In this document: piece after piece, positions 1 to 64,000 of the stretch
Numbering within the stretch: position 1 is the first letter of the stretch
Layout: each line of letters opens with the position of its first letter
Translations under genes and position numbers: made by a program
Source: Lophium mytilinum
Taxonomy: Eukaryota
Assembly (NCBI GenBank): GCA_010093605.1
Contig: MU004190.1
Coordinates: 1,571,599-1,635,598, forward strand
Length of the DNA: 64,000 bases
Direction: 5' to 3'
Notes under the pieces: generated by a model
Seen by the model: only the letters and a program-made list of their open reading frames with translations
Databases searched by the model: none
What the model was told of the DNA's origin: nothing

Positions 1-808
1 TTGCTAGTCAACTTGGCACTCTCCTTCGCGCGTTCTGGCCACAGGACGGGCATCCTGGACACTGATATCTTTGGGCCCTCAATACCAACCCTTCTGAATC
101 TCTCTGGCGAGCCCAGGCTATCCTCGAGTTAGTCCGTACTTTCGTCGTTGCCTTCGCGCTACCATTTGTTAAGCTTCTCGTCAGACAACCAACTCATTCC
201 GCTATCAAATTATGGGGTCAAATCCATGTCCATGGGCTACCTGATTCCGGAAGCCTCACCCGTTGCGTGGCGAGGCTTGATGGTCATGAAGGCGCTACAA
301 CAACTTCTGCATGAGGTAGACTGGGGCGGACTTGATGTCTTGGTTCTAGATCTACCTCCCGGCACAGGGGACGTTCAATTGACAATCACGCAACAAGTCA
401 AGTTAGATGGTAAATTGTCGTACTAATTTCTCTATGTGCACTGGATTAAACACATTTCTAGGTGCAATCATCATCTCCACCCCTCAAGACCTCGCCCTTA
501 AAGATGCTATCAAAGGCGTCGCCCTCTTCAACAAAGTGTCCGTCCCGCTCCTCGGACTCGTCTCCAACATGTCCGCATTCATATGCCCTACCTGCTCGAC
601 GTCGCATCCCATATTCGGCTCGCCGGCTCACATCGCGAAGATGTGTGAGGATCAAAAGCTACGTCTGCTCGGGGAGATTCCTCTACATCCTAGCATATGT
701 GTGGACGCAGATCGAGGAAAGCCGACTGTAGTCGCGGAACCAGACAGCCTGCGTGCGAAGGCTTTTGAAAGCATTGCGAAGACCGCAGGAGAGCTTGTAG
801 GACTATGA
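1..808 (+). CDS. IND1: Mrp/NBP35-family P-loop ATPase, Ind1/NUBPL-like Fe-S assembly factor (5'-truncated by window edge; introns ~128-184, ~410-461)
   Basis: Motifs [47 protein letters not shown] and NMS-x-FxCPxC; the frame is restored across two GT..AG introns. Confidence 0.85.
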
Positions 809-2483
809 GAGAGTTGCTGTCGACAACGAATGTTTTAAGGTAGCAACGTTGAGGGTAAGAACGTGTACAAACACTGCAAGAAATGTACATACTTGTCACA
901 TTTCATTCCAACTCGAGAAGTCAAACCTCGTTTCGTGTCTCACCTTTATTGCATTCTTATCCATGAACCGGACACCCCCGACTCAATACCCTCAACGCTC
1001 CACCCAAAACAAAACCCTTCGTACGACATTCCAGACTCTTCGAATCAATCAAGTCTCAGACTCATCAACTCCACCATCATCCCTGGCATCTCGGTTCCAC
1101 CCACGCCCTCCCTTCATCGACACGCGACGTCCCCGAAACCATCGCGCGCCTCATACGCGAGAGCCACCACGTGCAACCGCCCGCGTCACCCCACCAAGGA
1201 CCAGGTACCCCGAGCCCGAATCCCGCCTCCAGATGCCCGGACACACACCCCCTCGCAAAGCTGTCTGGATTAAAGACGAGCAGCCAAGTGGCCGAGAGTG
1301 CTTCCCAAAATAGTATTAACTCGGCCCGATTCTAACACAGTACGGCACCGCGTACGGCAGTGTATTAGAGATTGAGAGGGGATGTTGGGGTTTACGTGTG
1401 TCTGAAACATGGCCTCATATCGAGCGGCGTGGTGGAATCCGTAGGTGTGTCAAGGCTGGCGCTAGCGATTGGTGGCCGGGGAGTACTAGGTGGGAGGCTG
1501 GGTTGGTGTGGCACAGGAGCGAGCGAGAGGATGGAGGAATGGTAGGAGTTTTTTAGTAAGGCTGGAGGAGCTGGATCTAAGCCGGGTGCGGCTGAGCAGA
1601 TGTTGGACAGGTTATTCGTATCTGCAGGACGGGGGCCATGAACCTCACAAGCAATCGAGAGTCAGATTCAACGTTACAAGAAGGCGGCATTGGAAGGTTT
1701 TACGAGGACAAAATAGTTAAAGGTTTATCCTACAGTTCCAACAGCTGGATATACAGCAACAACATCTATCGGCAGTGCGCCACATAGTAGCAAACACGCC
1801 CTACGTACAATTGAGTGTTGAGCATATGTGGTGATCCATCCCAGCCTTCCTAAGCCCTCAATAATTCCTCCGCAAGCAAGGTAAAAACATAACCAAAAAG
1901 GTAGTCCACAGGTAGAAGAGAAAACAAAGCCATGATCCCTGGGGTGAGCAGGGAAAAGGCCGAAATGGGGTATCAAAATACAGGCTCCACCATTTGGAAG
2001 TTCTCTCGAGTGCGTCGCTGGGACGACGAAGTGAAAGGGGGCAAAATGCTAGCATCTTGGGGTTTGAGTTGGTGCGTGTCGCGCAGGTAGAACGGAAACG
2101 TATATGTAGCTCGCGGGGTTCAAAAAGAATGAATCCTCCCGTGATTTGTCGGTTCGTGCTTTGCGAACGCGTTCGAATGCGCATGTGCAAGAAAGTGGTT
2201 GCTGTAAACAACAAAACAGATCGCAGGACTCGGGAAGACCATAGCATCCACGAGTCGGGGTAAGGGGTAGTAGTGTGAGGTGGGGAAAAAGGTTGAATGG
2301 GTTTCGGACATGAAGCATCAATCATCGTATCGACCTTGGCTCGCTCGCAAGGCCCCTCGCTAAAGTAAAAACTGCATCAAGCACTCCAGCTCCGGGAGAA
2401 AATGGGGCGCATAATCGACAAGTCGTTTATGCGGGATAGAAGAAGAGGTAGACGCACTCAAAGTTCCGTAGGAACTCGAAGGG

Positions 2484-2921
2484 CTACAGGGCAAGGTAGC
2501 CCACGCCAGCGGCTATCGCAGCGACAAGCGCGTTTGCGTTGAGATGCGACGCAGCGCCGGTGAAGGTGGGTACAGCGCCCGTGGTGGTTGGGTTGGGCAG
2601 AGATCCAGAGCCAGTGCCAGTGGGGTAGTAAGCGCCGGTGCTGCTCACAGTGTAGTTGGACACCGACGAGAAAGACGCAACGGAGGTGCCGTACGAAGTC
2701 GGGTAGTAGACCGGGGTCGGGCTCGGGGTGCTGGAGCTGCTGGAGCTGCTGGAGCTGCTGGGGCTGCTAGAGGCAGGAGGAGTGCCGGTCTTGGTCTCGG
2801 TGTGCACGAGGTAGACGGTCTTGGTCGAGTAGAAGGTGGACACGGTGGTTCCCTCGTAGTCGCCAGCGAAGGCAAAGGGGGCGAAGGCCGCGAGGGCGAC
2901 GAGGACGGCGGCGAATTTCAT
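2484..2921 (-). CDS. Small Ser/Thr-rich secreted, probably GPI-anchored cell-wall protein
   Basis: Signal peptide MKFAAVLVALAAFAPFAFA, S/T/P-rich body, C-terminal FTGAAS plus hydrophobic tail typical of GPI signals. Confidence 0.8.
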   Translation of the reverse strand: MKFAAVLVALAAFAPFAFAGDYEGTTVSTFYSTKTVYLVHTETKTGTPPASSSPSSSSSSSSSSTPSPTPVYYPTSYGTSVASFSSVSNYTVSSTGAYYPTGTGSGSLPNPTTTGAVPTFTGAASHLNANALVAAIAAGVGYLAL

Positions 2922-5574
2922 CGTGCTGGTGGTTTGCGATATCAATATGCTGTATAGCTGTTGATAGAGATGCGAATGCGCAAGGCAATGGCGCAGACTG
3001 AAGCTTTATGAAGCGGACAGGTGTCGAGACAGGTCGACGAAAGAGTGTTTCTGAAGCTGAATTGGCGTTTCTGGCGATTGCGTGCGACTGAAGCGGCGGG
3101 TCGTGTGCGTGGTGTGTGCGTGCGACGGTTTGTTGATGCGCCGGGACAGTGTTGAGGCTTAATTGTTTCGAAGATAGTTTGAATGGCTGAAAAGGAGTGT
3201 GAGTGCTAGGCACGGCCTGAGTAGGTCAAAAGAGTGACTGGGAGAGAAGCTGAAGGTGGAGCTGGAGACGAGGAGCAACGGGTGAGGAAGAAGAGGCTGA
3301 CCGGGAGAAGCGCGGGTTATGAGCGCTCTGCAGCTAAGATTGCATACGCTCGGACCATCCCAACGCTGGCCGGCAGGGCGACAAGGGCTTAAATTTTCAC
3401 AGCGGCGCGAGGCCGAGTGTGGCATAGCCATCAGATGATCGCTTGGGGCACCCAGATTTGTCTCACTCGTCCCGGCGCCTGGGGAAGCCGGTAAACTGCG
3501 ATGGCGGAGGGATGTTTTGTGCACGCCTAGTGGATACATTATAGCCAGCACACTAAAGCTATGACTAGGGGACGTGGTTGAGTTTCTCAGGTGATACAGA
3601 CGAGGAGCAGAGACAGGAACAGCGATGATAGGAAACATTCCTGAATTCCTTACTGAGGCCCCGAACGCGAATGGGAATACCTCTTCTATTGCTCGATATG
3701 AGTTTGATTACCCAGAGTATCTTACCCTGAACCTCTTGCTTCTTTGCTCGAGTCTCAGTGATCGACGTGTCAAGTCGTTATAATGTACGGTGGTGGAGGT
3801 TGATCAGTCCAGTCGTTAAAGTGCGTCGTTAAAATGCAGGGATGTTGCAGACCTATGCAGATGTTGTGCAAGCCAAGCCTGGAGAATTTACCCTCCCCCT
3901 CCTCCAGCGGCAGCTCGTGACGGCGCGAGTCGTGAGTGGTCAGACGGAGATGAGGCACTTCTGGTCCTCTAACGGCTCTTGATCACGATCATCTCCATTC
4001 GCCTCGCCTTGGACCCTCCTTTAACCACCACCATCGCGCAATTTCCTCGCCCAACCGCACATGCGCCGACCTGCCTCATCCGAGGCTCTCTCCCCCGCCC
4101 TCGTCTTTCTCATCTTTCTTATCTTTAATCCTCTCGCGCCATGACGCTCCTCCATTGTGCCTCAGCGCTGCCTGCTGCGCCCGCTACATGAAACGGGCGC
4201 GTTATTTTCGTCGCCCAGGCACACCCACAGGCCCGAGCAAAGCCTGCCCACCCAGCCTCATCAGTCGCCGGTGCAGTGCGGCGGCGGTGCCACAGCCACG
4301 AGCGAGAAAAGCCTGCCACGTCCGTGGCACGCCGGAAACCGCAGCTGTCGCAGAGCCTGTCCGCCCAACGAGCCCCCTCCGTGTTGCATCTTGTGCCACG
4401 CTGCTGCTGTCACCGACTAATCGCCAGCTGGGCCCCTGCGATGGCGAATCGCCGTTGCAGACCCGCGTTGCGCCACTGCCTTCGAGACCCTTTGAGAAGC
4501 CGGCGCTTTCATGACTGAGTGCCTCCGAAGCCCGCCAAGAGTCTGTCTTCACGATGCTCAAAGGAGCGGAAATCGTTGGAGGCTACGAAAAGAGCGCTAA
4601 CGCAATAATGCGCTTCAGGAGATGGTTCGATCGTCCTGCTGTGCCTCCGGCTCCGCGAAGCCGTGCCCATTCCCAGCTCTTTTCGTTGTATGGTAGCATT
4701 CTCAGTCAGATGACCGCTCCATTCGCGCCTTGTGCTACACACAACGTGGCCATCCCGACAGCGCAGTGGAGAGATTCGCGCGCGGAAGAACTAGGCTGGA
4801 AACACGACCCAGCACCCAGAAGCTGGTTCAGCTTGAGATGCGCAGAAGAGTGATATTGCGCTGACCCAGTCTTGGCTCTTTTGAAGGGAATGAACTCTGC
4901 CCTCGTTCGACCGTGATTGATGTACGACTCTGCAAATTGGGAAAACATTAGAGCAGCCTCAAGAATGGCGCTAATGACCAGATGCTGTCGATACGGCGAG
5001 CTGGGGGTGGCGCGCCTTTCTAATCTGCGTTCGCGAACTGGGCCTCAAGGCGCGACTCGCTCAACGTTATAAAACGAAGAAGGCCGGGCGTGCAAATCAG
5101 ACGTGGGAGAGACCAAAAAGGGGCGCAAATGGAACCATTGGCTTGGTAGTAATTTGAAGACTTCATTAGGCGCCCTATGGTTAGGCTAGGTCGTCCAAGA
5201 CCAGTAATACCATCCCCAGCGAATCCCCTCCCCTTCCCCTGTACATCTTGCGAGAATGTCCGACCCCGATAAATCATGTCGCATATCAGAATGGAAGATC
5301 AAAGCTGGTACAAGTACAGGCTCGTGGAGTCGTAGACTGCCCGCCGTCGCTGAATCTGCAGTCCTTACGCCGAATGCTGATAAACCGACGCCCATAAAAT
5401 CGTCCATGATTTTGGTATATCCAAAAAGACTCGCCACATTCGCCCAGTTCCCACGCACCTACATTAATAGAGTGCTGCCGTATGTGCAATGGGTTGAAAG
5501 CCTAGGAGGACCGTACGGGTTGCCTCGCAGCTTGCTCGCGCGTCCATTTCATAGTCGGTCGCTGAGTAGACGCT

Positions 5575-7317
5575 TTACTCGCTGTCGACAATCTCGGTGC
5601 TCTCCCACAGCCTGCGACAGATCTCATCGACTTCGTTGCGCACTCGTCCGTTGTCGCTGTCGAAGCTCTGCCGGCCCTCCACATCGCCACGTGCCCCGTC
5701 GAAACTAACACGTGATCTGCGCCGATCTGCGCCATCTCCCGCACTGCCGGAATCGCGAAAGCTTGTGCTCGGACTCTCTCCAATCCCATCCAACGTGCTG
5801 CCAACGGCGACGAATCCATTGGCGATGGAGGACTGCATTGTTGCTGTTTTCCGCGGCCGGCTGGGCATCTGGTCCAGTCGATTGATCGCATCCATAAGAG
5901 GATTGCGGAATCTGCGGATGACATTGTATTCCTGTGATATGTGCTCGAATTGGTGCTTCAAGCGGGGATCTAGACGCCCTTCACTGCTGGCTGCATATGG
6001 CAATCCAGAATTCAGGAGGGTGGGGCCGCCAGTCCGGGGAAGGATCACCGGGGTCAGATTCTGCGGCTCGATGTTCGACGACGCGCGCTGGAGCAACAGC
6101 TTCTGCTGCGTTCTTGATGGCGGCAAGTCTGTAGGAGTGCTCGTCCCTGACCGACGCGACTGCGCTCTTGAATGTGTCGCGGTGGCTGCCATATTGGGGG
6201 TAGACTTGTTGCGTTGTTGGGCGCTGAGGTCTGCTGATTGCGCTTTGGGTGAATTGCGCGGCGGTAGGAAGTTGCTGTTAGGCGTGCCGCCAGAGCTATC
6301 GCCGTCCATAAACCTTGATACTAGGTCTCTTCCAGGTGTATCTGCCAGTGTCGAGCCTTGACTGTGGCCCACCGACCGCCCTTCATGCGAATCCGGCACT
6401 GCTGTAGCTGATATCGAGGACATTTGTGGAGGGATATGATGCGATGCGCTGCGCTGGAGAAGTCTTGAAGTGATCATGTCTGCGTCTGGAGGCCTAGAGT
6501 GGTGTGAGCTGCTGCCGTTGGGCTGCTTGGGTGGGTAGACCTGATCAGGCTGATAGCGGGTCATTGGCGAGGGAGGCGTCTGGTAATCTGGAATCTTTGA
6601 TACAGGCCTGACTGGCTCAGACGTCTCAGTTTCCGACTCTTCTGGCGATGGCGCCTTGCTGGAATCCAGTATAACGGAGTTTTGCCGAGTATTGGAACGT
6701 GTCGTGGTTGGCGATTGTGACGCGCTTTCCTCCGTCCATGCGTCGTCCTGCGCCTCTTCGTTCCCTACATCGAAGTGCACCGTGGGGTGATCTTCCGGCG
6801 AGTGGCGTGTCTTTCCGGGGTGCGTAAGTGAGCGCTTTGGTGGTGCGATCTCGTTCTTGGTAGGCTTCAGCATGTTCTTAGTCGAGCCCTGCCGGGAGAG
6901 GTGGCCGCTCGAGAGGTTCTTCTTCAGCGCGGCGTGGGTATGGGTGTGCGTGTTGTGCCTCACTATGCCGACCGTGGAAGCATTGCGCTTGAAGCCCGGA
7001 CGCGCGGGACTGGTGGGTGTGGAGGTTGAGTTTCCCGAGAGCGAGCGGCGATGGTGTTTGGCACCTGCAGCCGCATCGCCTCCCTGGGCCTGGGCGACCT
7101 TGCTCAGCTTGTTGAGATTCTTGCCGAATGAGGTATTGCGCGGGCCCATGCGGCTCTGGCCGACGACGTGTCTCTGGTGTTTGTGAGGAGCGGCCTTTTG
7201 GGACGACGAGATGCCATCCGAGGGCGACTGCGACGTCACGAAGGAAGACGAGGACGACTGCCTGACAGACGGAGGCCGTCTCGGCTGCGACTGGGCGTCC
7301 TGGGAGGAGGGCGCCAT
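5575..7317 (-). CDS. TCO89: TORC1 subunit Tco89-like protein
   Basis: Long low-complexity S/R-rich ORF with the C-terminal motifs SRTQQKLLLQRASS and ISQEYNVIRRFRNPLMDAINRL, which I recognise from Tco89-family proteins; ATG taken at 7317. Confidence 0.7.
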   Translation of the reverse strand: MAPSSQDAQSQPRRPPSVRQSSSSSFVTSQSPSDGISSSQKAAPHKHQRHVVGQSRMGPRNTSFGKNLNKLSKVAQAQGGDAAAGAKHHRRSLSGNSTSTPTSPARPGFKRNASTVGIVRHNTHTHTHAALKKNLSSGHLSRQGSTKNMLKPTKNEIAPPKRSLTHPGKTRHSPEDHPTVHFDVGNEEAQDDAWTEESASQSPTTTRSNTRQNSVILDSSKAPSPEESETETSEPVRPVSKIPDYQTPPSPMTRYQPDQVYPPKQPNGSSSHHSRPPDADMITSRLLQRSASHHIPPQMSSISATAVPDSHEGRSVGHSQGSTLADTPGRDLVSRFMDGDSSGGTPNSNFLPPRNSPKAQSADLSAQQRNKSTPNMAATATHSRAQSRRSGTSTPTDLPPSRTQQKLLLQRASSNIEPQNLTPVILPRTGGPTLLNSGLPYAASSEGRLDPRLKHQFEHISQEYNVIRRFRNPLMDAINRLDQMPSRPRKTATMQSSIANGFVAVGSTLDGIGESPSTSFRDSGSAGDGADRRRSRVSFDGARGDVEGRQSFDSDNGRVRNEVDEICRRLWESTEIVDSE

Positions 7318-9232
7318 GCTTACTTTTCTGCACGTCTGCCCGTCTGCAGTTCGCTGGATGTGTACGTCGGGCTTGGAGGCGAGGGCGAGGGACAAAGGCG
7401 CGCCTACGATCGGCGCGGCGCAACGGACTGGGTGAGAGGGCACCGCGAATGGGCTGTCTGGCGATGTCCTGGGCGTCTGCCGCAGCGGGGGCGCTGTTAG
7501 AGGGGTTCAATTGAGGTGTTGTACATACATGTACCCAACGATGCGCTGCAGCTGCTGGCGTGCAGCGACTTGCCCGATGCGGTGGGGCGGTGGCAGAATG
7601 AACCTGCCGTCCTTCACTCGTCTCAAGCGAGCTTCTTCATCCTTCACCCATCCCAACGAGCCTCTTCATCCTCATCTACTAGACTTCACGTCAAGTATCT
7701 TCTACCGATGCCATTTAGTCTGAGCCCTTCTCGCACAGTGACAAGCCTTCAGTCGTGCTCGGCGGTACTTTCCTTCATTGACACTGGCAGCAATTCACTT
7801 CTCCAACTACCTCTACTTCTCACAAGTTCTTTGGTTGGCCACTCTGCAGCATCTTTCATATCCTAAAGTCTCTCCATTAGCTCCCGCTCTTGGGTGGTTG
7901 CTATTATAAATAGATTCTCCTCTGTTACGTAGAAGTCCATGACCAATCCTACCCTTCGCAGTCGTCCAATGCCTCTCCTCCGACATTCAGTTCAATGCGA
8001 CGGTTGAATGAGCCGTATATCATCGTCAGCGCCCACAAAATAAGATCTCTCCCTATCCCCGTCTGATCTCTCTATTCCGTTCGTCATCACGTGATTCCCG
8101 TTCAGAAGCTCTGTGCTCGTTACAGTCTTATTCTGAGACGGGATCAGAAATCTCGAAAACGTGTCAGACCATTTCGAAACAGCAAAGGTACGACGAAATA
8201 GTGCCAACCGCCCCTTGCTTTTAGATGCTTATGTTTTGGAAAAAATAGTGCATACACAGTACAGACGACTGTGGCTACAGCGCAACTTGAAACTCACGGT
8301 TCTGCACACGGTCGTTAGTCACGATCAGCTACTCCAACAGACGCGAACATGCCTTTAGCATTGCATCCGTCAGTCTTATTCAGGAGGCATAGATCACTCT
8401 GCCCATTGCTATTCACCAAAAGTCTAAGTACTGGTGCTGGCGCGGACTAGATCGTCCCTCACCAAAAGGACCGCCAAAGTCGAAGTGGGCGAAGTAGAAA
8501 AGATCTTCGACGCCCTTCCGCCTGCGCCCATAGCGACTTTCGGGATCATGGAAAGGCTTCTCCGTAGACACTGGGCACTCTGGTTCTGAATAAACCGCGA
8601 AGTGTGATAAGCCCACAAGGACTTGTAGGGATAGACGATCTGGGGCCCATGTTTTCATTCGACGAGAAGGCCAATTATGTACAACGGCGTGCTGTCAACT
8701 ACAGTCGTTTACAGTAAGACGAGTATTCTTGGCCACTTCCAGCTCCTTGAAGATGAGATGGTCACGGGCATTTTAATACTCCTTTGTTTCCTAGGGAAAT
8801 CAACATTTACAAACACCTTACGCAATTGTGAACTGCCAATATCTACTGCCACTTTAATACTACTGCCCCTGCTTAGAATGCTTCTACAAGTTTCCACGTA
8901 GACCAAAGCTAAGAGTTTTCACATTTGCATTGAAGGACCTAAGCAGACAAGCGTAGTTTCTAAAACGACAGAATGCTTGCTGGATTTAGTAAGCCCCCTT
9001 TTTCATGCACAGCGTGCGAGTGCAGCCAGCGGTCACGCGCTATCAAGCTTCAGATGAACAACAGGTCTGATGAACGAACGTATATTGATTTCAGTCTAGG
9101 AAATGAAAGGAAAGCCAATGCCAACCACCCTGCCCCAGAGTGAGAAATGCTCTCGCTAAATTACGAAACCGTGCGCCACCTTCCCCCCTCCATGTGTCGT
9201 TTTTCAATTTCATTCTGGTTGAATATAGATAT

Positions 9233-10810
9233 CTAGGCCAAGTCCTTAGGGGTAGAAGGCTCGATAGCATCGACCTCCTCAACGCGGTCGAAAGACTTGG
9301 TGGGTGCGACAGGTTTGACCTTCTTCCCAAGCTCAAGAGGCTGGAGAGGCTTCAAGGGCTTGACGGGCTTGACTGGCTTGACTGGCTTGACGGGCTTGAC
9401 GGGCTTGACGGGCTTGACGGGCTTGACGGGCTTCACATACGGAACCTTGCGCCAGGGCCGTGAGGGCTTATCCGGCTGCTCGGGGGAGCTAGGCTTGGTC
9501 TCCTTGCAAGGCTTCTTGCCAGAGAAGTCTTTACCATCGTCCTTCCAGTCTGAAGGAAGCTGGCCGGTGCTCTTGTACTTGTGAATTGCCTGTCGATAGA
9601 TCCTGTTCCAATCGTTCGATTGGCAGCGTTGACCAACATGCCTGATCCGTTGCAGATAATCCGGGAGGGCGACAACGGTCCCGTTCTTGGGGTCCACCAC
9701 CTTGTCCTCTTCCCATGACTGCAGCTTGCGGTCGAACCAGTCAATCGTGCACCAGCTGCAAGAAGTCTGGTTTTCGCCTGGGCCGAAGGAGCGCTCACGG
9801 CGGTAGCCAGACCAATGTGCCCACGTGTCGTCGCACATGTCGTTCGCGGCCCCCCTGTACTTGTACCCAGGACGCTCAGTTCTCGCTATACGAGTGGCAC
9901 TCTCGATAAGGTCGAGGCCCTCGAGGTTGGCAGTGTTCATGCCGTCGACAACGAACCAGTCGTTGTACAGGTCATTGACACAGTAGTCTGAGCTGTAGTA
10001 AGAGAGGGGGTCCTTGCGACAGGTGTGCTCAAGACGACGCTGGATGGTCGAGATCACAGCAACGGGGCCGTCTTCAAGTCCCGGGTCGGCCGTGAAAGGA
10101 CCCAGGTAGTTTTCCATGTCGAACTTGTCGTCGGGCGTGCATTGAGATACGATGAGCTGGTAGGCTCGGTTGATAGAATCCGTGCAAGATCTCTGGCACA
10201 TTGGCCCGGAGTACTGAGTGGGATCAAGCTCGAATAGTGTTTCGTGCTTCCCGTTATCCCAAGAGCGGTTCCAGATCTTCTCGTGGCATGGAACGTAGGC
10301 GAGCGAGCTCCAGGCGGTCTGGCAGGCAGGGTTAGGGCCATATACCAGCGGAGGGAACACGGTAGGGAAATTGAGCCTGTTGTTCGAAGATTGCCATGGC
10401 TGGCTGAGGGGGATGTGAGTCCTCGGTTGATAGGATCGATAGTTTTGCGGGCAGTGGTCAGGACGTCGAGCGAGGATACCAGTGGAGATACTGAGGGCCA
10501 CAACGCTTGTAATCAGGAGACCGATGAAACCCATGATAGAAATGCTGGCCCAGCTTCGCTTTGAGCGCTTGGCGTTGGTCCCTGGACGACGGAACAAGCT
10601 CGCAAATCTCTGGAAGGGTCCTCGGCGGTGGGGGCAAGGCGTATCATTTCCACGAGTCCTGTGAGACAGAAGAGGTGCGCTAGTGCTGTAGAGACCTTCA
10701 TCGTCGCTAGCCTCGGCCTCGTCCCGAGTTGCTTCGACTCCGTCATCAATCCGCTCTTCGACCGGCTCCGCCGGCACAGGAGTGTAGTCCTGGGACGATG
10801 GTACACCCAT
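9233..10810 (-). CDS. Putative type II membrane protein with a Cys-rich ectodomain and a C-terminal (KPV)n repeat
   Basis: 525-aa ORF with one hydrophobic segment (ISIMGFIGLLITSVVALSISTGILA) after basic residues, several spaced cysteines and a KPV repeat. Confidence 0.7.
   Translation of the reverse strand: MGVPSSQDYTPVPAEPVEERIDDGVEATRDEAEASDDEGLYSTSAPLLSHRTRGNDTPCPHRRGPFQRFASLFRRPGTNAKRSKRSWASISIMGFIGLLITSVVALSISTGILARRPDHCPQNYRSYQPRTHIPLSQPWQSSNNRLNFPTVFPPLVYGPNPACQTAWSSLAYVPCHEKIWNRSWDNGKHETLFELDPTQYSGPMCQRSCTDSINRAYQLIVSQCTPDDKFDMENYLGPFTADPGLEDGPVAVISTIQRRLEHTCRKDPLSYYSSDYCVNDLYNDWFVVDGMNTANLEGLDLIESATRIARTERPGYKYRGAANDMCDDTWAHWSGYRRERSFGPGENQTSCSWCTIDWFDRKLQSWEEDKVVDPKNGTVVALPDYLQRIRHVGQRCQSNDWNRIYRQAIHKYKSTGQLPSDWKDDGKDFSGKKPCKETKPSSPEQPDKPSRPWRKVPYVKPVKPVKPVKPVKPVKPVKPVKPVKPLKPLQPLELGKKVKPVAPTKSFDRVEEVDAIEPSTPKDLA
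9351..9433. repeat. 9-bp coding tandem repeat (cttgacggg)n encoding KPV repeats
   Basis: About nine near-perfect 9-mers are directly visible. Confidence 0.9.
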
Positions 10811-12274
10811 CGCGGTGGTGTCGCGGGGTGATTAAATTAAGGAAATGTAGAAGTGATCGTCGTGTAGTGGAAGTAGTAAAGCTGTTGGTGGTGTAGAATA
10901 TTGACCACGGCAAGGACTGGAGATAAGAAGGAACAACAGAGGGACGATTAAGAGAAGTAGTAGTTCCTTGTTGCCTATGTGGTTGTTTGAGGGGCAACGA
11001 TAAAGATAGATAGGCTGATGGCCGCGTGTAAGGCTGTTTTCCACTGGCTGTGTATGCCTCGCAGGGCTTGGCTGAAACCGATGCGGACTACGGCGGAGAA
11101 TGGGGTAGTGCTGATTGGCACAGACGAACCCACAATGCCCCCGATTTACGCTTCAGGATGCTTATCCATGTAGTATACAGCAATACGAAGTCCGCCCTAG
11201 TTCCATACGGATAGCTTTGCGGGGCGGCGCAGCAGCAGCGCCAAACAGCGGTACATAGGTGCGAAAAAGGGTACTGATCTTACAAAGCACTGCGACTCTT
11301 ACTCGTTGCCGTGGTATTCGCATCTTCTGTGTACAAAACATGTCGATCTCAGGCGGATTTTGGCTACTCAAGGGCTCGGGGTTACGGTGTTGGTGTGTTG
11401 CAGCGTCTGCGCCGGCTCACAGGATCCATAGCCTTCAAGCAAGTGAGACATTGACCTTCCGTCACCAGCGAGGCTCACTTCTCATCATCAGTCATTTGCG
11501 TTTCCCTTTGGACGTGACCAGTACACGTAGAATGTCGCTGTGATGGTCCGCGAAGTCCAACTAATAGCTAGAGCATATGGACCGGAATAGGTGGAGTGTT
11601 GCTGGTCGCTGTGAGAGATGATTGGCCGCCATGACCTATTGCAGCACTCAACAATCTTTAGCTCTGGCATAGAGACAAATGATACCGAAAAGCTGTGCGT
11701 AAAGGGAAAACATCTCGGAAGTATGTTACGGCTCTTAGTCCATTTGATATCGATGCTTTCCTCTTATTATGCATTGTTTGTCCTTGTCCAGTTCGAAGGG
11801 AGTTCGAGACCTGTCTGCCACTATTCGAAGTGACTCGGTATATTGTCACCTGGATGGGACCTAGACCACCATATTGAACTATCACTCAGCTCATAGGGGA
11901 TCACCTTAGGCGGTGTCATCTGCGATCTTGTGAATGAGCCTGTACATGCCAAGCATCGTCATAAGACCTTACCAGCGCTGTGAAACCCAAGCTTGATCCA
12001 TCATACTTGAAGTCAGAAAGCTCGTCTTCATCTTGGGCAATTAAAGACTACGTCGTGCGGCACGACATTCAGCCGGATATAGTTGTGACCTCATTCCACC
12101 CGCGCTCTGGTTGCAGTAGTTCGTAAATCCCGCTAGTCCCGCTCCCGCATTCAGGCGGCATCACCATTGAAGCTTCCACACTTCACACCACTACCCGACA
12201 GCACAACGCCGCGCCCATTATATCTCTAGACCTACTACACCCTCCCCCGTTGCTGCCCCTATTCGCGCACAGCA

Positions 12275-13614
12275 ATGGACAGCGCATACGACCACATCCA
12301 GGAAGAAAGCTACCCGGACGACGAGCCCCGCGCCCAGGATAGCTCCCAACGCCAGAGCGCCGACTTTAACTCGGAGATCCAGGAGGCGTATAAGGCCATA
12401 TCCGCCAGCCCATGGGCCGCGCGCTTGGGCGGCTTCCTGGGGACTGTGAAAAAGCAGGTAGGTAGCTCAGGTTGCCCTCTGTCGCGTCTTGGGCTGACAT
12501 AGCGGCATAGGGCGAGCAATACTACGATGGCGCCCGCAAGGAAGCTGCTGCTGCCAGTGAGCAGGCCAGTAAGGGCTTGACCTCCATCATAAGCCGGACT
12601 CGCGCTGTTTCTATCCAAGAACCCGGATCAGAGGCTGGCTCGTCAAAGGAGAAGGATGCGTCGACAGCAGAACCCTCTTCCCCACCACACCCCGACCGCC
12701 CCGAATCGCTTCCCGCAGACATCGTCAAGGAAGCCGAGGGAATCCTTGCGCGTTTCAAGTCCGAGGCTGCGAAGCGGTTGAAGGATATCGAGAAGGCAGA
12801 GGACGCAGCGGACGAAGCGCTGCTGAAGTTTGGCACCAACATCCGGAGTTTCCTGCGTGAGGCGGTTACGATTGCGCCGCCAGACGCAGAGTCCTCATCA
12901 GACGACCCAACAAAGGTGCTTTTCGAGAGCAAAGACTCGGAAGGCAAGCGTGTCATCCACACTACCCGCTTCGATGCCCAGCTACACGTTATCCACTCTT
13001 CCCTCGATAGCTTCCTCAGAGACCCGGTAAGCCCGGAATGGGCTGGTTGGGCTGACAAGTTCGACATCGATGGCAAGACCGATGCAATTTCCAAAGACCT
13101 AGAGAAGCACGAGGAGCTCAGGAGAGCAATGGAGAAGCTTGTACCAGAAAAAGTCGAATACGCCCAATTCTGGAAACGATACTACTTCCTCCGCCACGTA
13201 ATCGAGAGCGAGGAGCAGAGGCGGCGAGAGATGCTAAAAGGTAATCCCCCAACCCACACCATCCCCAACTCTCCAACCTAAAGCATCTTGCTGATTCATA
13301 ATTCTACAGCCTCCGCAGCCGCCCCCTCGGACGAAGAAGTCGGCTGGGACGAAGACTCCGACGACGAATCCCCCACCCCAAACCCTCACCCACTCGCCGC
13401 CTCCAAGGAAACCCTCAAGCCTGGCGAGAACCCGCACTCGGACCTCCTCAAGCCCGAGGCCGCGCCCCGCCGCTCCAACGACGGCCACTCCCAGGCCGAC
13501 AGCGACGCCAGCTACGACCTTGTGAGCGGGGCGACGAGCCGCGCGCCAGGGAGTCCGAAAGAATCAAAGAAGGAGACTGTGAATGAGGAGAGCGATGAGG
13601 AAGATTGGGAATAA
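12275..13614 (+). CDS. BSD-domain protein (Dos2-like); introns ~12458-12510, ~13241-13309
   Basis: BSD core [34 protein letters not shown] and an acidic end DEEDWE; splice sites restore the frame. Confidence 0.85.
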
Positions 13615-14142
13615 AGCGTTAGCGGTCGTGCTCGGTTTGTAGGTGACAGTGTAGGTGTAGTTGTGGCTGTGGTTGTGGTAATCTTCAATTTATTGCGGTT
13701 GGGCGCACCCAATGCGCGGTGTTCTGGCGTTGCAGTTTCTTAGGGTTTCTTCGGTGAAGAATCCATGCTTTGGCTTTGTCTTGCGCTACCTATACCTCCT
13801 AGCTCTGGCGTAGAGTTGTCAAGAAAAACTTGACCGAGTTCTCTTAAAAAAAAATCGGAAATAGCAAGTGACGTTACGAAGAACAGGAAAAAGTGGTATC
13901 TTATTGGTACTCCGTATGTCATGAACATATAGCATCTAACCCCCCGCCATGGAACCCGTAGGCAATGCAGCACAAACATAACAGCATTTAACCTGACATA
14001 GTGAGCAAGCTTATTCTGAAGCATACCTCTCGCCCTTTGTGAGTCCAGCGCCCTCCTTCACGGCCGCCCCTTTCCCCGGCCGCCCTTTTCTCTACCACGC
14101 TTTCCACTCCCCTGATCTTCGACTCCACTTCATACTTCCCAT

Positions 14143-16674
14143 CTATTCCTTCTTCCCACTACTTGGTGGCGTCTCCACTCCTAAGCCAATCACGTTCTCC
14201 TTCCCTTGGGCCCTTAGGCCAACCCTAGGACTGCTCGACGTCGCCGGCGCCGTCAGCGGTCCCCCACGGAACGGGATGGGCCCAGTATTCCCCGTCGCCC
14301 GCCTCAGCAACGGACTCGGGCTGGACATCGCATGTCTCGGCATCGGTCTCTGCTCTCGTGACGGGAGCGGAATATCCTGAGTCGAATACCCCGGCGAGCT
14401 GGGCGAGTACCCAGCAGTGCTAGGCGAATACCTCGAGTTCGACGCAAACTGGCCCCTGGACGGCGTATCGATGCGCGACGGCGTCTGCGAGCGCGACCGA
14501 CTACTCACAGACGGAGTCGGGCGCGGGTACCCGTTGTAATCAAAGGTGTCGGGAGCGTCCGCAAAGCCACCGTAATGCGGCTCTCCGACGCCGTTGTTGT
14601 AGCTGTCGTAGTCGTCGCCGTATGGGGATCGCTGGCCCTCCCCATCCAGCCACTCGCCATGGTTTTCTGAATCTTGGTTGTGGGATTGGTATTCCTCGCC
14701 CCTTCGCTTGATCGGGCTTTCGTTGTAGGGGTCGAACCCCACGCGCCTCATGGCGTCGCGGCGGACGCGGCGGCGGAGGTCGGCGTCCCCGCCGGCGCCG
14801 ACGGTGGCGTTCTCGTCGAGGAAGAAGTTGAGGTGTTCGTCTGGAATGACGAGGTGGGAGGATTGCTGGAATTGCTGGAGGGAGGTGAGGCGGATGAGCA
14901 TTTCGAGAAGGGAGAGGGTGGTTTTGATGGCTGGGAGGGGGCCAGGTCTTGGCGTGAATTGGGGGAGGGGGGCGGCGTGTTTGGTCGGAGAGGGGATGAG
15001 CTGCGTGTTGGGCGGCTGGGGGGTTCCTGCAGGTGAAGGGGTGGGAGTGCTAATATTGAGATTGGAGAACTTGGCTGCTAGGGGAGATGGGCCCTTAGAG
15101 GAGGCGGTAGGGGTTGCTGGTCGTGAGGAGGCCTTGTAACCGGCGGAGGAGGGTGTTTCGGCTTCGAGTTCACTCTCAGTGTCGGAGTCCAACGGGGATT
15201 CGGTATAGACTTCGAACGCCATCCATTCTGGGTCCAGGCCGGGGGGCAGTCGCCACGGGTCATGGAGTTGCTCTGGTGCCTCGAGAGGCTCTTCTGGGAG
15301 ATTGACGGAAGACTCACGCCTAAGCTGGGCGTCGAGTTCTGACTGCTCGTCATAAGGATCAGTGGGGGACTCGTCTTCATCCCACTCTTCTTGCCGACGC
15401 ATCATACGCCGTGGTGGCTGTGCATTGACATCCCGCTTGATAAGAAGGATCGGATTGTTGGTCTCGCCTTCAGTGCCGATATTCAGAATTTTGCCAGTAT
15501 CCGCGTAGAAGATCTTGGAAATTTGATGGATAGGTATTATCTCTCGGATTCCTGCACTCTCCACGTCGTCGTAAGGACCAGGCTGCGGTTCACCTTCTTC
15601 AAAGCTATGCACTCTATCGTCGTCCAGATCTTCGATAATCTGGAACTGGTAGGCGAACTCGTGGGCCTTGCCCTCGGAGGGTATCTGATCGGAAAACCAT
15701 CCATTGCGTGCAACACCGTTGGAGGGATTCAGACCTTCCAACATATCCAGGGGAACACGCAGAAGCTTCATGCGCATTTTGTGAATGACCTCTTTCCAAG
15801 TAGTTTCCCGAATGCTCTGCTCATCTTGGGGTCTCCGCGAATGGCCAGCGAAGAGCATGTACATGGACAAGGTGAAGGTTGGGCCAATCTGCTGCGTACG
15901 GGACGGGGTTGACATGTATTGCGAATCGCCGGCCGTGAGCCAAGTACTAGCTTGGAGCAGTCGAGACGGAGAGACGGTCTGTGGAAGGGTTGTCGACATA
16001 CTTGCTCCGGAGGTGGTAATGGCTAGATTGATGAGAGGGAGCGCATCTTCGATCCGCTCCAGCAGCTTCTTCATGTCAGAGGCGATTAGTTTGAGCTCGA
16101 GGGCATTCTGCTCTCGAGACCTAGCGCTAGCGCCGCCTTTTCGAGCCAGCTCCTGCTCTCCAACGGCTCTCTCAAGTCGTGTTCCCAGCTTTTGAATGTC
16201 CAACCGGAGTTGGTTCGTCAAGCCTACTGCGGATTCCAGGGACGTGTTGCCTCGGGCTGCGATGAGCTCAATCATGTCGATGGCAGGGGCAATGATCTAC
16301 GGCGATTTAGTCTTAAATATGATACTGAGGCGTTCAACTCACCCTGATCTTGCTCTCAAGCCGGGCCTGTAGAGTCTTGATCTCGTCACGTTCTTCGCCT
16401 TTGGCAGCGGCCTACACAAGGGTTACATCCTTTGCGTGTTGCGTTAGTAGGGTAAAAGGCTTACCATCACTAGCTGGGTGCATTGCTTGATTGCATATCC
16501 ACCAGTGAGACTGATACCAGTCCGAATGGCATAGTTCATTGCCTGCTGGGTCACCTGGAGAAATCGTAAGAACCATGATCGGAAAATATTATTTTTTCTT
16601 GAGCAAGAGATTCAGACTCCTGGAATGAAGTCAACTAAAAGGAACCCACTTACGTTTTTCAGAAGATAGTCCAT
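14143..16674 (-). CDS. RanGTP-binding protein (Yrb30-like), with short 5' exons
   Basis: N-terminus MDYLLKN/VTQQAMNYAIRTGISLTGGYAIKQ, PAIDMIELIAARGNTSLES, RIEDALPLINLAITTSG; 710-aa terminal exon. Confidence 0.8.
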
Positions 16675-17437
16675 CCTGGCGAGTGTGGGGGCGAGCGTTG
16701 GTGGACTAGGGGGAAGTATTGCAGAGACCACGCGAATGAAGGAAGAGGACTGGTATTTATTGGGTCGTCGCGGTGAAAGGGCCTAGACTGAAGCACTCAG
16801 ACATGTTGCACCAGCTTCAGTGTGTTACAAAAGTGAATCAAAATGGATATTGGGCGTGTGCGATTTGGTAGTCTGGTTATGTGGACGCGTTAGTGGTGTT
16901 TGCTTTCTGTAAGGCTGCCGTGCATGAGGGTCAAGTATTTTGAGTGCGCTTAGCTCACACTAGCGCCGTCGCAGCACAGGCAGCACAGGCACGTGACAGG
17001 ATAACGTGGCCTCGCAAGATGTGAAACGGATGAGAAACTTCCGGTACGTCTCTGATGCTATTTCGAGATACTTGAGATGGTGACATAACAGTGTAAATAG
17101 GCCGACGGTAAGGCCGTTCCATTTAGCTGTGACCGAAGACGGACAGCTATACTTCTAATCGGCCTCCCACGCTAAATATGAGGCTATCTGTGCAAGGCTG
17201 CAGCCCGCACGTGATTGGAACCCAATTTGCCCCGCCACAATACCGTCAGGGCACAAGGAATTGTTCCCAACGTTGCAGCCCTTTTAGCCCTTCGACGAAC
17301 AATATAAACCTCCCCGTGCCCAGGTGCACCGCCCAGCACGACCATCTTCATCGCACCACCTCCGCCACGCCTTCCGCTCCCTTGTTCACCGCTGCCTCAC
17401 ACCTCAGCACACATACTACCCCGCCGTTGCCCGCACA

Positions 17438-19978
17438 ATGGCCGAGTCCTGGGAGCAAGAGGAGGAGGAGCTCTCCCGCCAGACGCAGCAAAACCTCAAC
17501 ATCAATAACCCGCAAGCAGGCACTTTCCGACCCGGTGCCTCGAGTTTCCAGCCCGGCGTACAGTCCTTCCAGCCCGGCCAGTTCCAGCAATACGCAGGCG
17601 GCTACGGCCAACAGGGCTACGGACAGCAACAGCAATACTATACCCCACAGCAGCAACAACAAGGATACGGATATCCCCAGTACGGCCAGCAAGGCTACGG
17701 CGCACAGGGCCAATACCCCCAATATGGGCAGCAGGGCGGGCAACAGGGCTACGGCCAGCAATATGGTGCCTTCAACCAGCAGCCGGGCGGGTTCCAACAG
17801 CCTCCAGGTCAGGGTCAGCAGAGGCAGGTCCCCGTGATTGCAAAGAGGCCACAGGCTGGCGACAGCGCACCATCACCTGTTCCAGCTGCGAAGCCCGCCA
17901 CAACGACCAGCACTGGACCGAAGGTTCTGAGCATCACCGGAGATGCGCCCAAAGCCAAAGTCCTGTCCATCAGCGCAGATCCAGCCACCAAAGTTGAGAC
18001 TTCCGGCAAGACCAAAGTGCTAAGCATCGGCTTGTCTGCGACACCAGCGTCAGCAGCAAAGGAGAATGTGGACAAGGAAGCTCCCGATGCTGGAGCGAAA
18101 GTAGCGGCCGCCAAGGCCATCGAGAAGACTGGTGAACCACCAGCAGCAAAAGCTGCAACCGGCAAATCATCCCCAACACCCTCCAGTGGCCGCAACAGTC
18201 CCTCTCGCGGAGAAGCACGCGCAGCCCGGGAAGCAGACGCCGTTGCCAAGGAACAAGCCGCCGAGGTTGACGAAGAAGTTCTGGCCGAGATCTATGGAAA
18301 GGAGCACGTCAATGTTATTTTCTTGGGTGAGACATCCCCCGTCATTTTTAGCATCACTTTACTAAGTCGGCATTGTAGGTCATGTCGATGCGGGTAAATC
18401 GACGCTCGGGGGCTCTATATTGTACGCCACAGGCATGGTTGATGAGCGGACGATGGAGAAGTATAAGCGAGAAGCGAAAGAGCAAGGTCGCGAGACATGG
18501 TATCTATCATGGGCTCTAGATTTGACTAAAGAGGAACGATCTAAAGGCAAGACCGTTGAAGTAGGAAAGGGCTTCTTCGAGACCGAGAAGCGTCGCTACA
18601 GCATCCTCGACGCGCCAGGTATGTTCTGCTTCCCACGGCGTCTGAGCGGGGCTAACTGTGATATAGGCCATAAAACGTACGTCCCGAACATGATCGGAGG
18701 TGCATCACAAGCCGATGTTGGAGTTCTGGTTATATCTGCCCGCAAGGGAGAATACGAGACCGGATTTGAGAAGGGTGGGCAGACTCGAGAGCACGCCATG
18801 CTTGCGAAGACTCAGGTTCGTATCAGAAACCCTCTACTTCTGCTCGCTTGACTAACCTAAGTGCAGGGTGTGAACAAGCTTATCGTAGCCGTCAACAAAA
18901 TGGATGATGTCACAGTGTAAGTTCCCAAGTCCAGAGTGTTCTTTATACCTGATTCATGTAATATTGATGTCGTATAGAGAATGGAGCGAAGCGCGATACA
19001 AGGAGTGCACCTCAAAGCTCACATTATTCTTGAAAGGTACAGCTCAAAGCATCTCAATCGTACACATTTGCTAACAGATTCATAGGTGTTGGTTACAACC
19101 CAAAGACAGACCTCGCGTTTATGCCTATCAGCGCCCAAACCACACTCGGAATCAAAAACCGAGTACCGAAGGACATTGCGCCGTGGTATGAGGGCCCCTC
19201 GCTTTTAGAGTATCTCGACAACATGCAAACTTTGGAGCGTAAAGTCAACGCCCCATTCATGATGCCCATAGCGGCAAAGTACCGGGACATGGGTTCGTAA
19301 CTCGCTCTGCACATATGACGTTCATTGCTGACTTTTCTAGGAACCATGATAGAAGGAAAGATCGAGGCGGGAGTGATCAAGAAGGATACTAAGTACATGA
19401 TGATGCCCAATCGCGAACTGATCAGCATATCTGCGCTGTACGGCGAACAAGAAGAAGAGATACCCGCCGCAACGTGCGGAGACCAAGTGCGCCTACGAAT
19501 CCGAGGTGTGGAAGAAGAAGATATCCTTCCTGGTTTCGTCCTCTGCTCGGAGAAACGTCCAGTTCATTGTGTCTCCGTTTTTGAAGCGCAAGTCGTCCTT
19601 CTACCCGAGCTGAAGAGTATTCTCAGCGCTGGATTCAATTGCGTAATGCATGTGCACGCCGCTCAAGAAGAAGTTACGTTTGTTGCTTTGCTACACAAGC
19701 TCGAGAAAGGCACAGGTCGACGGTCAAAGAAGGCGCCTGGCTTTGCTACGAAGGGCATGTCTATCATCGCGAGAATTGAGGTGACGGGTGGAGCCGGCTC
19801 AATCTGTGTGGAGCGATTCGAGGATTATCCACAACTAGGGCGCTTTACACTCCGAGATCAGGTACGTTGCCTGTTCTTATTCGATTTGATTGTACTGACT
19901 CTCAAACAGGGCCAAACCATCGCCATCGGCAAGATCACGAAGCTCATCACGGATCCGGCCGCGCCAGAAGCTTCTTAA
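17438..19978 (+). CDS. SUP35: Translation release factor eRF3 with a Q/G/Y-rich N-domain (about 7 introns)
   Basis: [50 protein letters not shown]-terminal GYGQQ-type repeats. Confidence 0.97.
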
Positions 19979-20598
19979 ATTGCTAAATAATTGGGTTCAT
20001 GGAAAGCTCCGGCTATGAAACAGGAAATAGGAGTGTCAATAGCATTGGAGATCGGATGACCTTAGGCGGAGGTATGGGACGGCTGGTTGGGATGCACTAG
20101 GTAGCGCTTCAACATAGAGTCAAAAGCACATGCATTCTTTAGAGCCGGCCGTTGGGACCTACTTGGTCATTTCAATTGGATGGCTGTATCGCCCACTCTC
20201 CCCTTATACCACTGTATAGTGCTAGGTCACAAGCCAGTGCACTCTACTTCCCGTCAATCCTGGGTCTATTGCCTGAAGCGACCCAAGTAAGAAGCCGATT
20301 GTTGAGATGCTTTCTCTGGTCCTTATCCGGAGCTTTGAAACCACATCGGAGCATCCCAAGCAGTGGTAACTGAGACTACACATATAGAACTACACATGTG
20401 TGCATAAGATGGATTGAGGCTAATCGAAGCTGAATATTGCACAATCCGTTACGGTCGAATCAGTCTTCATTCAATGTTAAACCGTGATGTTTGTGGTGTG
20501 CTACAGTAAAGCTTCCGATAATTCTCTCTGGGTATAGAACTCCGTAAAATGCTTGCAATCCAATGCGCCGAGACCGTGATGTTGCCTTTTCCCTTACC

Positions 20599-21729
20599 TC
20601 AGTCGGAATCGTATGCTACAAGAAGCGGGGGAGGCTTCAAGACATCTTGCCGACTGCTCGAAACTTCTGCACTATTGGCTCTAACTGTCGTGATCTGGTC
20701 GGTCTTACTCGTGTATGACTTTTCAGTCTCTCCCTTGCGTTTCCGTTTGATACCCGCGATGACTTTTGAAGTGGTGCCGTTCGAAGATGACCGCGGTGAA
20801 GCCGTAAGAAATGGGTCCAATACAGCCCGTGTATTCCCACGGAGTTCGTGCTGCAGAAGCTGCCTTCTCTTCTCAGCCTCCCGCGTCGCCCGAGTCTTCT
20901 TATCAGCCTTCCCACTCTTCTTCGCATCCGCTGCCTTAACGATTGCCGTCTCGGACGCAAATAGGGGTTTGCGCACAGCCTTCCCGACATCCCCAACCCC
21001 GAGCTCCCCAAACTCAACTGCCCCAGCACGAATCCTATCCCCCTCCACTTCATCCTCAATATCGAACCCAATCCCAAACCTCTCCTGCATTCCTTCCGTA
21101 TGCGCTTGTTTTTTCTCTAACACCTTCCTCTCCGCTCTAAACCCCCGCCTCAGCCGTCTATTAACCGCATCTGGATCCTGCCAGCTCCTCTCCTGCGCCT
21201 CTACTAGCTCTTCAATCCTCTCTTTACTCTTCTTCTCCACTTGCTTCTCCCCCACCTTCCCCTCCAACGCCGCAAACGCATCCATCCTCCTCCTCTCCCT
21301 CTCCTCCTCGGTCAACATCGCCCCCTCCCCGTCCGCAAGGTCATCCCCAAAGATCCTCCCCCCAAACTCCTCCTCCTCCCTCCCATCCCTCCGCCTCGCA
21401 CCCTCGATCACCTCATACTTCCCCTCCTTCGGATTCGTGCGTATCTCAAGCCACCCGCCACAAATCGTATGCTTCATGCGGAAACTCCAGACAGGGGTAG
21501 AGTAATACATCCCGACCTTCTTCTTCTCGGCGTTGAAGCGTACGCCCTGGCCGATGACGACTTCGGGCTTGCAGTGCTCGCAGAAGAGGGCGAAGGGCAT
21601 CTCGAAGCGCACGGTGAGGATGCCTTGCGGGAGTTTGCGCGCGCGGGCGCCGAGGGGGTGGGATTTGTTGAAGGTTGGGGCGGAGTCGGAGGAGGGGGGG
21701 TAGTAGCGGCCCATGTTGAAGCCTTGCAT
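20599..21729 (-). CDS. CWC16/Yju2-family splicing factor (CCDC130/Saf4-like)
   Basis: MQGFNMGRYYPP, VRFEMPF-x-xCxxC, GVRFNAEKKKVG-x-YYSTP-x-WSFRMK, IRTNP. Confidence 0.9.
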   Translation of the reverse strand: MQGFNMGRYYPPSSDSAPTFNKSHPLGARARKLPQGILTVRFEMPFALFCEHCKPEVVIGQGVRFNAEKKKVGMYYSTPVWSFRMKHTICGGWLEIRTNPKEGKYEVIEGARRRDGREEEEFGGRIFGDDLADGEGAMLTEEERERRRMDAFAALEGKVGEKQVEKKSKERIEELVEAQERSWQDPDAVNRRLRRGFRAERKVLEKKQAHTEGMQERFGIGFDIEDEVEGDRIRAGAVEFGELGVGDVGKAVRKPLFASETAIVKAADAKKSGKADKKTRATREAEKRRQLLQHELRGNTRAVLDPFLTASPRSSSNGTTSKVIAGIKRKRKGETEKSYTSKTDQITTVRANSAEVSSSRQDVLKPPPLLVAYDSD

Positions 21730-22253
21730 CTTGGTGGTTTGGGGCGCGGAGGCGCGGGGGTGCGGGTGGGTGAGGTGAGGGTGGCGGTTGGGAGGTCGGG
21801 GAAGCGTGGGTGTTTACTTTGGAGGGCTTGTATCCCGGAAACTAGCTCGAGGTATGGGCGGAGGGGTCTTGGTGTTGTGACCTCGGGAGACTCTGGTGGG
21901 AGGATGTGGGATTGATGATGAAGGGACGAATAGCGAGATGGTAAGTCAGAGGTTCCCCCTCGCTAAGCACCCGGGACCGATGACGTCTAGCTGCATGCCC
22001 TAACAACCCGCAATACCCTTCCCGCTCCGCGTCCCTGCATTCACTATTATCCTCGGTATCCTTGTGGACATACCAGATACCCAATACTCTGATTCTCTCT
22101 GCTTGAGAAATGCCTTTTCATCACTGCTTGAACCCCTGATTGTCTGATTCTCTTGTCTCTTGTGGAAGTCCCAGCTGTCTCAGCTCCTTCATCCCCGCGA
22201 ACCTCCTATCCATCCACCTCTCGCATCCTCGATCATCCTACAAACCCTCTAAG

Positions 22254-25215
22254 ATGCCTATTAGCACCATATCCGTCGGCGCTGCTGTGACACCGACCGT
22301 CATCGAAACCTACATATCACACGTAAGGTCGCGAAATAGCTGCTTACGACGCGCGCTCACCATGACAGTATCTCAATCGCAAACCGCTCCGCCAGAAGCC
22401 CACCGCGCACATATCGTACCACGAAGGCCTTCAGCTTATACGCCAATTCCTACACTATGCTTCCTTTCATACCGTCGAAGATATCCAATCCTTCACAGCA
22501 CAATGGGTGCCCGTTCCGACCTGGGTCAAGCAAGAGGTAATCGAGATTCCGCAAGCCAAGCTCACCAAGTCAGCCGAGTATCTCGAGGCGCAGCTAGGTC
22601 CAGAAGGGATAAAACAAGTCGGGGGGAAGAAGTGGTGGCAATGGCGACGCGATAATGGCGTGTTGAAGGCCGAGTGGATTGAGATGCGCAAAGACTACAA
22701 TGAGCGCAAGAAAGCTGGGAGCGGAGGAGGACAGCGGATCATGCTTTATGTGCACGGCGGCGCATACTACTTTGGTAGCGTTGACGAGCATCGGTATCAA
22801 ATGCAACGGCATGCGCGAAAGCTGAAAGCAAGAGTCCTAGCGCCGAGATATCGTCTTGCGCCCCAGTTCCCATTCCCTTGCGGACTCTATGATTGCTTGG
22901 CGGCTTACCTATACTTACTGGAGAACCACAACCCCAACACTATCATATTGGCTGGCGACTCTGCTGGTGGTGGCATGGTCCTCAGCATGCTGGTCATTCT
23001 GCGTGACCAGGGTGTCCCGTTACCAGCTGGGGCAATACTGATATCGCCTTGGGTCGATTTGACCCATTCATTTCCTAGTCTAGGAGGTGATGGTCGCTTA
23101 GATTATATCCCAGCGCATGGCTTTGTTCACAAGCCATGTATGAGTTGGCGTAAGTTCTGATACATCGTCTCATTTTGGTATCAAGCTGACATCTTCAAGC
23201 ACCTCCCAGTGTAGATGATATGCTCGAGCTCCACAAGGGTACCAAGAATGCAGACTCCAAAGACAAACTGACACCCCACCTTCCCAAGGCGAGAACAAGC
23301 AGGGAAGAAAAAGAAGCAGAAAAGGAAGCGCACAAAGAGCGAGTCCGCGGATTCTCCGTCCGAGACGCCGAGCGGCCGGACCTCAGTGCATTGAAGCATC
23401 CTGACGAAGGCACAGGCGCTGAGAAGAGTTTGTTCGAAACGGCAAACCCTGCGATATCCCAGCATGCTCTTCTATCTATCAACATTGACGGGGAAATAAT
23501 CGAGATCAAGGACCAGATTCAGATATATGCTGCGAACCATCTCATTAACCACCCGTTGGTTTCTCCGGCGCTAACCCCATCTCTTGGTGGTCTCCCGCCT
23601 CTTTTAATACAAGTCGGAGGTGGAGAACTTTTAAGAGATGAACAAATCTACATTGCACACAAGGCGGCTTCGCCTCTCTCCTACGTCCCAAGCCCCTCCA
23701 TACATCAATCGATCGAGCTCATCCAATCCCAAATCGCAAGCCATCGCCCCACAAATGTGCAATTGCAGGTCTGGGACGACCTTTGCCATGTCGCCCCGAC
23801 ACTCAGCTTTACTCGTCCAGCGAAATACATGTACCGTAGCATTGCTCAATTCGGTGCATGGGCTCTTGCGCACGCGCAGAAGACTGCTATTGATATCCTC
23901 GACGACGATGATGTCTCAGTCATCAGCTCTGGCTCATCCACCAACTCCAGCAGCAACTTGGCGCCGGAGGACATCAAACTATCCATGCCCCACAGTGCCC
24001 AAAACGTAGGTTTCGATCGAATTACCCGCGAAGCGACCAGTGGTAAAGGGCCTGAAGTGGGCAAGGCAGGGGATCCGCTCCCACCTTTCGACAAGCACAT
24101 GATTCGTCAACGCATTGACCGAAATGGTGTAATCCATTCGCTTGTACCACCCTCGGAGCTCGAGGCGTTGCAACTGGAACCCTCTGAGATTGGAACGATC
24201 AAGCCTGGCCCAGTACGAAAGTGGATGGGGGCGCAAAGCAAGTGGAACGAAAAATTCGCCAAACAAAAGAGGGCTGTGCAGAAGAAAAGGATAAAGCATA
24301 TGGAGCGCGGATATGAGGGATTCGATGGCGAAACACCTCCCCCTACTGCTTTGGCAGGGAGAAGGGTAAAGGGCATGGAGAAGGAGAAGCCAAACAAGAA
24401 GAGCTGGGGAATGAGCATGTGGAGTGTGTGGGGCAGCAAGCATGACGAGATGACCGTAAGTATACTCCTCCTTTTCGTTCATGTCGGGCCGATGCCCTCA
24501 GCCTGCAGTACCAGGAACTCCTGGGTGTGCTCGAAACATTATAGGTACTAGGACTTTCGTGTACTTTGCTAACACTTCACAGATCGAACGCGAACAAAAG
24601 GCCGAGGAAGAAGCCGCCCAGCCCTCCTCCACAGCTGCCGATGCCGAAACCACACCTGTATCCGACGACACCACAACTAACGGAGACTCCCCCCTCAAAC
24701 CACCACCTAGACCCCGCGACCGTTCCACGTCTGCCCGCGGCTCCTTCCGCCTCGCACTTCCTCGCACAACTTCTGCAGACCACTCCCGCTCCCGTTCGCG
24801 GTCCCGCGTTAGCACAGTCACCGACCGAGGGCAAGCCGACGCCGCATTAGAGGCTATGGCTCCTTCCACCCCCTATGCCGAAGCAACACAAGCGGCGCCA
24901 GAGTTCCTGATCAGTGCACCTGAAGAGGATGAACCCGTGTCACCGCCTACGATCGTGCCGGACAGTGACACACTGAGTACCCGGCCAACGAGAGCTGGAA
25001 TTGCGTATCCGTTTAAGTTGTCGGTTGGGGGAGTAGGGAAGGACGTGAACGCCAGCACTTTGACGTTGAATAGTGTTAGTGCCGATGATACGATTGCAGA
25101 GGAGGGGGAAGAGAGTGATGCGAAAGAGGCAGAGGCAACGGACGAGAAGACGGCGAGGCCGAGCGTAGAGAGATTCGTTACTGCTAGCGAAGCATTGGAT
25201 CAAGTAGGGAAGTGA
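22254..25215 (+). CDS. Alpha/beta-hydrolase-fold lipase/esterase (hormone-sensitive-lipase-like family), three introns
   Basis: HGGAY oxyanion motif, YRLAPQFPFP, GDSAGG nucleophile, SPWVDLT, GGGELLRDE, HVAP; introns ~22323-22369, ~23149-23199, ~24456-24582. Confidence 0.9.
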
Positions 25216-25909
25216 GACTTTGAGTAAGCGAGAGGGGAGCGTGCAAAGCAGGTAGTTGTATACCACTGTCATTCTACTTAGGCTATCTGAACCATTCATA
25301 TCGGCTCCTTACCTCGTCGCTTTCTATTGTGTAACCTGCGGCGTTTCGGTTGTTGAATTCACCTCTTTCAGAATTGGAGGCTCACGTGGGTCCTCGGCTC
25401 TTTTTTAGCTACGTCAAAAGCTTGAGCACTGGGCCCTGTACTCGATTCATGGCATTCAGGGCAAGGTTTTCAGTAGTAATACCCGAGAGGCTTACATCTC
25501 AGAATCCAAAATAAGCCCCTAAGTGGGCTTTCGAGAATCTGTTAGCTGCCCCGGAGTGCTCGAGACACTCTACGGTATTGCGATCCTATTTTACAATTCG
25601 CAACCCAAGAAGGTATATCTAGAAATGTGTACACTTGCTTGGCACAGCTCGGGGCCCTCTGGTATGTCATCAGAAGTCGTAAACCTTCAGTTTTGACAAG
25701 CGTGATAGCTTGCCAGGCTACCTCAGACGGCATGAGCTACTACTTTATGTTCAACGGAATGCTCAACGAAGCTGTCATAATAAAGGGCCGATTCGTGGTG
25801 TTTGAAAGGTTACATCTTGGCATTCAGCGTTTGTACCCCCAAGAGAGTTCTCGTTGCTCTATCAACTGTCCGAGATGCTCGTATATCACATCCGAACCCT
25901 TCGTTCCTC

Positions 25910-26930
25910 CTACTTCCTATCGCTATCATGGGTGTCACTACCCGGTGCCGGGAGACCCCAAACCACCCTCATATCGTCCATTCGCACCGCGAAACTGTTC
26001 GCGAGATTGCGCTTTTTCCTGCGAAGACTCTTCCTGGCTGCTCTCTCCTCGCCCAGAAGCTCCTCCGCAGCTACTCCTTCCAGCTTCTCAGCCTGATCCA
26101 CACCACCATGTGGGATGCCGTCTCCGACCTTTTCCTCAGCATGGCCTAGGCTACCACCTGGAATACCGGAATCTGCCTTGAACCGCAGCGGCAGCGCGAT
26201 GCCGCCACTCTGCTCGCCCTGTTCCAACGTCACCTGCGCAAACACCCGTACCATATCCTGCTCCCACTCACACGCAATCAGGTTCGCCCGTGCCCTGGTT
26301 CGTTCCCATTTCCCAGCCCTCTCGTCCGTGATTTGCCTGCTGATCTTCTCGCGAACCGCGAGGGTTTGCTCCCAGTCGGCTGCATCATTCAACCGTGCGC
26401 AGACCGCCGCCGGGTAGTTGCCTTGGACCTTCTTGTTATTGGTGGTGTTGAATGCGGTGATGCCGATAAACTCTTTGAGTGCCGAGGCAGCTTCATCGTC
26501 CTCCCATATTTCGCTGTTGGTATGGTCGCTGTCATCCTTGTCGAGGTCCACCCCCCCGTCCTCGTTGTCGGATTCGGAGTTAGCAGACGGCTCGACGGTG
26601 CCTTCAAGTTCATCTGTCTTGTAGTCGCTGTTCTCGGGCTCGTCATGCTGGCTTGGGGTCTTGTTGTCGGGGAAGCACCTAGCAAGCTCCCGGAGATTGT
26701 GCTTGCTATCCTTCAGACGCTTGGGACGCGCTGGAGCGTCGGCCTCGGCTTCCTATGTGGGCGGGTAATAGCAGGTCTTGGCTGGATGGGTGTGTTTTCA
26801 TGTGCAGCGACAACAAGGAGGAAAGAGACGTGCGAAGACGTTTGACAACGGAGTAGGGGAACGGGATGTTAGATACGCTTACTCTCTTGAACATCTTTGA
26901 TGAGTTGAACATCTTTGATGAGTTGAACAT
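25910..26930 (-). CDS. Orphan protein, two exons (intron ~26753-26882)
   Basis: ATG TTC AAG AGA|gtaagc...cacatag|GAA GCC joins in frame to the 213-aa ORF at 25910-26551; no recognisable domain. Confidence 0.6.
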
Positions 26931-26939
26931 CTTTGATGA
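26887..26939. repeat. 18-bp tandem repeat x3 (ttgaacatctttgatgag)
   Basis: Three consecutive copies, each containing a minus-strand ATG. Confidence 0.9.
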
Positions 26940-27117
26940 TAGGCCAGACGTGGTGGCGTGGGGATTGAGTTTGAGACCGAGGGTGACGGTTTGCGAAACC
27001 CTAAGTAACAACAGCGGATCGGATAAACCTTGGTTCCGCCGTTGAGAGACGGCGAAGATATGAGTTTGGGAACGCTGTTGCCCCGCGCACGCTGCGTGGT
27101 TACTTTACATGTGACTC

Positions 27118-27538
27118 CAGCGATAGTCATAAGTCTGGGCACACCCTTCACTAGGAAGCTTCGAGAACCTGAGACTGAAATCGACCTTCAAGCAGTGAAA
27201 GTTAGATTGCCTCTTGACTGACCGACTACCGAGTAACGCAGCTACCCCTTACAGTAGTGTCGAGTGAGCAAGATTTGAGCTCAGTAGTATTAAAGCCGCG
27301 TGTCCACGCTTATGATCGTATCAGTACTGGGCCATGAATTTGGGCACGCCTATACCACTGCTCTGTCTCATCTCTTGCTCTATCAGAACTATTGTGAGGA
27401 GTCCTCTGACTAGTGTCTCTCTAACCAGTTTGAAGGTGGGTAATGTCCACTGCATTGACCTTTATAATATATCTAGAGCTTCTAAACCCTACTGGGTGCC
27501 CCAAGCAGTGCCTAGACTCAAGTCATGACACCGTACTG
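27118..27538. mobile_element. Two abutting decayed MITE copies
   Basis: TIR-like cataagtctgggcac and cagtactgggccatgaatttgggcac; shared internal motif gctaccccttacagtagtgtcgagtgagcaag; ends ...tactg|ta. Confidence 0.6.
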
Positions 27539-27664
27539 TAGGTGAAATGGATCTGACGTCGTCACCAAAATATGTAACCGCGTCTTCGTCTCTACAACTA
27601 CAGAGCTTCCACCAAAGCTTCCTCCACCATCCACTCTCTACCCTTTACCCCGAACCACCACAAC

Positions 27665-28526
27665 ATGTCTCAATTCTCGAAGGCCAACACAACCCCGACA
27701 GGGAGCTCGGAGCCTGCCCGTAAAAAGTTGAAGTCAACCAAGAACGTCACCGCGATGCCCACTCCCACTTCTAGATCTCAGTCTCCAGATTCTCTCACTA
27801 CGCTCGGGAACCATAGGCATCTCTCTAGTGTAGTACGCCTCGGGATTCTTGGAGGAGTTCGCACGGAGCATGGGCCTGCATCGTCGGCGAACGACGAGCG
27901 TTTCAACAAGACGCCTCCAGGTATGTTTGGATCTCTTACAACCTCGTCTCCTTCACACTCATCACTGCAGCCTGACGTTTCTAACCCTCTTATCATAACA
28001 ATTTAGATACTGTCCGATCTACAACATCAAAACAACTAAGCTGAACTAACCCCTCACAGATCACTCTCCTCTCCCTAGCCCCGCCCAGACCACCATCTCA
28101 ATGCTAACCGCCCACTTCGATTCAAAATTTGCCGCACTGGAGTTCGACTTTGACACAAAGCTCGCCGAGCTCCAAACGTCCTTCGACGCCAAGCTCGCTG
28201 ACGCCAACGCGAAGATCCATCGTCTCAAAATGCAATTGGCAGCCCAGAACATGGGGATCTATGACGATATGGGAGTGCTGCGCCGAGATGTGGAAAGTAG
28301 GATGCGCAAGGAGATGGAGGTCATCGGAGACGGAATCTCGGAGAATGTAGGAAATGTGAGGAGGAGAGTCGGCCGGGTGGAGTGGGAGGCGGGAAGGCTG
28401 AAGGACATCATGGAGAGGGTGGTGGAGGGGCTGGTGGAGATGAGGGCGGCGGAGGAGGAGGAGAGTGAGCTTGAGGGTCAGTCTGGGACGGACAGCGAGA
28501 GTAGTAGCGATGGAGAGGTTAGGTAA
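27665..28526 (+). CDS. Orphan protein with a C-terminal coiled coil (intron ~27921-28059)
   Basis: The gtatgt...ctaac...cacag intron joins the 27665 ORF in frame to the 28101 ORF; heptad-like FDSKFAALEFDFDTKLAELQTSFDAKLA. Confidence 0.65.
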
Positions 28527-28895
28527 GGTTGGGCGTGATCAGGTTATGCCTTGGACCATTGCATTTGGCAGAAAGCTTCGAGTGATGAGAGATGCGGCGA
28601 AACTTTTGAGCAACACAAGCCCTCAGCTTTTCTTACACTGGTCTAGCACCACTTGGGGTTCTGTAGCACATCGTAAGAATTTGGAAAAGGGCAGTTTCAA
28701 CAAGTCTGGAAGCTTTGCGGGCCACCTCTAACGGCGTCAGACTGAGTGAGTCTCCGAGGTGGTGAGCGAGTCCACGAAGCAATGCGTAGGCGTAGAGTTG
28801 TGCAATAACTCCTCGCTGCGTGGCGGAGATTTCATATCGGTGTTATGTGACGTGACGTGACGGGCAAATACAGTGAAGTAATTTTTGGTGGGTGA

Positions 28896-28924
28896 CACGT
28901 GCGCAAATTTTAAGGGTATATATA
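28896..28924 (+). promoter_or_regulatory. CACGTG plus TATA box upstream of ncRNA copy A
   Basis: cacgtg at 28896-28901 and tatatata at 28917-28924, about 31 nt before the start of the terminal stem; equivalent elements precede copies B and C. Confidence 0.6.
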
Positions 28925-28947
28925 CTAAAGTATTTTGAACAGAATCT

Positions 28948-29147
28948 AAAGAAACTCGACTCACAGTCCTGTGCCGGGCGATGACATAGCACACTCACTC
29001 AGTGTGTTAGAGCTCACGCTACTCTAAACCGCACATCCAAGGACATCGTGCCGGGCGCTGACATAGCACACCCAATCATCGCAATGGCGCGGTGTGTTAG
29101 AGCTCACGCTATTCCAAACCGCACAGAGACGAGTTTCTCTTTTTTTT
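28948..29147 (+). ncRNA. Candidate Pol III structured ncRNA, copy A (terminal stem plus two conserved bulged hairpins, 28971-29034 and 29048-29124)
   Basis: Motif gtgccgggcg(a/c)tgacatagcacac-loop-gtgtgttagagctcacgcta(c/t)tc(t/c)aaaccgcac occurs twice; 5' agaaactcgactc pairs with 3' gagacgagtttct; T8 at 29140-29147. Confidence 0.75.
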
Positions 29148-29175
29148 GCATTCTACCTCTCTTATTAGAGGACCT

Positions 29176-29186
29176 GGTTCGACTCG
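29176..29186 (+). promoter_or_regulatory. Pol III B-box downstream of ncRNA copy A
   Basis: GGTTCGACTCG about 29 nt after the T-run, with no tRNA cloverleaf around it. Confidence 0.7.
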
Positions 29187-29496
29187 CGGAGTGACCATAA
29201 ATACATGAAATTTCTACCTTTTTACCTTTTAACCTCGCTTATTTATGCCTTTTACCCTTGAGGCAAGATGATCACCTTAATAGAAGGGCTACGTGCGCTT
29301 CGTACAATCCTCATGTCTGCTTCACATACCAATTCGGTACGGCACGAGCTGACAGTCCAATAATCTAGAGAGCTAGAGGATATCACAACTTCTTGACTAG
29401 AAACTACGATCTGCTCCAAAGCCTTGGAGTCGGTCTGTGTTGCAGGTGTTGGCCTTTAAAGGTGCTTTCGAAGAATTTCACGCGCTGGAAAATGAA

Positions 29497-29715
29497 GGCA
29501 CAGATCATATAAGTCTGGGCACACGGACTGATTACCGTTCAGCTCCAATTTGCTCACTTGACACCACCGAGAGGAGTAGCCCAGCCAGTTCAAAGGCGGT
29601 AAGCTGCATAGCAGTCTGATTTGCACTGTATGGAACTTGAAGTGGCGGCTAGAGATTTATAAGGAGTAGCCCAAACGGTGGCGTTGCATTGTGCCAGACT
29701 TCTGGCCTGTGACTG
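29497..29715. mobile_element. MITE copy (reverse orientation relative to 33524-33734)
   Basis: ataagtctgggcacacggac ... ttgctcacttgacaccac ... gtgccagacttctggcctgtgactg|ta. Confidence 0.7.
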
Positions 29716-29833
29716 TATGAAGAATGGTAGGATCCAATTGTATTGACAGTCATCCAGGGAAGTCCAATATCATCCTGAAAATGTGTTTCGCGACTTCCTC
29801 GAGAATATAACCCAGAGGATTCCACATCAAACG

Positions 29834-30685
29834 CTAGTTCCTACTACCAGACTTCACGGCCTCGTCGAAAGCCTCAAGCAGAAGCTGATCCATGTGCCTT
29901 TCTGTCGCTTCCTTTCGACCATAGAGCGTGTACAGCATCTTCGTCTCGGTCTCGGAGAGCTCGCGACCCATGAATCCCTTAATCTCCTCATCCATCTCCT
30001 TGACTTGCTTGCGCAGGTCCAACACCATCTTACCGCCGCGAAAGACGTTCTCCTTCATCCGGAACAGCTCTTCCAGTCGTAAGTTGGTAGGGCGTGCCTT
30101 CTGGAAGATGTATGGCTTCGGTTTCGTGATTCCGCTTCCTCTGACGCGGTGAATGAAGTTCTCAGTGTCTGCATTTCCCCAACACTATTAGCAGGATACC
30201 CAAGAGAACAAAACTATGCGCTGACCTTTCGCCTTGATGCCTACGGACTCAGCTTCGTTCGAGCCAAAGGTGCCATAGGGCGGGCCCGTGCCGAAACCTT
30301 GGCCGTCTGAAGTACCAGATTTAGCTCTCCCCGAAGACAAACGCATAGAGGCGAAGTGTATGCATACCCGTCATGTCATCCTCGGCCTGGACCTGGATGA
30401 AGTCCATTTCCATGTCATTCGTCTCCAGATTAAGGCTGTTGCTCCGCTCCGGATTCGTTGCCTTCGCTGGTCCCTTGCCATACTCACGATTATGAGCTCT
30501 AGTATTCTTTCCCGGTCGGTTCTTCTTCACACCGCCTGCACGCTGCTATTTTGGGTTAGTGAACGCAAAAGCACGAATGTTGGATGAAATTCATAGAGAA
30601 GAGGCTCGTGTAGCAAAGACAGATGGTGATGGCTTACCCCTAGATGTATGCGCATGTAGTCTTGATGGCTCAGCAAGTTGTTCAT
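29834..30685 (-). CDS. Orphan four-exon protein with a C-terminal helical/coiled-coil segment
   Basis: Three canonical introns (donors gtaagc, gtatgc, gtcagc; ctaa branch points) give a continuous frame MNNLLSHQD...QRAGGVKK...DGQGFG...DTENF...MKENVFRGG...stop. Confidence 0.65.
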
Positions 30686-30910
30686 GTTGTCGAAGGTGAG
30701 GCAAAAAAGATCGGTGAAGAGGAGAGGGTTGGTGGAGTTGGGTCGATGAAGCCTTCAGAGTCTCAATAAGTCAACAGGCCGGACAAAAGTATTCCCTTTT
30801 TGAAGGTCACGTGGATCCCACTACAGTACCAAGCTAAGGTAGAGTAGCACACTCGTTGCGACTGCTTAGGGTACCCCAATAGCTTTTGAAACTATGAATA
30901 CGAGGTACAG

Positions 30911-31450
30911 GTCAAGGAAATGGATATTAGGCCGCCTTTTGGTCAACTTAAAACCTGCCCGTTGAGCCCCTCCTTACAGTGGCATAGAGCATGCAAGAAT
31001 AGACCCTAAAAAGTGCTATATTGGTGTTGTGTTCTTACAAGACCTAGATTTATAGTATTGGTCAACGAAATGAATATTAGGCCGCCTTTTAGTTAACTGA
31101 AAACCTGCCCGTTGAGCTCCTCTTCACAGTGGCATGGAACAAGCAAGAATAGACCCTGAAAAGTACTATGTTAGTGTTGTATTCTTACGAGACCTAGATT
31201 TATGGTATTGGTCAACGAAATAAATATTAGGCCGCCTTTTGGTCAACTAGAAACCTGCCCGTTAAGCCCCTCTTTACAGTGGCATGGAGCAAGCAAGAAT
31301 AGACCTTGAAAAGTGCTATATTGATGTAGTGTTTTTAGGGGACCTAGATTTATAGTAAAGGTCAATGTAATGGAGATGAAGCTACCTTTTAGCGAGGGTA
31401 TCACCTGCTACCTGAGACACCCCTTACAGTCGTGTCGAGAGGGCAAGAAT
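30911..31450. repeat. 150-bp tandem repeat, about 3.6 copies, inside a MITE copy (~30824-31503)
   Basis: gtcaa starts at 30911, 31061, 31211 and 31361, an exact 150-bp period; the units contain the MITE internal motif ttacagtggc...gcaagaata. Confidence 0.9.
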
Positions 31451-31597
31451 ACAGCCGGAAATATCCAGGCTACAGGCACCAAATTCATTATGATATAGTA
31501 CGGTATTCGATTTAGAAAAGGGAAAGAGGCTACGAGGAAGGCGTCGTAGTGCCGCTACAAAGCATATACCTTCGTAGACGTCTGAAATTAGACGATA

Positions 31598-31823
31598 CAG
31601 TGACAGGCCATAAGTCTGTGTACACCGGTTGCCACTGCTAGGTGTACCCCTACGAGTTTTCCGTACTCTAGGTACAACATAAAATTCTGCGCACCGTACT
31701 CTTAGCTCCCTTTTGACTGAATGGATTTGTGACAATGAAGCCGCCCCTGACAATGGTATCCAGCTTCTAGAATCGACGCTCCAGCAGTAGCATGAATGTG
31801 CCCAGACTTATGGCCTAGTACTG
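31598..31823. mobile_element. Tc1/mariner-type MITE (~226 bp)
   Basis: TA|CAGTgacaggccataagtctgtgtacac ... gtgcccagacttatggcctagtACTG|TA: ~25-bp imperfect TIRs with TA flanks. Confidence 0.8.
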
Positions 31824-33309
31824 TACCATTCTGGCTACCGGGATGTTCAGCTCTTTCGAAGGGTTTCAATCACCTTTGGTTACAAAGTGTAGATGTTTGG
31901 TCAGAAGCTGATCATCTCATTCAAATTTCTGATGATAGACTAAAGAGCCTAAGACGGTCGTAACGCGGTATATACAACTATTGGAAATGAAGGATCGTTG
32001 TGGCCTCTGTTGTAGCATCGCATGTCCGTCAAGAAGAGATTAGCCCGATGCGCGAGGGAGTGGTGGAATGTCTTGCGTACCGCCATTCCTGTGGTTTGCG
32101 AAGGGGATATCCACTAAGGACTTTTCAGAGTGGGCGGGGAGTAATGTATCGAACCTAGCGTGTCTTCGAGCTCATCAGCACAGAGAGGATCAATCAGCTT
32201 TCCATTTCCCTGAATGAGGACTCAAGTTCTGCTAGTAGCAGAGAGCGTTTTCAAGTTACACGTTTTATAATATTTCGTCTTTCCTCTACAAGTTATTATC
32301 CTTAAAAGCGCAAGTAAGACAGTTATAGCCCATTTAGTCGTGGGCAGCGGTCTAGTTTCTTCTTCGTGATATAGGATAAAATTATCTTTACCTCTTACAT
32401 AATTGTACCTTGATGCAAATCACAAGGAGTGCAATATTTTCAATTGCCACTTTAGTCTTCCTCGAAGCAATTATGCGTATTCTCATGTATGTGTATGTCA
32501 ATTTTCTACGTGCGCTGAAGCTTTCAGTGTTTGTAATACTCCATCAGTAATCGGTGTTAGCAGCGAAAGAGGCCGCCGAGCTCATTATGTCTAACGTCAC
32601 TTACTGGCTCCCAGGCATATCAAAGTATCTCTCTCGTGTGATATGAAGAATCCAAACACAATGTATAGATCAAAGGAATATACATCAGACTACCGCTTGA
32701 CCAACCGAACGCAGATTGGCTGGGGCACTCCTTACAGTGGTGTCGAGGGAGCAAGAGTGGCGGCGAATCAGTGCTATATCTGTATGGCTTGATTGGTGAC
32801 CTAGCACCTTGGCATAGCATGCGAAACATATTTATGGTCACACACTTGCTGCTCTCTTGCAAACCACCATTTGGTACTATTTCCTAAGCCTACGCACGCG
32901 GATTCATTACTATTTAGCTTGAAGTATGCTCACTTAGCTATGCTGTTGACATCTGAAATGGGATTTCTCAGTAGGTTGAGCCACCTCAGACGGTACGATG
33001 ACGTGTGCAAACGTTTAGTCACAGCATTGCATATCAGACTCTTGATTTTAGACGTCAACTTTTCAAATTCGTATTAGGCTCATCACACAGCACGACCCCC
33101 CAACCTACCCCTACCTTCCACCACCCCCAGCCACTCTTGCAACCAGCGCCCGCCCCCGACAGCGTGCCCCCTTCGGGCACAAAGGCCACCCGGACTCGCA
33201 CGCCGCGGGATTGAAACGCTGGCCACGAAGAGCTGCGGCCAGAGGTGTTGGAAGGAGGGGAGGAGGGACAGTGACCACCCGATTTCAACCCACCTCACCC
33301 CTCCTACCC

Positions 33310-34236
33310 CTATTCTTCATCTTCTTCGGCCTCCTCTTCTAGCCTCCTCCTCTCCCGCCTGCTCCGCCTCTCCTCCTTGTCCCTCAGCGCCTTAACCTCC
33401 TCCTCCAACGCCTCAACCTTCTTCCCCAGCTTCCGGTTCTTTTTCTCGACTATATCGAGAATCTTCCCCATCTTGTACATCTCGTCTATGCAGAATTACT
33501 CGTTAGCATGTGTCATCTCTGTACAGTGAAAGGCCACAAGTCTGGCCACTGGTACGCCACTGCTTGGGGTACCCCCATAGGGGTTTGAAGACTCTAGGGC
33601 GATGTCAAGATTCAGGCAGTGCAGATTGGACTGCCTCTTGACTATTCGCCCGTCCAGCAGTCAGGCTACCCCCAACAGTGGTGTTGAGTGGGCAAGAGCT
33701 AAGTCCGTGTGCCCAGACTTGTGGCCTAGGGTTGTACTGGTAGGAAAACAAGGGAGGGACAAGACTTACACTGGAGGTTTTCCAACTCCAGCCTCGTCTC
33801 CACCGTCTCTACGACCCCCTCCATCTCTATGTCTTCGTCGTCATCGTCGGCTATAAACTTACATTAGTGCACTATCCTACTAGCCAACGTACTGACATGT
33901 GCGTAAAGCTACCGGATCTCGAAAGACCTCAATGAGCACACAGATCACAAGGAGTGCACTTACGAACGGCAGGCGGGGGGGACTCCCGCGTCTCCTCCTC
34001 CTCCTCCTCCGGCTTCTTCTTGGTCTTCTTCTCCTTCTTCCGGGGAGCGGCGCGGGGCTTGGGGAGGCGGCGGGGGCGGGCTTGGCGGCCGGCGTTGGCG
34101 CGGGTTTGCTAGAAAGAATTAGCATTGCGTGAAACTCTAGACGATCAGGGGTTCTAAGCTGGATGATATAGAGGCAGGTGAAAGTACAAAAGGAAATTAC
34201 AAGATAACTTACGGAGCGGGTCTGCATGGTGGCCAT
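33310..34236 (-). CDS. Small orphan four-exon protein (basic N-terminus, acidic middle, coiled-coil C-terminus); paralog of 56021-56953
   Basis: MATMQTRS|QTRANAGRQARPRRLPKPRAAP...|...|YEMYKMGK...KKVEALEEEVKALRDKEE; introns of phase 0,1,1 keep the frame. Confidence 0.7.
33524..33734. mobile_element. MITE copy inside intron 3 of the 33310-34236 gene
   Basis: TA|CAGTgaaaggccacaagtctggccac ... gtgcccagacttgtggcctagggttg|TA. Confidence 0.8.
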
Positions 34237-34571
34237 CTGGAGGCTCGTCCAGACGCTGTGTGATGATGATGTGACTAGGAAAGAAAAAAAAGGGAATTGA
34301 GGGAACCTTTATACGACAGCTCATAGCACTAAACTTCACCCCACTAGCGTGGTACTACATTTGGTGAAGGCTGCGGGGAAGTGAAGTTTGGGATGCGGCA
34401 CCCATGGTGAAGTTAGAGATACTCGCCAGCCTGGAATCGATAGATTCAAGGTATAATGTGTGGGTAGATTGATCCCAACTACCTAGTACAGTACAGTTAA
34501 TACATGGACAGGCCATAATTCTAGGCACGTGAGCAGTAGATGAGATAGAGATCACGAAAACGGGAGAGGAA

Positions 34572-35384
34572 ATGAACTTCAGCGACAACCCCACTACAAA
34601 TCACGTCCCCCCTCCTGGCTCCACCTCATCAACACCAAACTTGCCTCCGTCTCCTCACGACGACGACACGCCGACAACCACCATGAACGAACCACCTCCT
34701 ACCGGCCAGCTCCCTCTCCCAGAGTTCTCTCTGCCGTTTCGCCCTCACCGCCCTGGAAGCCCTCCTCCGGCCACCGCGCAGGCCTCCCAGCTGTTCTCCC
34801 TCCTAATCCACCCTAACGCAGCACTTCGCAATCCAGCCTACATTGACGTCAGCACGCGGAATGAGGCCACACTACTCGCTCCAACACTCGCGCCTGCAGC
34901 TGCAGACAATAACTCGAAGAACGCCACGCAGTGGGTCCAGTACGGCGGAATGTGGCACCAAGCTGGCTCATTTGCGGTGGTTGTCTATGTCGCCGACCCA
35001 AACGTCGTTACTCCCGTGGAAGAAGATGGTGTGTTGGATGCGGTGGTCGGTATCACGGAGAGAGGTGCTGTGGCGCAGGCAATAAATCTACAACAACAGT
35101 CCCGGAATATAGCGGCGAAGGAGACCGAGAAGAATCTTGAGCAGCCGAAAAAGCTTTCGAAAAGGGAGAAGAGAGCCCAGAAGCGACGACAAGCCGAGGC
35201 AGGGGGGAAGGACATTGGGATGAAGCAACCAAGAAAACGGGGTTCGAGACGGGACGGGAGAGCCAAAAAGCGACAACAGAGCGGGGCGGAGGGAAGGGAC
35301 CTTGAGATGATGAGCCATGCAGGTAACGTCTACCTATCTGAACCCTCGGGGAAGATGCTAAAGAAATATGAGGTCGTATCATAG
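34572..35384 (+). CDS. Orphan protein (Pro-rich N-terminus, K/R-rich C-terminus); start and 3' end uncertain
   Basis: 270-aa ORF with coding-like composition; possible donor gtaacg near 35322. Confidence 0.5.
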   Translation: MNFSDNPTTNHVPPPGSTSSTPNLPPSPHDDDTPTTTMNEPPPTGQLPLPEFSLPFRPHRPGSPPPATAQASQLFSLLIHPNAALRNPAYIDVSTRNEATLLAPTLAPAAADNNSKNATQWVQYGGMWHQAGSFAVVVYVADPNVVTPVEEDGVLDAVVGITERGAVAQAINLQQQSRNIAAKETEKNLEQPKKLSKREKRAQKRRQAEAGGKDIGMKQPRKRGSRRDGRAKKRQQSGAEGRDLEMMSHAGNVYLSEPSGKMLKKYEVVS

Positions 35385-35477
35385 CCGCTGGCCGCGCTCA
35401 GAACAAGAATGCTGAGAAATGGAGGCTGGGGAGGTGGATGGATACCGGGAGGTGAGAATGGGGCTTGAGAGCCGACG

Positions 35478-35880
35478 GTCTTGCTCATTCAACACCACTG
35501 CAAGGGGTAGCCTGGCTCTTAAGTAGCCAACCAGTCAAAAGACAGCCTGATTTATACTCTTTGAAACTTAGTATAGCTCTTAGATCTTCAAGAACTCATA
35601 GCGTACTCCAAGCAGTGGCGAACTAGTATGCCTAGGTTTCTGACCTGTCAATGACGATCAGACGAGAAGTCTAGGCACCCGTATCTAGTATTGATTGCCT
35701 CTAGTGTTGCTCACTTAACGCCACTGTGAAGGGTAGCCTGGCTGCTAAGCAGTCGTGCAGTCAAGACGCAGCCTAATTCGCACTGCTTGAAACTAGCACC
35801 GCCCTTGATCTTCGAGACCCTATGAGGGTATTCCAAGCAGTTGCGAACCATTGTGAAAAGGCTTATGCCTTGCAGTAGTG
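35478..35880. mobile_element. Two tandem decayed MITE copies (reverse orientation)
   Basis: ttgctca...ccactg...gggtagcctggct...gtcaa...ccaagcagt-gcgaac occurs twice. Confidence 0.7.
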
Positions 35881-36125
35881 TCGCGCAAGCACGAGCAAAG
35901 TTGAGGTAGCACGGTTCAAGGAGCAATGCGAGGGTTTTTGATGCTCAGTGTCTTTTGCCTAGATTCTGGGCACATCTGCTTGCCAACGTGTGGGGTGTCC
36001 CCATGGGCTTTTGAGAACAAGGAGAGGATGTGATATTTGAGAAGTGTCACGCTGGGCTTGACGCATAGAAAAACAAACGCTGTTCTTCCAAGGCCTACCT
36101 CATGCAAATGCGCCAAAAAGAGCAT

Positions 36126-37268
36126 TCACAAACCCTCTGGGAACACCCCCTTTGTCTTACCGTATGCTCCTCCGGCTGCTTTCCTCATTTCCAGTGCCCG
36201 CTTGTACGGCGGTGCGGTAGGCGGTTGCACGGGATCTAAACTGGTCCTATCTTTTGGCAGATGATAAGAGGCATCTGCATCATACGCCGATAGATCGCCA
36301 CAGGCGAGGAACGGTGCGACCCATCTAATATCGTCTTCGGGTTCCTCATCTTCCGAGCCCAACTCAAGCTCCGTGATGCCATCTTCTCGAACCCTTCGAT
36401 AGGGTTTCGTGCGCCCCCCGGATATCTCCGGATTCGGGGGGAGCTTTGAGCCTGCCCCAAGTGGGTTGTCCAAACTAGCTTTAAATCCCTTTGGTGGACA
36501 GAATCCCTCGCATACCACGAAGGCTTCGATGCTGCTCGCGCGACTGCTCCGAGGCTTTGCGACGCGAACCCGCTTGAATACAAGTTTGAGCTGCGCATAT
36601 AGCAGATCGACATCTTTGCCTCTGAAGATCTTTGCGACGAACTTGCCTCCTGGCTTGAGAACGCAGAGAGCGAGGTTTAGCGCCGCCCAGATGAGCTGAC
36701 CTTGAACGTAGATGTCGAGATCGTGGAGACCCGTGACATCTGGGGCACCATCGGAGATTACCAGGTCAACCGGATGAGAGACAGAAGTCACCCCAGGATC
36801 AAAACTTTCTGGGTCCAGTGCTTGGAGGAGAAGGGGAATGGTTGAAGGATGGGTGATGTCTGCACGTAGTGTCGTAATGCCTTCTAGAGGACTCATAGGC
36901 TGTAGATCTATCGCGACAATCTTGACGTCTTTCCGTGGTTTTAGTTCCTCTTTCGTATCTTGTTTCGATGGAGCTTCGATGCCTTCTTTTCCTTTGACGA
37001 CATCTTCACCGTAGACATATTGCCGGTCCTTCTCTTTCTTTTCTTCCCATCCTGCACGTCCAAACTTCTCGCCCTTGATGAGTATTCTCGATAGGACTTG
37101 ACTCCAACTACCAGGTGCAGCGCAAAGATCAACGACTCTAGTGACGTCTTCGAAGAGATTGAATTCTTCATCGATCTGGAGCAACTTGAAGGCGCTACGG
37201 GCGCGCCATCCTTGTTCTTTTGCTAGCCGGTAGTAAGCATCACGCTTGTCTTTGGATGATTTCCCCAT
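36126..37268 (-). CDS. TRM7: tRNA (cytidine32/guanosine34) 2'-O-methyltransferase, FtsJ/RrmJ family
   Basis: [79 protein letters not shown]. Confidence 0.95.
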
Positions 37269-37472
37269 TGTTTTGGTGGATGCGAGGCCTAAGTATCATA
37301 GTGCTGGGGTAGGCATCAATAGGCTGCGGTGAAGAGGTGAGGTTGGGATGGAACCAAGTTTTAAAACGGCAAGCCGAACCGAGCAGAAGTTTTTCGCGAG
37401 AACCAAATCGCAACTCCAACTTTTTTCACCACCACGACCTCTATCCCCAGCAAGACCACCACGAGCCTTACG

Positions 37473-39986
37473 ATGGCGCAACCCGAGAAGAAACGAGGGC
37501 TCCCGCCCAAGATTGCCGCGATGAAAGCGCGGAAGCGACAAAAGGTCGAGAACCCCACCACCTCTCCCTCTGAAACATCGAAACCCGCGAAGCAAGGGCG
37601 GAAGGTGCGCCTCGACGAGCTGAAATGGACGGAGGTGGAGATGCCGGATCGGATGGATGATTTCGAGGGCTTCTTTGGCTTGGAGGAGATTGACGACGTA
37701 AAGATTGTGAGAGAGGATAATGGGAGGATGTACTTTGAGGCGTTGGATGAAAAAATAATCAAGAGTGGAGCGGCCAATGGCAAAGCCAAAGCCAGCGGAG
37801 CAGAAGCTGGCGATATCGATGATACCGGAGATGATGACGCGGACGATACAGAGTGGTCTGGGTTTGGGGATGACGATGTCGAGCCGGTAAAGCCAGTCGA
37901 GCCTCCGGCGAAGAAATCGAACTTAAAGGAGAAGAAGGATACTAAGAAGGCCCAGAAGGAGCAGAAAGATGCGAAGAAAAAGGAACAGAACGATACCAAG
38001 CCTAGTAAAAAGGACATCAAGAAGAAAGAAAAACAGACAAAAGCATCCATACCGTCTCTGTCAAGTGATGCTACGGGGTTTGATGCCTTGGACGCGCTTA
38101 ACGAAGGTGACGAGGAGATGGACGTTTCTGCATGGGAAGAACTGGAACTTTTACCCCAGACCTTGTCGTCCCTTTCGAAGCTTGGATTCGGCAACCCTAC
38201 ACCAATTCAATCCTCCGCAATACCGGAAATTTTGGCCGGCAACGATGTGATTGGAAAAGCGTCCACGGGGTCTGGAAAGACTCTAGCATTTGGTATCCCA
38301 ATACTCGAGAGTTATCTAGCAAGACCGAAGAAGACTGCAAACGATACGAAAACATCCGAGCAGAAGCCGCCGCTTGCCTTGATCTTGTCGCCGACTCGAG
38401 AATTGGCACACCAAATCACCGATCATCTCAATGCACTTTTCAAGGGAGGGAATTTTGAAGGCCCGCTGATCGCAACTCTGACGGGGGGTCTTTCGGAGCA
38501 GAAGCAGCAACGTCTACTAGCGCATGCAGATGTCGTAATTGGTACACCTGGACGATTGTGGCAAGCTATGAGAGAGGGTCACGGTCTTGTGAAATTATTC
38601 AAGAAAATTCGATTCTTGGTCATTGATGAAGCCGATCGTCTCCTCTCCCAAGGTAACTTCAAAGAGGTCGAAGAGATTCTCAACGTGCTCGAACGCGAAG
38701 ACGATGAAGCAGTTTCCGACGCTGAGTCCGACACCTCCTCGGCCCCACCTCCTACAATGACCACCCCTCCACCTCGCCAGACTCTCGTCTTCTCCGCGAC
38801 CTTCAACAAAGACCTGCAACAAAAACTCTCTGGTCGCGCCCGCAAGTCAACTACCTCAAATCTTGCCACCCCCCAACAGTCCATGGAATACCTCCTCACC
38901 CGCCTTCGCTTCCATGCCTCTCCATCTGGCAAGCCCAAGTTCATCGACGTTGACCCATCCTCCCAACTCGCTCGCAAAATTCGCGAAGGTCTCGTCGAGT
39001 GTGGTGCGCTAGAAAAGGATCTCTACGCCTACGCCCTCCTCCTCCATCACCCGAATGTCCGAACGCTTCTCTTCACAAACTCAATATCCGCTGTCCGCCG
39101 CCTAGCACCATTTCTGCAAAATCTGGGCCTGCCGGCGCTGCCACTACACAGCCAAATGGCCCAGAAAGCACGGATGAGATCAATCGAGAAGTTCAAGTCG
39201 CAGAAGGGCGCGATTCTCGTAGCGACGGATGTGGCAGCGAGAGGACTTGATATTCCGGCGGTGGCTTTGGTGCTACATTACCATCTACCGCGAGCTGCGA
39301 ACACGTACATACATCGCGCGGGCCGTACGGCACGCGGAGATGCTAGTGGAAGCAGCATCCTTCTCTGTGCGCCCGATGAGGTAGCGGGTGTGAGACGCTT
39401 AATCGCAAATGTGCATCAGAGATCGACGTTCGCAACGGAACAACACGATAGCGAGAACTCCGATGACAGTTCCAGTAACGACGAAGATGAACAAGCGACT
39501 GAGAAGACGGTTACCAAGAAGAAGGATTTCAATAAAAAGAAAGGAATCCACTTCATTCGCACCATAGACATCGACCGCCGTCTAGTAGCCCGCATCAAGC
39601 CCCGCGCAGATCTCTCCAAGAAAATCACTGATGTCCAAGCTGCTAAAGAGAAGAAATCAAGCGCTGATGAGTTCCTCCGCCAAGCCGCTGAAGATCTTGG
39701 CGTTGACTACGACTCCGAGGAGCTCGATGCCCAAGGCTCTGCTGGAAGGATGAATAGAGGTGCGGGCCGTAAGAGGCGCGAGAGAGAAGCACGCGGTATC
39801 AGCAAGGACGAGATGGGCGCCTTAAGAGCCGAGTTGAAAGACCTTCTGAGCCGGAGGGTCAATGTGGGTGTCAGCGAGAAGTATCTGACTAGCGGCGGGG
39901 TGGATATCGATGCTTTATTGAAAGGTGATGGCAAAGGTATCTTCCTAGGTCAGGTAGCTGGGGTAGGATTGTTTGACGACGAATAA
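37473..39986 (+). CDS. MAK5: DEAD-box RNA helicase, Mak5/DDX24-like (60S biogenesis)
   Basis: Q motif GFGNPTPIQ, ASTGSGKT, SPTRELA, TPGRL, DEAD, SAT, ARGLDIP, HRAGRTAR; N-terminal FFGLEEID typical of Mak5. Confidence 0.9.
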   Translation: MAQPEKKRGLPPKIAAMKARKRQKVENPTTSPSETSKPAKQGRKVRLDELKWTEVEMPDRMDDFEGFFGLEEIDDVKIVREDNGRMYFEALDEKIIKSGAANGKAKASGAEAGDIDDTGDDDADDTEWSGFGDDDVEPVKPVEPPAKKSNLKEKKDTKKAQKEQKDAKKKEQNDTKPSKKDIKKKEKQTKASIPSLSSDATGFDALDALNEGDEEMDVSAWEELELLPQTLSSLSKLGFGNPTPIQSSAIPEILAGNDVIGKASTGSGKTLAFGIPILESYLARPKKTANDTKTSEQKPPLALILSPTRELAHQITDHLNALFKGGNFEGPLIATLTGGLSEQKQQRLLAHADVVIGTPGRLWQAMREGHGLVKLFKKIRFLVIDEADRLLSQGNFKEVEEILNVLEREDDEAVSDAESDTSSAPPPTMTTPPPRQTLVFSATFNKDLQQKLSGRARKSTTSNLATPQQSMEYLLTRLRFHASPSGKPKFIDVDPSSQLARKIREGLVECGALEKDLYAYALLLHHPNVRTLLFTNSISAVRRLAPFLQNLGLPALPLHSQMAQKARMRSIEKFKSQKGAILVATDVAARGLDIPAVALVLHYHLPRAANTYIHRAGRTARGDASGSSILLCAPDEVAGVRRLIANVHQRSTFATEQHDSENSDDSSSNDEDEQATEKTVTKKKDFNKKKGIHFIRTIDIDRRLVARIKPRADLSKKITDVQAAKEKKSSADEFLRQAAEDLGVDYDSEELDAQGSAGRMNRGAGRKRREREARGISKDEMGALRAELKDLLSRRVNVGVSEKYLTSGGVDIDALLKGDGKGIFLGQVAGVGLFDDE

Positions 39987-40106
39987 GCTTTACGGTCAAT
40001 AGTTGTACTGTAGTCTAGTAAGTACTGTACAAACTTAGGCTCGTCGACCTTCGATCTTTTCCAGAACTATGATGATGTGCTGAGGCACTACAAACTGTGA
40101 CAAGTA

Positions 40107-40346
40107 CAGTACAAGACCACAAGTCTAAGCACATGGATTTTTCACTGCTTAGCATCGATGTTGCTCGCTTGACACCACAACACCACTGTAGTGGGTAGCC
40201 TGGTTGCTTAGGTACCGGCCGGTTAGTCAAGAGGCATTCTAATCTACACTACTTCAAACTCGACGTCACCGTTGAATCTTCGAAATCCTATGGGATCACC
40301 TCTAGTAGTGGCGAGCCAGTGTGTCTAGACTTATAGCTCATCAATA
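40107..40346. mobile_element. MITE copy
   Basis: TA|CAGTacaagaccacaagtctaagcac ... ccactgtagtgggtagcctgg ... gtgtctagacttatagc. Confidence 0.7.
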
Positions 40347-40638
40347 TAGGCAAATTATACAGGTATGAAACCTCTCCGAATCAAACACTCACGGCCTGGA
40401 GATAATATTGAAATCTTCATAATCTGTTGAAGCACCTCAGAACGGTGAGAAGTGAGTTTGAGCAGACTTGGGACGCCTTGCAGCTTAATGCTACAGTTAT
40501 CGGACTATCGTTTCTCCTTTCCTTCCACTGAATGAATTCACCAATTCCCGCTAACCTCGCTACCATGCTGAAGCTTGCCCTCGTCCACCTAACATCAACG
40601 ACGCCATTACCTCGATAATCCTCGAGGAGACTGCCAAC

Positions 40639-42032
40639 ATGACAGGCACTGTAAGTACCTCCTTCTATTCAACATGCCCCCCATACAATCCCTCGCCATA
40701 TTCCGCTTCTAACATAGCACAGTCCAAACGTCCCCCGTCTCCGACCTCCCGCGCCGACGAGGAGCGTCCTCGCCACCGTGTTCGCGTCGACATGCCGACT
40801 CATCATCACAACTTACCGTACACTGGCCACGACCAACGCTTCCCCAGTCATACCCGCGAGTCTACGTCTTATCGGCGCGGCCCATCTCCAGCCCCAACCC
40901 CCGTTCCAGCTCCACCCGGCGACGAAGAGTATGCTCGCCGTCTCCAGCTTGCTGAGGAGTACGATCCTTCAACGCTTAACGACCGATTCGAGCGCCTGAG
41001 AGAGCCACGCAGCGGCTTGAGACAGCCCCGCCTGATCACGGTTCTGAGCAGCGACGAAGAGCGCGTCGACCGTCCTGTTCGCAAGGAGAAGATCAGTCGG
41101 TGGGGCCCGAGCACCAACGACGAGGGAGAGAAGAAGAAATTCGTCGAGCCGGTACCAGCATCACGCTCGTTCGCCACTCCTGTCAGCGCTAACGAGCGCA
41201 CTCCCGTCGTTGACCTCACAAGACTGTCCAGTATGTTAGATGCGAGGACCCACGCGCGAGAGAAGAGGCTTGGCTTGACGCCGCCAGCATCAGCTCCATC
41301 TTGGCCTTCCGGTATCAATATCCCGACTCCTTCTCGTGTCAGCTACAGCATGAAGTTCGACCGATCGATCCCAGCTCCGCCTGTAGTCTCCCAGAAGAGC
41401 GTGGGCTTGCGAGAGGGGTCCAGCCACACGGCAAAGATAGCCCCAACAGGTTCCCAGTTTAACTACCGTCTCCGGACTCCTACCCGTGCTTCTAACACGG
41501 AGATTCCCGCTCTCGCCACAGGATATAGTGAGTCTCGCCCTCTATAACAGTAGTCTTCAGTAGCCTTGTCTTTGCTAACGCTTAACGTACAGACGGTAAT
41601 CCATCCTCCGGCCGCACGGTCCGCCAAATGGATGCAGAAGATACTATCCTCCTGCAAAACCGTATCCGAGAACTAGAGAAGCGCTGCAAAGACGCAGAAA
41701 ACGCCGCTGCGAAGTCAGAGACTGCTCAGGTGAAGATGGGGACAATCGCTAACGATCTACGGGTTGCTCGGGATCAGATAACGAAGGAGCTGGCAATTGA
41801 GAAGCAGAAGGCTGTGGAGGCCGCCGCGAAGTCGGAAGCCGCTCTGGCGCAGATGGCGAAGGAGCTGGCGGCCGAGAAGCAGAAGGCTGCGCAGGCTGAT
41901 GCGGAGGCGAGGGCCGCTCGGGTGCAGTTGGGGTGGGATCTGGCGACCGAGAAGCAGAAGACGGAAGCGAACGAGCGCATGTGGGAGAAGGTGGATGCGA
42001 TGAGGGCGGAGTATAAGAAGCGACATGAATAG
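40639..42032 (+). CDS. Orphan protein, disordered N-terminal part and C-terminal coiled coil (introns ~40651-40722, ~41528-41592)
   Basis: gtgagt...ctaac...acag joins the 302-aa and 134-aa ORFs in frame; repeated ELAxEKQKA heptads. Confidence 0.7.
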
Positions 42033-42466
42033 GGCCTCAGGGCCATCTCACGTGGTTGATGTGGATACAATCCAGGTTCCGACGAGAAAACGATGCCCTG
42101 TAACTCCAGTCCAGCAGGATTATATCGGAAGACCTCAGACACTTGAAACCAATACGAATTCAGGTTGATAGAAGTGGGGTGGGAATTAGGTAGTGAAACA
42201 ATTACCTACCACTTGAGTATGAACTTTGAACTGGTGATTCGTGGATATCCTCTGCTGCATAGCCAATGCTGCGTTTTGAATACCTCTTGATCACCGAAGT
42301 TAATGCCATGCTGGCAGAGAAAAGCTCTTTGGTGAGGCTAGTTGTTAGTGGAGAAAAGTTCATTAGTGAAACTAGTTGTCGGTGGAGAGAAGCTATGAAG
42401 TAAAAAAATACGATTACTCAGGGTTATAGACACAATAATTTTGGTGAGCTGTTATAAAAGGATCAT

Positions 42467-42558
42467 GCCACTATGGCTCAGATGGCCCAAACTTACCAGG
42501 TTGTGGAAAGTTAAAGACGCTGAGTCCAGGTTCGAGTCCCAGCGGACTTCTCCTTTTT
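42467..42558 (+). pseudogene. tRNA-like Pol III element (A-box plus B-box, no intact cloverleaf)
   Basis: TGGCTCAGATGG at 42474-42485, GGTTCGAGTCC at 42529-42539, then a T5 run; the acceptor and T stems do not pair properly. Confidence 0.55.
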
Positions 42559-43002
42559 AACATTTTATATTTTTAAATCACGTGATCTTGATTCACTCAT
42601 TACCTCCAAACTATCTCTAGGGTGTGCAACCTTCCTTATATTTTATTGAACCCTTCGTTTTAATATCAATAGATGACCTACGTATCGCGGGGTAAGGTTT
42701 CCGCAGTGTCTTCTTTCTTTCTCATACGCTGTTGGCGCGAAGCGTTTGGAGGAGCCTCCAAATCACCGCTATCACGTGCAAGTTTGTAGAGCGTCGCCAC
42801 AATTGCTTCAATGGCGTTTGCCATCTTGTCACTCTTACCCCCACAGCCTGTAAAAGGTAGTCTAGTCCTCACGACGAGAAGTGACATCGCAGCTCAAAAA
42901 GGGAATGATTTGGGGGCACTTCAAGCAGTAACGAACAGCGGCACCTACCCCTTCGGTAACACGGGATAATTCTAGAACTCCTAAACTCCCAACCTGCCCG
43001 CT

Positions 43003-44061
43003 TTAATGTGAAAACATACATATCCTCTTCGCCACAAACCATGTCCAATATAGCGCACTATTATCCTCGCTCGGGAACCCGCCCCAGTTTTGTGCGATGG
43101 CGCCAAGCACGAGATCGCTGTACAGCGCGGCAAAGAAGCCAAAAGCGCCGATGAAGGCGAGGAAGAAGCTGCCGAACGTGTCTTTGTACGCGGATGTGAG
43201 GGCTGTGAGACCCGTGTATCCGTTCCTGTTGGCTTCCCAGTGGATCTTGTACCAGTAGGCGGCGGTTGCCATGGACAGGACAATGACGGCGATGGTGAAG
43301 CCGTATGTAAGACTACGTACGTCCTTGTTGTGGCGGAAGGACGTTATGATGAGAGCGATGAGGCCGGTCATGCCCGTCACGGTGCCGAGGAGGTAGAGAA
43401 TCAGCCACCAGAGCGGAGCCGTGTTATGCTTCGGCTTCGCTATTGGGGTTTCCGGAACTAAGGTGAAGAAGCTAGTTGTCGTGTGATTGGGCTGCTTGTA
43501 CATGCCCGGATTTGGCGAGAGGTACGGAGATGGCTGCGTGAGCGGGGTACCGGCAGGAGAGGGTGCAGGCTTCTTCTCTCGTGCTAAGATCGCGCGGTGG
43601 ATGCCCATGGCGCCAACGACGACGGATGTGACGAGTTTCCAGACGCCGATGAGGATGAATTGCCAGCTCAGGCGACATCGGTGGATGGAGACTGTGGCAA
43701 TTGGAATACAGGTTATCATGCTGATAGCTGCGAGGCACAAGTCGAATTTGCTGCTGCTGATGTGATGCTTTGGCCACAAAGGTACACGACCGTATCCTAT
43801 CCATGCGATGGTCCAGTAAGTCAGGAGATGTGAGATGATGCCAATCGCGCCGTATGGGAGTGCGTAACATTGGATCTCGCCGAGTGGTCCACCTGTGACG
43901 TTCTTGTCGGGTAGCATCTGGTTGAAATGGTCCCCTATGCTGTCTGGGAGAGCAAGTGCTGAGGCTGACTTCGCATTGAAGCAGAAAATGGATCCCATGA
44001 GTGATACCGAGGCGAGGTTGAGGCATGACCGCGACGACAATGGGTTGAGCCGCCAGGCCAT
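43003..44061 (-). CDS. Multi-pass membrane protein of unknown function
   Basis: 352-aa ORF with about 6-7 hydrophobic segments; motifs IQCYALPYGAIGIISHLLTYWT and LYSDLVLGAIAQNWGG. Confidence 0.8.
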   Translation of the reverse strand: MAWRLNPLSSRSCLNLASVSLMGSIFCFNAKSASALALPDSIGDHFNQMLPDKNVTGGPLGEIQCYALPYGAIGIISHLLTYWTIAWIGYGRVPLWPKHHISSSKFDLCLAAISMITCIPIATVSIHRCRLSWQFILIGVWKLVTSVVVGAMGIHRAILAREKKPAPSPAGTPLTQPSPYLSPNPGMYKQPNHTTTSFFTLVPETPIAKPKHNTAPLWWLILYLLGTVTGMTGLIALIITSFRHNKDVRSLTYGFTIAVIVLSMATAAYWYKIHWEANRNGYTGLTALTSAYKDTFGSFFLAFIGAFGFFAALYSDLVLGAIAQNWGGFPSEDNSALYWTWFVAKRICMFSH

Positions 44062-45198
44062 GACTGCGAGTCCTTATCGGATGGAAAATGCGAAAGGGCT
44101 GTGATTGAATCGTTAGCGACCTCTAGCTTGTAAGAGGTATACTGTCGCGCACCTCTCAGGGAACTCCACTAAAATCGGAGATCCCAGCCTTGCCTCCTCA
44201 AACTCGGCAAAGAAAACGGTCTGTACTAGATTCCAGAGTAAAAGAAAACGAGCACAATAGATCCAGATCGTGCCAGAATCAGCATCAATAATCTTCCAAA
44301 AGAGCGCTCAATCTTCGCGTGGTGTCGAGAAAGAAGGAAACGCGGGGCCCCTCTCCCTCAAATAGCGGCAGTGACCCTGAGGCTGAAGTATTGCACAACC
44401 AGACAGCTGGCCGCAGCGGCCAGCATAAAATAGATTGCCGTATCATAACCGGTCACAACAGGCGAGTTTCAAGCCTTTTGGCTTGCACGTGTGCGCCCGG
44501 TAGCCATATGGGTGCTAGAAATCGCTCTATTCGGGAGGGGACAACGCCCATTCCTCAGCCTTGCAGCAAGTCAAGCTGCGAGAAAGGCTTGGACGATGAA
44601 GTCGACGAATTGGAGAAGCGATGGTGGTGGCTGGGCCTGGCGGCTGCGCTTGGCTTCGATATCGGCAGCCCCTGTGGTGGCTTGTGGTCGGCCCGGTCCA
44701 GAATTCGGGAGCTGTTCCTGCGTCGGCTTGCTGCTCGCATAGGGGAGCCGCCGAAGGCTTGCAGCGAGAAAAAAATGGCTGGATGATTTAAGAGGAAAGT
44801 TTCTCAAACGATGGTACGTATGTAGGAGATGGTATGTCGTGAAGTTTAAGTTGGTGTCGATGAGTGGACCCATGGGACCCTGAAGATCGAAGGTGGGATC
44901 GATTTAGTACGACGTAGCTAGAGTCGACTGCAGAACTCAGAAGCGTCATCTCCTGCCCATCTGAGTAATATGGATGACGACGATAGCGGGCTTCTCTAAC
45001 TGCTCAATCTCATCCTCATAGTATATGCCCACTCTGTAGGTAGATTCAATATGCGTGCCCCCACTCCTGCAGCACTCTGGACGGGATCCAACCGCGACCT
45101 ATCTAGGGTGTAGTGCGCCCTGTGAGTCAACGGCATCAATGTTCAAAAGCCCTTCTCGCACTCCCCCAGTCTCCTCGCTCAAATCCCATTTCTCGATC

Positions 45199-45720
45199 AT
45201 GGCCACCCATAAGGAATGGCACCGCACCATCGCGGAGACATCCTACCTCATCTCAACTTCACCCTCCGCCCTATCCCATGCCTTCATCCAAGGAGCATTC
45301 GATTCCGACCAAATGTACTGGGCCAAGTCCGTGTCCTCCTCAGCGCTCCAGACCATGCTCAATCATTCCTTCAACTTTGGTCTCTACATGGAGAAAGCGC
45401 AAATCGGATACGCCCGCATGGTTACTGATCACGTGACCCTCGCCTATCTGACCGACGTTTACGTGGATCCAGCATACCAAGGGAAGGGGCTGGGGAAGTG
45501 GCTGGTGCAGTGTGTGAAAGAGTCAATCGAGGGAATACCTGAGTTGAGGAGGTGTTTGCTGATAACAGGAGGAGGCAACCACGGGGCACAAGGGCTGTAC
45601 GAGAAGGTGATGGGAATGAAGGTTATAGACCCTAACGATGATGGGATGGTAGCGATGCAGGGGACGAAAGGGGACCTATTGGGTGTTACTGATGGTATTC
45701 CAGGCTCTAGGAATTCCTAA
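45199..45720 (+). CDS. GNAT-family N-acetyltransferase
   Basis: QIGYARMVTDHVTLAYLTDVYVDPAYQGKGLGKWL (acetyl-CoA-binding motif A), followed by GLYEK. Confidence 0.9.
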   Translation: MATHKEWHRTIAETSYLISTSPSALSHAFIQGAFDSDQMYWAKSVSSSALQTMLNHSFNFGLYMEKAQIGYARMVTDHVTLAYLTDVYVDPAYQGKGLGKWLVQCVKESIEGIPELRRCLLITGGGNHGAQGLYEKVMGMKVIDPNDDGMVAMQGTKGDLLGVTDGIPGSRNS

Positions 45721-46134
45721 TAGAAGTCTCGGCCGGCTCGTGTATATAGTATTCGAGAACATAGACTATATTAAAGCCGATCGTTACAAAGGTTAAGAGA
45801 ACAGCAGTAGCGATGCTTAGTGCTCCGCAACGATTGCCTGCAGGTAGTATCTGCTTGAGTGTGCTCGCTTATGACATTAGCTTCAAACTTTAAGATACAG
45901 CTTCTACTCATGCTGTGCCCATCACGTGCAATGCGGATCTCCCCGTCCAATCAGGTTGAAGGATTGGAAGTGCTGCGCCGCCCCAGGTACTGTACATACC
46001 ATGCTACCTACACCACCCTGCGTGTTATGCCAACCCTGAAGCCACCTTTCGACTTCTACAAATCGCCCAACTTTCGTCTTCTACAACTCCCCCCCAACCT
46101 CGACTCCCGCCTCACAAGATCTCACGTCGCCGTC

Positions 46135-47043
46135 ATGCCCGGAGGTCGCTGTGGAGGTGTGAAGCATATCACTGCTAAGCAGTACAGCCAAAGGCTGGAC
46201 AGAGCGGCGCCTCTGCAGCGGCCATCACGCCGCCGGGCACTATCAAGACCGCCAAAACCCGCGTCACGAATCCCGTTTATCGGCAAACGGCGGGAGCAGC
46301 GACTTCAAACTTGCTTGCTCTTCTCACGACTCCCTGCGGAGCTCCGAATCATGGTCTTTTCCCACGTCTTTGGCGACCCGGGCGACGTCGTCCATGTTCT
46401 TTGGATCGATAGGCGCCTCGCCCACACACGGTGCCAAACAGCAAAGTCTAGGGAGCAGGGCGACGCTCGCCGGTTATGTTTCAGAGAGTGGCGGCGGCCC
46501 TCCCGAGGCGGCCTCTATGATTCTTCATATGGCGGCCAGGGCGCCCTTGTTAAGCTGGATATCGCACTTCTACAGACCTGCCGACAGGCCTACTCAGAGG
46601 CCATTGATTTGCTCTATTCTGTTCCTACGCTCGACTTCGAGTCGGCCAATTCCTTCATGCACTTCGAGCGCGCTATTCTCCCACAGCGGCTTCACGGTAT
46701 CAAGGCGCTGCAGGTCTCTTGGTTCTCCGGGACATGGCCTACCCGTGACCGAGACAAGAAGTATGAAGCAGAATACCTGCCAAGCTACTGGGATCCAATG
46801 TGCAAGACGATTACTACTATGGCCGGGTTGCGGTACCTGACGGTGGAGATCTTTGGCGTGGTGTGGTCAGTTGAGCAGGGCCAAGACCTATTGCTACAAC
46901 CGCTGGAGGGGCTGCGTGGCCTCACATCGTGCAACTTTCACGCAAGATACTGCAGATCTCACTTATTTTCTCAAGATGATGAGGTTGTCGAGATATCGTC
47001 TTTGGGGAAGAGAATTATGGCGCAGGCCACACTGGCACACTAG
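46135..47043 (+). CDS. Fungal F-box-like (DUF7730-type) protein
   Basis: FSRLPAELRIMVF and ALLQTCRQAYSEAIDLLYS signature; ATG at 46135 assumed. Confidence 0.7.
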   Translation: MPGGRCGGVKHITAKQYSQRLDRAAPLQRPSRRRALSRPPKPASRIPFIGKRREQRLQTCLLFSRLPAELRIMVFSHVFGDPGDVVHVLWIDRRLAHTRCQTAKSREQGDARRLCFREWRRPSRGGLYDSSYGGQGALVKLDIALLQTCRQAYSEAIDLLYSVPTLDFESANSFMHFERAILPQRLHGIKALQVSWFSGTWPTRDRDKKYEAEYLPSYWDPMCKTITTMAGLRYLTVEIFGVVWSVEQGQDLLLQPLEGLRGLTSCNFHARYCRSHLFSQDDEVVEISSLGKRIMAQATLAH

Positions 47044-48215
47044 GGTCAGGAGTACTTCATAGCGATTTACCACTGGGCGTAATTAGAATACACTCGACCT
47101 GATATTAATTCCACCCTCTGCGTAACTGGTTAAGGAATATCTTATGTAACTGTATCCTATTGCATTTGCTTGTAGGTTGAATTAACGATGTCCAGAGCCA
47201 AATCCTTGAGGGATTCAGGATTTATGCTCTCCGGGATATTTAGAATATCTGGAAACTCCTGGTAAGATGTAACGAAAGTTTAGACTAGAACACGGTTTGA
47301 ATAACTGGAAATATGCTAGTTGGGGCACTCTTGATAGTGCCGTCGAGAGTAAGATCCAGAAGGCGCGCAGGGCGAAGGAGACGATAGCATTGAGGTCGAT
47401 GGCTAGTAGTTCTTCGTAGTAATTAGTCAGCGGGAAATATTCGGGAGATATACCTTTGTAGCTAGGACGAAAAGGAGCCGGAAGCAGCCGACTTCACGTT
47501 AGCTCGGCATTACGGGCTCGAAGAAATACCGACTAAGGAGCTATACTTTCCTGTGCAGGGAGACAGCGTGTGCTATAGCATGCCAGTTATGTAATCTTCA
47601 GGGAATTTTTTGCGTTGAAAAACAAAGAGTCATGGAATCTTGATGCATATCCAACTCGGCCTAGCGTCCATCTGAACGCATAGGCGGTCTGCAGATGCTC
47701 AGAGGCAACTAACACGCCCAGCTTCTCTCCATGCCGCCTATGTATGACGCGCACTCACATCGTGGGGAAACAATTGGATCCCGGTTCGAGCACGATGAGC
47801 CCGCAAAGTCATGTCCCGCTCACCCTCTGCACCGGGCCTAGCGCCATGGCGAATTCCAAGGATTTCTTTATCGAGGCCAGTCTGCCAGGGTCAAACGGCC
47901 GACGGGGACCACTCCATGACAGACGGCTCGAGATGCCAACCACCAGTTCACCTCCATACCACACCATGGCGGCCCAAACATTATTAAGCCGCCCTGCCCT
48001 CCACGGTCCCATATACAGGCCCGTCAGCGCCTGCGTCTCAGTATCCTCAACACCATACTTTAAGCAGCGAGCTCTCCTGCCCCTCCATCCCTCGGCTCGA
48101 TCGCGCCATCTGCCCTAGGCCTCCTCCGTCGATTCCCGGACCCATATTCGTATCCCACTTTGGACGGACAAGGACAAATAGAGGCTCTTTGAGGCTCAGA
48201 ATCCCATAAAACACC

Positions 48216-49179
48216 ATGCTCGCGCTCTCAACACCACCAATCATGGCCCCGACCACGAGATCCAACTCCCTGTCTGGAAGCTGTACCCTCAAGCGCAAAC
48301 GGAGCACATCTCTCCCTCTCACCCCCCCTCTATCGCTGGACGACTCTGGTAGCGACAACGACAGTACCCGCTCGCTCGCGCGTGCTGTCAATGTTCTCTC
48401 CACCGCCGCAACCGCTCTATCCCATGCTACGCGCCTCTACCAGACCCTTCCCTCCGCGCGCGACGGCCTCCTGCGCGCCGTCGACTGTATTACACACGTA
48501 CATGCTGCAGGTGGACGGCTCATCGTTTGTGGAGTGGGCAAGAGCGGGCTAGTGGGGCGCAAGACGGTTGCGACCATGAAGAGTCTAGGGCTTGGCGCGA
48601 GCTTCTTGCATGCGGGGGAGGCGATGCACGGGGATTTGGGAGATGTGAGGGAGGTATGTATAACTCCAATCTCTACTTTGAGAACTTCGCTAATGAAGCT
48701 AGAATGATGCCCTTCTTTTCATAACCTTCTCCGGCCGGACCCCCGAGCTACTCTCGCTCCTCCCGCATCTACCAAAAAATATACCCCTGCTCGCCCTCAC
48801 CGCGCATACTTCGATTGAAGACTGCCCACTGCTGGCGTCCCGCCCGGATGCCATCCTCCTCCCTGCGCCGATTCACGAGCCTGAGGAAGTCTCGTTCGGC
48901 GTTTGCGCGCCGACCACATCCACAACTGTCGCGATTGCGATTGGCGACATGCTAGCCATCACAGCTGCAGACGCAGTACACAGAGAGCGAGCGCGGGACG
49001 TCTTCCGGCGAAATCACCCAGGCGGTGCCATTGGCGCAAAGGTTGAAGAAGTCGTAGCGGTAAAGGAGGTCGAGATAGTAGTCGAGTCCGAATCAGACGA
49101 CGACGTGCAGTTCCGGAAACGGCAGCGCGAGATCTCAAATGGAACGATCGTCGAGACCGGGGAGCATTTGTGCAGGTGA
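48216..49179 (+). CDS. SIS-domain sugar-phosphate isomerase (KpsF/GutQ-like); intron ~48654-48702
   Basis: GVGKSGLVGRK, FLHAGEAMHGDLG, TFSGRTPEL, APTTSTTVAIAIGDMLA, FRRNHPGGAIG. Confidence 0.9.
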
Positions 49180-49364
49180 CACTGCGGATCATGTTGGTCG
49201 ATGATACATCTCGACTCGATATGATCACAATAGCGCTTGATTGATTTTTCGCGATAGTAGGTAGATATAGGAGTGTTTGAAGGGCACGATGCTCTTTACC
49301 ATTTTCATGGGATTGAATATTATTCGGCTGCCTATCTCCGCTCTGGGCTGCATTTCTGTGCCTT

Positions 49365-49410
49365 TCATCATCATCGTCATCATCATCATCATTATCATTA
49401 TCATTATCAT
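49365..49410. repeat. (CAT)n/(CATTAT)n microsatellite
   Basis: Directly visible. Confidence 0.85.
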
Positions 49411-49813
49411 CAACCGGATAATCTTATTACCCTTCCGAACCCGACTTGTTGCCTACCTTGGGATAAGGAAGCCGAATGAAGTCCGCTGGCTCTCTCTTAG
49501 CACTGCCTGAGGTGGCTCCATGGGCGTATCGAATCCTGGACATGATTTCTTGACACCCTTACTACCTGCTAGCTGGGGTACTCCAAACAGTGCTATCGAG
49601 TGAGCAAGATGGAACCTAAGCAGTGGTGATCCCATGTGCCCAAATTTGTGAATAGAAGAGAAATACAAAGCGCCCGCGTATGGAGATATTATTCTCTGAG
49701 CTGGCGAGGTATTTTGTTCGGGTTGGTGTTTGTCGGACCTGAAGACTACATCACCACACTACCAACCTCCCCCAGTCAAGCGCAAGCACTACTACTTCCA
49801 CAAGTCTTCCACA

Positions 49814-50508
49814 ATGTCTCACCTTATAGATGACACTTTCTTGCCAAAAATCGGCATGTCTTTGGGTCAATGGATACAATTAGGCGGCCTCGACACACCT
49901 CGCGAAGAACAGGGTGAAGGGCCCCAACGTTTCTCGTTCAGGCGCGCTCGGTCGACCGGCAACAAAGACAACAACTCCGGTTCGATGACTGCGGTGTCGA
50001 GGAACGATCGCGTCCTGCCTCAGGTCACCCACCTGGGTGGAGGTCTCCTGCGTTTCCAGCTCCCGCGCCCTGAACCGACCGGCAACGATGGCAAGGGGCT
50101 CGAAGGTGGTGAAGGAGAAGGCGGACTAGGCTCTGCATCAAGCCTAACAATCAGTAAGACAATTCATTGTGCTTATGTCATGGAATACACACCGCTAACA
50201 CACGCACTCTCCCAGACCCCCCAGACTCGACGTCCCACGACACCATAGACTTGACCGGCCTCAGCGACGACACCGAGAGCGAGGGAGATCACGACGATAA
50301 CGACAAGCATCTCGATCTGGCCAGTGCCTTGCGCAAGCTCCGCGAGCAGAGTGCGCAGATCAAACAACTCAAGAAATCTGTGGAGGTTGACCGGAAGATG
50401 GGCGAGGATAACGGGAAGAAGGCGGATAGGCTGCTGGGTTCTCTCGAGGAGCTTCGCAAAGAGGTCCAGGAGTGGAAGGACCGGATGACAGGAGGTCGGA
50501 CTCAGTAG
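49814..50508 (+). CDS. Orphan two-exon protein with a C-terminal coiled coil (intron ~50154-50215)
   Basis: gtaaga...ctaac...cccag joins the two ORFs in frame; ALRKLREQSAQIKQLKKS...LEELRKEVQEWK. Confidence 0.65.
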
Positions 50509-50839
50509 AGGGGCAGAAGGTGGCGGCAGTGTATGCTGACTCCGTCTAGGGTGGCTCAAATAGGTATCAGGCGTGTCAGGGCTGTCTTTTCTGGACTCAC
50601 AATTACCTACCAGGGGACCTCAAGCGGTACCAGGCGAGTGTACAGAACCTTAAATCATGATCATAGATGAATGAACTGCCACTCTTAGTTCAATAGACTC
50701 TGCTAGGTCAGCTTTAGAGACTTGAGAGAGATCGAAAGGTGTTGAAAATTTACCCGCAAAACTATACTGTGCGTGAGGTGCAGATCAAATAGATGATCTC
50801 TTTGATGGCTAGACGCCATCTCTACGGGGGGTTAAGATA

Positions 50840-51060
50840 CTGGTCTGGGCGTACCGACTTACTACCTTTCCGCCCTAAGTTTGCTCAATTGATACCACTG
50901 TGAGGAGTAACCCGGCTAGCTCGTAGATAATGATTCAAGTAGTAGTCCGACTTGCACTGCTTGGACCTTGACATCCCACCCAAATGAGTAAAAGCTTGCG
51001 GGGTACCCTAAGCAGTGGTTTTCTAAACGGGTGTGTACAGCCTTCTAGCTTGTCAGTTTA
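50840..51060. mobile_element. Decayed MITE copy
   Basis: gtctgggcgtac, ttgctcaattgataccactgtgaggagtaacc, gggtaccctaagcagtgg. Confidence 0.6.
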
Positions 51061-52209
51061 CTTTGGTTGCTTGCTTGATCGCGATAGCTGAAAAACTTTT
51101 GTCACACATAGTTGTAGAAGCTGCAGAGAGAAGGGGTTATAATGCGGAGGCAGGGAGGTCATGGTTGGCTCGCTACCCCCGGGGACCCATGGGGCGCCTT
51201 GCTATTCCAAGTCTGGGCCAAAACCCTATCTTCACGTCCCAGCATCACCCATCGCCTGCGTTCAACAACGACGGCGTGTCCAAGCAAGGAGAGTCAAAAC
51301 TGATGATATTGTACACTGTGGTCCTAATCTGACATCTTTGTCTTAGAAAGTGGCCGGAGTCGAGGTTACTTCAGGGTATTCGAGAGCCGCAACATGAAGA
51401 AAAACAGCTTCAGCTACTCCTGCCTGCGCTGTGGTAATGACTTCACGTTAGGCTATCCAGAGGTCCAAGTCATACTACTCAGCTTCTTCGACCTATAGTT
51501 GAGAATTATGACACCTCCAGCCGCTCCCGCCAGTGCTGAGATAATTGAGTTACGGTCGGTCGATGGCAAAGTCACGGTCTTCGGACTTTTGTATCTGTAA
51601 TTGAAAAGAAGAACGGCTTAGACCGCTCCTCCCAGCGTTCTGGTGATGATTACATGGTATGCTGATGTGCAAATCAACAAAGTACTCCATCTTCGCGGTC
51701 AATATGTCTAATCATCAATCCCCACCTCGCTTCGCAGCACTGGGAGGAGTACCCTAGCTAGGATTTGTCTATTAAGTCGAAAGATGGCTCGTTTTCCATT
51801 GCTTGGGGTTTTTCATCGTACCTGGAGTTTCCAAAAGCCTATGCTCAGGCTGCTCTTTGCAGTCTGGATGCCGCTGTTAGGAGTGCGCCAGCTCGAGAAT
51901 TATAGCCACATTATGCATCAAATCTTAAAGCATTAGATCTCAAAGAAAACATACGTGAAGGGCTTGGTCGCGATAAGAGCATTCAAGGTCCTAAATGCCG
52001 CTTGCTGAGGCAGCCATGCGAGCTGTTTATCATCCGGGGAATCGCCGCATGAGCTTGACAGATGAAGGTTGTATTACTATTTGGCTGTGGGCACACATGA
52101 CGTGATGTGCGCATCTCTGATCGGGCGGGCTCGGCACGTGCGTTAAGTAAAGCGCAGGTGCGCAACCGTTTTTTGAGGTACATATTTTGAAATATTCTAG
52201 AGGTATATC

Positions 52210-52416
52210 AAAAGTTGCGAACCGTGTTCTGTGCCGGGCGATGACATAGCACACTCAAGCAGTGTGTTAAAGCTCACGCTACTCCAAACCGCACATCCAA
52301 GGGCATTGCAGTACCGGGCGCTGACACAGCACACTCAATCATAGCTTGCCACGGCTCAGTGTGTTGAAGCTCACGCTACTCCAAACCGTACAACGCTTAA
52401 GGCGACCAACTTTTTT
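52210..52416 (+). ncRNA. Candidate Pol III structured ncRNA, copy B (hairpins 52231-52294 and 52311-52391)
   Basis: Same motif twice; terminal stem aaaagttg/caactttt; T6 at 52411-52416; tacatatt at 52179. Confidence 0.75.
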
Positions 52417-52445
52417 GCACCTTGGAGACCCTCTTTGGAGACCCT

Positions 52446-52456
52446 GGTTCGAATCG
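52446..52456 (+). promoter_or_regulatory. Pol III B-box downstream of ncRNA copy B
   Basis: GGTTCGAATCG about 30 nt after the T-run. Confidence 0.7.
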
Positions 52457-52722
52457 TAGAGCGGTTGAATCTTTTTGCATTCCCAACTTTTTTCTTATCG
52501 CAATTAGCTCGAAGCTTAGAATGTTCACTTTCATCAAGCTCGCTGATTTGCTGCGGTCTGAGCTTTGATGCATCCAAAAAGACGTTGTACTCGAACTGCA
52601 TCGGCATAAACCCCAACTACCCATCCTCCAGCCATCGAAACAACCTCCCCACCTTACGCCCACCACATACCGCACCCACCTCCGCTCCATCTACGCAATC
52701 GCGCTTTTTGCACTCAAACCAA

Positions 52723-54753
52723 ATGGAGCACTTGATCTCCACCATCAGGAAGATATGGGTACCGCTGCCGGATTCTCTCATACCCATCGACATCTCTCCA
52801 CGCAAAGACTACAATCCCCACCAAATCAATCTTTCCCACTGGCCGCCCATTGATCTGCTACAACGTGTCCAGATCATCGCCCAGGTTATTGGAGAGAAGG
52901 ATTATTTGTATGCGCACGCGCGCATGCGGCGCGCTGTGGATATTCGCATTAGAGAGACCGAAGAAGATGGAGAGAAATACTGCGGCGAGCGCCTGAAATT
53001 GTTTGAGGCACAAGATGCCTCCGCTCTGATCAAGGAGCTCCGACTTGAAAAGCAAGGCCGCTCGAAAGCGCCATGTAGAGCTGCGGTGCTGGCGGAGTAT
53101 GGAGGCGCCGCCGACCCTTCGATGGATCCAAAGCCTCCGAAACCTATCACTGAAGGGCCTCCGGCTGCTGGAGAGTATTCGGGTAAGCAGCAAGCAACGG
53201 GGAACTGCGAACGCGATGACATCAATCAGCACTTCTCTAACTCAGCCAATCATCCACCATTTCGGAATCCTACTCCAGAGCCATCGGCAGCGCAGATTCA
53301 GGTCCAGTCAGAGATTGATGTCGATTCAGAAGGTCTTCGCGAGACGACGGACAGTTCTACGCGCATCGGGCTTCACACATCACCACACTTGCATGCGGCT
53401 CAATATTTGGCGCCCACGCAACCTGTACTTGCGACACATGTACAAAAGCGGAAGTGGGACGGAGGGGGCCCACCGCCAGAAAGCACTCGAAACATTAGGC
53501 GGATCCCCCAATCTTGGCTGTCGTCGATGCAAACAAGCGAAGAAGACCTGCCGGGACTATATAGGAAACATGACAACGTCGACCCCTTTGCGCCTGAAAA
53601 TGGGCAGGACCACCGCGCAAAGATCCCCAGCATAGAAAGCAGCATTGTCGGCCAGAAGCCTGCCGCACCAGATACCACAGCGAGCCAACCTACTAGCCCT
53701 TTCGTAGCCCCACCAATGCATTACTCAAGTAACATGAGCTCTGCGCTGCCTCAAAGCTCTCCCCTGACAGAAGTAGTCAGTCTTGAAATGTCTGCACCCC
53801 CATCAAGACCTCCACATGCTTCCAGGCGTCGCAAGAAGTCTCCACCACGTCGACCTACGCAAGAAGAACTCGCAAGTGATGAAGCCGATGACGATCCTTT
53901 TGACGGAATTATCCCAGGAAGACAACCTGCCCTTCCCAACAGAAGCGATAACCTGACCGCGCAAGTTGTTGCCCTCAAGCTCGAAAATGAACGTTTGAAA
54001 GCAGGCCAAGCCAGTCTACACGAGTCGCTTGCAATTTTAGTCAGAGACCTACATCAACGGCAAAGTGAAGTCAACGCGCTGAAGGCTAGAAAGGCCAGTG
54101 CACCGCAGCTTCCCAAGTCCTTGAAGGCGTCTGAGGACAGGGTCAAGGAGCTTGAGAAGGAGATTCGAGATCTCCAGTCGCGCCCTCTCACCATCAATGA
54201 GTTCTTTGTGCAGACGCTGGAGGAGCTACGGGAGCGGATGCTTTTGTCTTTCTCTGACGAAGAGGGAACTGTCGATAACGAGGATATCAAGAAACTGAAG
54301 GGCGCTATCCATGCTACTAGCAAAGGCCTCTCAGACGATGAAGTCTTGCGTGAACACCTCGGTCGTGACGAAGAGATTAGAGAGAAGGCCGACCAGAAAT
54401 TGGAGACGGCGGAGACGACCCTTCAGGACTACCTTGAAGCTCTCGATTCGGATGTTCACGCTGAGCTCATGACATTGATTGGCGATGTCGCAAATGCACG
54501 GGAATCAGCTGTCGCTGCCGAACGCGATGAGGAGCGATCACAGCAACGCTTGTCCAGACATAACATGATGAGGATACGCGCGGAGCAGTACAAATATTTG
54601 GCAGAGGAGAAACATGGGGGGCTTCATATCGATCCCCTCATGAGGGACTTGCTTGTTCCCGCAGTGAGGTTTAAGCAAGCGGTTGAGCCTTCAACCGGCG
54701 GCGAAACTGGGATAACAACTAGATCTGGTCGCAGCATAGGTGGAAATGGATAA
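52723..54753 (+). CDS. Orphan ~676-aa protein with a disordered centre and coiled-coil C-terminus
   Basis: Long intronless ORF with first ATG at 52723; the ORF track's TTG start at 52435 overlaps the B-box region and is unlikely. Confidence 0.7.
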   Translation: MEHLISTIRKIWVPLPDSLIPIDISPRKDYNPHQINLSHWPPIDLLQRVQIIAQVIGEKDYLYAHARMRRAVDIRIRETEEDGEKYCGERLKLFEAQDASALIKELRLEKQGRSKAPCRAAVLAEYGGAADPSMDPKPPKPITEGPPAAGEYSGKQQATGNCERDDINQHFSNSANHPPFRNPTPEPSAAQIQVQSEIDVDSEGLRETTDSSTRIGLHTSPHLHAAQYLAPTQPVLATHVQKRKWDGGGPPPESTRNIRRIPQSWLSSMQTSEEDLPGLYRKHDNVDPFAPENGQDHRAKIPSIESSIVGQKPAAPDTTASQPTSPFVAPPMHYSSNMSSALPQSSPLTEVVSLEMSAPPSRPPHASRRRKKSPPRRPTQEELASDEADDDPFDGIIPGRQPALPNRSDNLTAQVVALKLENERLKAGQASLHESLAILVRDLHQRQSEVNALKARKASAPQLPKSLKASEDRVKELEKEIRDLQSRPLTINEFFVQTLEELRERMLLSFSDEEGTVDNEDIKKLKGAIHATSKGLSDDEVLREHLGRDEEIREKADQKLETAETTLQDYLEALDSDVHAELMTLIGDVANARESAVAAERDEERSQQRLSRHNMMRIRAEQYKYLAEEKHGGLHIDPLMRDLLVPAVRFKQAVEPSTGGETGITTRSGRSIGGNG

Positions 54754-54809
54754 ATCTTGCAGGGTGTGTATCTTCTCGTGCGGAAAACACCGCGTATGAT
54801 GGCTGTGTA

Positions 54810-57475
54810 GGTATATATGTATTGTCAGTCCCCAGTGTCTGAAGTGACGTAGCAGGGTATCAAGTTTGTCAAAATGATAGTCGTGTGCTTTATATGAATG
54901 GTTTAAAGCCCTTCAAACGGCGTCCAGACAGTAGCAGTTTACTTCGCTTCTGTCACGAATCAGTTCTATGTTGTGAGATAGCTATGTAAGTGTACATACT
55001 AAGCCGCGCTTTTACTATGTAACCCTGTACTCTGTACTTCAAAAGGAGCTTTAGCTCTTGATCTCTCATTTTGGAGAGAAGAAATCAGTTTGGAGGTCCT
55101 GTAGACGAGACGAAACTCATACACAACTCAACGTAAAAGTAGAGTTGCTAATGAGGCAGTGAGATAGATTGTACAGGATGGTTAGCTATGAACCAGAAAG
55201 CCATACTATGTAAGACCCACAGACACTTCAATCTATATATTGAAGTGTATGTGACGCACGATCCATAATTTTCACTTCTGCGCCAAGATCTCCGCCATTC
55301 TTGCAATGTTTTCGGCCATCGTGATCATTTCCCGTTCCGAGCAGGCCACCCTTGTCTCCAGATGTCCGACTTTTCCATTGGCCTGCGCAAGCCCTCCTTG
55401 GAGACTGTGAATGGTTCCATACGCTTCGCTTAATCTCTCCGCCGTCGCCTTCCCCTTGCGCTGCTCGGCAGCCTTTGAACTCTGAATACGCTTTATCTGA
55501 GTCCTCTGATAGCGTAAGTTGATCCACACGGCTTTAGCCTCGTGATCGTTTCTCACTAGATCAACTTACATTAGTATTTCGTATCACTAGTTTCAGCGTT
55601 GAACGCAGTTTGTACTGCCTCAATGCCTAAGGCCTCACTACGCGAGACGGAATAGAACGTCAGCTATGGAACTTACCGCGCGGAGAGATCCACGTGTGCC
55701 TCATCTGAATGGTTTGAGGTCCTTCAAACGGCGTCTGGACAGTAGCAGCATACTTCCCTTATATTATGAATGAGTTGTACTATGCGTTCTCTACGTAGCA
55801 CCTGTCCAAGAGCTATGTGCAACAGCTCTATAATCGCGATTGTTTGGGGAATCAATACAACTATGAAGGATCCAGGTTTTGACACTATTCCTGGCGCTTT
55901 ACAAAACTGAGACTTCCTTTTGGAAACATTAGGCTATCGTTTTTTGGGAACAGAAACACCGTATGAGGTGGCTTTGTAAGTATACTAGTTATCTCCGGTG
56001 TCACTCTCTATGCCTAATCTTTATTCTGCCTTCTCCCGCAGCAGCCTAACCTCTTCCTGGAGGGCTTGATTCTCCGCCTCTAATGCCGCAATTTTCAACT
56101 CCATTTTACTATACGCCTCACTATGCGCCTCATCCTTATCCTTGATCGTCTCACGTAGTCCGAGTATTTCCTCCTCCATCTCAGTCATTTCAACTACAAA
56201 CATCAAATATTAGCATTCGTACATCTAATTTCACATCCTAAGATGCCAGCTGCAAGACCTAGAGACTCCCTAAGATGTCAGAGTGTGCCCCAACATCGGA
56301 AATATTCGAGGTACACATCTTAATCTAGGAATTTTAGAGTCTAGAGCTAGGCAGGTTGGATTTGAAAGATAGGATAATAAGAAAACATACCAGAAAGAGA
56401 CTCCACGGTCGGCTCCGTCACCAGATCCTCCGGCATAACTAATCGCTCATCTTCACTGTCCGAGCGCTCACTACAGGCTACGAAAATCTATTAGTACGTT
56501 ACTTTGCTCCAAAAACGATATACTACCAAAAAAACCTTGATACAATAGTATCTAGACTCTCTTAAGTATGATTACAAGAACACTTACTAACGAAGAGGGA
56601 GGGTGACGCCTCCCGGTCTTTTTCCGGCTCCTCCTCCTCCGGCTCCTCCTCCTCCGGCTCCTCCTCCGGCTCCTCCTTCTTCTTCCCAGCCTTTGGGCGG
56701 GCGCGAGGGCGCAGCGCGGAGGTGCCAAGGGCAGCCTTGGGCTTTGGGAGGCGGCGGGGGCGGGGAGTTCGGCTTCCTCTTCCTCCTCCTCCTCCTCCTC
56801 CTCGTTTGGCCTATATGATAGTTAGCATTGCTCTCGACACTGGGGTAAAAACGTGAAATATCTTGATAGAGGAAGCAAAACATTGACCGAAAATATGGGC
56901 AATGTCGTAAAGCTTATGAAGGAATAAGAAGGATAACGTACAAATGTCACCATGTTTATGACTATTAAGAGGCTCGTCTTGCAGTCGCTGTGTGAGGCTA
57001 ATGCTACCTGGAGAAAAGAAAAAGGGAATTACTGGAACCTTTATACGGCACCCCAAAGCACTAATCTTCACTTCAATCACTATAGCACTAACCTTCACTT
57101 TAGTAGTATTGTGTCTAAGCTGCCGAAAGTGGAGGGAAATCGATGTTCATGATGCGGGCGGGATCCAAGGTGAAGATGGAAAGGTGAAGGTGAAAAGATA
57201 CCGGTGCTCGGCTTGTGACATGAAGTCGCGCAAAAGTTCCCTACCACCGCTATAATGATTCAATTGGCCAGTATATGCTAGGGAAGCGGCTTGTTTATTA
57301 AGATATGTGTATATTCGATCACCAGTGCCTGAAGTGGGGTGGCGCGGTATGAAGCTGTCAAAATGATAGTCGTGTGCCTGACGTGAATGGATGGTTTATT
57401 GCCCTTCAAACAACGTCGAGCTAGTGGCAGTAAACTGCACTCCTGTCGCGAATGACTTATACATAACATGTACGT
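54810..57475 (+). repeat. Three dispersed direct repeats (~54810-54985, ~55690-55790, ~57300-57475)
   Basis: Shared core cgtgtgc...tgaatgg...ccttcaaac..cgtc...agt.gcag...act; copies 1 and 3 also share ccagtg.ctgaagtg...tgtcaaaatgatagtcg. Confidence 0.8.
56021..56953 (-). CDS. Small orphan four-exon protein; paralog of 33310-34236
   Basis: MVTF|AKRGGGGGGRGSRTPRPRRLPKPKAA...|TCSERSDSEDE...|VEMTEMEEE...KIAALEAENQALQEEVRLLREKAE; intron phases 0,1,1. Confidence 0.7.
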
Positions 57476-58606
57476 TTGGGGGCTGGCTAGTGTGAACTGA
57501 ACTCTAGGTCAGGGATCTTGAAGTCAAGATAGCAACCTAGGACGTAGGAAAAAATCAATACCGTAATGTAAAGATCTAGACCTTGTGATTTAGACTTTTA
57601 TTCATGCAACAGACTTGTCTGAGACCGGATCATGCGAGCTATTGCTCTGGGGGTATATACAGCATATTGAAAGGCTTCAGGACGTTTCAGGTTTTTCAAA
57701 TCGCAATGTAAAGATCCAGACGTCGCTAACTAGGTTTGTGTTCATTCACTATGCACCTATCAAATTGCGCGATGTGAGCTATCGCACTGAGGGTGTGTAA
57801 AGCACATGGAAGGGCTTTGGGACCTTCCCAAGAAATCACAGATGAATATCATTTCTCGAAGCCTGTGAGTTAGAAGCCGGAGTATAGGACAATTTAACCT
57901 AAATCTCGGACTTCCGAACTCCTTTCCAAGTCCTTGCCATACCTCGCACCGGTAAATATCAACCCACTTTTCCATCTCTAACGAGTTGTCTATACCCCCC
58001 GCACGAAAGTCTAATTACAGTGTTTAAACATTTACATCGCGTCCCTAGACCTAGATTCTTATAATATTGTGAAGCCCGCCAAGGTTTCATCCAAGCCCTC
58101 AGCGCCGCAACTCATACGACGCAACATCTGGCCTGCTCCGAGTTTGACACATGATACACATCCAGCTTTGTAACACCATCTCAAGAGCTACGCATACTAG
58201 CTATATTGTTGCACCTGATTAGAGAATCGATATCAGTAAGCACGCGCTCATTCTTTAATGCTAACCCAGGTGTTCTACATACGAGAGTTCGTCTGGACTT
58301 ATTTGAGGCTTTCGTTGAAAGCCTCTGGAAGACTCAGCCCTCACACTGACAGAGATGCCACTGGAGACAATGTCTACCATCGGCACACCATAATTCCACC
58401 ACTCGGATACCAGCTTTGCTCGCTCGCTACGATCGTAAAGGGTGCCCTAGCTAGGATGTCTTTAGTCAACCAAACCGTAGCCCTATTACCGTCGCGTTGG
58501 ATTTTACATCGTTTTTGAGGTTACCAACCCTACCATGCCACCCCAAGCAGGCGCACGATGTGCCTAAACTGGTAACATAGCACTTCCTGGAGCACTGACG
58601 GTCTTA

Positions 58607-58855
58607 CAGTGACGGTTGTTCGCCACTGCTTAGGGTTCCCCCTCAGGATTGCGGAGATCCAAAGGCGAAGTCGAGGTTCAAGTAGTGTAAATTAGACTAT
58701 CTTTTCTCTAATTGGCTGCTCGGCAGGCAGGCTACCCCCAACAGTAGTGAAAATGCGCTGCTTGAAACTCGACATTGGTCTTAGGCTTTTGATATCCTGT
58801 GAGAATATCCCAAGCAATGGTGGACGAGTCTACGCAGCCTTATGACCGCTCACTA
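58607..58855. mobile_element. Rearranged MITE (left arm followed by an inverted left arm)
   Basis: TA|CAGT...gccactgcttagggttcccc...caggctacccccaacagtagtg, then ctgcttgaaact...cccaagcaatgg...cttatgacc in the opposite orientation. Confidence 0.6.
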
Positions 58856-59175
58856 TATACGTTCATCTGCTATTGATGGGTATGAGTGTTTTGGGATCCG
58901 ATTATGATCATATTGACCAGCTAGGAAACGAGCTGCGCATCTCAATACTCACGCAAGCAGCTCCCAATGAAGAGTAGGAGTGTACGAATGAGAATTTGTC
59001 ATTTCATTCTACATTGTCCTGTATTCCAGATGCACAATCCCTTGAGGCTTCCGAGCTGTGCGATTCCTTAGCGCCCCCTGATGTCCCCTAACACGCTAGA
59101 AGAAGTTGTGAAGCTACCGATTGGAAAAGGCGGGCAACTCTTAGGGGGGCGACCCTAGATGGTATGGAGCTACCA

Positions 59176-59899
59176 CTAAGTTTTGGAAGGGACGGATGCA
59201 CCGGCAGTGCTACCGGCGAGCCGAATGGGAAGGGTGAAGGTGTGCGCATAGCGTGCCATCTTCTCGTTAGGGCTGTCGGGCTCTGGCGTTGTTTCCGGCT
59301 GTGCTCCGCGCTCCTCCAAACCGGATTCAGTCAGGACAGAAGAGATTTCCCTCTCGCCTCTCTCCTGCTCTTCCGTTTTGAGACCCAGCTTGCCACTGTC
59401 ATCTCTCTCCACCCACTGGGGACCGCTGTCCTGTGTCCTCCCCTTCTGCTTGCCGTTGTGACCCCTCTTGACCTCGTGGATAGACTCGCGCCAAAACATT
59501 GTGCCAGACGCGAGATCAATCTCCTTTTGCCTTGTCTTCATGCTGTCTCGAAGACTCGCTGCACCGAGCTTGATAGCCTCGAGTCTTCGCTTCAACATGG
59601 CCCAACGCACGCCGTCTTGATTTTCCGCTTTCGTGAGCTCCCAACTGGTGAGGGCGATCAGATGTTCGACTTTGTTGAGTTGTTTCTTGTTGGTGTCCTG
59701 TCTTTTCTGGAGCGTTTTGATGTGTGTTCGGGCTCTGGCAGCCAACTGGGGGTATTCCCAAGTTAGCTTAGGGTATTTCCGAACCGGCTGGGAGTACGGC
59801 TGGGAGTACGGCTGGTAGATGGTGAGCTGGCATTGTGGATCATCGCAATCTAGCGAACTGCAGGAAGGCTTAGCAGATATTGCATGAACTCACCTTCAT
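59176..59899 (-). CDS. Orphan helical/coiled-coil protein; 5' exon structure uncertain
   Basis: 189-aa terminal ORF preceded by a gctaac...cccccag acceptor; candidate ATG AAG|gtgagt at 59899. Confidence 0.45.
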
Positions 59900-60314
59900 G
59901 TTCGTGATAATTTGAAACGTCAGATAGGTGAGTAAGCTTCAGTTGCACTTAGCAGCGAGATGTTGATGAGTGAGGTGGAAGATAGGGTCAGAGACGAGAA
60001 CAACAAACGCGTCTAACGCGTTCGCGGGTCGGATGAACTTGAACTCCGTGGAGAGGACTTGCGAGGAGATTGATGTTGTGTTGCAGTCCTTTCACTGCCC
60101 CGCGCACGCTACGTAGTTATTTTTATTACTTGAGATCGACGGTATGATCGGAGATTTGGAAGCAAGAGTAGGCTGTTTAGAGCGGTAAATAACCAGTATG
60201 ATAGAATATATTGCGAGAATAGCAGAGTTGCTAGCGATAAGTGGGGGTAGGATGTAGTATGTGTATACTATTAAGTAGATTTCAAAAAAAAAAAGAAAAA
60301 ATAGGTCGCTCCCG

Positions 60315-60325
60315 CGGTTCGAACC
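60315..60325 (-). promoter_or_regulatory. Pol III B-box downstream of ncRNA copy C
   Basis: GGTTCGAACCG on the minus strand, about 20-27 nt past the T-runs. Confidence 0.7.
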
Positions 60326-60344
60326 CAGACCTCCCAGGAGGAAC

Positions 60345-60559
60345 AAAAAACAAAAGAAATTGGTTACCAAGGTGCGGTTTGGAATAGCGTGAGCTCTAAC
60401 ACCCCGAGCACATTGCTATGATTGGGAGTGCTATGTCATCGCCCGGCACGGCGTCTAGGATCCTTTGTGATGTGCGGTTTGGTGTAGCGTGAGCTCTAAC
60501 CAACTGAGCAATTGCTGTAGTTGGCTATGTCAGCGCCCGGCACGGATCCCAATTTCTTT
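60345..60559 (-). ncRNA. Candidate Pol III structured ncRNA, copy C (hairpins 60472-60543 and 60372-60449)
   Basis: Reverse complement of the same motif twice; 11-bp terminal stem aaagaaattgg/ccaatttcttt; T4 and T6 runs; TATAAATA at 60582-60589; CACGTG at 60616-60621. Confidence 0.75.
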
Positions 60560-61420
60560 GGAACCTGCCAAAATATTTTGGTATTTATACGCCAAAAAGT
60601 CGCTTAGCTCACTTTCACGTGGCAGCCACCCGATATTTCTCCACCACCATCTTTCACCCGCAATCCTCCTTCATCTCCTTTCGACAGCTGCCTGACTAGC
60701 TAATGTAGACCTTGCCAGCGCTTTGTTACCACGCTTCTAACTCTCTCTGTTACTTGTCACTAACAACCAAGTCCTCACGTCTCCACACCCCAGACAGTCA
60801 ACACGTTACCTCATGACTCCTCTATTCGGGCGAGAGGGCTTTTCGCAGTCCTTACCTTTTGGCATTTACGGCAGTCGCCTTACAACCTGTGTGCCACAAG
60901 TGCCAAGTGCAACAGGGTCAAAGCCCGTCCTGACTCCTCTACAGCGAATCCCAATTCGGCGAATGGTTAGTTCCCGACCACGGACTCAATCTATCTACCA
61001 AGGACCTCCTATGGATCTTACTTTGCCTCCACATCACTGAACCTCGTGTCTGGGAATACACTGCCGCATGGTTGCGGTAGTTCTTGGTATTTGATTCGGT
61101 ATATTGAGGACGCAGAAATGGGAGGATGGGGATGCGCGGTCAACAAACGGAGGCGAGAAAGACGAGTGGGAATTGGAAGTTACTGAATATACCACCGTTC
61201 CTATCCTGTTCTTGCGACCTAGACACCACTGTAAGAGATATCCTAGCTACAACGTCTTCACTTAGTCAAAATGTAGTCTCATATCCACTTCGTCGAGTTT
61301 TCCATCTTATCTAGGGCCTTCGAAACCTATCGCATTAGCCTATGCAGTGGCAGAGAGTGCGCTATCTTAAGGCTTGGTAATATACATTCTCCACTACACC
61401 CATCTTTCGTCGTCCTTCAC

Positions 61421-62934
61421 TCACAAAACCCCCATCAATCCCGCCACCAACCCCACAGCACCCACGAGGCTCCAACCCACCTCCAAATGCCCCGCCACCC
61501 CCGTCCCCGTCGCACTCGGCGCCGCCGTCCCACTCGCGCTCCCAGTAACCGTCCCCGACGGCGTCGCCGTATTATTATTATTCCCACCCACCGTCAAATT
61601 CCCATTCGTCTCCTTCACCAACAACCCCTGCACCACCCCCAGCGCACTCAAGAGCTCTCCCAGCCCCCCTGAATCCCCGACGCTGCTACTCTCCTTATAC
61701 CAATGATCGCTACAAACCACGGAACTCCCATTGGACGCCTGATTGCTCGTCTCGCAATGCGCCGCCGCCGCTTTCGCGGACGTCTCGAGAAGACTCATAA
61801 GCTTATCCGCCGTGAACGGTGCGGCGAGGGTTGCGCGGGAGATGCTAGAGGCGAACCCGCCCTTGAACTCCAGCTGGTCGGTGTCGCACCGCGCGCTAGG
61901 CTCACAGGCCGGCTCGTTAAGAATACCCGGAGCGCTGGGTTGGGATGCGAAGCGGTCGGTGGCGTTGACGAAGCCGGAGACGCGGGCTTTCCACAGCGGG
62001 GATGCGTTGGTGAGGTTGTACATGACCGCCGAGCCGTAGAGATATGCGCCGAAGACATTGGTCCACTCAATGTGGTTGGTAGAGGAGCAGTTCTCCGTGG
62101 CGTCCGCGCCGTCGTAGACGTGGTAGTCGTCGGTCAGCAGGCCGGCGGACTGGGTCCAGTTGTAGGCTTTCTCGGCCCAGGTGGCGTAGGTGGCGTTGCC
62201 GGTGAACTGGGCGAGGCGGGCGGCGAGGAGGAAGAAGTTGCCGTTGGTGAGGGTGTTTTTGTAGTTGTAGCCGTTGTTGAAAGTGAAGATTTGCCAGCGG
62301 AGACCGCCGCCGCAGGTGGAGGTGTCCCAGCGGGCGGCCTGCAGGTTGAAGACGTTGATGGAGATGTTGAGCCATTGGGATGATGGATTAGGATTGGGGA
62401 AGTTCATCTCGGCGGCGGAGAGGGTGGCGAGCCCCCACGTGGACTGGTCATCGTTGCCCTGTAGTCATATTTAGTACTCGTGGGCTATATGACTGCAAGT
62501 CTTCGCAGTAAGATGAATTGGCATATACCAAAGACTTGGTCTGGTTGGGCGTCATGTAATCGTCGTTCGGCCCTCTTTGGAATTGGAGAGCTTGCCCTAT
62601 GAGGTCGCTGTACTGCTTGTCGGCAGTCAAGGTCTGGTACTGCACCATGGCGTCCCAGGCAGCTCCCGCCTCCCACCAGTAGTAGGGTTTACTGAACAGG
62701 CCGGGCGGGCCATTGTTAGACGTGGCCTCATTGTAGGTCTGAATTATGCCTCCGGCGAGAGTCTTGGCAACATCCTTGATGGAATCTGGGGATGTTAGAA
62801 ATGCGGGGGGGGCCGGTAAACTTGTCAAAAGGAAAAAAGAGTTTACCGGCACTGTCGGTTGAGAGGCTAATGGCATTTGCTGACAGAGCGAACGCCGAAA
62901 AAGCGAGTGGAAGGGATTGCGTAGAGAAATGCAT
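61421..62934 (-). CDS. GH76 Dfg5/Dcw1-family mannan endo-1,6-alpha-mannosidase, probably GPI-anchored (two introns)
   Basis: Signal peptide, PYYWWEAGAAW, GNDDQSTWGL, CGGGLRWQIFTFNNGYNYKN, VYDGA and a hydrophobic C-terminus. Confidence 0.92.
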
Positions 62935-63656
62935 GTTGAACGAGTGGCGTCAATAATCGACGATGTTGAAGAGGGCGAGCGAGTTTGTTAAGTAATGATT
63001 TGGAAACAAATTAACCCGGAGAGCGGCGAGGCGAGGCGCATCCCGTCATCACTAAGATATGCTGGGACTAAGTAATGAAATACGAGAACTTAGGGGGGCG
63101 AAGCCCTTGCCTAGCCTGGAGCTTGGCTACTCAGGGGTAAAGTAAACTACTGTGGGTGTTACCAAGGAATTGCCAAGGATGAAGTTCTCCACCCTCAGCA
63201 GGTACTCATGATGAGAGAGGGTAAAGGAGGTTATAATATCATGTGTGCAAGAATCATCTCGCGTGGGTACGTTTTGCGGGGAAAAAAGCGGCTGTGGCTG
63301 TGGCGTTGATATCCAAGTCTATTTTTAGTGTCCGGAAGTGCGAGACGGGCCGATGATTTAGGCATCAGCCTCAGCCTTGCCAAGGATTGGACCACCACCA
63401 CCTGCATCCTCCACCCATCCTCACCCATCCTCACCCATCATGTAGCTGTCTTGCGCCTCTTTAGAACCATCGAATATCGAGCGGGAGTGACCTTTTCTCC
63501 TGCCCCCTCTACTCCCAATTCAGGAGCTGTGCCACTTCTTTCGACAATCCTGCTATCATAGCCGTGGACCGGTAATCTCGCCGCTAAAGAAATACCCGAC
63601 CTAGCACACGCCGAAGTAAACACACTCTAAAAAGACATTCAAGCGGTACACATGCG

Positions 63657-64000
63657 ATGCCTTCCGACAAAGATCTCTGCATCAATTGCAAAGCAATAAA
63701 CGTCGAGACTTTATCCGCTCCGGGAGGGTTTTGGGTGCGACGAGCAGATCTCCACCGTCAATGCTGCCTCTGCGCTTTCATTGAGAATAAGGTATTTAGA
63801 TTTGATAGAGGAGTGAAAGAGATTGCCCTTCGTTTGAAGTCTCATTTTGATGGGGCGGTCATGTTAGAGATGGGCGGGACCGAGTTCAACATTGGCACGT
63901 TAGAAGGTAAGGTTTCTCACATTTTCAGACCATAGCCATCAATTTGTACACATTCTACACCACTACGTGTGGTACTTGGGGTATTTCTAGATTTTGCAGG
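63657..64000 (+). CDS. 5' exon of a probable HET-domain (heterokaryon incompatibility) protein, truncated by the window edge
   Basis: LCINCKAINVETL...CCLCAFI Cys pattern typical of N-termini preceding HET domains; donor gtaagg near 63907. The HET domain itself is not visible. Confidence 0.45.

Follow-up and report, generated by a model that had tools for sequence, protein, structure and literature searches.

Three paralogous fungal RNA genes with a predicted SNR6-like Pol III promoter and an extragenic downstream B box

Three paralogous genes (A, B and C) for a structured RNA that has no name were found in the 64-kb window (the whole stretch of DNA that was analysed), and, judged from sequence, RNA polymerase III (Pol III) probably transcribes them from a hybrid promoter of the SNR6 type. 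That they are Pol III genes making use of a downstream B box is likewise probable, and assignment of the promoter as an SNR6-like variant, here placed on an unnamed RNA family, is supported by the arrangement of its predicted elements. All three genes lie in intergenic DNA within 32 kb, and their predicted RNAs, about 195-210 nt in size, extend from predicted starts at 28948 to 29147 on the + strand (gene A), 52210 to 52416 on the + strand (gene B), and 60559 to 60345 on the - strand (gene C). In 3/3 genes the same order of elements was observed, consisting of CACGTG, a TATA-like box, 30-31 nt, a YAAAG start, a terminal stem, two related hairpin modules of ~65-85 nt, a T6-T8 run, 19-28 nt, and GGTTCGAnnCG. 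The initial annotation of this DNA had described a layout of CACGTG, TATA, start, T run and GGTTCGAnnCG, and every element that it named was found where it had been placed in all three loci; the layout itself is confirmed.

The TATA-like boxes read TATATAT in gene A (28917-28923, +), TACATAT in gene B (52179-52185, +), and TATAAAT in gene C (60589-60583, -), and lie 31, 31 and 30 nt before the respective predicted starts, counted from the box's first T up to the first A in the common YAAAG with which the terminal stem opens. The density of TAYAWAW in the window is 0.0003 per nt per strand. A short tatttt/tattct motif, described earlier between the TATA box and the start, proved to be real, and reads TATTTTG at -17 in gene A (28931-28937, +) and at -16 in gene C (60575-60569, -), and ATATTCT at -18 in gene B (52192-52198, +), where a further TATTTTG at -27 overlaps the TATA box.

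Upstream of the TATA boxes, CACGTG is found as an E-box at -52 in gene A (28896-28901, +), at -75 in gene B (52135-52140, +), and at -62 in gene C (60621-60616, -, within CCACGTGA), its distance to the start thus varying among genes. The gene A site aligns with a CAGGTG in gene B (52155-52160, +), and CACGTG is frequent in the window as a whole (21 sites vs 13.2 expected). The hexamer ACGTGA is likewise common to all three upstream flanks, with spacing that is not conserved, and might be a second upstream factor site. In gene A, two copies of it are contained in GTGACGTGACGTGACG (28847-28862, +, about -100 to -86). In gene B, an ACGTGA-containing element was seen further upstream (ATGACGTGATG, 52098-52107), and gene C has only CCACGTGA at -62 and a distant GACGTGAG (60790-60770 region).

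On the downstream side, the 3' strand of the terminal stem is directly followed by the T6-T8 run, which is T8 in gene A (29140-29147, +), T6 in gene B (52411-52416, +), and T4, G, T6 in gene C (60355-60352 and 60350-60345, -), in a window where runs of at least six Ts are rare (0.2 per kb per strand). The terminal stem's 3' strand continues into the T run, and the fold of the RNA would therefore by itself set the 3' end at this place, which would leave the B box extragenic. The B-box matches are GGTTCGACTCG in gene A (29176-29186, +), GGTTCGAATCG in gene B (52446-52456, +), and GGTTCGAACCG in gene C (60325-60315, -). These lie downstream of the predicted starts by 228, 236 and 234 nt, and between the first T run's final T and their first G there are 28, 29 and 19 nt, respectively. 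The pattern GGTTCGANNCG has four matches in 64 kb, vs 0.42 expected, three of them being these loci and the fourth, at 35241, lying inside an ORF (34572-35384). The B block consensus is GGTTCGANNCC-like, and the three matches end in G, not in the C of that consensus. The spacer between terminator and B box holds a short hairpin in gene A (CCTCT/AGAGG, 29156-29171, +) and in gene C (CCTCCTGGGAGG, CCTC...GAGG, 60341-60330, -), which in gene B is replaced by a tandem direct repeat of TTGGAGACCCT (52422-52432 and 52435-52445, together spanning 52422-52445, +). The distance between B box and start in gene B is kept despite this duplication in the spacer.

Comparison of the loci by BLAST (+/-1.5 kb around each start) gave an alignment confined to about -40 to +190, and no similarity was detected in these flanks outside the gene and the named motifs. 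Five hexamers were common to the three 120-nt upstream flanks (ACGTGA, CACGTG, TTTTTG, TATTTT and ATTTTG) and three to the 120-nt downstream flanks (GGTTCG, GTTCGA and CTTTTT); in a null of random triplets of 120-nt window segments (5000 trials), the mean number shared was 0.11, with P(>=3) = 0.003. Since these are three paralogues in one window, the conservation is partly due to shared descent. Within a spacer that cannot be aligned, GGTTCGA and the C and G downstream of it are invariant and held at 228-236 nt from the start, which points to selection on the B box in place.

The block that carries the B box resembles a tRNA gene's 3' half in decay, of which the putative TFIIIC site alone would have been retained. 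With the B box taken as tRNA positions 52-62 (inferred numbering, counted from G53), it falls within a T-arm in which 3 (A), 2 (B) and 4 (C) of 5 stem pairs can form on reading of the sequence. A second T run follows, being T5 in gene A (29219-29223, +), T5 in gene B (52472-52476, +), and T6, C, T11 in gene C (60301-60284, -), and it starts 22 (A), 5 (B) and 3 nt (C) after the inferred tRNA position 73. ARAGORN predicted 0 tRNA genes in the window, and a search of the three loci against Rfam at E<=10 matched no tRNA.

This resemblance admits a rather unlikely alternative, in which the block is a dead tRNA remnant, or a stand-alone TFIIIC site of the ETC/boundary type, that was copied along with the RNA gene and does not drive it, the TATA box being used alone. 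The decayed T-arm would fit such an origin, as would the T run 5 nt (B) or 3 nt (C) after the expected tRNA 3' end, and the short hairpin ahead of the B box, which stands where a variable or anticodon arm would be. What argues for a B box in use is that the rest of the presumed tRNA has decayed past detection by ARAGORN and Rfam, yet GGTTCGA with its C and G has stayed invariant, and that its distance to the start has been held constant to within a few nucleotides.

Improbable, too, is a reading of the loci as Pol II genes of the snRNA/snoRNA type, with TATA and CACGTG forming a Pol II promoter, the T run kept for pairing to the 5' AAAG, the 3' end produced by processing, and the B-box block being unrelated or a relic. 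A TATA box ~30 nt upstream of the start is also usual for Pol II in filamentous fungi, and would fit this reading. The same can be said of CACGTG, a site for a Pol II-type activator or a general regulatory factor according to excerpts of PMC2897762. In genes B and C the tail does pair with the 5' end through its first Us, so that T richness there is partly structural; however, at most 2-3 of the 8 Ts of gene A are able to pair, the T runs of 8, 6 and 4+6 exceed what pairing needs, and the genes themselves are free of internal T runs longer than 3 nt (longest run 3, 2 and 3 nt in A, B and C). This reading would also leave a 9/9 B-box core, rare in the window, standing at the same place in 3/3 genes, and neither an Sm site nor a box C/D or H/ACA arrangement fits on reading of the sequence, nor was any Rfam family matched at gathering threshold or with a convincing E-value.

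Returning to the preferred Pol III reading, the genes were compared with the A-box consensus TRGCNNAGTGG, to which their best matches cover 7-8 of 9 positions and are located at +138 (A), +143 (B) and +49 (C), with none near +20. Matches of this quality occur in the window at a background of 2.6 per kb per strand, which upholds the earlier remark that no clear A-box could be identified. Since no A box is significant, TFIIIC would act mainly through the B box.

The RNA itself is predicted to consist of a terminal stem that closes two modules. In gene A (+), the terminal stem is formed by 28950-28958 with 29130-29138, and encloses module 1 (28971-29034) and module 2 (29048-29124); in gene B (+), by 52210-52217 with 52407-52414, enclosing module 1 (52231-52294) and module 2 (52311-52391); and in gene C (-), by 60559-60549 with 60363-60353, enclosing module 1 (60543-60472) and module 2 (60449-60372). 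The terminal stems diverge in sequence and remain complementary, over 9 bp in A (AGAAACUCG/CGAGUUUCU), 8 bp in B (AAAAGUUG/CAACUUUU), and 11 bp in C (AAAGAAAUUGG/CCAAUUUCUUU), and a helix around module 1 also covaries (GUCCU/AGGAC in A, GUUCU/AGGGC in B, GGAUCC/GGAUCC in C). A covariance model of the module matched the six modules at 86-104 bits and nothing else in the window, the next best score being 10.9 bits. Each module has a closing stem, GUGC-(C)-GG with CC-GCAC, followed by a one-sided 9-nt loop, UAYWCYAAA, a second stem, GCG-(A/C)-UGA with UCA-CGC, then a small internal loop and a variable apical stem.

Across the six modules, 127/127 cells were paired, with double changes in 4/22 pairs, and the covariation score was 0.121 vs 0.052 +/- 0.016 in shuffles (0/500 reaching 0.121), with 0 double changes in slid-alignment controls. 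A single G-U pair, invariant in 6/6 modules, would read C-A on the opposite strand, and this pair, together with G-U pairs in the gene B helix around module 1, fixes the transcribed strand. Whole-gene folding compared with shuffles gave z = -3.9 for gene A, +0.35 for gene B, which folds no better than shuffled sequence, and -2.7 for gene C; since these thermodynamic scores are uneven, covariation is the stronger argument for structure. The modules are short and irregular, with the longest uninterrupted stems at about 9-11 bp. Since a longer apical stem and a conserved CAAUCAU loop are common to module 2 of 3/3 genes, the internal duplication is older than the gene duplications. One bulged module base (28984 and 29061 in A, 52244 and 52324 in B, 60530 and 60436 in C) is A in one module and C in the other of each gene, giving the forms GCGAUGAC and GCGCUGAC; the order of the two is reversed in gene C, and with n=3 chance could produce such a pattern (1 in 8).

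An alternative fold, in which RNAalifold paired the closing stems between modules in the three full genes, was disfavoured. The GUAC/GUAC double change in module 2 of gene B gives an A-C mismatch in that fold and is compatible only with pairing within the module, and since fold energies for within-module vs between-module pairing were equal or better (-65.1 vs -63.0 kcal/mol in A, -52.9 vs -51.6 kcal/mol in B, -64.2 vs -64.0 kcal/mol in C), within-module pairing is favoured. Several candidate identities for the module were rejected. As a box C/D motif, its GAUGA and CUGA stand at the same position in different modules, with their order reversed in gene C; an H/ACA fold was ruled out by the one-sided internal loop; for a K-turn, the required GA is AA in both modules of gene B, and the register clashes with the covarying stem; and a tRNA D-arm would compete with that stem. 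An ACAGAGA following module 2 of gene A was taken as coincidence, since it is absent from genes B and C.

At the level of sequence, the SNR6-like Pol III reading put forward in the initial annotation is supported, the A block excepted, with a TATA box at ~-30, a T-rich element, a T6-T8 terminator and a downstream B box all present, the last of these being the main argument for Pol III, and a course of transcription can be proposed from it. TFIIIC would bind a high-affinity B box 19-28 nt past the terminator and 228-236 nt downstream of the start, and, reaching probably over a gene body of nucleosome size and with no strong A box to rely on, would help to bring TFIIIB to the TATA box at -30/-31. 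TFIIIB placement may be aided by the T-rich element that closely follows this box. Pol III would then initiate at the A of the conserved YAAAG and terminate in the T6-T8 run. Excerpts of PMC2897762 identify CACGTG as the site of Cbf1, depleted of nucleosomes in many yeasts in vivo; the upstream CACGTG, as a Cbf1/bHLH-type site, probably excludes nucleosomes from the promoter or modulates it, and that it helps the promoter to stay open can reasonably be guessed, though no more than guessed. The 5' AAAG end of the RNA is predicted to pair with bases inside the 3' U tail and immediately ahead of it, the terminal stem thereby closing two near-identical irregular hairpin modules, whose invariant internal loops are the likely places where one partner, in two copies, would bind. 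The B-box block would be a decayed tRNA-gene 3' half with its own T run, and the family would have spread via local DNA duplication.

An extragenic downstream B block is known from budding-yeast U6 genes. In SNR6 of S. cerevisiae, as covered by excerpts of two sources (PMC9136082, PMC5855946), a TATA box at -30, a T stretch between TATA and start (given as T7 in PMC9136082), and an internal A block are combined with a B block that lies downstream of the terminator and at about 200 bp from the A block; a nucleosome is thought to bridge these two elements, and the TFIIIC-bound B block is essential in chromatin. The present genes share with SNR6 a TATA box at ~-30, a T-rich element, a T-run terminator, and an extragenic downstream B block a little more than 200 bp from the gene 5' end; the start-to-B box geometry closely resembles that of SNR6. 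They differ in that the transcript fills ~200 bp and the B box stands 19-28 nt past the terminator, against a terminator-to-B block distance of about 120 bp in SNR6, and also in that the RNA is not U6, no A block is recognisable, a CACGTG upstream is common to the loci, and there are three copies.

TATA-assisted type-2 Pol III genes include the tRNA, 5S and U6 genes of S. pombe and the 5S genes of N. crassa. In the rodent 4.5SH and 4.5SI genes, a TATA-like box at -31/-24 accompanies A and B boxes (PMC10137851). As in such genes, a TATA-like box ~30 nt upstream would here act together with TFIIIC-type elements; but whereas those genes have internal A and B boxes, the present ones have an extragenic B box and no evident A box. 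The RPR1 and SNR52 leaders are examples of a tRNA-type promoter borrowed by Pol III genes that do not encode tRNA. PMC2566860 describes dicistronic tRNA-5S genes of Yarrowia, in which a non-tRNA Pol III RNA likewise uses a tRNA-type promoter. The present loci resemble these three cases in their candidate dependence on a tRNA-like promoter sequence that is absent from the mature RNA, whereas the tRNA-like part lies upstream and is co-transcribed there, and is a remnant located after the terminator here.

A parallel with Neurospora milRNA genes had been drawn as well, and holds as an analogy only, the host being a Dothideomycete and the hairpins short irregular modules. Both concern a fungal non-housekeeping RNA that is a proposed Pol III product. 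The milR-1 locus is described, in the excerpt of PMC3547838, as having TATA-like elements without A and B boxes; here a B box is present, and irregular stems of 9-10 bp replace the long hairpin, differences that set the two apart by description.

As to how the copies spread, the earlier proposal of DNA duplication rather than retroposition appears reasonable, with TATA and CACGTG conserved upstream of the transcript and the copies lying close together. A retrocopy could not bring along TATA, the T-rich element and CACGTG, all upstream of the transcript, or the B box, which the terminator precedes, and local DNA duplication followed by decay of all but the gene and its signals would be the simplest account. 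No A-rich tails or flanking direct repeats were seen at the three loci. Retroposed mobile repeats that have a type-2 promoter inside them, whether SINE-like and derived from a tRNA or of another kind, would also yield a short, multi-copy, Pol III-like RNA, and weak A-box-like strings do occur in the 3' strand of the variable hairpin (TTGCTCAGTTGG in module 1 of gene C, CGGCTCAGTGTG in module 2 of gene B, TGGCGCGGTGTG in module 2 of gene A), but this is highly improbable given A-box matches only at background level, conserved elements on both sides of the transcript with the B box past the terminator, the lack of A-rich tail, flanking direct repeats or cloverleaf, and terminal stems that differ between copies yet are complementary, which is the pattern of genes selected for structure.

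The host was placed by means of an ORF at 37473-39986 (+) for a DDX24/MAK5-type DEAD-box helicase, which matches a protein of Mytilinidion resinicola at 95% identity across 74% of the query; since this is its best named relative and the other named matches are from Dothideomycetes, the host is placed in the Dothideomycetes, near Mytilinidion.

For the identity of the RNA, Rfam 15 gave 0 matches at gathering threshold over the whole window, and at E<=10 on the three loci a single match, to a Pseudomonas sRNA model (13 bits, E 1.4), which is meaningless, and none to U6. Scanning of metagenomes with a gapped module pattern returned 9 loci, all chance matches in GC-rich, bacterial-looking contigs without a second motif or B box, and prokaryote genome and viral collections gave 0 matches. 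A literature search on 12-13-nt strings of the module retrieved unrelated papers only, and no description of a fungal RNA of similar kind was found in the literature searched, which is not proof of its being unpublished. Since the module loops are near-invariant among the paralogues while the stems vary, our guess is that the RNA may be a stable RNP scaffold presenting two identical binding modules. A fuller proposal, which we hold tentatively and regard as possible, is that of an undescribed family of Pol III non-coding RNAs of Dothideomycete fungi, in which a terminal stem closes two conserved modules, the RNA serves as scaffold or decoy for two copies of a partner, and the B block was captured from a tRNA 3' half.

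On that proposal, the promoter would provide a natural second case of the SNR6 type, one that is also plausible as an evolutionary intermediate, and the constant ~230 bp from start to B box would imply a nucleosome over the gene body. If the Pol III reading is true, these genes would form a second, unrelated multi-copy RNA family with SNR6 geometry. The layout could then be seen as a general solution for Pol III genes whose constrained RNA cannot hold a B box. The three genes would serve as three natural replicates for the nucleosome-bridging model of B block distance. There would also be a hint at promoter origin from a decaying neighbouring tRNA gene, and a structured RNA with clear covariation and no Rfam family would be added to a very small list of fungal Pol III transcripts. 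Beyond what the initial annotation contained, the second T run after the B box, the block resembling a tRNA 3' half, and the Dothideomycete host are new.

A separate short repeat family was also observed in the window; it has no Rfam match, and could be a MITE/SINE-like element, another small RNA, or a regulatory motif. Two copies of ~130 nt (29513-29640, +, and 50843-50971, +) are 73% identical (E 1e-14), and a ~45-nt core (TTGCTCACTTGACACCACTGTnAGGAGTAGCCC-like) recurs at least 7 times on both strands, with further copies of this core at 32754-32717, 27281-27241 and 49613-49569 on the - strand, and at 35707-35738 and 40123-40178 on the + strand.

Follow-up and report, generated by a model that had tools for sequence, protein, structure and literature searches.

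Three loci in a Lophium mytilinum genomic window as a candidate undescribed family of RNA polymerase III small RNA genes with tandem hairpin modules

The RNA polymerase III (Pol III) products of fungi are regarded as few and well known, comprising tRNAs, 5S, U6, SRP RNA, RNase P RNA, and a few orphan transcripts. Elsewhere, Pol III makes 7SK, whose 3′ end is a U-tail. Among described Pol III genes, SNR6 (U6) offers a gene layout for comparison: according to PMC9136082, the TATA box lies at −30 with a T7 element between the TATA box and the start, and box B is found outside the gene, past the terminator and at a distance of 202 bp from box A. As for structured RNAs of fungi in general, those treated in the text of Gao et al. 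2021 (NAR 49:6128) are mostly single-copy.

Here, we present a well-supported candidate for a family of Pol III small RNA genes that has not been described before, represented by three loci in a window of 64 kb (the whole stretch of DNA analyzed, 64,000 nucleotides). The open reading frames (ORFs) of the window are fungal and include the TORC1 subunit TCO89, a Ran-binding protein, 2EXR/DUF7730, a DEAD-box helicase, Yju2, and GH76. A neighboring ORF is 100% identical to a Lophium mytilinum protein, and its next relatives are found in other Dothideomycetes, the nearest named ones being proteins of Mytilinidion resinicola, Glonium stellatum, and Lepidopterella palustris. The loci are referred to as A (28948-29147, + strand), B (52210-52416, + strand), and C (60559-60345, − strand). 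Each contains two hairpin units, denoted by the letter of the gene and their order in it (A1, A2, and so on), and two further stems, the terminal stem P1 and the stem P2, in which the end of the leader pairs with the linker. A preliminary description of positions 28948-29147 agrees with the sequence as we read it. The parts of the three genes are as follows.

28896..28901, + strand: gene A, CACGTG, 16 nt upstream of the TATA box
28917..28924, + strand: gene A, TATA box TATATATA, with P1 starting about 26-31 nt downstream
28948..29147, + strand: gene A, predicted RNA of ~200 nt, its start placed by TATA spacing and P1 and its end at the T8 run
28950..28962 with 29126-29138, + strand: gene A, P1, 12 Watson-Crick pairs around one A/A mismatch
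28966..28970 (GUCCU) with 29040-29044 (AGGAC), + strand: gene A, P2, enclosing hairpin 1
28971..29034, + strand: gene A, hairpin unit 1, short form, 64 nt, 84.8 bits
29048..29124, + strand: gene A, hairpin unit 2, long form with an apical mini-stem, 77 nt, 102.6 bits
29140..29147, + strand: gene A, T8 run, putative Pol III terminator
29176..29185, + strand: gene A, B-box-like element GGTTCGACTC, 28 nt past the T-run and at about +227 from the putative start
52135..52140, + strand: gene B, CACGTG
52179..52186, + strand: gene B, TATA-like element TACATATT, aligning with the TATA boxes of A and C
52210..52416, + strand: gene B, predicted RNA of ~207 nt
52210-52219 with 52403-52414, + strand: gene B, P1
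52225-52230 with 52300-52305, + strand: gene B, P2
52231..52294, + strand: gene B, hairpin unit 1, short form, 86.1 bits
52311..52391, + strand: gene B, hairpin unit 2, long form, 94.7 bits, with two compensatory pairs
52411-52416, + strand: gene B, T6 run
52446..52455, + strand: gene B, B-box-like element GGTTCGAATC, 29 nt past the T-run and at about +236 from the putative start
60616..60621, − strand: gene C, CACGTG
60582..60589, − strand: gene C, TATA box TATAAATA
60345..60559, − strand: gene C, predicted RNA of ~215 nt, with a T4-G-T6 run that ends at 60345
60559-60549 with 60363-60353, − strand: gene C, P1
60548-60544 with 60463-60459, − strand: gene C, P2
60472..60543, − strand: gene C, hairpin unit 1, long form, 85.9 bits, upper stem CCAAC/GUUGG
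60372..60449, − strand: gene C, hairpin unit 2, long form, 99.6 bits
60316..60325, − strand: gene C, B-box-like element GGTTCGAACC, 19 nt past the T-run and at about +234 from the putative start

Six copies of the hairpin motif, arranged in three tandem pairs, had been reported in the preliminary description, and all of them were found again when the 64-kb window was searched with the two halves of the motif. The 5′ half-motif GTGCCGGGCGMTGACATAGCACAC and the 3′ half-motif GTGTGTTAGAGCTCACGCTAYTCCAAACCGCAC each have six matches in the window at ≤3 mismatches (0 expected in either case), and no half-motif match was obtained in any of 100 shuffles of the window. The units start at 28971, 29048, 52231, and 52311 on the + strand and at 60543 and 60449 on the − strand, always as tandem pairs. 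A covariance model built from the six units and run on the window with filters off recovers exactly those six units, which score 84.8-102.6 bits, and nothing else in the 64 kb; the next best match has a score of 11.5 bits (E 1.7). The support presented here comes in its entirety from these six related units within one genome.

Minimum-energy folding of each unit alone reproduced the previously described fold in all six, the sole departure being that in five of them the CA x GAGC loop contains one more pair, C-G. At the base of the unit, GUG/CAC and CGG/CCG are separated by one bulged C (6/6 units), and a 9-nt 3′ bulge (UAYWCYAAA) lies above this basal stem. The middle of the unit is composed of GCG/CGC, a one-base bulge (A or C), and UGA/UCA, followed by a small asymmetric loop (CA x RAGC). 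The top is an 8-bp upper stem with an invariant G-U pair and a tip that varies freely. Four units have a longer tip, with an internal loop and a mini-stem of 3-4 bp, which is CGC/GCG in A2 and AGC/GCU or AGCA/UGCU in the other long units. The earlier statement that the unpaired bases are as conserved as the stems is nearly right, except that column 11 (A/C), column 58 (G/A), and three positions of the 9-nt bulge vary.

The helices are maintained by compensatory changes. In the model-based alignment of the units, standard pairs occupy 116 of the 116 scored cells, and three pairs have changed on both sides, a number that was reached by 4 of 500 shuffles. In B2, the basal pair has gone from G-C to A-U and the pair at the foot of the upper stem from U-A to C-G; the third change, A-U to U-G, is in C2. 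Slid registers, in every case, are 20-51% paired and contain no compensated pairs. Unit C1 is misaligned by the covariance model, and its upper stem was read directly instead; CCAAC/GUUGG in C1 versus CACAC/GUGUG elsewhere gives two further compensated pairs and brings the total to five, a small number of cells from related sequences, which kinship alone can lift above shuffles without any structure. Because helix 2 (GCG/CGC, UGA/UCA) is invariant, compensation neither supports nor contradicts it.

Near-invariant unpaired bases under a variable tip are also the typical pattern of a catalytic or ligand-sensing RNA, and the duplication of the unit recalls tandem aptamers. With a ribozyme or aptamer in each unit, the active site or binding pocket would be built from the 9-nt bulge and the invariant internal loops, and the tandem copies would give cooperativity. 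We consider such a function very improbable. At the three loci, no known ribozyme or riboswitch is among the matches to Rfam covariance models, even at E values up to 10, and neither a cleavage site nor a pseudoknot can be derived from the units. Moreover, the molecule closed by P1, which compensation maintains, would be lost on self-cleavage.

The pairing of the two ends of the RNA in gene A (agaaactcgactc with gagacgagtttct) and the T8 run that follows it, both noted in the preliminary description, are present. This terminal stem, P1, has 12, 10, and 11 Watson-Crick pairs in genes A, B, and C, respectively, and its sequences in the three genes are unrelated. When the leaders and trailers of the three genes were combined in a 3 x 3 matrix of duplex energies, the cognate duplex was the best in all three rows and in two of the three columns. 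Stem P2, which is newly seen here, is found in 3/3 genes, where the end of the leader pairs with the linker and encloses hairpin 1 (GUCCU/AGGAC in A; UGUUCU/AGGGCA, with two G-U pairs, in B; GAUCC/GGAUC in C). Its 5, 6, and 5 pairs in A, B, and C, respectively, again have unrelated sequences, and the centroid fold of gene A contains it as well. Because P2 encloses hairpin 1, the two hairpins are not equivalent: hairpin 1 stands on P2 via a bulge of 5-7 nt (AUCCA or AUCACAA), and hairpin 2 is positioned directly in the junction.

P1 and P2 bear on the first of the rival explanations, which we rank ahead of a DNA-level element and, after it, of the ribozyme or aptamer. The genes could encode a dicistronic Pol III precursor that is cut in the linker and in the trailer, releasing two hairpin RNAs of 64-81 nt or smaller active products. 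The units are self-contained, each folds alone, their lengths are tRNA-like, and the linker between them is poorly conserved (32-69%); Pol III-transcribed small-RNA precursors have also been reported in Neurospora. We nevertheless regard a precursor of this kind as unlikely, given that compensation of P1 and P2 in three genes argues that the molecule is important as a whole, if only for its processing or stability. In addition, short stems broken by large conserved bulges are poor Dicer substrates, and a simple precursor of small RNAs would not be expected to keep its unpaired bases conserved.

The assignment of the RNA to one strand is based on the G-U pairs and on the gene signals described below. 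As previously claimed, the upper-stem wobble (G19-U55) is present in all six units and would be an A-C mismatch on the other strand. Additional G-U pairs in C2 and in P2 of gene B would likewise become A-C mismatches if the other strand were the RNA. The fold of gene A has a z-score of −4.44 against shuffles on the given strand (0 of 200 shuffles) and of −2.93 on the opposite strand (1 of 200). Since the opposite strands of the three genes nonetheless have lower folding energies in absolute terms (−75.6, −67.9, and −74.4 versus −65.1, −53.2, and −64.5 kcal/mol), thermodynamics alone cannot choose the strand.

Conservation among the three loci is limited to the hairpin modules and to the promoter-like and terminator-like elements. 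For the lower halves of the hairpins, 10 of the 12 pairwise figures give 85-100% identity, and the other two (68%) are distorted by gaps in C1. Pairwise identity amounts to 38-50% in the leader, 19-35% in the trailer, 32-69% in the linker, and 31-45% in the distal flanks, the upstream flank included; it is 52-72% between the TATA element and the start and 65-76% in the B-box region. Islands of this kind would be expected from selection acting on an RNA module and on promoter elements, and the locus appears to behave as the ~200-nt structured RNA gene on this strand that the preliminary description had proposed, with compensated helices and conservation islands. Part of the identity of the hairpins could come from short-tract gene conversion. 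Segmental duplication as the sole cause of the likeness between A and B was set aside on finding only scattered short matches beyond the genes.

The gene signals around the three RNAs point to Pol III. A TATA-like element is located 26-31 nt before the first base of P1 in 3/3 genes, at a spacing from which, together with P1, the putative transcription start was placed, and each gene has a conserved AT-rich stretch between the TATA element and that start. T-runs directly follow the 3′ strand of P1 in all three genes (T8 in A, T6 in B, and T4-G-T6 in C). Past the T-run, on the gene strand, each gene has a match to GGTTCGANYC, the core of the B box of tRNA genes. This pattern has six matches at five sites in the window, versus 1.04 expected, and three of the five sites are those behind the three genes. 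The last two positions (CC) of the B-box consensus GGTTCGANTCC read TC/CG, TC/CG, and CC/CG in the three genes. The distance from the putative start to the B box is 227, 236, and 234 nt in A, B, and C, respectively, despite the unequal lengths of the RNAs. The TATA element, the downstream B box, its constant distance from the start, and stem P2 are additions to the earlier account of the locus.

Two other sequence features agree less well with Pol III. The best intragenic A-box candidate, TAGCACACTCA in hairpin 1, is a weak one that agrees, by eye, with six of the nine specified positions of the consensus, TRGCNNAGTGG. CACGTG, a site type usually linked to Pol II regulators, is found 16-38 nt upstream of the TATA-like element in 3/3 genes; because there are 21 CACGTG sites in the 64 kb, three such upstream placements are unlikely by chance. 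As a separate observation, the segment around the B box resembles, on reading, the decayed 3′ half of a tRNA without a 5′ partner.

The same downstream segment leads to the second rival explanation, in which any function would lie in the DNA and not in an RNA, and the copies would be, for example, TFIIIC-bound boundaries, decayed tRNA-linked repeats, or non-autonomous mobile elements with DNA hairpins. The B-box-like motif behind each copy would presumably bind TFIIIC, the segment next to it is like a decayed tRNA 3′ half, and the copies are dispersed and multicopy. Palindromic DNA, too, retains compensatory changes, and the antisense fold is at least as stable in absolute energy. We judge an element of this kind to be slightly less probable still than the precursor. 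Neither target-site duplications nor transposon ends, which the preliminary description had named as marks of a DNA-level repeat, were found at the three loci, and terminal inverted repeats and A-tails were not found there either. The longest direct word common to both flanks is 8 nt in A, and no such word of ≥8 nt exists in B or C. The positions of the TATA element and of the T-run are conserved relative to the helices, and P1 pairs the exact predicted ends of the RNA. The invariant G-U pair is strand-specific, and conservation peaks in the unpaired bases of the fold of one strand.

The family extends beyond the window. DNA contigs from two sequencing runs of the probable source contain unit-like pieces with trailers that are unlike those of A, B, and C and that are absent from the window; one of these trailers ends in T7. 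Given at least two paralogues outside the window, the family has at least five genes. In a divergent paralogue from these contigs, both units have a different 3′ basal strand, which hints at subfamilies with different partners. One contig of 211 nt from a divergent paralogue, at a depth of 4.5, came from a third run that we only guess to be RNA, and we did not count it as expression. Among the sequencing runs listed as containing the stretch, none is of RNA.

Across the whole window, none of the 4,227 Rfam families matches at its gathering score, and no Rfam family matches the element. With E values up to 10, the three loci have 3, 0, and 3 matches, all with ≤18.8 bits and far below gathering; these chance-level matches are to DUF2815 (18.8 bits), RT-17, ST7-OT4_2, RUF6-5, P27, and DAOA-AS1_2. 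ARAGORN detects no tRNA in the window. A scan of metagenomes gave four loci in bacterial-looking coding DNA that have nothing but the pattern in common, two scans of prokaryote genomes gave zero loci and five loci (the latter all in high-G+C bacteria), and a scan of viral contigs gave none. All nine metagenome and prokaryote loci have ≤16 bits under the unit model versus 85-103 bits for the true units. These metagenome, prokaryote, and viral collections are without fungal genomes and are therefore silent on conservation in fungi. Text searches of the literature with the motif strings retrieved no paper, and keyword searches turned up nothing pertinent. No such motif occurs in the portions of Li and Breaker 2017 compared here, and there is nothing alike in those of Gao et al. 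2021, whose "intergenic structure 2" may overlap.

Several described RNA classes were considered and dismissed. For H/ACA snoRNAs, the H box (ANANNA) fails in A and B (ACAUCC) and fits in C (ACAUCA), and there is no ACA 3 nt from the 3′ end, which is paired in P1 and followed by U-runs. For C/D snoRNAs (C box RUGAUGA, D box CUGA), the only candidate boxes are GAUGA or CUGA, which are alternatives at one position (column 11, A/C) and have no partner box; the opposite strand has UCACGC where, in a kink-turn, GA should adjoin the stem. SRP RNA or Alu was rejected given no SRP match at E values up to 10 at the three loci and no UGUAAU-type motif in the units; the octamer GCCGGGCG, which equals the first bases of human 7SL/Alu, is the sole likeness to the 7SL 5′ end. 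Y RNAs have a terminal stem as well, but that of the three genes is wholly different in sequence from gene to gene, and no Y_RNA match was obtained. A tRNA or tRNA-derived SINE does not fit a window with no tRNAs and loci with the B box outside the transcript, no A-tail, and no flanking repeat of ≥9 nt. The GA/GA register of a SECIS element or kink-turn would disrupt the upper stem; in addition, two of the six units have A in column 58. The iron-responsive element, bulge-helix-bulge, hammerhead and hairpin ribozyme cores, and the U1A site were dropped on reading the sequence.

These comparisons also bear on the prospect that the genes are a divergent member of a described family missed by Rfam, such as an unusual H/ACA-like guide, an SRP-Alu-like RNA, or a Y-like RNA. 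The large internal loops of the two hairpins, as in H/ACA RNAs, the ACAUCA (ANANNA) that follows hairpin 1 in gene C, the identity of GCCGGGCG with the start of human 7SL/Alu, and the Y-RNA-like combination of closed ends and a U-tail would all be in keeping with it. Against this stand the failure of the H box in A and B together with the lack of an ACA 3 nt from the end, and the fact that the two "pockets" are identical and able to pair internally. Models of SRP RNA, Y RNA, 7SK, and snoRNAs do not score at E values up to 10, and the sequence of P1 is not conserved, unlike that of the Ro-binding stem of Y RNAs. We hold a missed relative of this sort to be as remote as a ribozyme or aptamer.

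Taken together, we think it probable that the structured RNA gene family is real and, provided that it is, Pol III transcription would be highly probable; A, B, and C as a Pol III-transcribed structured RNA gene family is, as a joint claim, the reading that we favor with moderate confidence. Transcription, the polymerase, the ends of the RNA, and a protein-binding role are what we infer from the DNA. We propose that the three genes are paralogues, each of which would be transcribed by Pol III from a promoter like that of SNR6 (U6): the TATA box would lie near −30, T-rich sequence would precede the start, a T-run would serve as terminator, and the B box would be outside the transcript, at about +227 to +236. 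Transcription would yield an RNA of 200-215 nt with a 3′ oligo-U tail, its ends joined by P1 and hairpin 1 enclosed by P2. Hairpin 2 would come directly after the P2-enclosed hairpin 1, with the same lower module in both.

In its mode of action, the RNA may be the stable RNA of a small RNP whose two modules would each hold a copy of one protein or a subunit of a dimer, and P1 and the U-tail may protect the RNA ends. Because the anatomy comprises two rigidly conserved modules with asymmetric loops, variable tips, and protected ends, we favor on anatomical grounds a bivalent protein-binding scaffold or decoy, which we put forward tentatively as the mode of action. It is conceivable, with somewhat less than even confidence, that Dothideomycetes possess an undescribed abundant class of Pol III small RNAs, encoded by a small multigene family with U6-type promoters, whose tandem modules assemble a dimeric RNP. 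If so, the Pol III set of the largest ascomycete class would gain a new multicopy and strongly structured member. There would also be a new RNP for purification, with the duplicated module and its invariant unpaired bases as bait for the protein partner, and a compact U6-type promoter-terminator cassette for small-RNA expression in these fungi.

Of the described genes, SNR6 resembles A, B, and C in gene layout only, that is, in the upstream TATA box, the T-rich stretch before the start, the T-run terminator, and the extragenic B box at a roughly nucleosome-sized distance. The B box is farther behind the terminator in SNR6 than in the three genes (roughly 20-30 nt), whose A box is only weakly recognizable and which have CACGTG upstream. 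In contrast to U6, the predicted RNA has neither the ACAGAGA/AGC core nor a match to the U6 model of Rfam. Plasmodium RUF6 and yeast RNA170 are likewise orphan Pol III transcripts first defined by their gene signals, and RUF6 is multicopy; their sequences are unrelated to those described here, and the sole RUF6-5 match, downstream of gene C, has 13.5 bits versus a gathering score of 70.

In the architecture of the RNA, H/ACA snoRNAs have a comparable layout of hairpin, hinge, and hairpin with a large internal loop in each hairpin, whereas the hairpins described here are near-identical, the ends are closed by P1, and the gene signals are of the Pol III type. 7SK and the U1A autoregulatory element also have an internal-loop motif in duplicate, to which two copies of one protein bind. 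There, the sites lie within one hairpin, in contrast to the two tandem hairpins of A, B, and C, and there is no similarity of sequence or model; we know of no HEXIM-type partner in fungi. Y and vault RNAs are small Pol III-type RNAs with clustered paralogues, paired ends, and an oligo-U tail, and their internal loops, too, are presumed to be offered to proteins. The Ro60 site is in the terminal stem of Y RNAs, whereas the terminal stem of the three genes is unconserved in sequence; the predicted RNA is also about twice as long as Y and vault RNAs and has two copies of one module. Should our proposal be true, the family would correspond in fungi to 7SK, Y, or vault RNAs by its logic and not by descent.

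Each of the three predicted RNA genes A, B and C has a TATA-like element (at 28917, 52179 and 60589) that is preceded, 16 to 38 nt further upstream, by the hexamer CACGTG:

28896-28901: CACGTG upstream of the TATA-like element of gene A
52135-52140: CACGTG upstream of the TATA-like element of gene B
60616-60621: CACGTG upstream of the TATA-like element of gene C

Given that the window holds 21 CACGTG sites in total, chance placement before all three TATA-like elements is unlikely. The hexamer may be an upstream regulatory site.

Within the RNAs themselves, YCCAA recurs in the predicted single-stranded parts of genes A (28948-29147, plus strand), B (52210-52416, plus strand) and C (60345-60559, minus strand), where it is located in the 9-nt bulges of the hairpin units, in the linker bulge between hairpin 1 and stem P2 and, in the long-form units, in the internal loop as well. 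Counted by eye, each RNA gene has 3 to 6 CCAA, where about 0.8 occurrences of any given 4-mer would be expected in 200 nt, and YCCAA/CCAA could represent a shared recognition motif.

Elsewhere in the window, the minus strand carries a gene of glycoside hydrolase family 76 divided between two ORFs (61421-62407 and 62448-62876), which match positions 1-86 and 102-362 of the Pfam profile and are probably separated by an intron. Two segments of ~100 nt (34240-34339 and 56969-57071) share 79% identity and an A-rich core; they may represent a promoter or UTR that paralogous genes have in common. A tandem repeat with a period of 150 nt (30910-31372; 3.1 copies, 86% matches) is located in an ORF-poor stretch of lower G+C content. 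A dispersed family of ~130-nt repeats (copies 69-73% identical) was also observed, as was an 87-nt element (three copies, 70-80% identity) that starts with the TATA-like TTTATATGAATGG and whose copies fall in a region with few genes and a G+C content of 46-48%:

33552-33683, 58618-58749: ~130-nt repeat
35723-35848, 35493-35568, 50935-51018 (all three reverse): ~130-nt repeat
54882-54968, 55693-55779, 57375-57461: 87-nt element
54867-54901, 57356-57390: 87-nt element, further coordinates

Beyond the window, contigs of sequencing runs X1-X3 matched to the gene A region (28850-29300) revealed at least two more paralogues of the RNA genes. In one of them, the 3' basal strand is divergent in both units, where other sequence replaces the conserved bulge and CCG. 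The presence of this paralogue also in a run from another study suggests a sub-family rather than decay.

Follow-up and report, generated by a model that had tools for sequence, protein, structure and literature searches.

To our knowledge, few small Pol III transcripts are known in fungi beyond tRNA, 5S, U6, 7SL and RNase P RNA. The Y, vault and EBER/VA-type RNAs are transcripts of ∼100–200 nt whose ends are paired in a terminal stem, which carry a 3′ oligo-U and which have conserved bulged helices as protein sites. H/ACA snoRNAs have an H box (ANANNA) in the hinge and an ACA three nucleotides from the 3′ end. For the yeast U6 gene, SNR6, the parts of PMC9136082 that deal with its promoter describe a TATA box ∼30 bp upstream, a terminator and, downstream of the latter, an extragenic B-box. 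In Neurospora, hairpin RNAs are made by Pol III from TATA-like promoters, as set out in the relevant portions of PMC3547838.

Here we analyse a ∼200-nt unit that a motif search found three times (copies A, B and C) within the window, that is, the whole 64-kb stretch of ascomycete DNA that was analysed. The reading that accounts best for the data as a whole, and which we hold to be moderately probable, is that these are three paralogous genes for a structured ncRNA of ∼200 nt. In its size, paired ends, predicted 3′ oligo-U and bulged helices, this RNA would be like the Y, vault and EBER/VA-type RNAs, a working analogy drawn from the general features of those RNAs. There is no sequence or covariance-model similarity to them, and they are not known to have an internal duplication that yields two homologous arms. 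The two hairpins and hinge are also like those of H/ACA snoRNAs, with an ACA directly after the basal helix in five of the six hairpin units and a comparable spacing of 15–16 nt from the middle helix to that ACA. Unlike in H/ACA snoRNAs, an H box is present in only one of three hinges, a long tail that pairs with the 5′ end continues past the ACA, and the bulge is one-sided.

The gene layout is close to that of SNR6, as far as the latter is covered by the same parts of PMC9136082, in having a TATA box ∼30 bp upstream, a T-rich stretch from TATA to start, a T-run terminator and a B-box past the terminator. It differs from Saccharomyces cerevisiae SNR6 in that the RNA is unrelated to U6 (no Rfam match) and is encoded in three copies, in that the B-box is only 18–28 nt after the terminator, whereas it is much further downstream in SNR6, and in having CACGTG upstream and no clear A-box. 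The features shared with the Neurospora milRNA precursors, judged from those portions of PMC3547838, are a filamentous ascomycete host, hairpins, TATA-like elements, poly-T and a link to tRNA-type sequence. In contrast to those precursors, conservation here is in the basal helices and loops and not in a diced duplex.

Three copies of a two-hairpin unit

Copy B, the stretch singled out by the sequence-only reading, occupies positions 52210–52416 on the forward strand. It is predicted to give a ∼207-nt RNA composed of a terminal helix (P0), hairpin 1, a hinge, hairpin 2, a 3′ tail and a U-run, with its 5′ and 3′ ends placed from the helix and the T-run. Copy A (28948–29147, forward strand, ∼200 nt) has its hairpins at 28971–29034 and 29048–29124 and ends in a T8 run at 29140–29147. 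Copy C is on the reverse strand (60559–60345, ∼215 nt), with hairpins at 60543–60472 and 60449–60372, and ends in a T4 and then a T6 run (60355–60345). The order of the elements is the same in every copy: an A-rich 5′ strand, hairpin 1, a short hinge, a homologous hairpin 2, a 3′ tail that pairs back and a T-run. In A, B and C alike the terminal stem encloses the two homologous hairpins. The copies are clustered inside 32 kb, not dispersed.

A covariance model, R1, was built from the six hairpin units and, with filters off, was used to scan the window from end to end. It found exactly the six units, with scores of 84.4–103.8 bits, while the other five of the 11 listed matches scored at most 11.4 bits. 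The scores were 84.4 and 103.8 bits for the units of copy A, and 85.0 and 100.8 bits for those of copy C. In copy B, hairpin 1 (unit B1; 52231–52294, forward strand) scored 85.7 bits and hairpin 2 (unit B2; 52311–52391, forward strand) scored 94.1 bits.

According to the sequence-only reading, the terminal stem of copy B is a different sequence from that of copy A and yet still pairs, and our analysis agrees. On the forward strand, copy B pairs AAAAGUUG (52210–52217) with CAACUUUU (52407–52414), and copy A pairs AAAGAAACUCG with CGAGUUUCU, a 13-nt inverted repeat of 92%; on the reverse strand, copy C pairs AAAGAAAUUGG with CCAAUUUCUUU, an 11-nt inverted repeat of 100%. In all three genes P0 pairs best with its own partner (−12.6, −6.8 and −12.6 kcal/mol for A, B and C, respectively), the six non-cognate combinations of 5′ end and 3′ tail giving −2.4 to −7.4 kcal/mol. 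For the A and C stems, none of 1000 shuffles each was as good. The B stem taken alone is not significant, since −6.8 kcal/mol was equalled by 112 of 1000 shuffles of the 3′ tail. With the three genes side by side, P0 has three positions with two or three different Watson–Crick pair types. The terminal stem is convincing only when the three copies are taken together.

An alternative in which the 5′ end pairs with another T-rich site, past the B-box, was considered and set aside. It was notable only in copy B, with −8.1 kcal/mol (23 of 1000 shuffles as good) versus −6.8 kcal/mol at the first site. Neither A nor C has a comparable site (302 and 47 of 1000 shuffles as good, respectively).

Some other features of the window may be recorded here. 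The window is eukaryotic, with genes for a DEAD-box helicase and a RanGTP-binding protein, and the nearest Atlas clusters of the RanGTP-binding protein are for the most part from Ascomycota. Two further long ORFs, at 52435–54753 (forward strand, 772 aa), beginning just downstream of copy B, and at 9233–10810 (reverse strand, 525 aa), had no Pfam match at E ≤ 0.001. A separate family of 87-nt direct repeats, with 70–80% identity, is found between B and C (54882–54968, 55693–55779 and 57375–57461). Short collinear similarities (79–96% over 26–103 nt) connect 33983–34339 with 56637–57071 at an offset of ∼22.7 kb, and copy A is 23.26 kb from copy B, a hint that an old segmental duplication may have carried the RNA gene along with neighbouring sequence.

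Putative promoter and terminator signals

Distances to the TATA-like elements were counted from P0, which also sets the presumed start site. Canonical boxes are present 31 nt before the first base of A (TATATATA; 28917–28924, forward strand) and 30 nt before that of C (TATAAATA; 60582–60589, reverse strand). The box 31 nt before P0 of B (TACATATTTT; 52179–52188, forward strand) is degenerate and aligns with the A and C boxes. A T-rich stretch is found between the TATA-like box and the start. Further upstream there is a CACGTG at −52 of copy A (28896–28901), −75 of copy B (52135–52140) and −62 of copy C (60616–60621), out of a total of 21 such sites in the 64 kb. The T8 (A), T6 (B) and T4 plus T6 (C) runs occupy the same structural place, the 3′ end of P0, in all three copies, and the T6 run at the 3′ end of the B terminal stem (52411–52416, forward strand) is a putative Pol III terminator.

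The consensus of the tRNA-type B-box is GGTTCGANTCC and that of the A-box is TRGCNNAGTGG. A B-box-like motif matching this consensus at nine of 10 positions is found 27 nt after the T-run of A (TGGTTCGACTCG; 29175–29186, forward strand), and another, also at nine of 10, is found 28 nt after the T-run of B (TGGTTCGAATCG; 52445–52456, forward strand). The motif 18 nt after the T6 run of C (GGGTTCGAACCG; 60315–60326, reverse strand) is nearly palindromic, with eight of 10 positions matched. The three motifs are at +229, +237 and +235, and score 9/10, 9/10 and 8/10 in gene orientation and 6/10, 7/10 and 9/10 on the opposite strand. They are the only B-box-like motifs in the window, the search pattern itself having been derived from the copies. 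Past the B-box, each copy has a second T-run. The best A-box matches reach seven of the nine specified positions and are in the hairpin tips, at differing places, and none is convincing.

The combination of a TATA box at −30/−31, a terminator and an extragenic B-box is the layout of SNR6, and from this layout we infer transcription by Pol III. A U6-like promoter that directs Pol III to these genes seems on balance probable.

A small hairpin is present between the T-run and the B-box, formed by CCUCU/AGAGG in A (29156–29171), CUC/GAG in B (52432–52441) and CCUCC/GGAGG in C (60337–60326, reverse strand), and it seems to covary (CCUCU/AGAGG versus CCUCC/GGAGG). A covarying hairpin in this place would fit transcription past the T-run and is hard to square with efficient termination by Pol III. 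Copy B has the 11-mer CCAACTTTTTT at 52406–52416 and again at 52483–52493, so that it brackets a 66-nt segment with the B-box; the pair resembles a target-site duplication or a duplicated terminator. Within the bracketed segment a ∼12-nt motif, TTGGAGACCCT, is tandemly duplicated (52421–52444).

These could be the same structured RNA genes and yet be made by Pol II, like fungal snRNA or independent snoRNA genes, with the TATA box and CACGTG as the promoter and with the U-run and small stem-loop as an Sm-like or termination region and not a Pol III terminator. Pol II transcription would suit the presence of a TATA box at −30 and an upstream CACGTG in all three copies and the lack of a good A-box, and the compensatory-looking hairpin right after the U-run makes sense if it is transcribed. 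The Sm consensus, however, is RAU(3-6)GR, and the U-runs here depart from it in being flanked by C/G…GC or GU, besides being partly paired in P0. Under Pol II transcription there would also be no role for the B-box, with its 8–9 of 10 matched positions at a fixed distance in three of three copies, and none of the Rfam snRNA or snoRNA models gives a match. We regard Pol II as an unlikely source of the RNA.

Hairpin fold and covariation

When folded alone, all six units, B1 among them, reach one common minimum-energy shape. Its 6-bp basal helix, P1, pairs GUGC-(bulged C)-GG with CC-GCAC, and each hairpin contains an invariant one-sided 9-nt bulge, UAYNCYAAA. The middle helix, P2, is invariant and consists of GCG-(bulged A or C)-UGA paired with UCA-CGC, plus a C–G pair. 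Beyond P2 come a small internal loop, a 9-bp upper stem that covaries (P3), and a variable tip.

Since the MAFFT and covariance-model alignments left five cells of C1 gapped, the six units were parsed by hand, giving 22 pairs in each of six units, or 132 cells. In this parse all 132 cells are standard pairs and none is broken. Six of the 22 pairs are variable, each of them changed on both sides, and one-sided changes are absent. The deviant cells number seven, all two-sided, with two each in B2, C1 and C2 and one in A2. Among the unpaired core columns, five of 15 vary, each singly. The covariance-model alignment, counted by the tool, gave 127 of 127 cells paired and four pairs with two-sided changes. 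On this alignment, only 1 of 500 column shuffles was as good as the observed data, on four of five measures, with the caveat that related sequences may beat shuffles without any structure. When the pairing partners were slid by 1–3 columns, which preserves relatedness, 18–48% of cells were paired and no two-sided change was seen. All of these covariation counts describe three paralogues (six hairpin units) from one 64-kb window.

Two of the changes had been noticed in hairpin 2 of copy B by the sequence-only reading, and both are borne out by the other units. In the basal helix, GUG/CAC becomes GUA/UAC, a G–C to A–U change at pair 3/80 where the other five units all have GUG…CAC. In the upper stem, UAGC/GUUA becomes CAGC/GUUG, with C…G at pair 17/57 versus U…A in the other five (U–A to C–G). 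P1b and P2 do not have this kind of support, because neither ever varies across the units; a DNA-level promoter function could be partly responsible for their invariance.

A different topology, in which the 5′ strand of hairpin 1 pairs with the 3′ strand of hairpin 2, was given by RNAalifold on the MAFFT alignment. In this cross-pairing, the paired change of B2 produces a C·A mismatch (93/120). Because the GUA/UAC change breaks the cross-pairing, two independent hairpins are favoured, an argument that rests on that one event.

Other helices covary between the copies. Below hairpin 1, a 5-bp helix pairs GUCCU with AGGAC in A, GUUCU with AGGGC in B and GAUCC with GGAUC in C. Units C1, B2 and C2 have AGC/GCU as their apical mini-stem and A2 has CGC/GCG, while units A1 and B1 have lost this tip. 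Pair 19/55 of P3 is G·U in all six units, and a U·G is also present in C2. Since these would become C·A mismatches on the opposite strand, it is the strand ending in the T-run that carries the fold, and such strand-specific G·U pairs argue for an RNA rather than a DNA palindrome. The stability of the fold is unremarkable, with z = +0.35 for the whole of copy B and z values of −0.15 to −2.39 for single hairpins. Thus, the case for the RNA is made by covariation, not by thermodynamic stability.

The 9-nt bulges of A1, B1/B2 and C2 are complementary to the purine strand of the small hairpin that precedes the B-box (UUAGAG in A, UUUGGAG in B and UGGGA in C, respectively), and in A the complementarity takes in the private C>U change of A1. 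This match may be due to chance; if real, such pairing would imply read-through transcripts and a long-range interaction or switch.

The hairpins might alternatively be a precursor of small RNAs, that is, a Pol III-made pri-milRNA as in Neurospora, whose arms are diced to microRNA-like RNAs. Pol III transcripts that have TATA-like elements and poly-T are indeed the source of the major Neurospora milRNAs, and one of these is linked to tRNA sequences, according to the same portions of PMC3547838; here, two hairpins are upstream of a tRNA-like B-box. The pattern of conservation, however, is the reverse of that expected for dicing. The upper stem, which would be the dicing site, is variable and covarying, whereas the invariant parts are the basal helix, the bulges and the 9-nt loop, and the uninterrupted duplex is only 9 bp. 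A milRNA precursor is, in our judgement, quite improbable.

Selection versus neutral decay

By blastn, A aligns with B over 28966–29125 and 52226–52392, A with C over 28908–29124 and 60598–60372, and B with C over 52228–52391 and 60546–60372. The similarity among the three copies is confined to the region from about −40 through the end of hairpin 2, and the linkers, apical loops and flanks have diverged beyond blastn alignment. Identity between copies is 80–100% in the hairpin cores and 36–69% in the 5′ tail, hinge and 3′ tail; identities of the long flanks were excluded, as the aligner's free end gaps make them unreliable. Conservation thus alternates over tens of bases, which is not expected from gene-conversion tracts or from a uniformly decaying repeat.

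It had been proposed from copies A and B that selection maintains the structure, and that the units are not neutral duplicates. The 132 cells without a one-sided change, together with cores that are kept and flanks that have decayed, uphold this proposal. Independent variation of paired positions, which would have spoken against it as more copies were added, is not what the six units show, as their variable stem positions change together with their partners. The compensatory changes demonstrate, as far as a comparison of these copies can, purifying selection on the fold. It is accordingly very likely, on the sequence evidence, that a structured RNA gene under selection is real.

A MITE-like family of the same window, ∼150 nt in length and strongly self-pairing, served as an internal control, with five copies. 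Of the 36 pairs predicted for this family, 18 are disrupted in one or more of the five copies, and 24 of 180 cells have a broken pair or a gap. The covariation term (+1.2) counts against the structure, and two-sided changes do occur in eight pairs. The earlier statement that the nearby MITE copies lack the pattern seen in copy B is thus roughly correct, half of the predicted pairs being broken in some copy.

The MITE-like family (70–88% identity) is found at 27176–27280, 30904–31461, 32721–32779, 33547–33704 and 35479–35856, with further copies at 40168–40324, 49569–49616, 50935–51018 and 58612–58765. It includes a tandem array with a period of 150 bp (30904–31461).

A non-autonomous mobile element, either a tRNA-related SINE or a MITE, could in principle keep palindromes for DNA-level reasons. 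The units are multi-copy and have a tRNA-type B-box, MITE-like repeats are abundant in the window, and in copy B the 11-nt direct repeat CCAACTTTTTT brackets the B-box segment in the manner of a target-site duplication. However, A and C have neither terminal inverted repeats nor target duplications bounding the whole unit, and upstream promoter elements are kept at a fixed distance in all copies. The divergence is a fine mosaic rather than uniform, the G·U pairs that are conserved are specific to one strand, the copies form a cluster of no more than 32 kb, and the MITE-like control decays with broken pairs. A mobile origin is therefore very unlikely. That the copies are neutral duplicates whose compensatory changes arose by chance is hardly credible, for although there are only six units, all paralogous, and column shuffles can be beaten by related sequences without structure, seven two-sided changes stand against no one-sided change and no broken pair among 132 cells, slid partners that keep relatedness give no two-sided change, three additional helices covary, and the cores have been kept between flanks too decayed to align.

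Database searches and known RNA classes

No Rfam 15 model matched anywhere in the window at gathering thresholds, nor did any match in 52150–52500 (copy B) at E ≤ 10. ARAGORN found no tRNA in the window, and a degenerate tRNA around the B-box was rejected, as relaxed ARAGORN calls differ in type and strand across the three loci. A pattern scan of metagenomes gave five loci, all on unrelated bacterial-looking contigs; at least 121 loci were obtained from prokaryote contigs, and 0 and 28 from two scans of viral contigs. For the 154 metagenome, prokaryote and viral loci that were fetched, among the matches listed, the best R1 score was 17.6 bits, compared with 84–104 bits for true units, and we take these loci to be chance matches.

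Three surveys of fungal RNAs were also compared. No two-arm, multi-copy RNA of this type is recognisable among the 15 fungal motifs of PMC5640933, by their main-text description. Nothing recognisably alike is found among the 17 fungal structures of PMC8216456, whose unnamed candidates, such as 'intergenic structure 2', were compared by description only, or among the Aspergillus fumigatus ncRNAs of PMC2377427, whose Afu candidates were likewise compared by description only. A 20-mer of the core had no occurrence that we could find in literature text.

Several classes were considered and rejected. The units do not qualify as an H/ACA snoRNA, since ANANNA is found in one of three hinges and the one-sided 'pocket' is identical in all six units. 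An ACA follows hairpin 2 in two of three genes and is then succeeded by a tail of 23–27 nt that pairs with the 5′ end. Each hairpin has GCGAUGA or GCGCUGA inside it, which brings a box C/D snoRNA or kink-turn to mind. When compared with the consensus, the position opposite, which should be GA, is AA in both B units, and there is no free guide region. The kink-turn or C/D register was dropped because it conflicts with the covarying pair 17/57.

SINEs carry internal A and B boxes at the 5′ side of the transcribed region, have a tail that is A-rich or LINE-derived, and are flanked by target-site duplications. In the present units, the B-box is beyond the T-run, copies A and C have no flanking duplications, and the upstream TATA box and CACGTG are conserved. 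MITEs have terminal inverted repeats and a target-site duplication, and their copies decay roughly uniformly. Here the one long inverted repeat is the internal P0 helix, conservation is a mosaic, and the MITE-like family of the window behaves differently. The strings GCCGGGCG and GCUCACGC are, we presume, common to the units and the 5′ domain of 7SL/Alu; this resemblance was discarded, with no SRP model matching in the Rfam scans. A 5S-like three-way junction was discarded also, there being no Rfam match.

Discussion

A simple scheme can be proposed for these genes. Pol III would start from the TATA-like box at −30/−31, with the conserved upstream CACGTG as an extra element, and would terminate at the T-run that is built into the terminal stem. 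The extragenic B-box, 18–28 nt past the terminator, is predicted to bind TFIIIC. In the transcript, the A-rich 5′ end would be joined through P0 to the 3′ tail and the first part of the U-run, thereby closing a two-hairpin junction. More speculatively, the mature RNA may keep a short 3′ oligo-U overhang, which is a typical site for La protein.

Also more speculative is the suggestion that the RNA acts as a stable RNP scaffold that presents two near-identical protein-binding modules, much as Y, vault, 7SK or EBER RNAs do with their protein sites. The module would combine the basal helix and its bulged C with the 9-nt bulge, P2 and the small internal loop, all of them identical in both arms and in all copies, with the covarying P3 and the variable tips acting only as spacers. 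That the RNA is such a two-module protein scaffold, rather than a guide RNA or a small-RNA precursor, is possible but falls somewhat short of probable. The alternatives for its function are a precursor of small RNAs or a guide RNA that acts through the 9-nt bulge.

Taken together, the copies probably represent a new family of Pol III-transcribed ncRNAs, as judged from their sequence. In a bolder and more tentative version, this would be an undescribed Pol III RNA family of filamentous ascomycetes, an internal dimer that forms an abundant RNP with two copies of a protein (or a protein dimer), a fungal counterpart of the Y, vault or 7SK class of regulatory scaffold RNAs that is expressed from a U6-type promoter with CACGTG.

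An RNA that is multi-copy, strongly constrained and built with the same module twice would suggest a ribonucleoprotein that is still uncharacterised. The genes would also provide a second natural example of a U6-style promoter with the B-box placed past the terminator. Pol III promoters serve for the expression of guide RNAs in filamentous fungi, and a U6-style promoter of this kind would be of practical interest for that use.

Follow-up and report, generated by a model that had tools for sequence, protein, structure and literature searches.

Does the stretch at positions 60,345 to 60,559 of this 64-kb window (the window being the whole stretch of Lophium mytilinum DNA that was analyzed) specify a structured RNA, and if it does, what kind of gene would it be and what might the RNA do? 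The sequence-only reading had described the stretch as an inverted third copy (copy C) of an element in which the upper stem of hairpin 1 and the terminal stem are replaced while pairing is kept, and had suggested that the two hairpins of the element have specialized and that the exposed loop of hairpin 2 could be a guide or recognition element. We examined copy C together with its two relatives in the window, taking in turn the hairpins and their fold, the signals around the loci, the divergence between copies, and the explanations that compete to account for them.

Three loci built from one hairpin design

The window contains three paralogous loci of ~200 nt each, with copies A and B on the plus strand and copy C on the minus strand (Table 1). 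Each locus carries two hairpins, and the six hairpin units are of one design, 64 to 81 nt in length. A 29-nt half-unit pattern has 6 matches in the window, compared with 0.00 expected. When the six hairpin units were made into a covariance model and this was searched over the window with filters off, it recovered exactly these six units, with scores of 84 to 104 bits (E values of 1e-26 to 3e-21), and the next match has an E value of 1.6. The status of copy C as a third locus, inverted with respect to the other two and keeping its pairing through changes on both sides of the stems, is borne out by these results and by the folding described below. The ORF list of the window places the loci in intergenic DNA. 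The sole ATG-initiated ORF of at least 90 aa that touches any of them is an ORF of 97 aa on the opposite strand, which lies over the last bases of copy B and its B-box.

Table 1. Positions of the three loci and their predicted features in the window (position 1 is the first nucleotide of the window)
Feature	Positions	Strand	Basis or remark
Copy A, whole locus	28917-29186	+	pattern matches, folding, covariance model, promoter signals
Copy A, TATA (TATATAT)	28917-28923	+	-31 from first terminal-stem base
Copy A, predicted transcript	28948-29147	+	
Copy A, hairpins	28971-29034, 29048-29124	+	
Copy A, T8	29140-29147	+	
Copy A, B-box	29176-29186	+	
Copy B, whole locus	52179-52456	+	pattern matches, folding, covariance model, promoter signals
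Copy B, TACATA	52179-52184	+	-30 from first terminal-stem base
Copy B, predicted transcript	52209-52416	+	
Copy B, hairpins	52231-52294, 52311-52391	+	
Copy B, T6	52411-52416	+	
Copy B, B-box	52446-52456	+	
Copy C, TATA box (TATAAAT)	60583-60589	-	first T 30 nt upstream of first terminal-stem base
Copy C, predicted transcript, ~213 nt	60345-60559	-	predicted start A at 60559, through T-run
Copy C, terminal stem, 5' arm AAAGAAAUUGG	60549-60559	-	11 Watson-Crick pairs
Copy C, 5-bp helix extending base of hairpin 1 (GAUCC/GGAUC)	60548-60544 / 60463-60459	-	
Copy C, hairpin 1 (unit C_H1)	60472-60543	-	covariance model, 85 bits
Copy C, hairpin 2 (unit C_H2)	60372-60449	-	covariance model, 100.8 bits
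Copy C, hairpin 2 apical motif CAAUCAUAGC	60415-60424	-	
Copy C, terminal stem, 3' arm CCAAUUUCUUU	60353-60363	-	immediately before T-run
Copy C, run of 6 T, predicted Pol III terminator	60345-60350	-	a T4 directly precedes
Copy C, B-box-like GGTTCGAACCG	60315-60325	-	19 nt beyond T-run; +236 from predicted start

Fold, covariation, and loops

All six units share one minimum free energy (MFE) fold on the proposed RNA strand and give dissimilar folds on the opposite strand. Going up the arm from its base, the basal stem GUGC(C)GG/CCGCAC is followed by an internal loop of 9 nt on one side (UAYNCYAAA), then by a middle stem and an upper stem of 9 bp, which ends in an apical loop. In the hairpin alignment of the six units, all 127 stem cells hold standard pairs, and in the MAFFT alignment, 4 of the 22 hairpin pairs change on both sides, with identical counts on a model-fitted alignment. 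Two further compensated pairs appear when unit C_H1 is read in register, which brings the covarying pairs to 6 of 22; because there are only three copies, all in one genome, this covariation is that of paralogues of shared ancestry. None of 500 column shuffles matched the observed pairing or the observed covariation score, and 4 of 500 matched the number of covarying pairs. When the partner columns were slid by 1 to 3 positions, pairing fell to 18 to 48% and no covarying pair was left. Pair 3 of the upper stem is a G.U in all six units and would be an A-C mismatch on the opposite strand, which favors the same strand as the TATA box, T-run, and B-box do.

The changes specific to copy C are smaller than they first appeared. 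Its hairpin 1 upper stem does read UAGCCAACU/AGUUGGUUA and forms 9 bp in the MFE structure, compared with UAGCACAC(U/C)/(A/G)GUGUGUUA or a close variant in the other five units. However, when C_H1 is placed in register, two adjacent pairs differ, one from AU to CG and the other from CG to AU, both of them compensated, and since 7 of the 9 pairs are unchanged, to say that the upper stem is replaced overstates the difference. The 5-column gap that MAFFT places at the C_H1 upper stem is an artefact. The terminal stem, which had been taken for a third sequence of 11 bp, is indeed a helix of 11 contiguous Watson-Crick pairs (AAAGAAAUUGG/CCAAUUUCUUU), but its core is related to that of copy A and is the same as AGAAACUCG/CGAGUUUCU except for two compensated pairs (C-G to U-A and C-G to G-C).

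Folding and covariation together show a predicted RNA in the form of a Y, in which a terminal stem joins the two ends and the two hairpins are the arms. The terminal stems have 9 (copy A), 8 (copy B), and 11 (copy C) contiguous Watson-Crick pairs and start 2, 1, and 0 nt, respectively, from the predicted start. Stems of these lengths were reached by 10, 19, and 1 of 5,000 composition-preserving shuffles for copies A, B, and C, respectively (for copy C, it was the 3' segment that was shuffled). A short helix encloses hairpin 1 in copy A (GUCCU/AGGAC) and in copy C (GAUCC/GGAUC), and in copy B, the enclosing helix may be GUUCU/AGGGC or an alternative to it. Forcing the common Y-fold on the three copies costs 0, 0.7, and 1.2 kcal/mol above the free MFE. 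Copies A and C are more stable than their shuffles (z scores of -3.16 and -2.86, respectively). Copy B has no excess of stability over shuffles (z score of +0.16), with 115 of 200 shuffles folding equally well or better.

When RNAalifold was applied to the three bodies, it favored a swapped basal pairing in which the 5' strand of arm 1 pairs with the 3' strand of arm 2. Such a swap costs little, given how nearly identical the two arms are, and copy B is the only copy that discriminates between the two arrangements. Its GUAC/GUAC change gives two Watson-Crick pairs if the pairing is within the arm, compared with one G.U and one C-A if the pairing is swapped.

The description of the apical loops given by the sequence-only reading stands: CAAUCAU(C/A)GC opens the hairpin 2 apical region in all three loci, and the hairpin 1 apical loops are CACUC, CAAGC, and, in copy C, ACAGCAAUUGCUC. 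The related proposal that the two hairpins have specialized can be kept in part. Hairpin 2 has a long apical region with the 10-nt motif at each of the three loci, and hairpin 1 is without it, but the two lineages are not cleanly separate. Unit B_H2 has an internal loop of the hairpin 1 type (UACUCC), copy C has a swap of the A/C bulge at unit position 11, and C_H1 retains a diverged long form of the apical sequence. The 5-nt loops of hairpin 1 in copies A and B look like deletion forms of the long loop, in which the initial CA and the final C are kept.

In partition-function folds of the three copies, the CAAUCAU(A/C)GC motif has mean unpaired probabilities of 0.50, 0.72, and 0.55. The first 3 to 4 bases of the motif are predicted to be open in each copy; in copies A and C, its CAU part is taken up by a small helix at the apex. 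The internal loops of 9 nt (UAYNCYAAA), which are conserved in all six units, are more consistently open, with unpaired probabilities of 0.56 to 0.95, and these predictions make them candidates for a recognition element that are at least as good as the apical motif. A pairing of loop 2 with arm 1 (UCAUCGC with GCGAUGA) was considered and dropped, as it is perfect in copy A only.

Promoter signals and divergence between copies

The signals around the loci were located by their distance from the first terminal-stem base, which is the predicted start. All three loci have a TATA-like box, at -31 in copy A and at -30 in copies B and C. All three also have a T-run directly 3' of the 3' arm of the terminal stem, at +193 (copy A, 8 T), +203 (copy B, 6 T), and +210 (copy C, 6 T). 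Beyond the T-run, by 19 to 30 nt, is a B-box-like element, GGTTCGANYCG, at +230 (copy A), +239 (copy B), and +236 (copy C). The minimal B-box consensus is GWTCRANNC, and the element fits it at all three loci. In the 64 kb, GGTTCGANYCG is confined to the three loci and is always on the RNA strand, compared with 0.26 matches expected; three matches were found in 1 of 100 shuffled windows. The bare heptamer GGTTCGA is common in the window (14 matches compared with 8.0 expected). The minimal A-box consensus is TRGYNNANNNG, which has no match across the three loci; A-box-like and D-arm-like strings do occur in the loci, the best one in C_H1. A scan for bacterial-type promoters and terminators gave nothing useful and is irrelevant to a eukaryote.

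In the SNR6 gene, the B-box lies near +234, ~120 nt behind the T-run. The promoter layout of the three loci appears to be SNR6-like, with a TATA box at -30 and an extragenic B-box behind the terminator: the same elements occur in the same layout, and the B-box lies at +230 to +239 here, compared with ~+234 in SNR6. The loci differ from SNR6 in that their RNA is not U6, in that they are without an A-box consensus, in that their B-box lies 19 to 30 nt behind the T-run, and in that there are three paralogues. A TATA box at -30, an oligo-T terminator, and an extragenic B-box downstream of the terminator are given for Saccharomyces cerevisiae SNR6 in the accessible part of PMC9136082.

Different parts of the loci have diverged to very different degrees. 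With identity between loci expressed as matched bases over the length of the longer sequence, the hairpins are 0.79 to 0.94 identical, the 120 nt upstream ~0.60, and the terminal segments and linker 0.36 to 0.69, with pairing nonetheless kept in these last segments. The distal flanks, at 0.15 to 0.58, are at the level of shuffled controls (0.41 to 0.43, with standard deviations of 0.13 to 0.15). Since the distal flanks are at the shuffle level and the terminal stems and linker have diverged, the copies are old. Three things have been retained between them: the sequence of the arms, base pairing in those parts whose sequence has diverged, and the promoter and terminator motifs, all three of which keep their distances. 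Judged by these comparisons, the surviving pattern is that of a gene family under selection and not of recent repeats; exchange between units by gene conversion could leave a signature like that of purifying selection. Neither the TATA box nor the B-box is in the transcribed part, and a retroposed RNA could therefore not have carried them along. Taking the motifs, their spacing, the covariation, and the divergence pattern together, we consider it very probable that the three loci are a Pol III-type gene family under selection.

What kind of RNA, and what it might do

The family does not correspond to a catalogued class of RNA. No Rfam 15 family reached its gathering threshold anywhere in the window, and Rfam searches of copies C and A at E values of up to 10 returned noise only. 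U6 was rejected, as there is no Rfam match and the string ACAGAGA is present in copy A only. A tRNA or tRNA-derived SINE was also rejected: ARAGORN found no tRNA genes, no tRNA model matched, the B-box lies beyond the T-run, and no tail or direct flanking repeat was seen on reading the sequences. Reading likewise gave no tRNA cloverleaf within a unit and no hammerhead core. An H/ACA snoRNA was rejected: the hinge of copy A (AUCCAAGGACAUC), the one of the three hinges to be inspected, has no ANANNA, and there is no 3' ACA; in addition, the RNA has paired ends with a U-tail and an internal loop on one side only, and Rfam gives no match. GAUGA and CUGA strings occur in the 5' strand of the units, each in 3 of the 6. 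A kink-turn or box C/D assignment was nevertheless discarded on reading, because both B units have AA in place of the opposing GA and because a kink-turn register is incompatible with the covarying upper stem. A likeness to the SRP Alu domain came down to the GCCGGGCG string, which we take to be common to that domain and the unit, and was rejected.

Searches for homologues outside the window gave nothing convincing. A gapped two-part unit pattern found a single stretch in a metagenome scan, in high-GC, bacterial-looking coding DNA and without the hairpin, which is a chance match. In viral contigs, the pattern for the 3' half of the unit matched no stretch and a 5' pattern with 15 specified bases matched 68; these 68 are taken as chance because the 3' pattern matched none of them. 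The literature searched, outside which most subscription journals lie, gave no description of an RNA of this kind, and a full-text search for six short unit strings returned just three unrelated matches of primer type.

Based on the signals, the fold, and the divergence pattern, the explanation that we favor, with a probability of about 0.6, is an uncatalogued Pol III gene family with a protein-binding RNA as its leading function. The three paralogous genes would each give a structured noncoding RNA of ~195 to 215 nt, transcribed by RNA polymerase III. From the motifs and their spacing, the TATA box at -30 would place TFIIIB, and the extragenic B-box at ~+235 would recruit TFIIIC. Transcription would begin where the terminal stem does, in A-rich bases, and stop in the run of 6 to 8 T. 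The invariant lower two-thirds of each arm, with its stems, bulges, and 9-nt loop, may be a duplicated protein-binding platform, so that the RNA would act as a scaffold on which a small RNP forms, with either a dimer or two copies of a protein bound to it. The scaffold function, which we argue for by analogy, is tentative, and we would put it somewhat below an even chance. The paired ends and the U-tail may allow La binding and confer stability, and the apical region of arm 2, with CAAUCAU(A/C)GC, might offer an additional recognition surface. Changes in the variable parts (upper stems, loops, and terminal stems) would be tolerated provided that pairing is kept.

Several other explanations compete with a protein-binding Pol III RNA. 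The loci could be small-RNA precursors, that is, Pol III transcripts from which a nuclease (Dicer, RNase Z, or another) would release microRNA-like RNAs comparable to the Neurospora milRs, with the conserved arm sequence as the mature product. The parallel is that the loci here also combine hairpins with a TATA box and a T-run. As set out in the accessible part of PMC3547838, milR-1 to milR-4 of Neurospora depend on Pol III and have a stretch of T immediately following the small RNA, and milR-1 is without an A or B box and requires TATA-like elements. The likeness to these loci of a filamentous ascomycete extends to the TATA box and the T-stretch terminator after a hairpin, going by the same portion of that paper. 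In contrast, the family has two near-identical, irregular arms joined to a terminal stem, together with a downstream B-box. Compared with the long, near-perfect duplex of a milRNA precursor, which gives discrete small RNAs of ~19 to 25 nt, the geometry of the arms is unfavorable: each is interrupted by bulges and by an internal loop of 9 nt on one side, and its stems measure no more than 3 to 9 bp. In addition, what is invariant is both strands and an unpaired loop, not a single arm. We consider a small-RNA precursor unlikely.

Also unlikely, and distinctly so, is a guide RNA in which the arm 2 apical loop is a seed for an rRNA, snRNA, mRNA, transposon, or mycovirus target, as the sequence-only reading had suggested. 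The 10-nt motif is kept in hairpin 2 of all three loci, within a loop that otherwise varies, and its first bases are predicted to be unpaired. However, a mean unpaired probability of just 0.50 to 0.72 and the pairing of its CAU part in copies A and C do not favor a seed. The loop-complement search proposed with that suggestion, run here in the 64-kb window, found the exact complement GCKATGATTG at the three loci themselves and nowhere else, and one-mismatch matches elsewhere in the window number 11, compared with 7.9 (standard deviation, 2.9) per shuffled window. The motif is constant among the paralogues rather than diversified, so that at most one target could be served, and three paralogues cannot tell constraint from shared descent. 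More broadly, that the arm 2 loop is a specific recognition element of any kind seems doubtful to us.

A selfish or decaying repeat (a tRNA-derived SINE, a MITE, a foldback element, or old functionless segmental duplicates) would account for the presence of three copies within 32 kb, for the inverted terminal sequences, and for the tRNA-like fragments, namely, the D-arm-like string in C_H1 and the T-arm-like B-box region. Yet the terminal inverted sequences differ among copies and change by compensation, which means that there is no shared terminal inverted repeat; on this ground, and since no duplications were seen on reading, a MITE or foldback transposon was rejected. Reading also showed no target-site duplication or A-tail at any of the three loci. 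The TATA box and B-box, although outside the transcribed part, keep fixed distances at all three, and the distal flanks are scrambled while the stems are 100% paired. A repeat is thus a very improbable account of the loci. An isolated B-box without a clear A-box would also suit a chromatin element, with the B-box as an extra-TFIIIC site or boundary and the hairpin DNA either incidental or a protein-binding palindrome. This explanation, which we judge to be extremely improbable, does not account for the compensated pairs, the G.U kept in all six units, a fold that differs between the strands, a T-run placed right behind the terminal stem, or the TATA box at -30.

A more speculative extension of the protein-binding reading would make these lineage-specific fungal Pol III RNAs a programmable recognition set and not one housekeeping RNA. 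A constant duplicated protein-binding arm would then present paralogue-specific upper stems, apical loops, and terminal stems, following a guide or adaptor logic like that of snoRNAs and Y RNA/adaptor systems, and the family might derive from a former tRNA gene, with the downstream B-box as all that is left of its 3' half. We give this extension little credence.

Among known RNAs, the protein-binding Pol III family that we favor is most usefully set beside the Y and vault RNAs, which are animal Pol III transcripts of ~100 to 200 nt with paired ends next to a U-tail and which act as RNP scaffolds. They have conserved protein-binding lower parts and more variable upper parts, and they form small clustered families of paralogues; to our knowledge, neither is known from fungi. 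The family shares with them its size, its terminal stem and U-tail, its conserved lower and variable upper parts, and its clustered paralogues. It differs in that there is no sequence or model match and in that it has two duplicated arms on a three-way junction rather than one stem-loop. Dimeric Alu RNAs and their 7SL-derived relatives are Pol III tandem dimers of two related protein-binding arms, and the family is likewise a tandem dimer of related folded arms. However, copies C and A have no SRP or Alu model match at E values of up to 10, and the family is fungal and not retroposed, has its promoter outside the transcript, and has no A-tail. The RUF6 RNAs of Plasmodium, as presented in the accessible part of PMC9670795, are a lineage-specific multicopy Pol III noncoding RNA family outside the classical Pol III set; the family is like RUF6 in being lineage specific and multicopy, and its sequence is unrelated to that source's RNAs. 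A cmscan line for RUF6-5 (13.5 bits, E value of 7.7) in T-rich DNA downstream of copy C is noise.

If the favored explanation is correct, a multicopy structured Pol III RNA that is absent from Rfam would be added to the fungal Pol III transcriptome, which is generally treated as small and fixed (tRNAs, 5S, U6, RNase P RNA, 7SL, and a few others). The family would also be a second natural example of the SNR6 layout, with a B-box behind the terminator at ~+235, so that the role of this spacing could be tested outside U6. By analogy with known scaffold RNAs, the duplicated invariant arm may point to an RNA-binding protein that has yet to be described. The TATA/B-box cassette might serve as a native Pol III unit for small-RNA expression in Dothideomycetes, for which tools are poor.

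The protein-coding surroundings of the loci are of fungal type and place the window in a Dothideomycete that belongs to Mytilinidiales or is close to that order. The ORFs of the window include members of the fungal families TCO89, GH76, 2EXR/DUF7730, and FtsJ, and a search of a protein atlas indicates Ascomycota. An ORF for a MAK5-type helicase (positions 37473 to 39986) matches a protein of Mytilinidion resinicola at 95% identity over 74% of the ORF, and the next named relatives, from Glonium, Cenococcum, and Lepidopterella, are 57 to 59% identical.

Sequences near the predicted promoter

In alignment, the stretch that separates the TATA box from the predicted start retains an AAANTATTYT-like string in all three paralogous ~200-nt loci (copies A, B, and C). 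In yeast SNR6, the same interval contains a functional T-stretch (PMC9136082). ACGTG cores (ACGTGA or CACGTG, E-box/CRE-like) are also found in each locus, 51 to 98 nt 5' of the predicted start, with three such cores in copy A; they might form an upstream activating element within a Pol III promoter of mixed type.

Features of the three loci and neighboring ORFs
Feature	Copy	Positions	Strand
AAANTATTYT-like string	A	28926-28945	+
AAANTATTYT-like string	B	52187-52205	+
AAANTATTYT-like string	C	60562-60580	-
ACGTG cores	A	28850-28900	+
ACGTG core	B	52136-52140	+
ACGTG core	C	60619-60623	-
Stem-loop/T-arm-like region	A	29156-29186	+
Stem-loop/T-arm-like region	B	52424-52456	+
Stem-loop/T-arm-like region	C	60315-60338	-
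Two-arm region	A	28971-29124	+
Two-arm region	B	52231-52391	+
Two-arm region	C	60372-60543	-
MAK5/DDX24-type DEAD-box helicase ORF, 837 aa		37473-39986	+
676-aa ORF		52723-54753	+

Resemblance to tRNA genes

A small CCUC...GAGG stem-loop lies between the T-run (the predicted terminator) and the B-box in each of the three loci, and a T-arm-like string comes after it. Hairpin 1 of copy C contains a D-arm-like string. These strings suggest that the three loci descend from a tRNA gene, the 3' half of which now serves only as a promoter. tRNA models gave no score for the T-run/B-box region (ARAGORN, whole window; Rfam models, loci C and A). Copy B carries GGAGACCCT twice in direct orientation, at 52424-52432 and again at 52437-52445.

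Genomic surroundings

The 676-aa ORF starts ~270 nt 3' of the copy B B-box on the same strand, and therefore copy B is located in the promoter region of this ORF's gene. The longer frame enclosing the ORF matched no Pfam family. Across 74% of its length, the helicase ORF shares 95% identity with a protein from Mytilinidion resinicola, which assigns the window to the Dothideomycetes, in or near Mytilinidiales. Neither tRNA genes (ARAGORN) nor Rfam-recognized RNAs were detected in the 64-kb window, which carries three copies of the twin-hairpin RNA family; the family is either clustered locally or abundant genome-wide.

Alternative pairing of the two arms

Because the two arms (hairpins 1 and 2) are near-identical, a swapped basal pairing, in which the 5' strand of arm 1 pairs with the 3' strand of arm 2, is nearly equal to pairing within each arm, and RNAalifold favors the swapped form. 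The modeled RNA could switch between these two forms, or it could pair intermolecularly.
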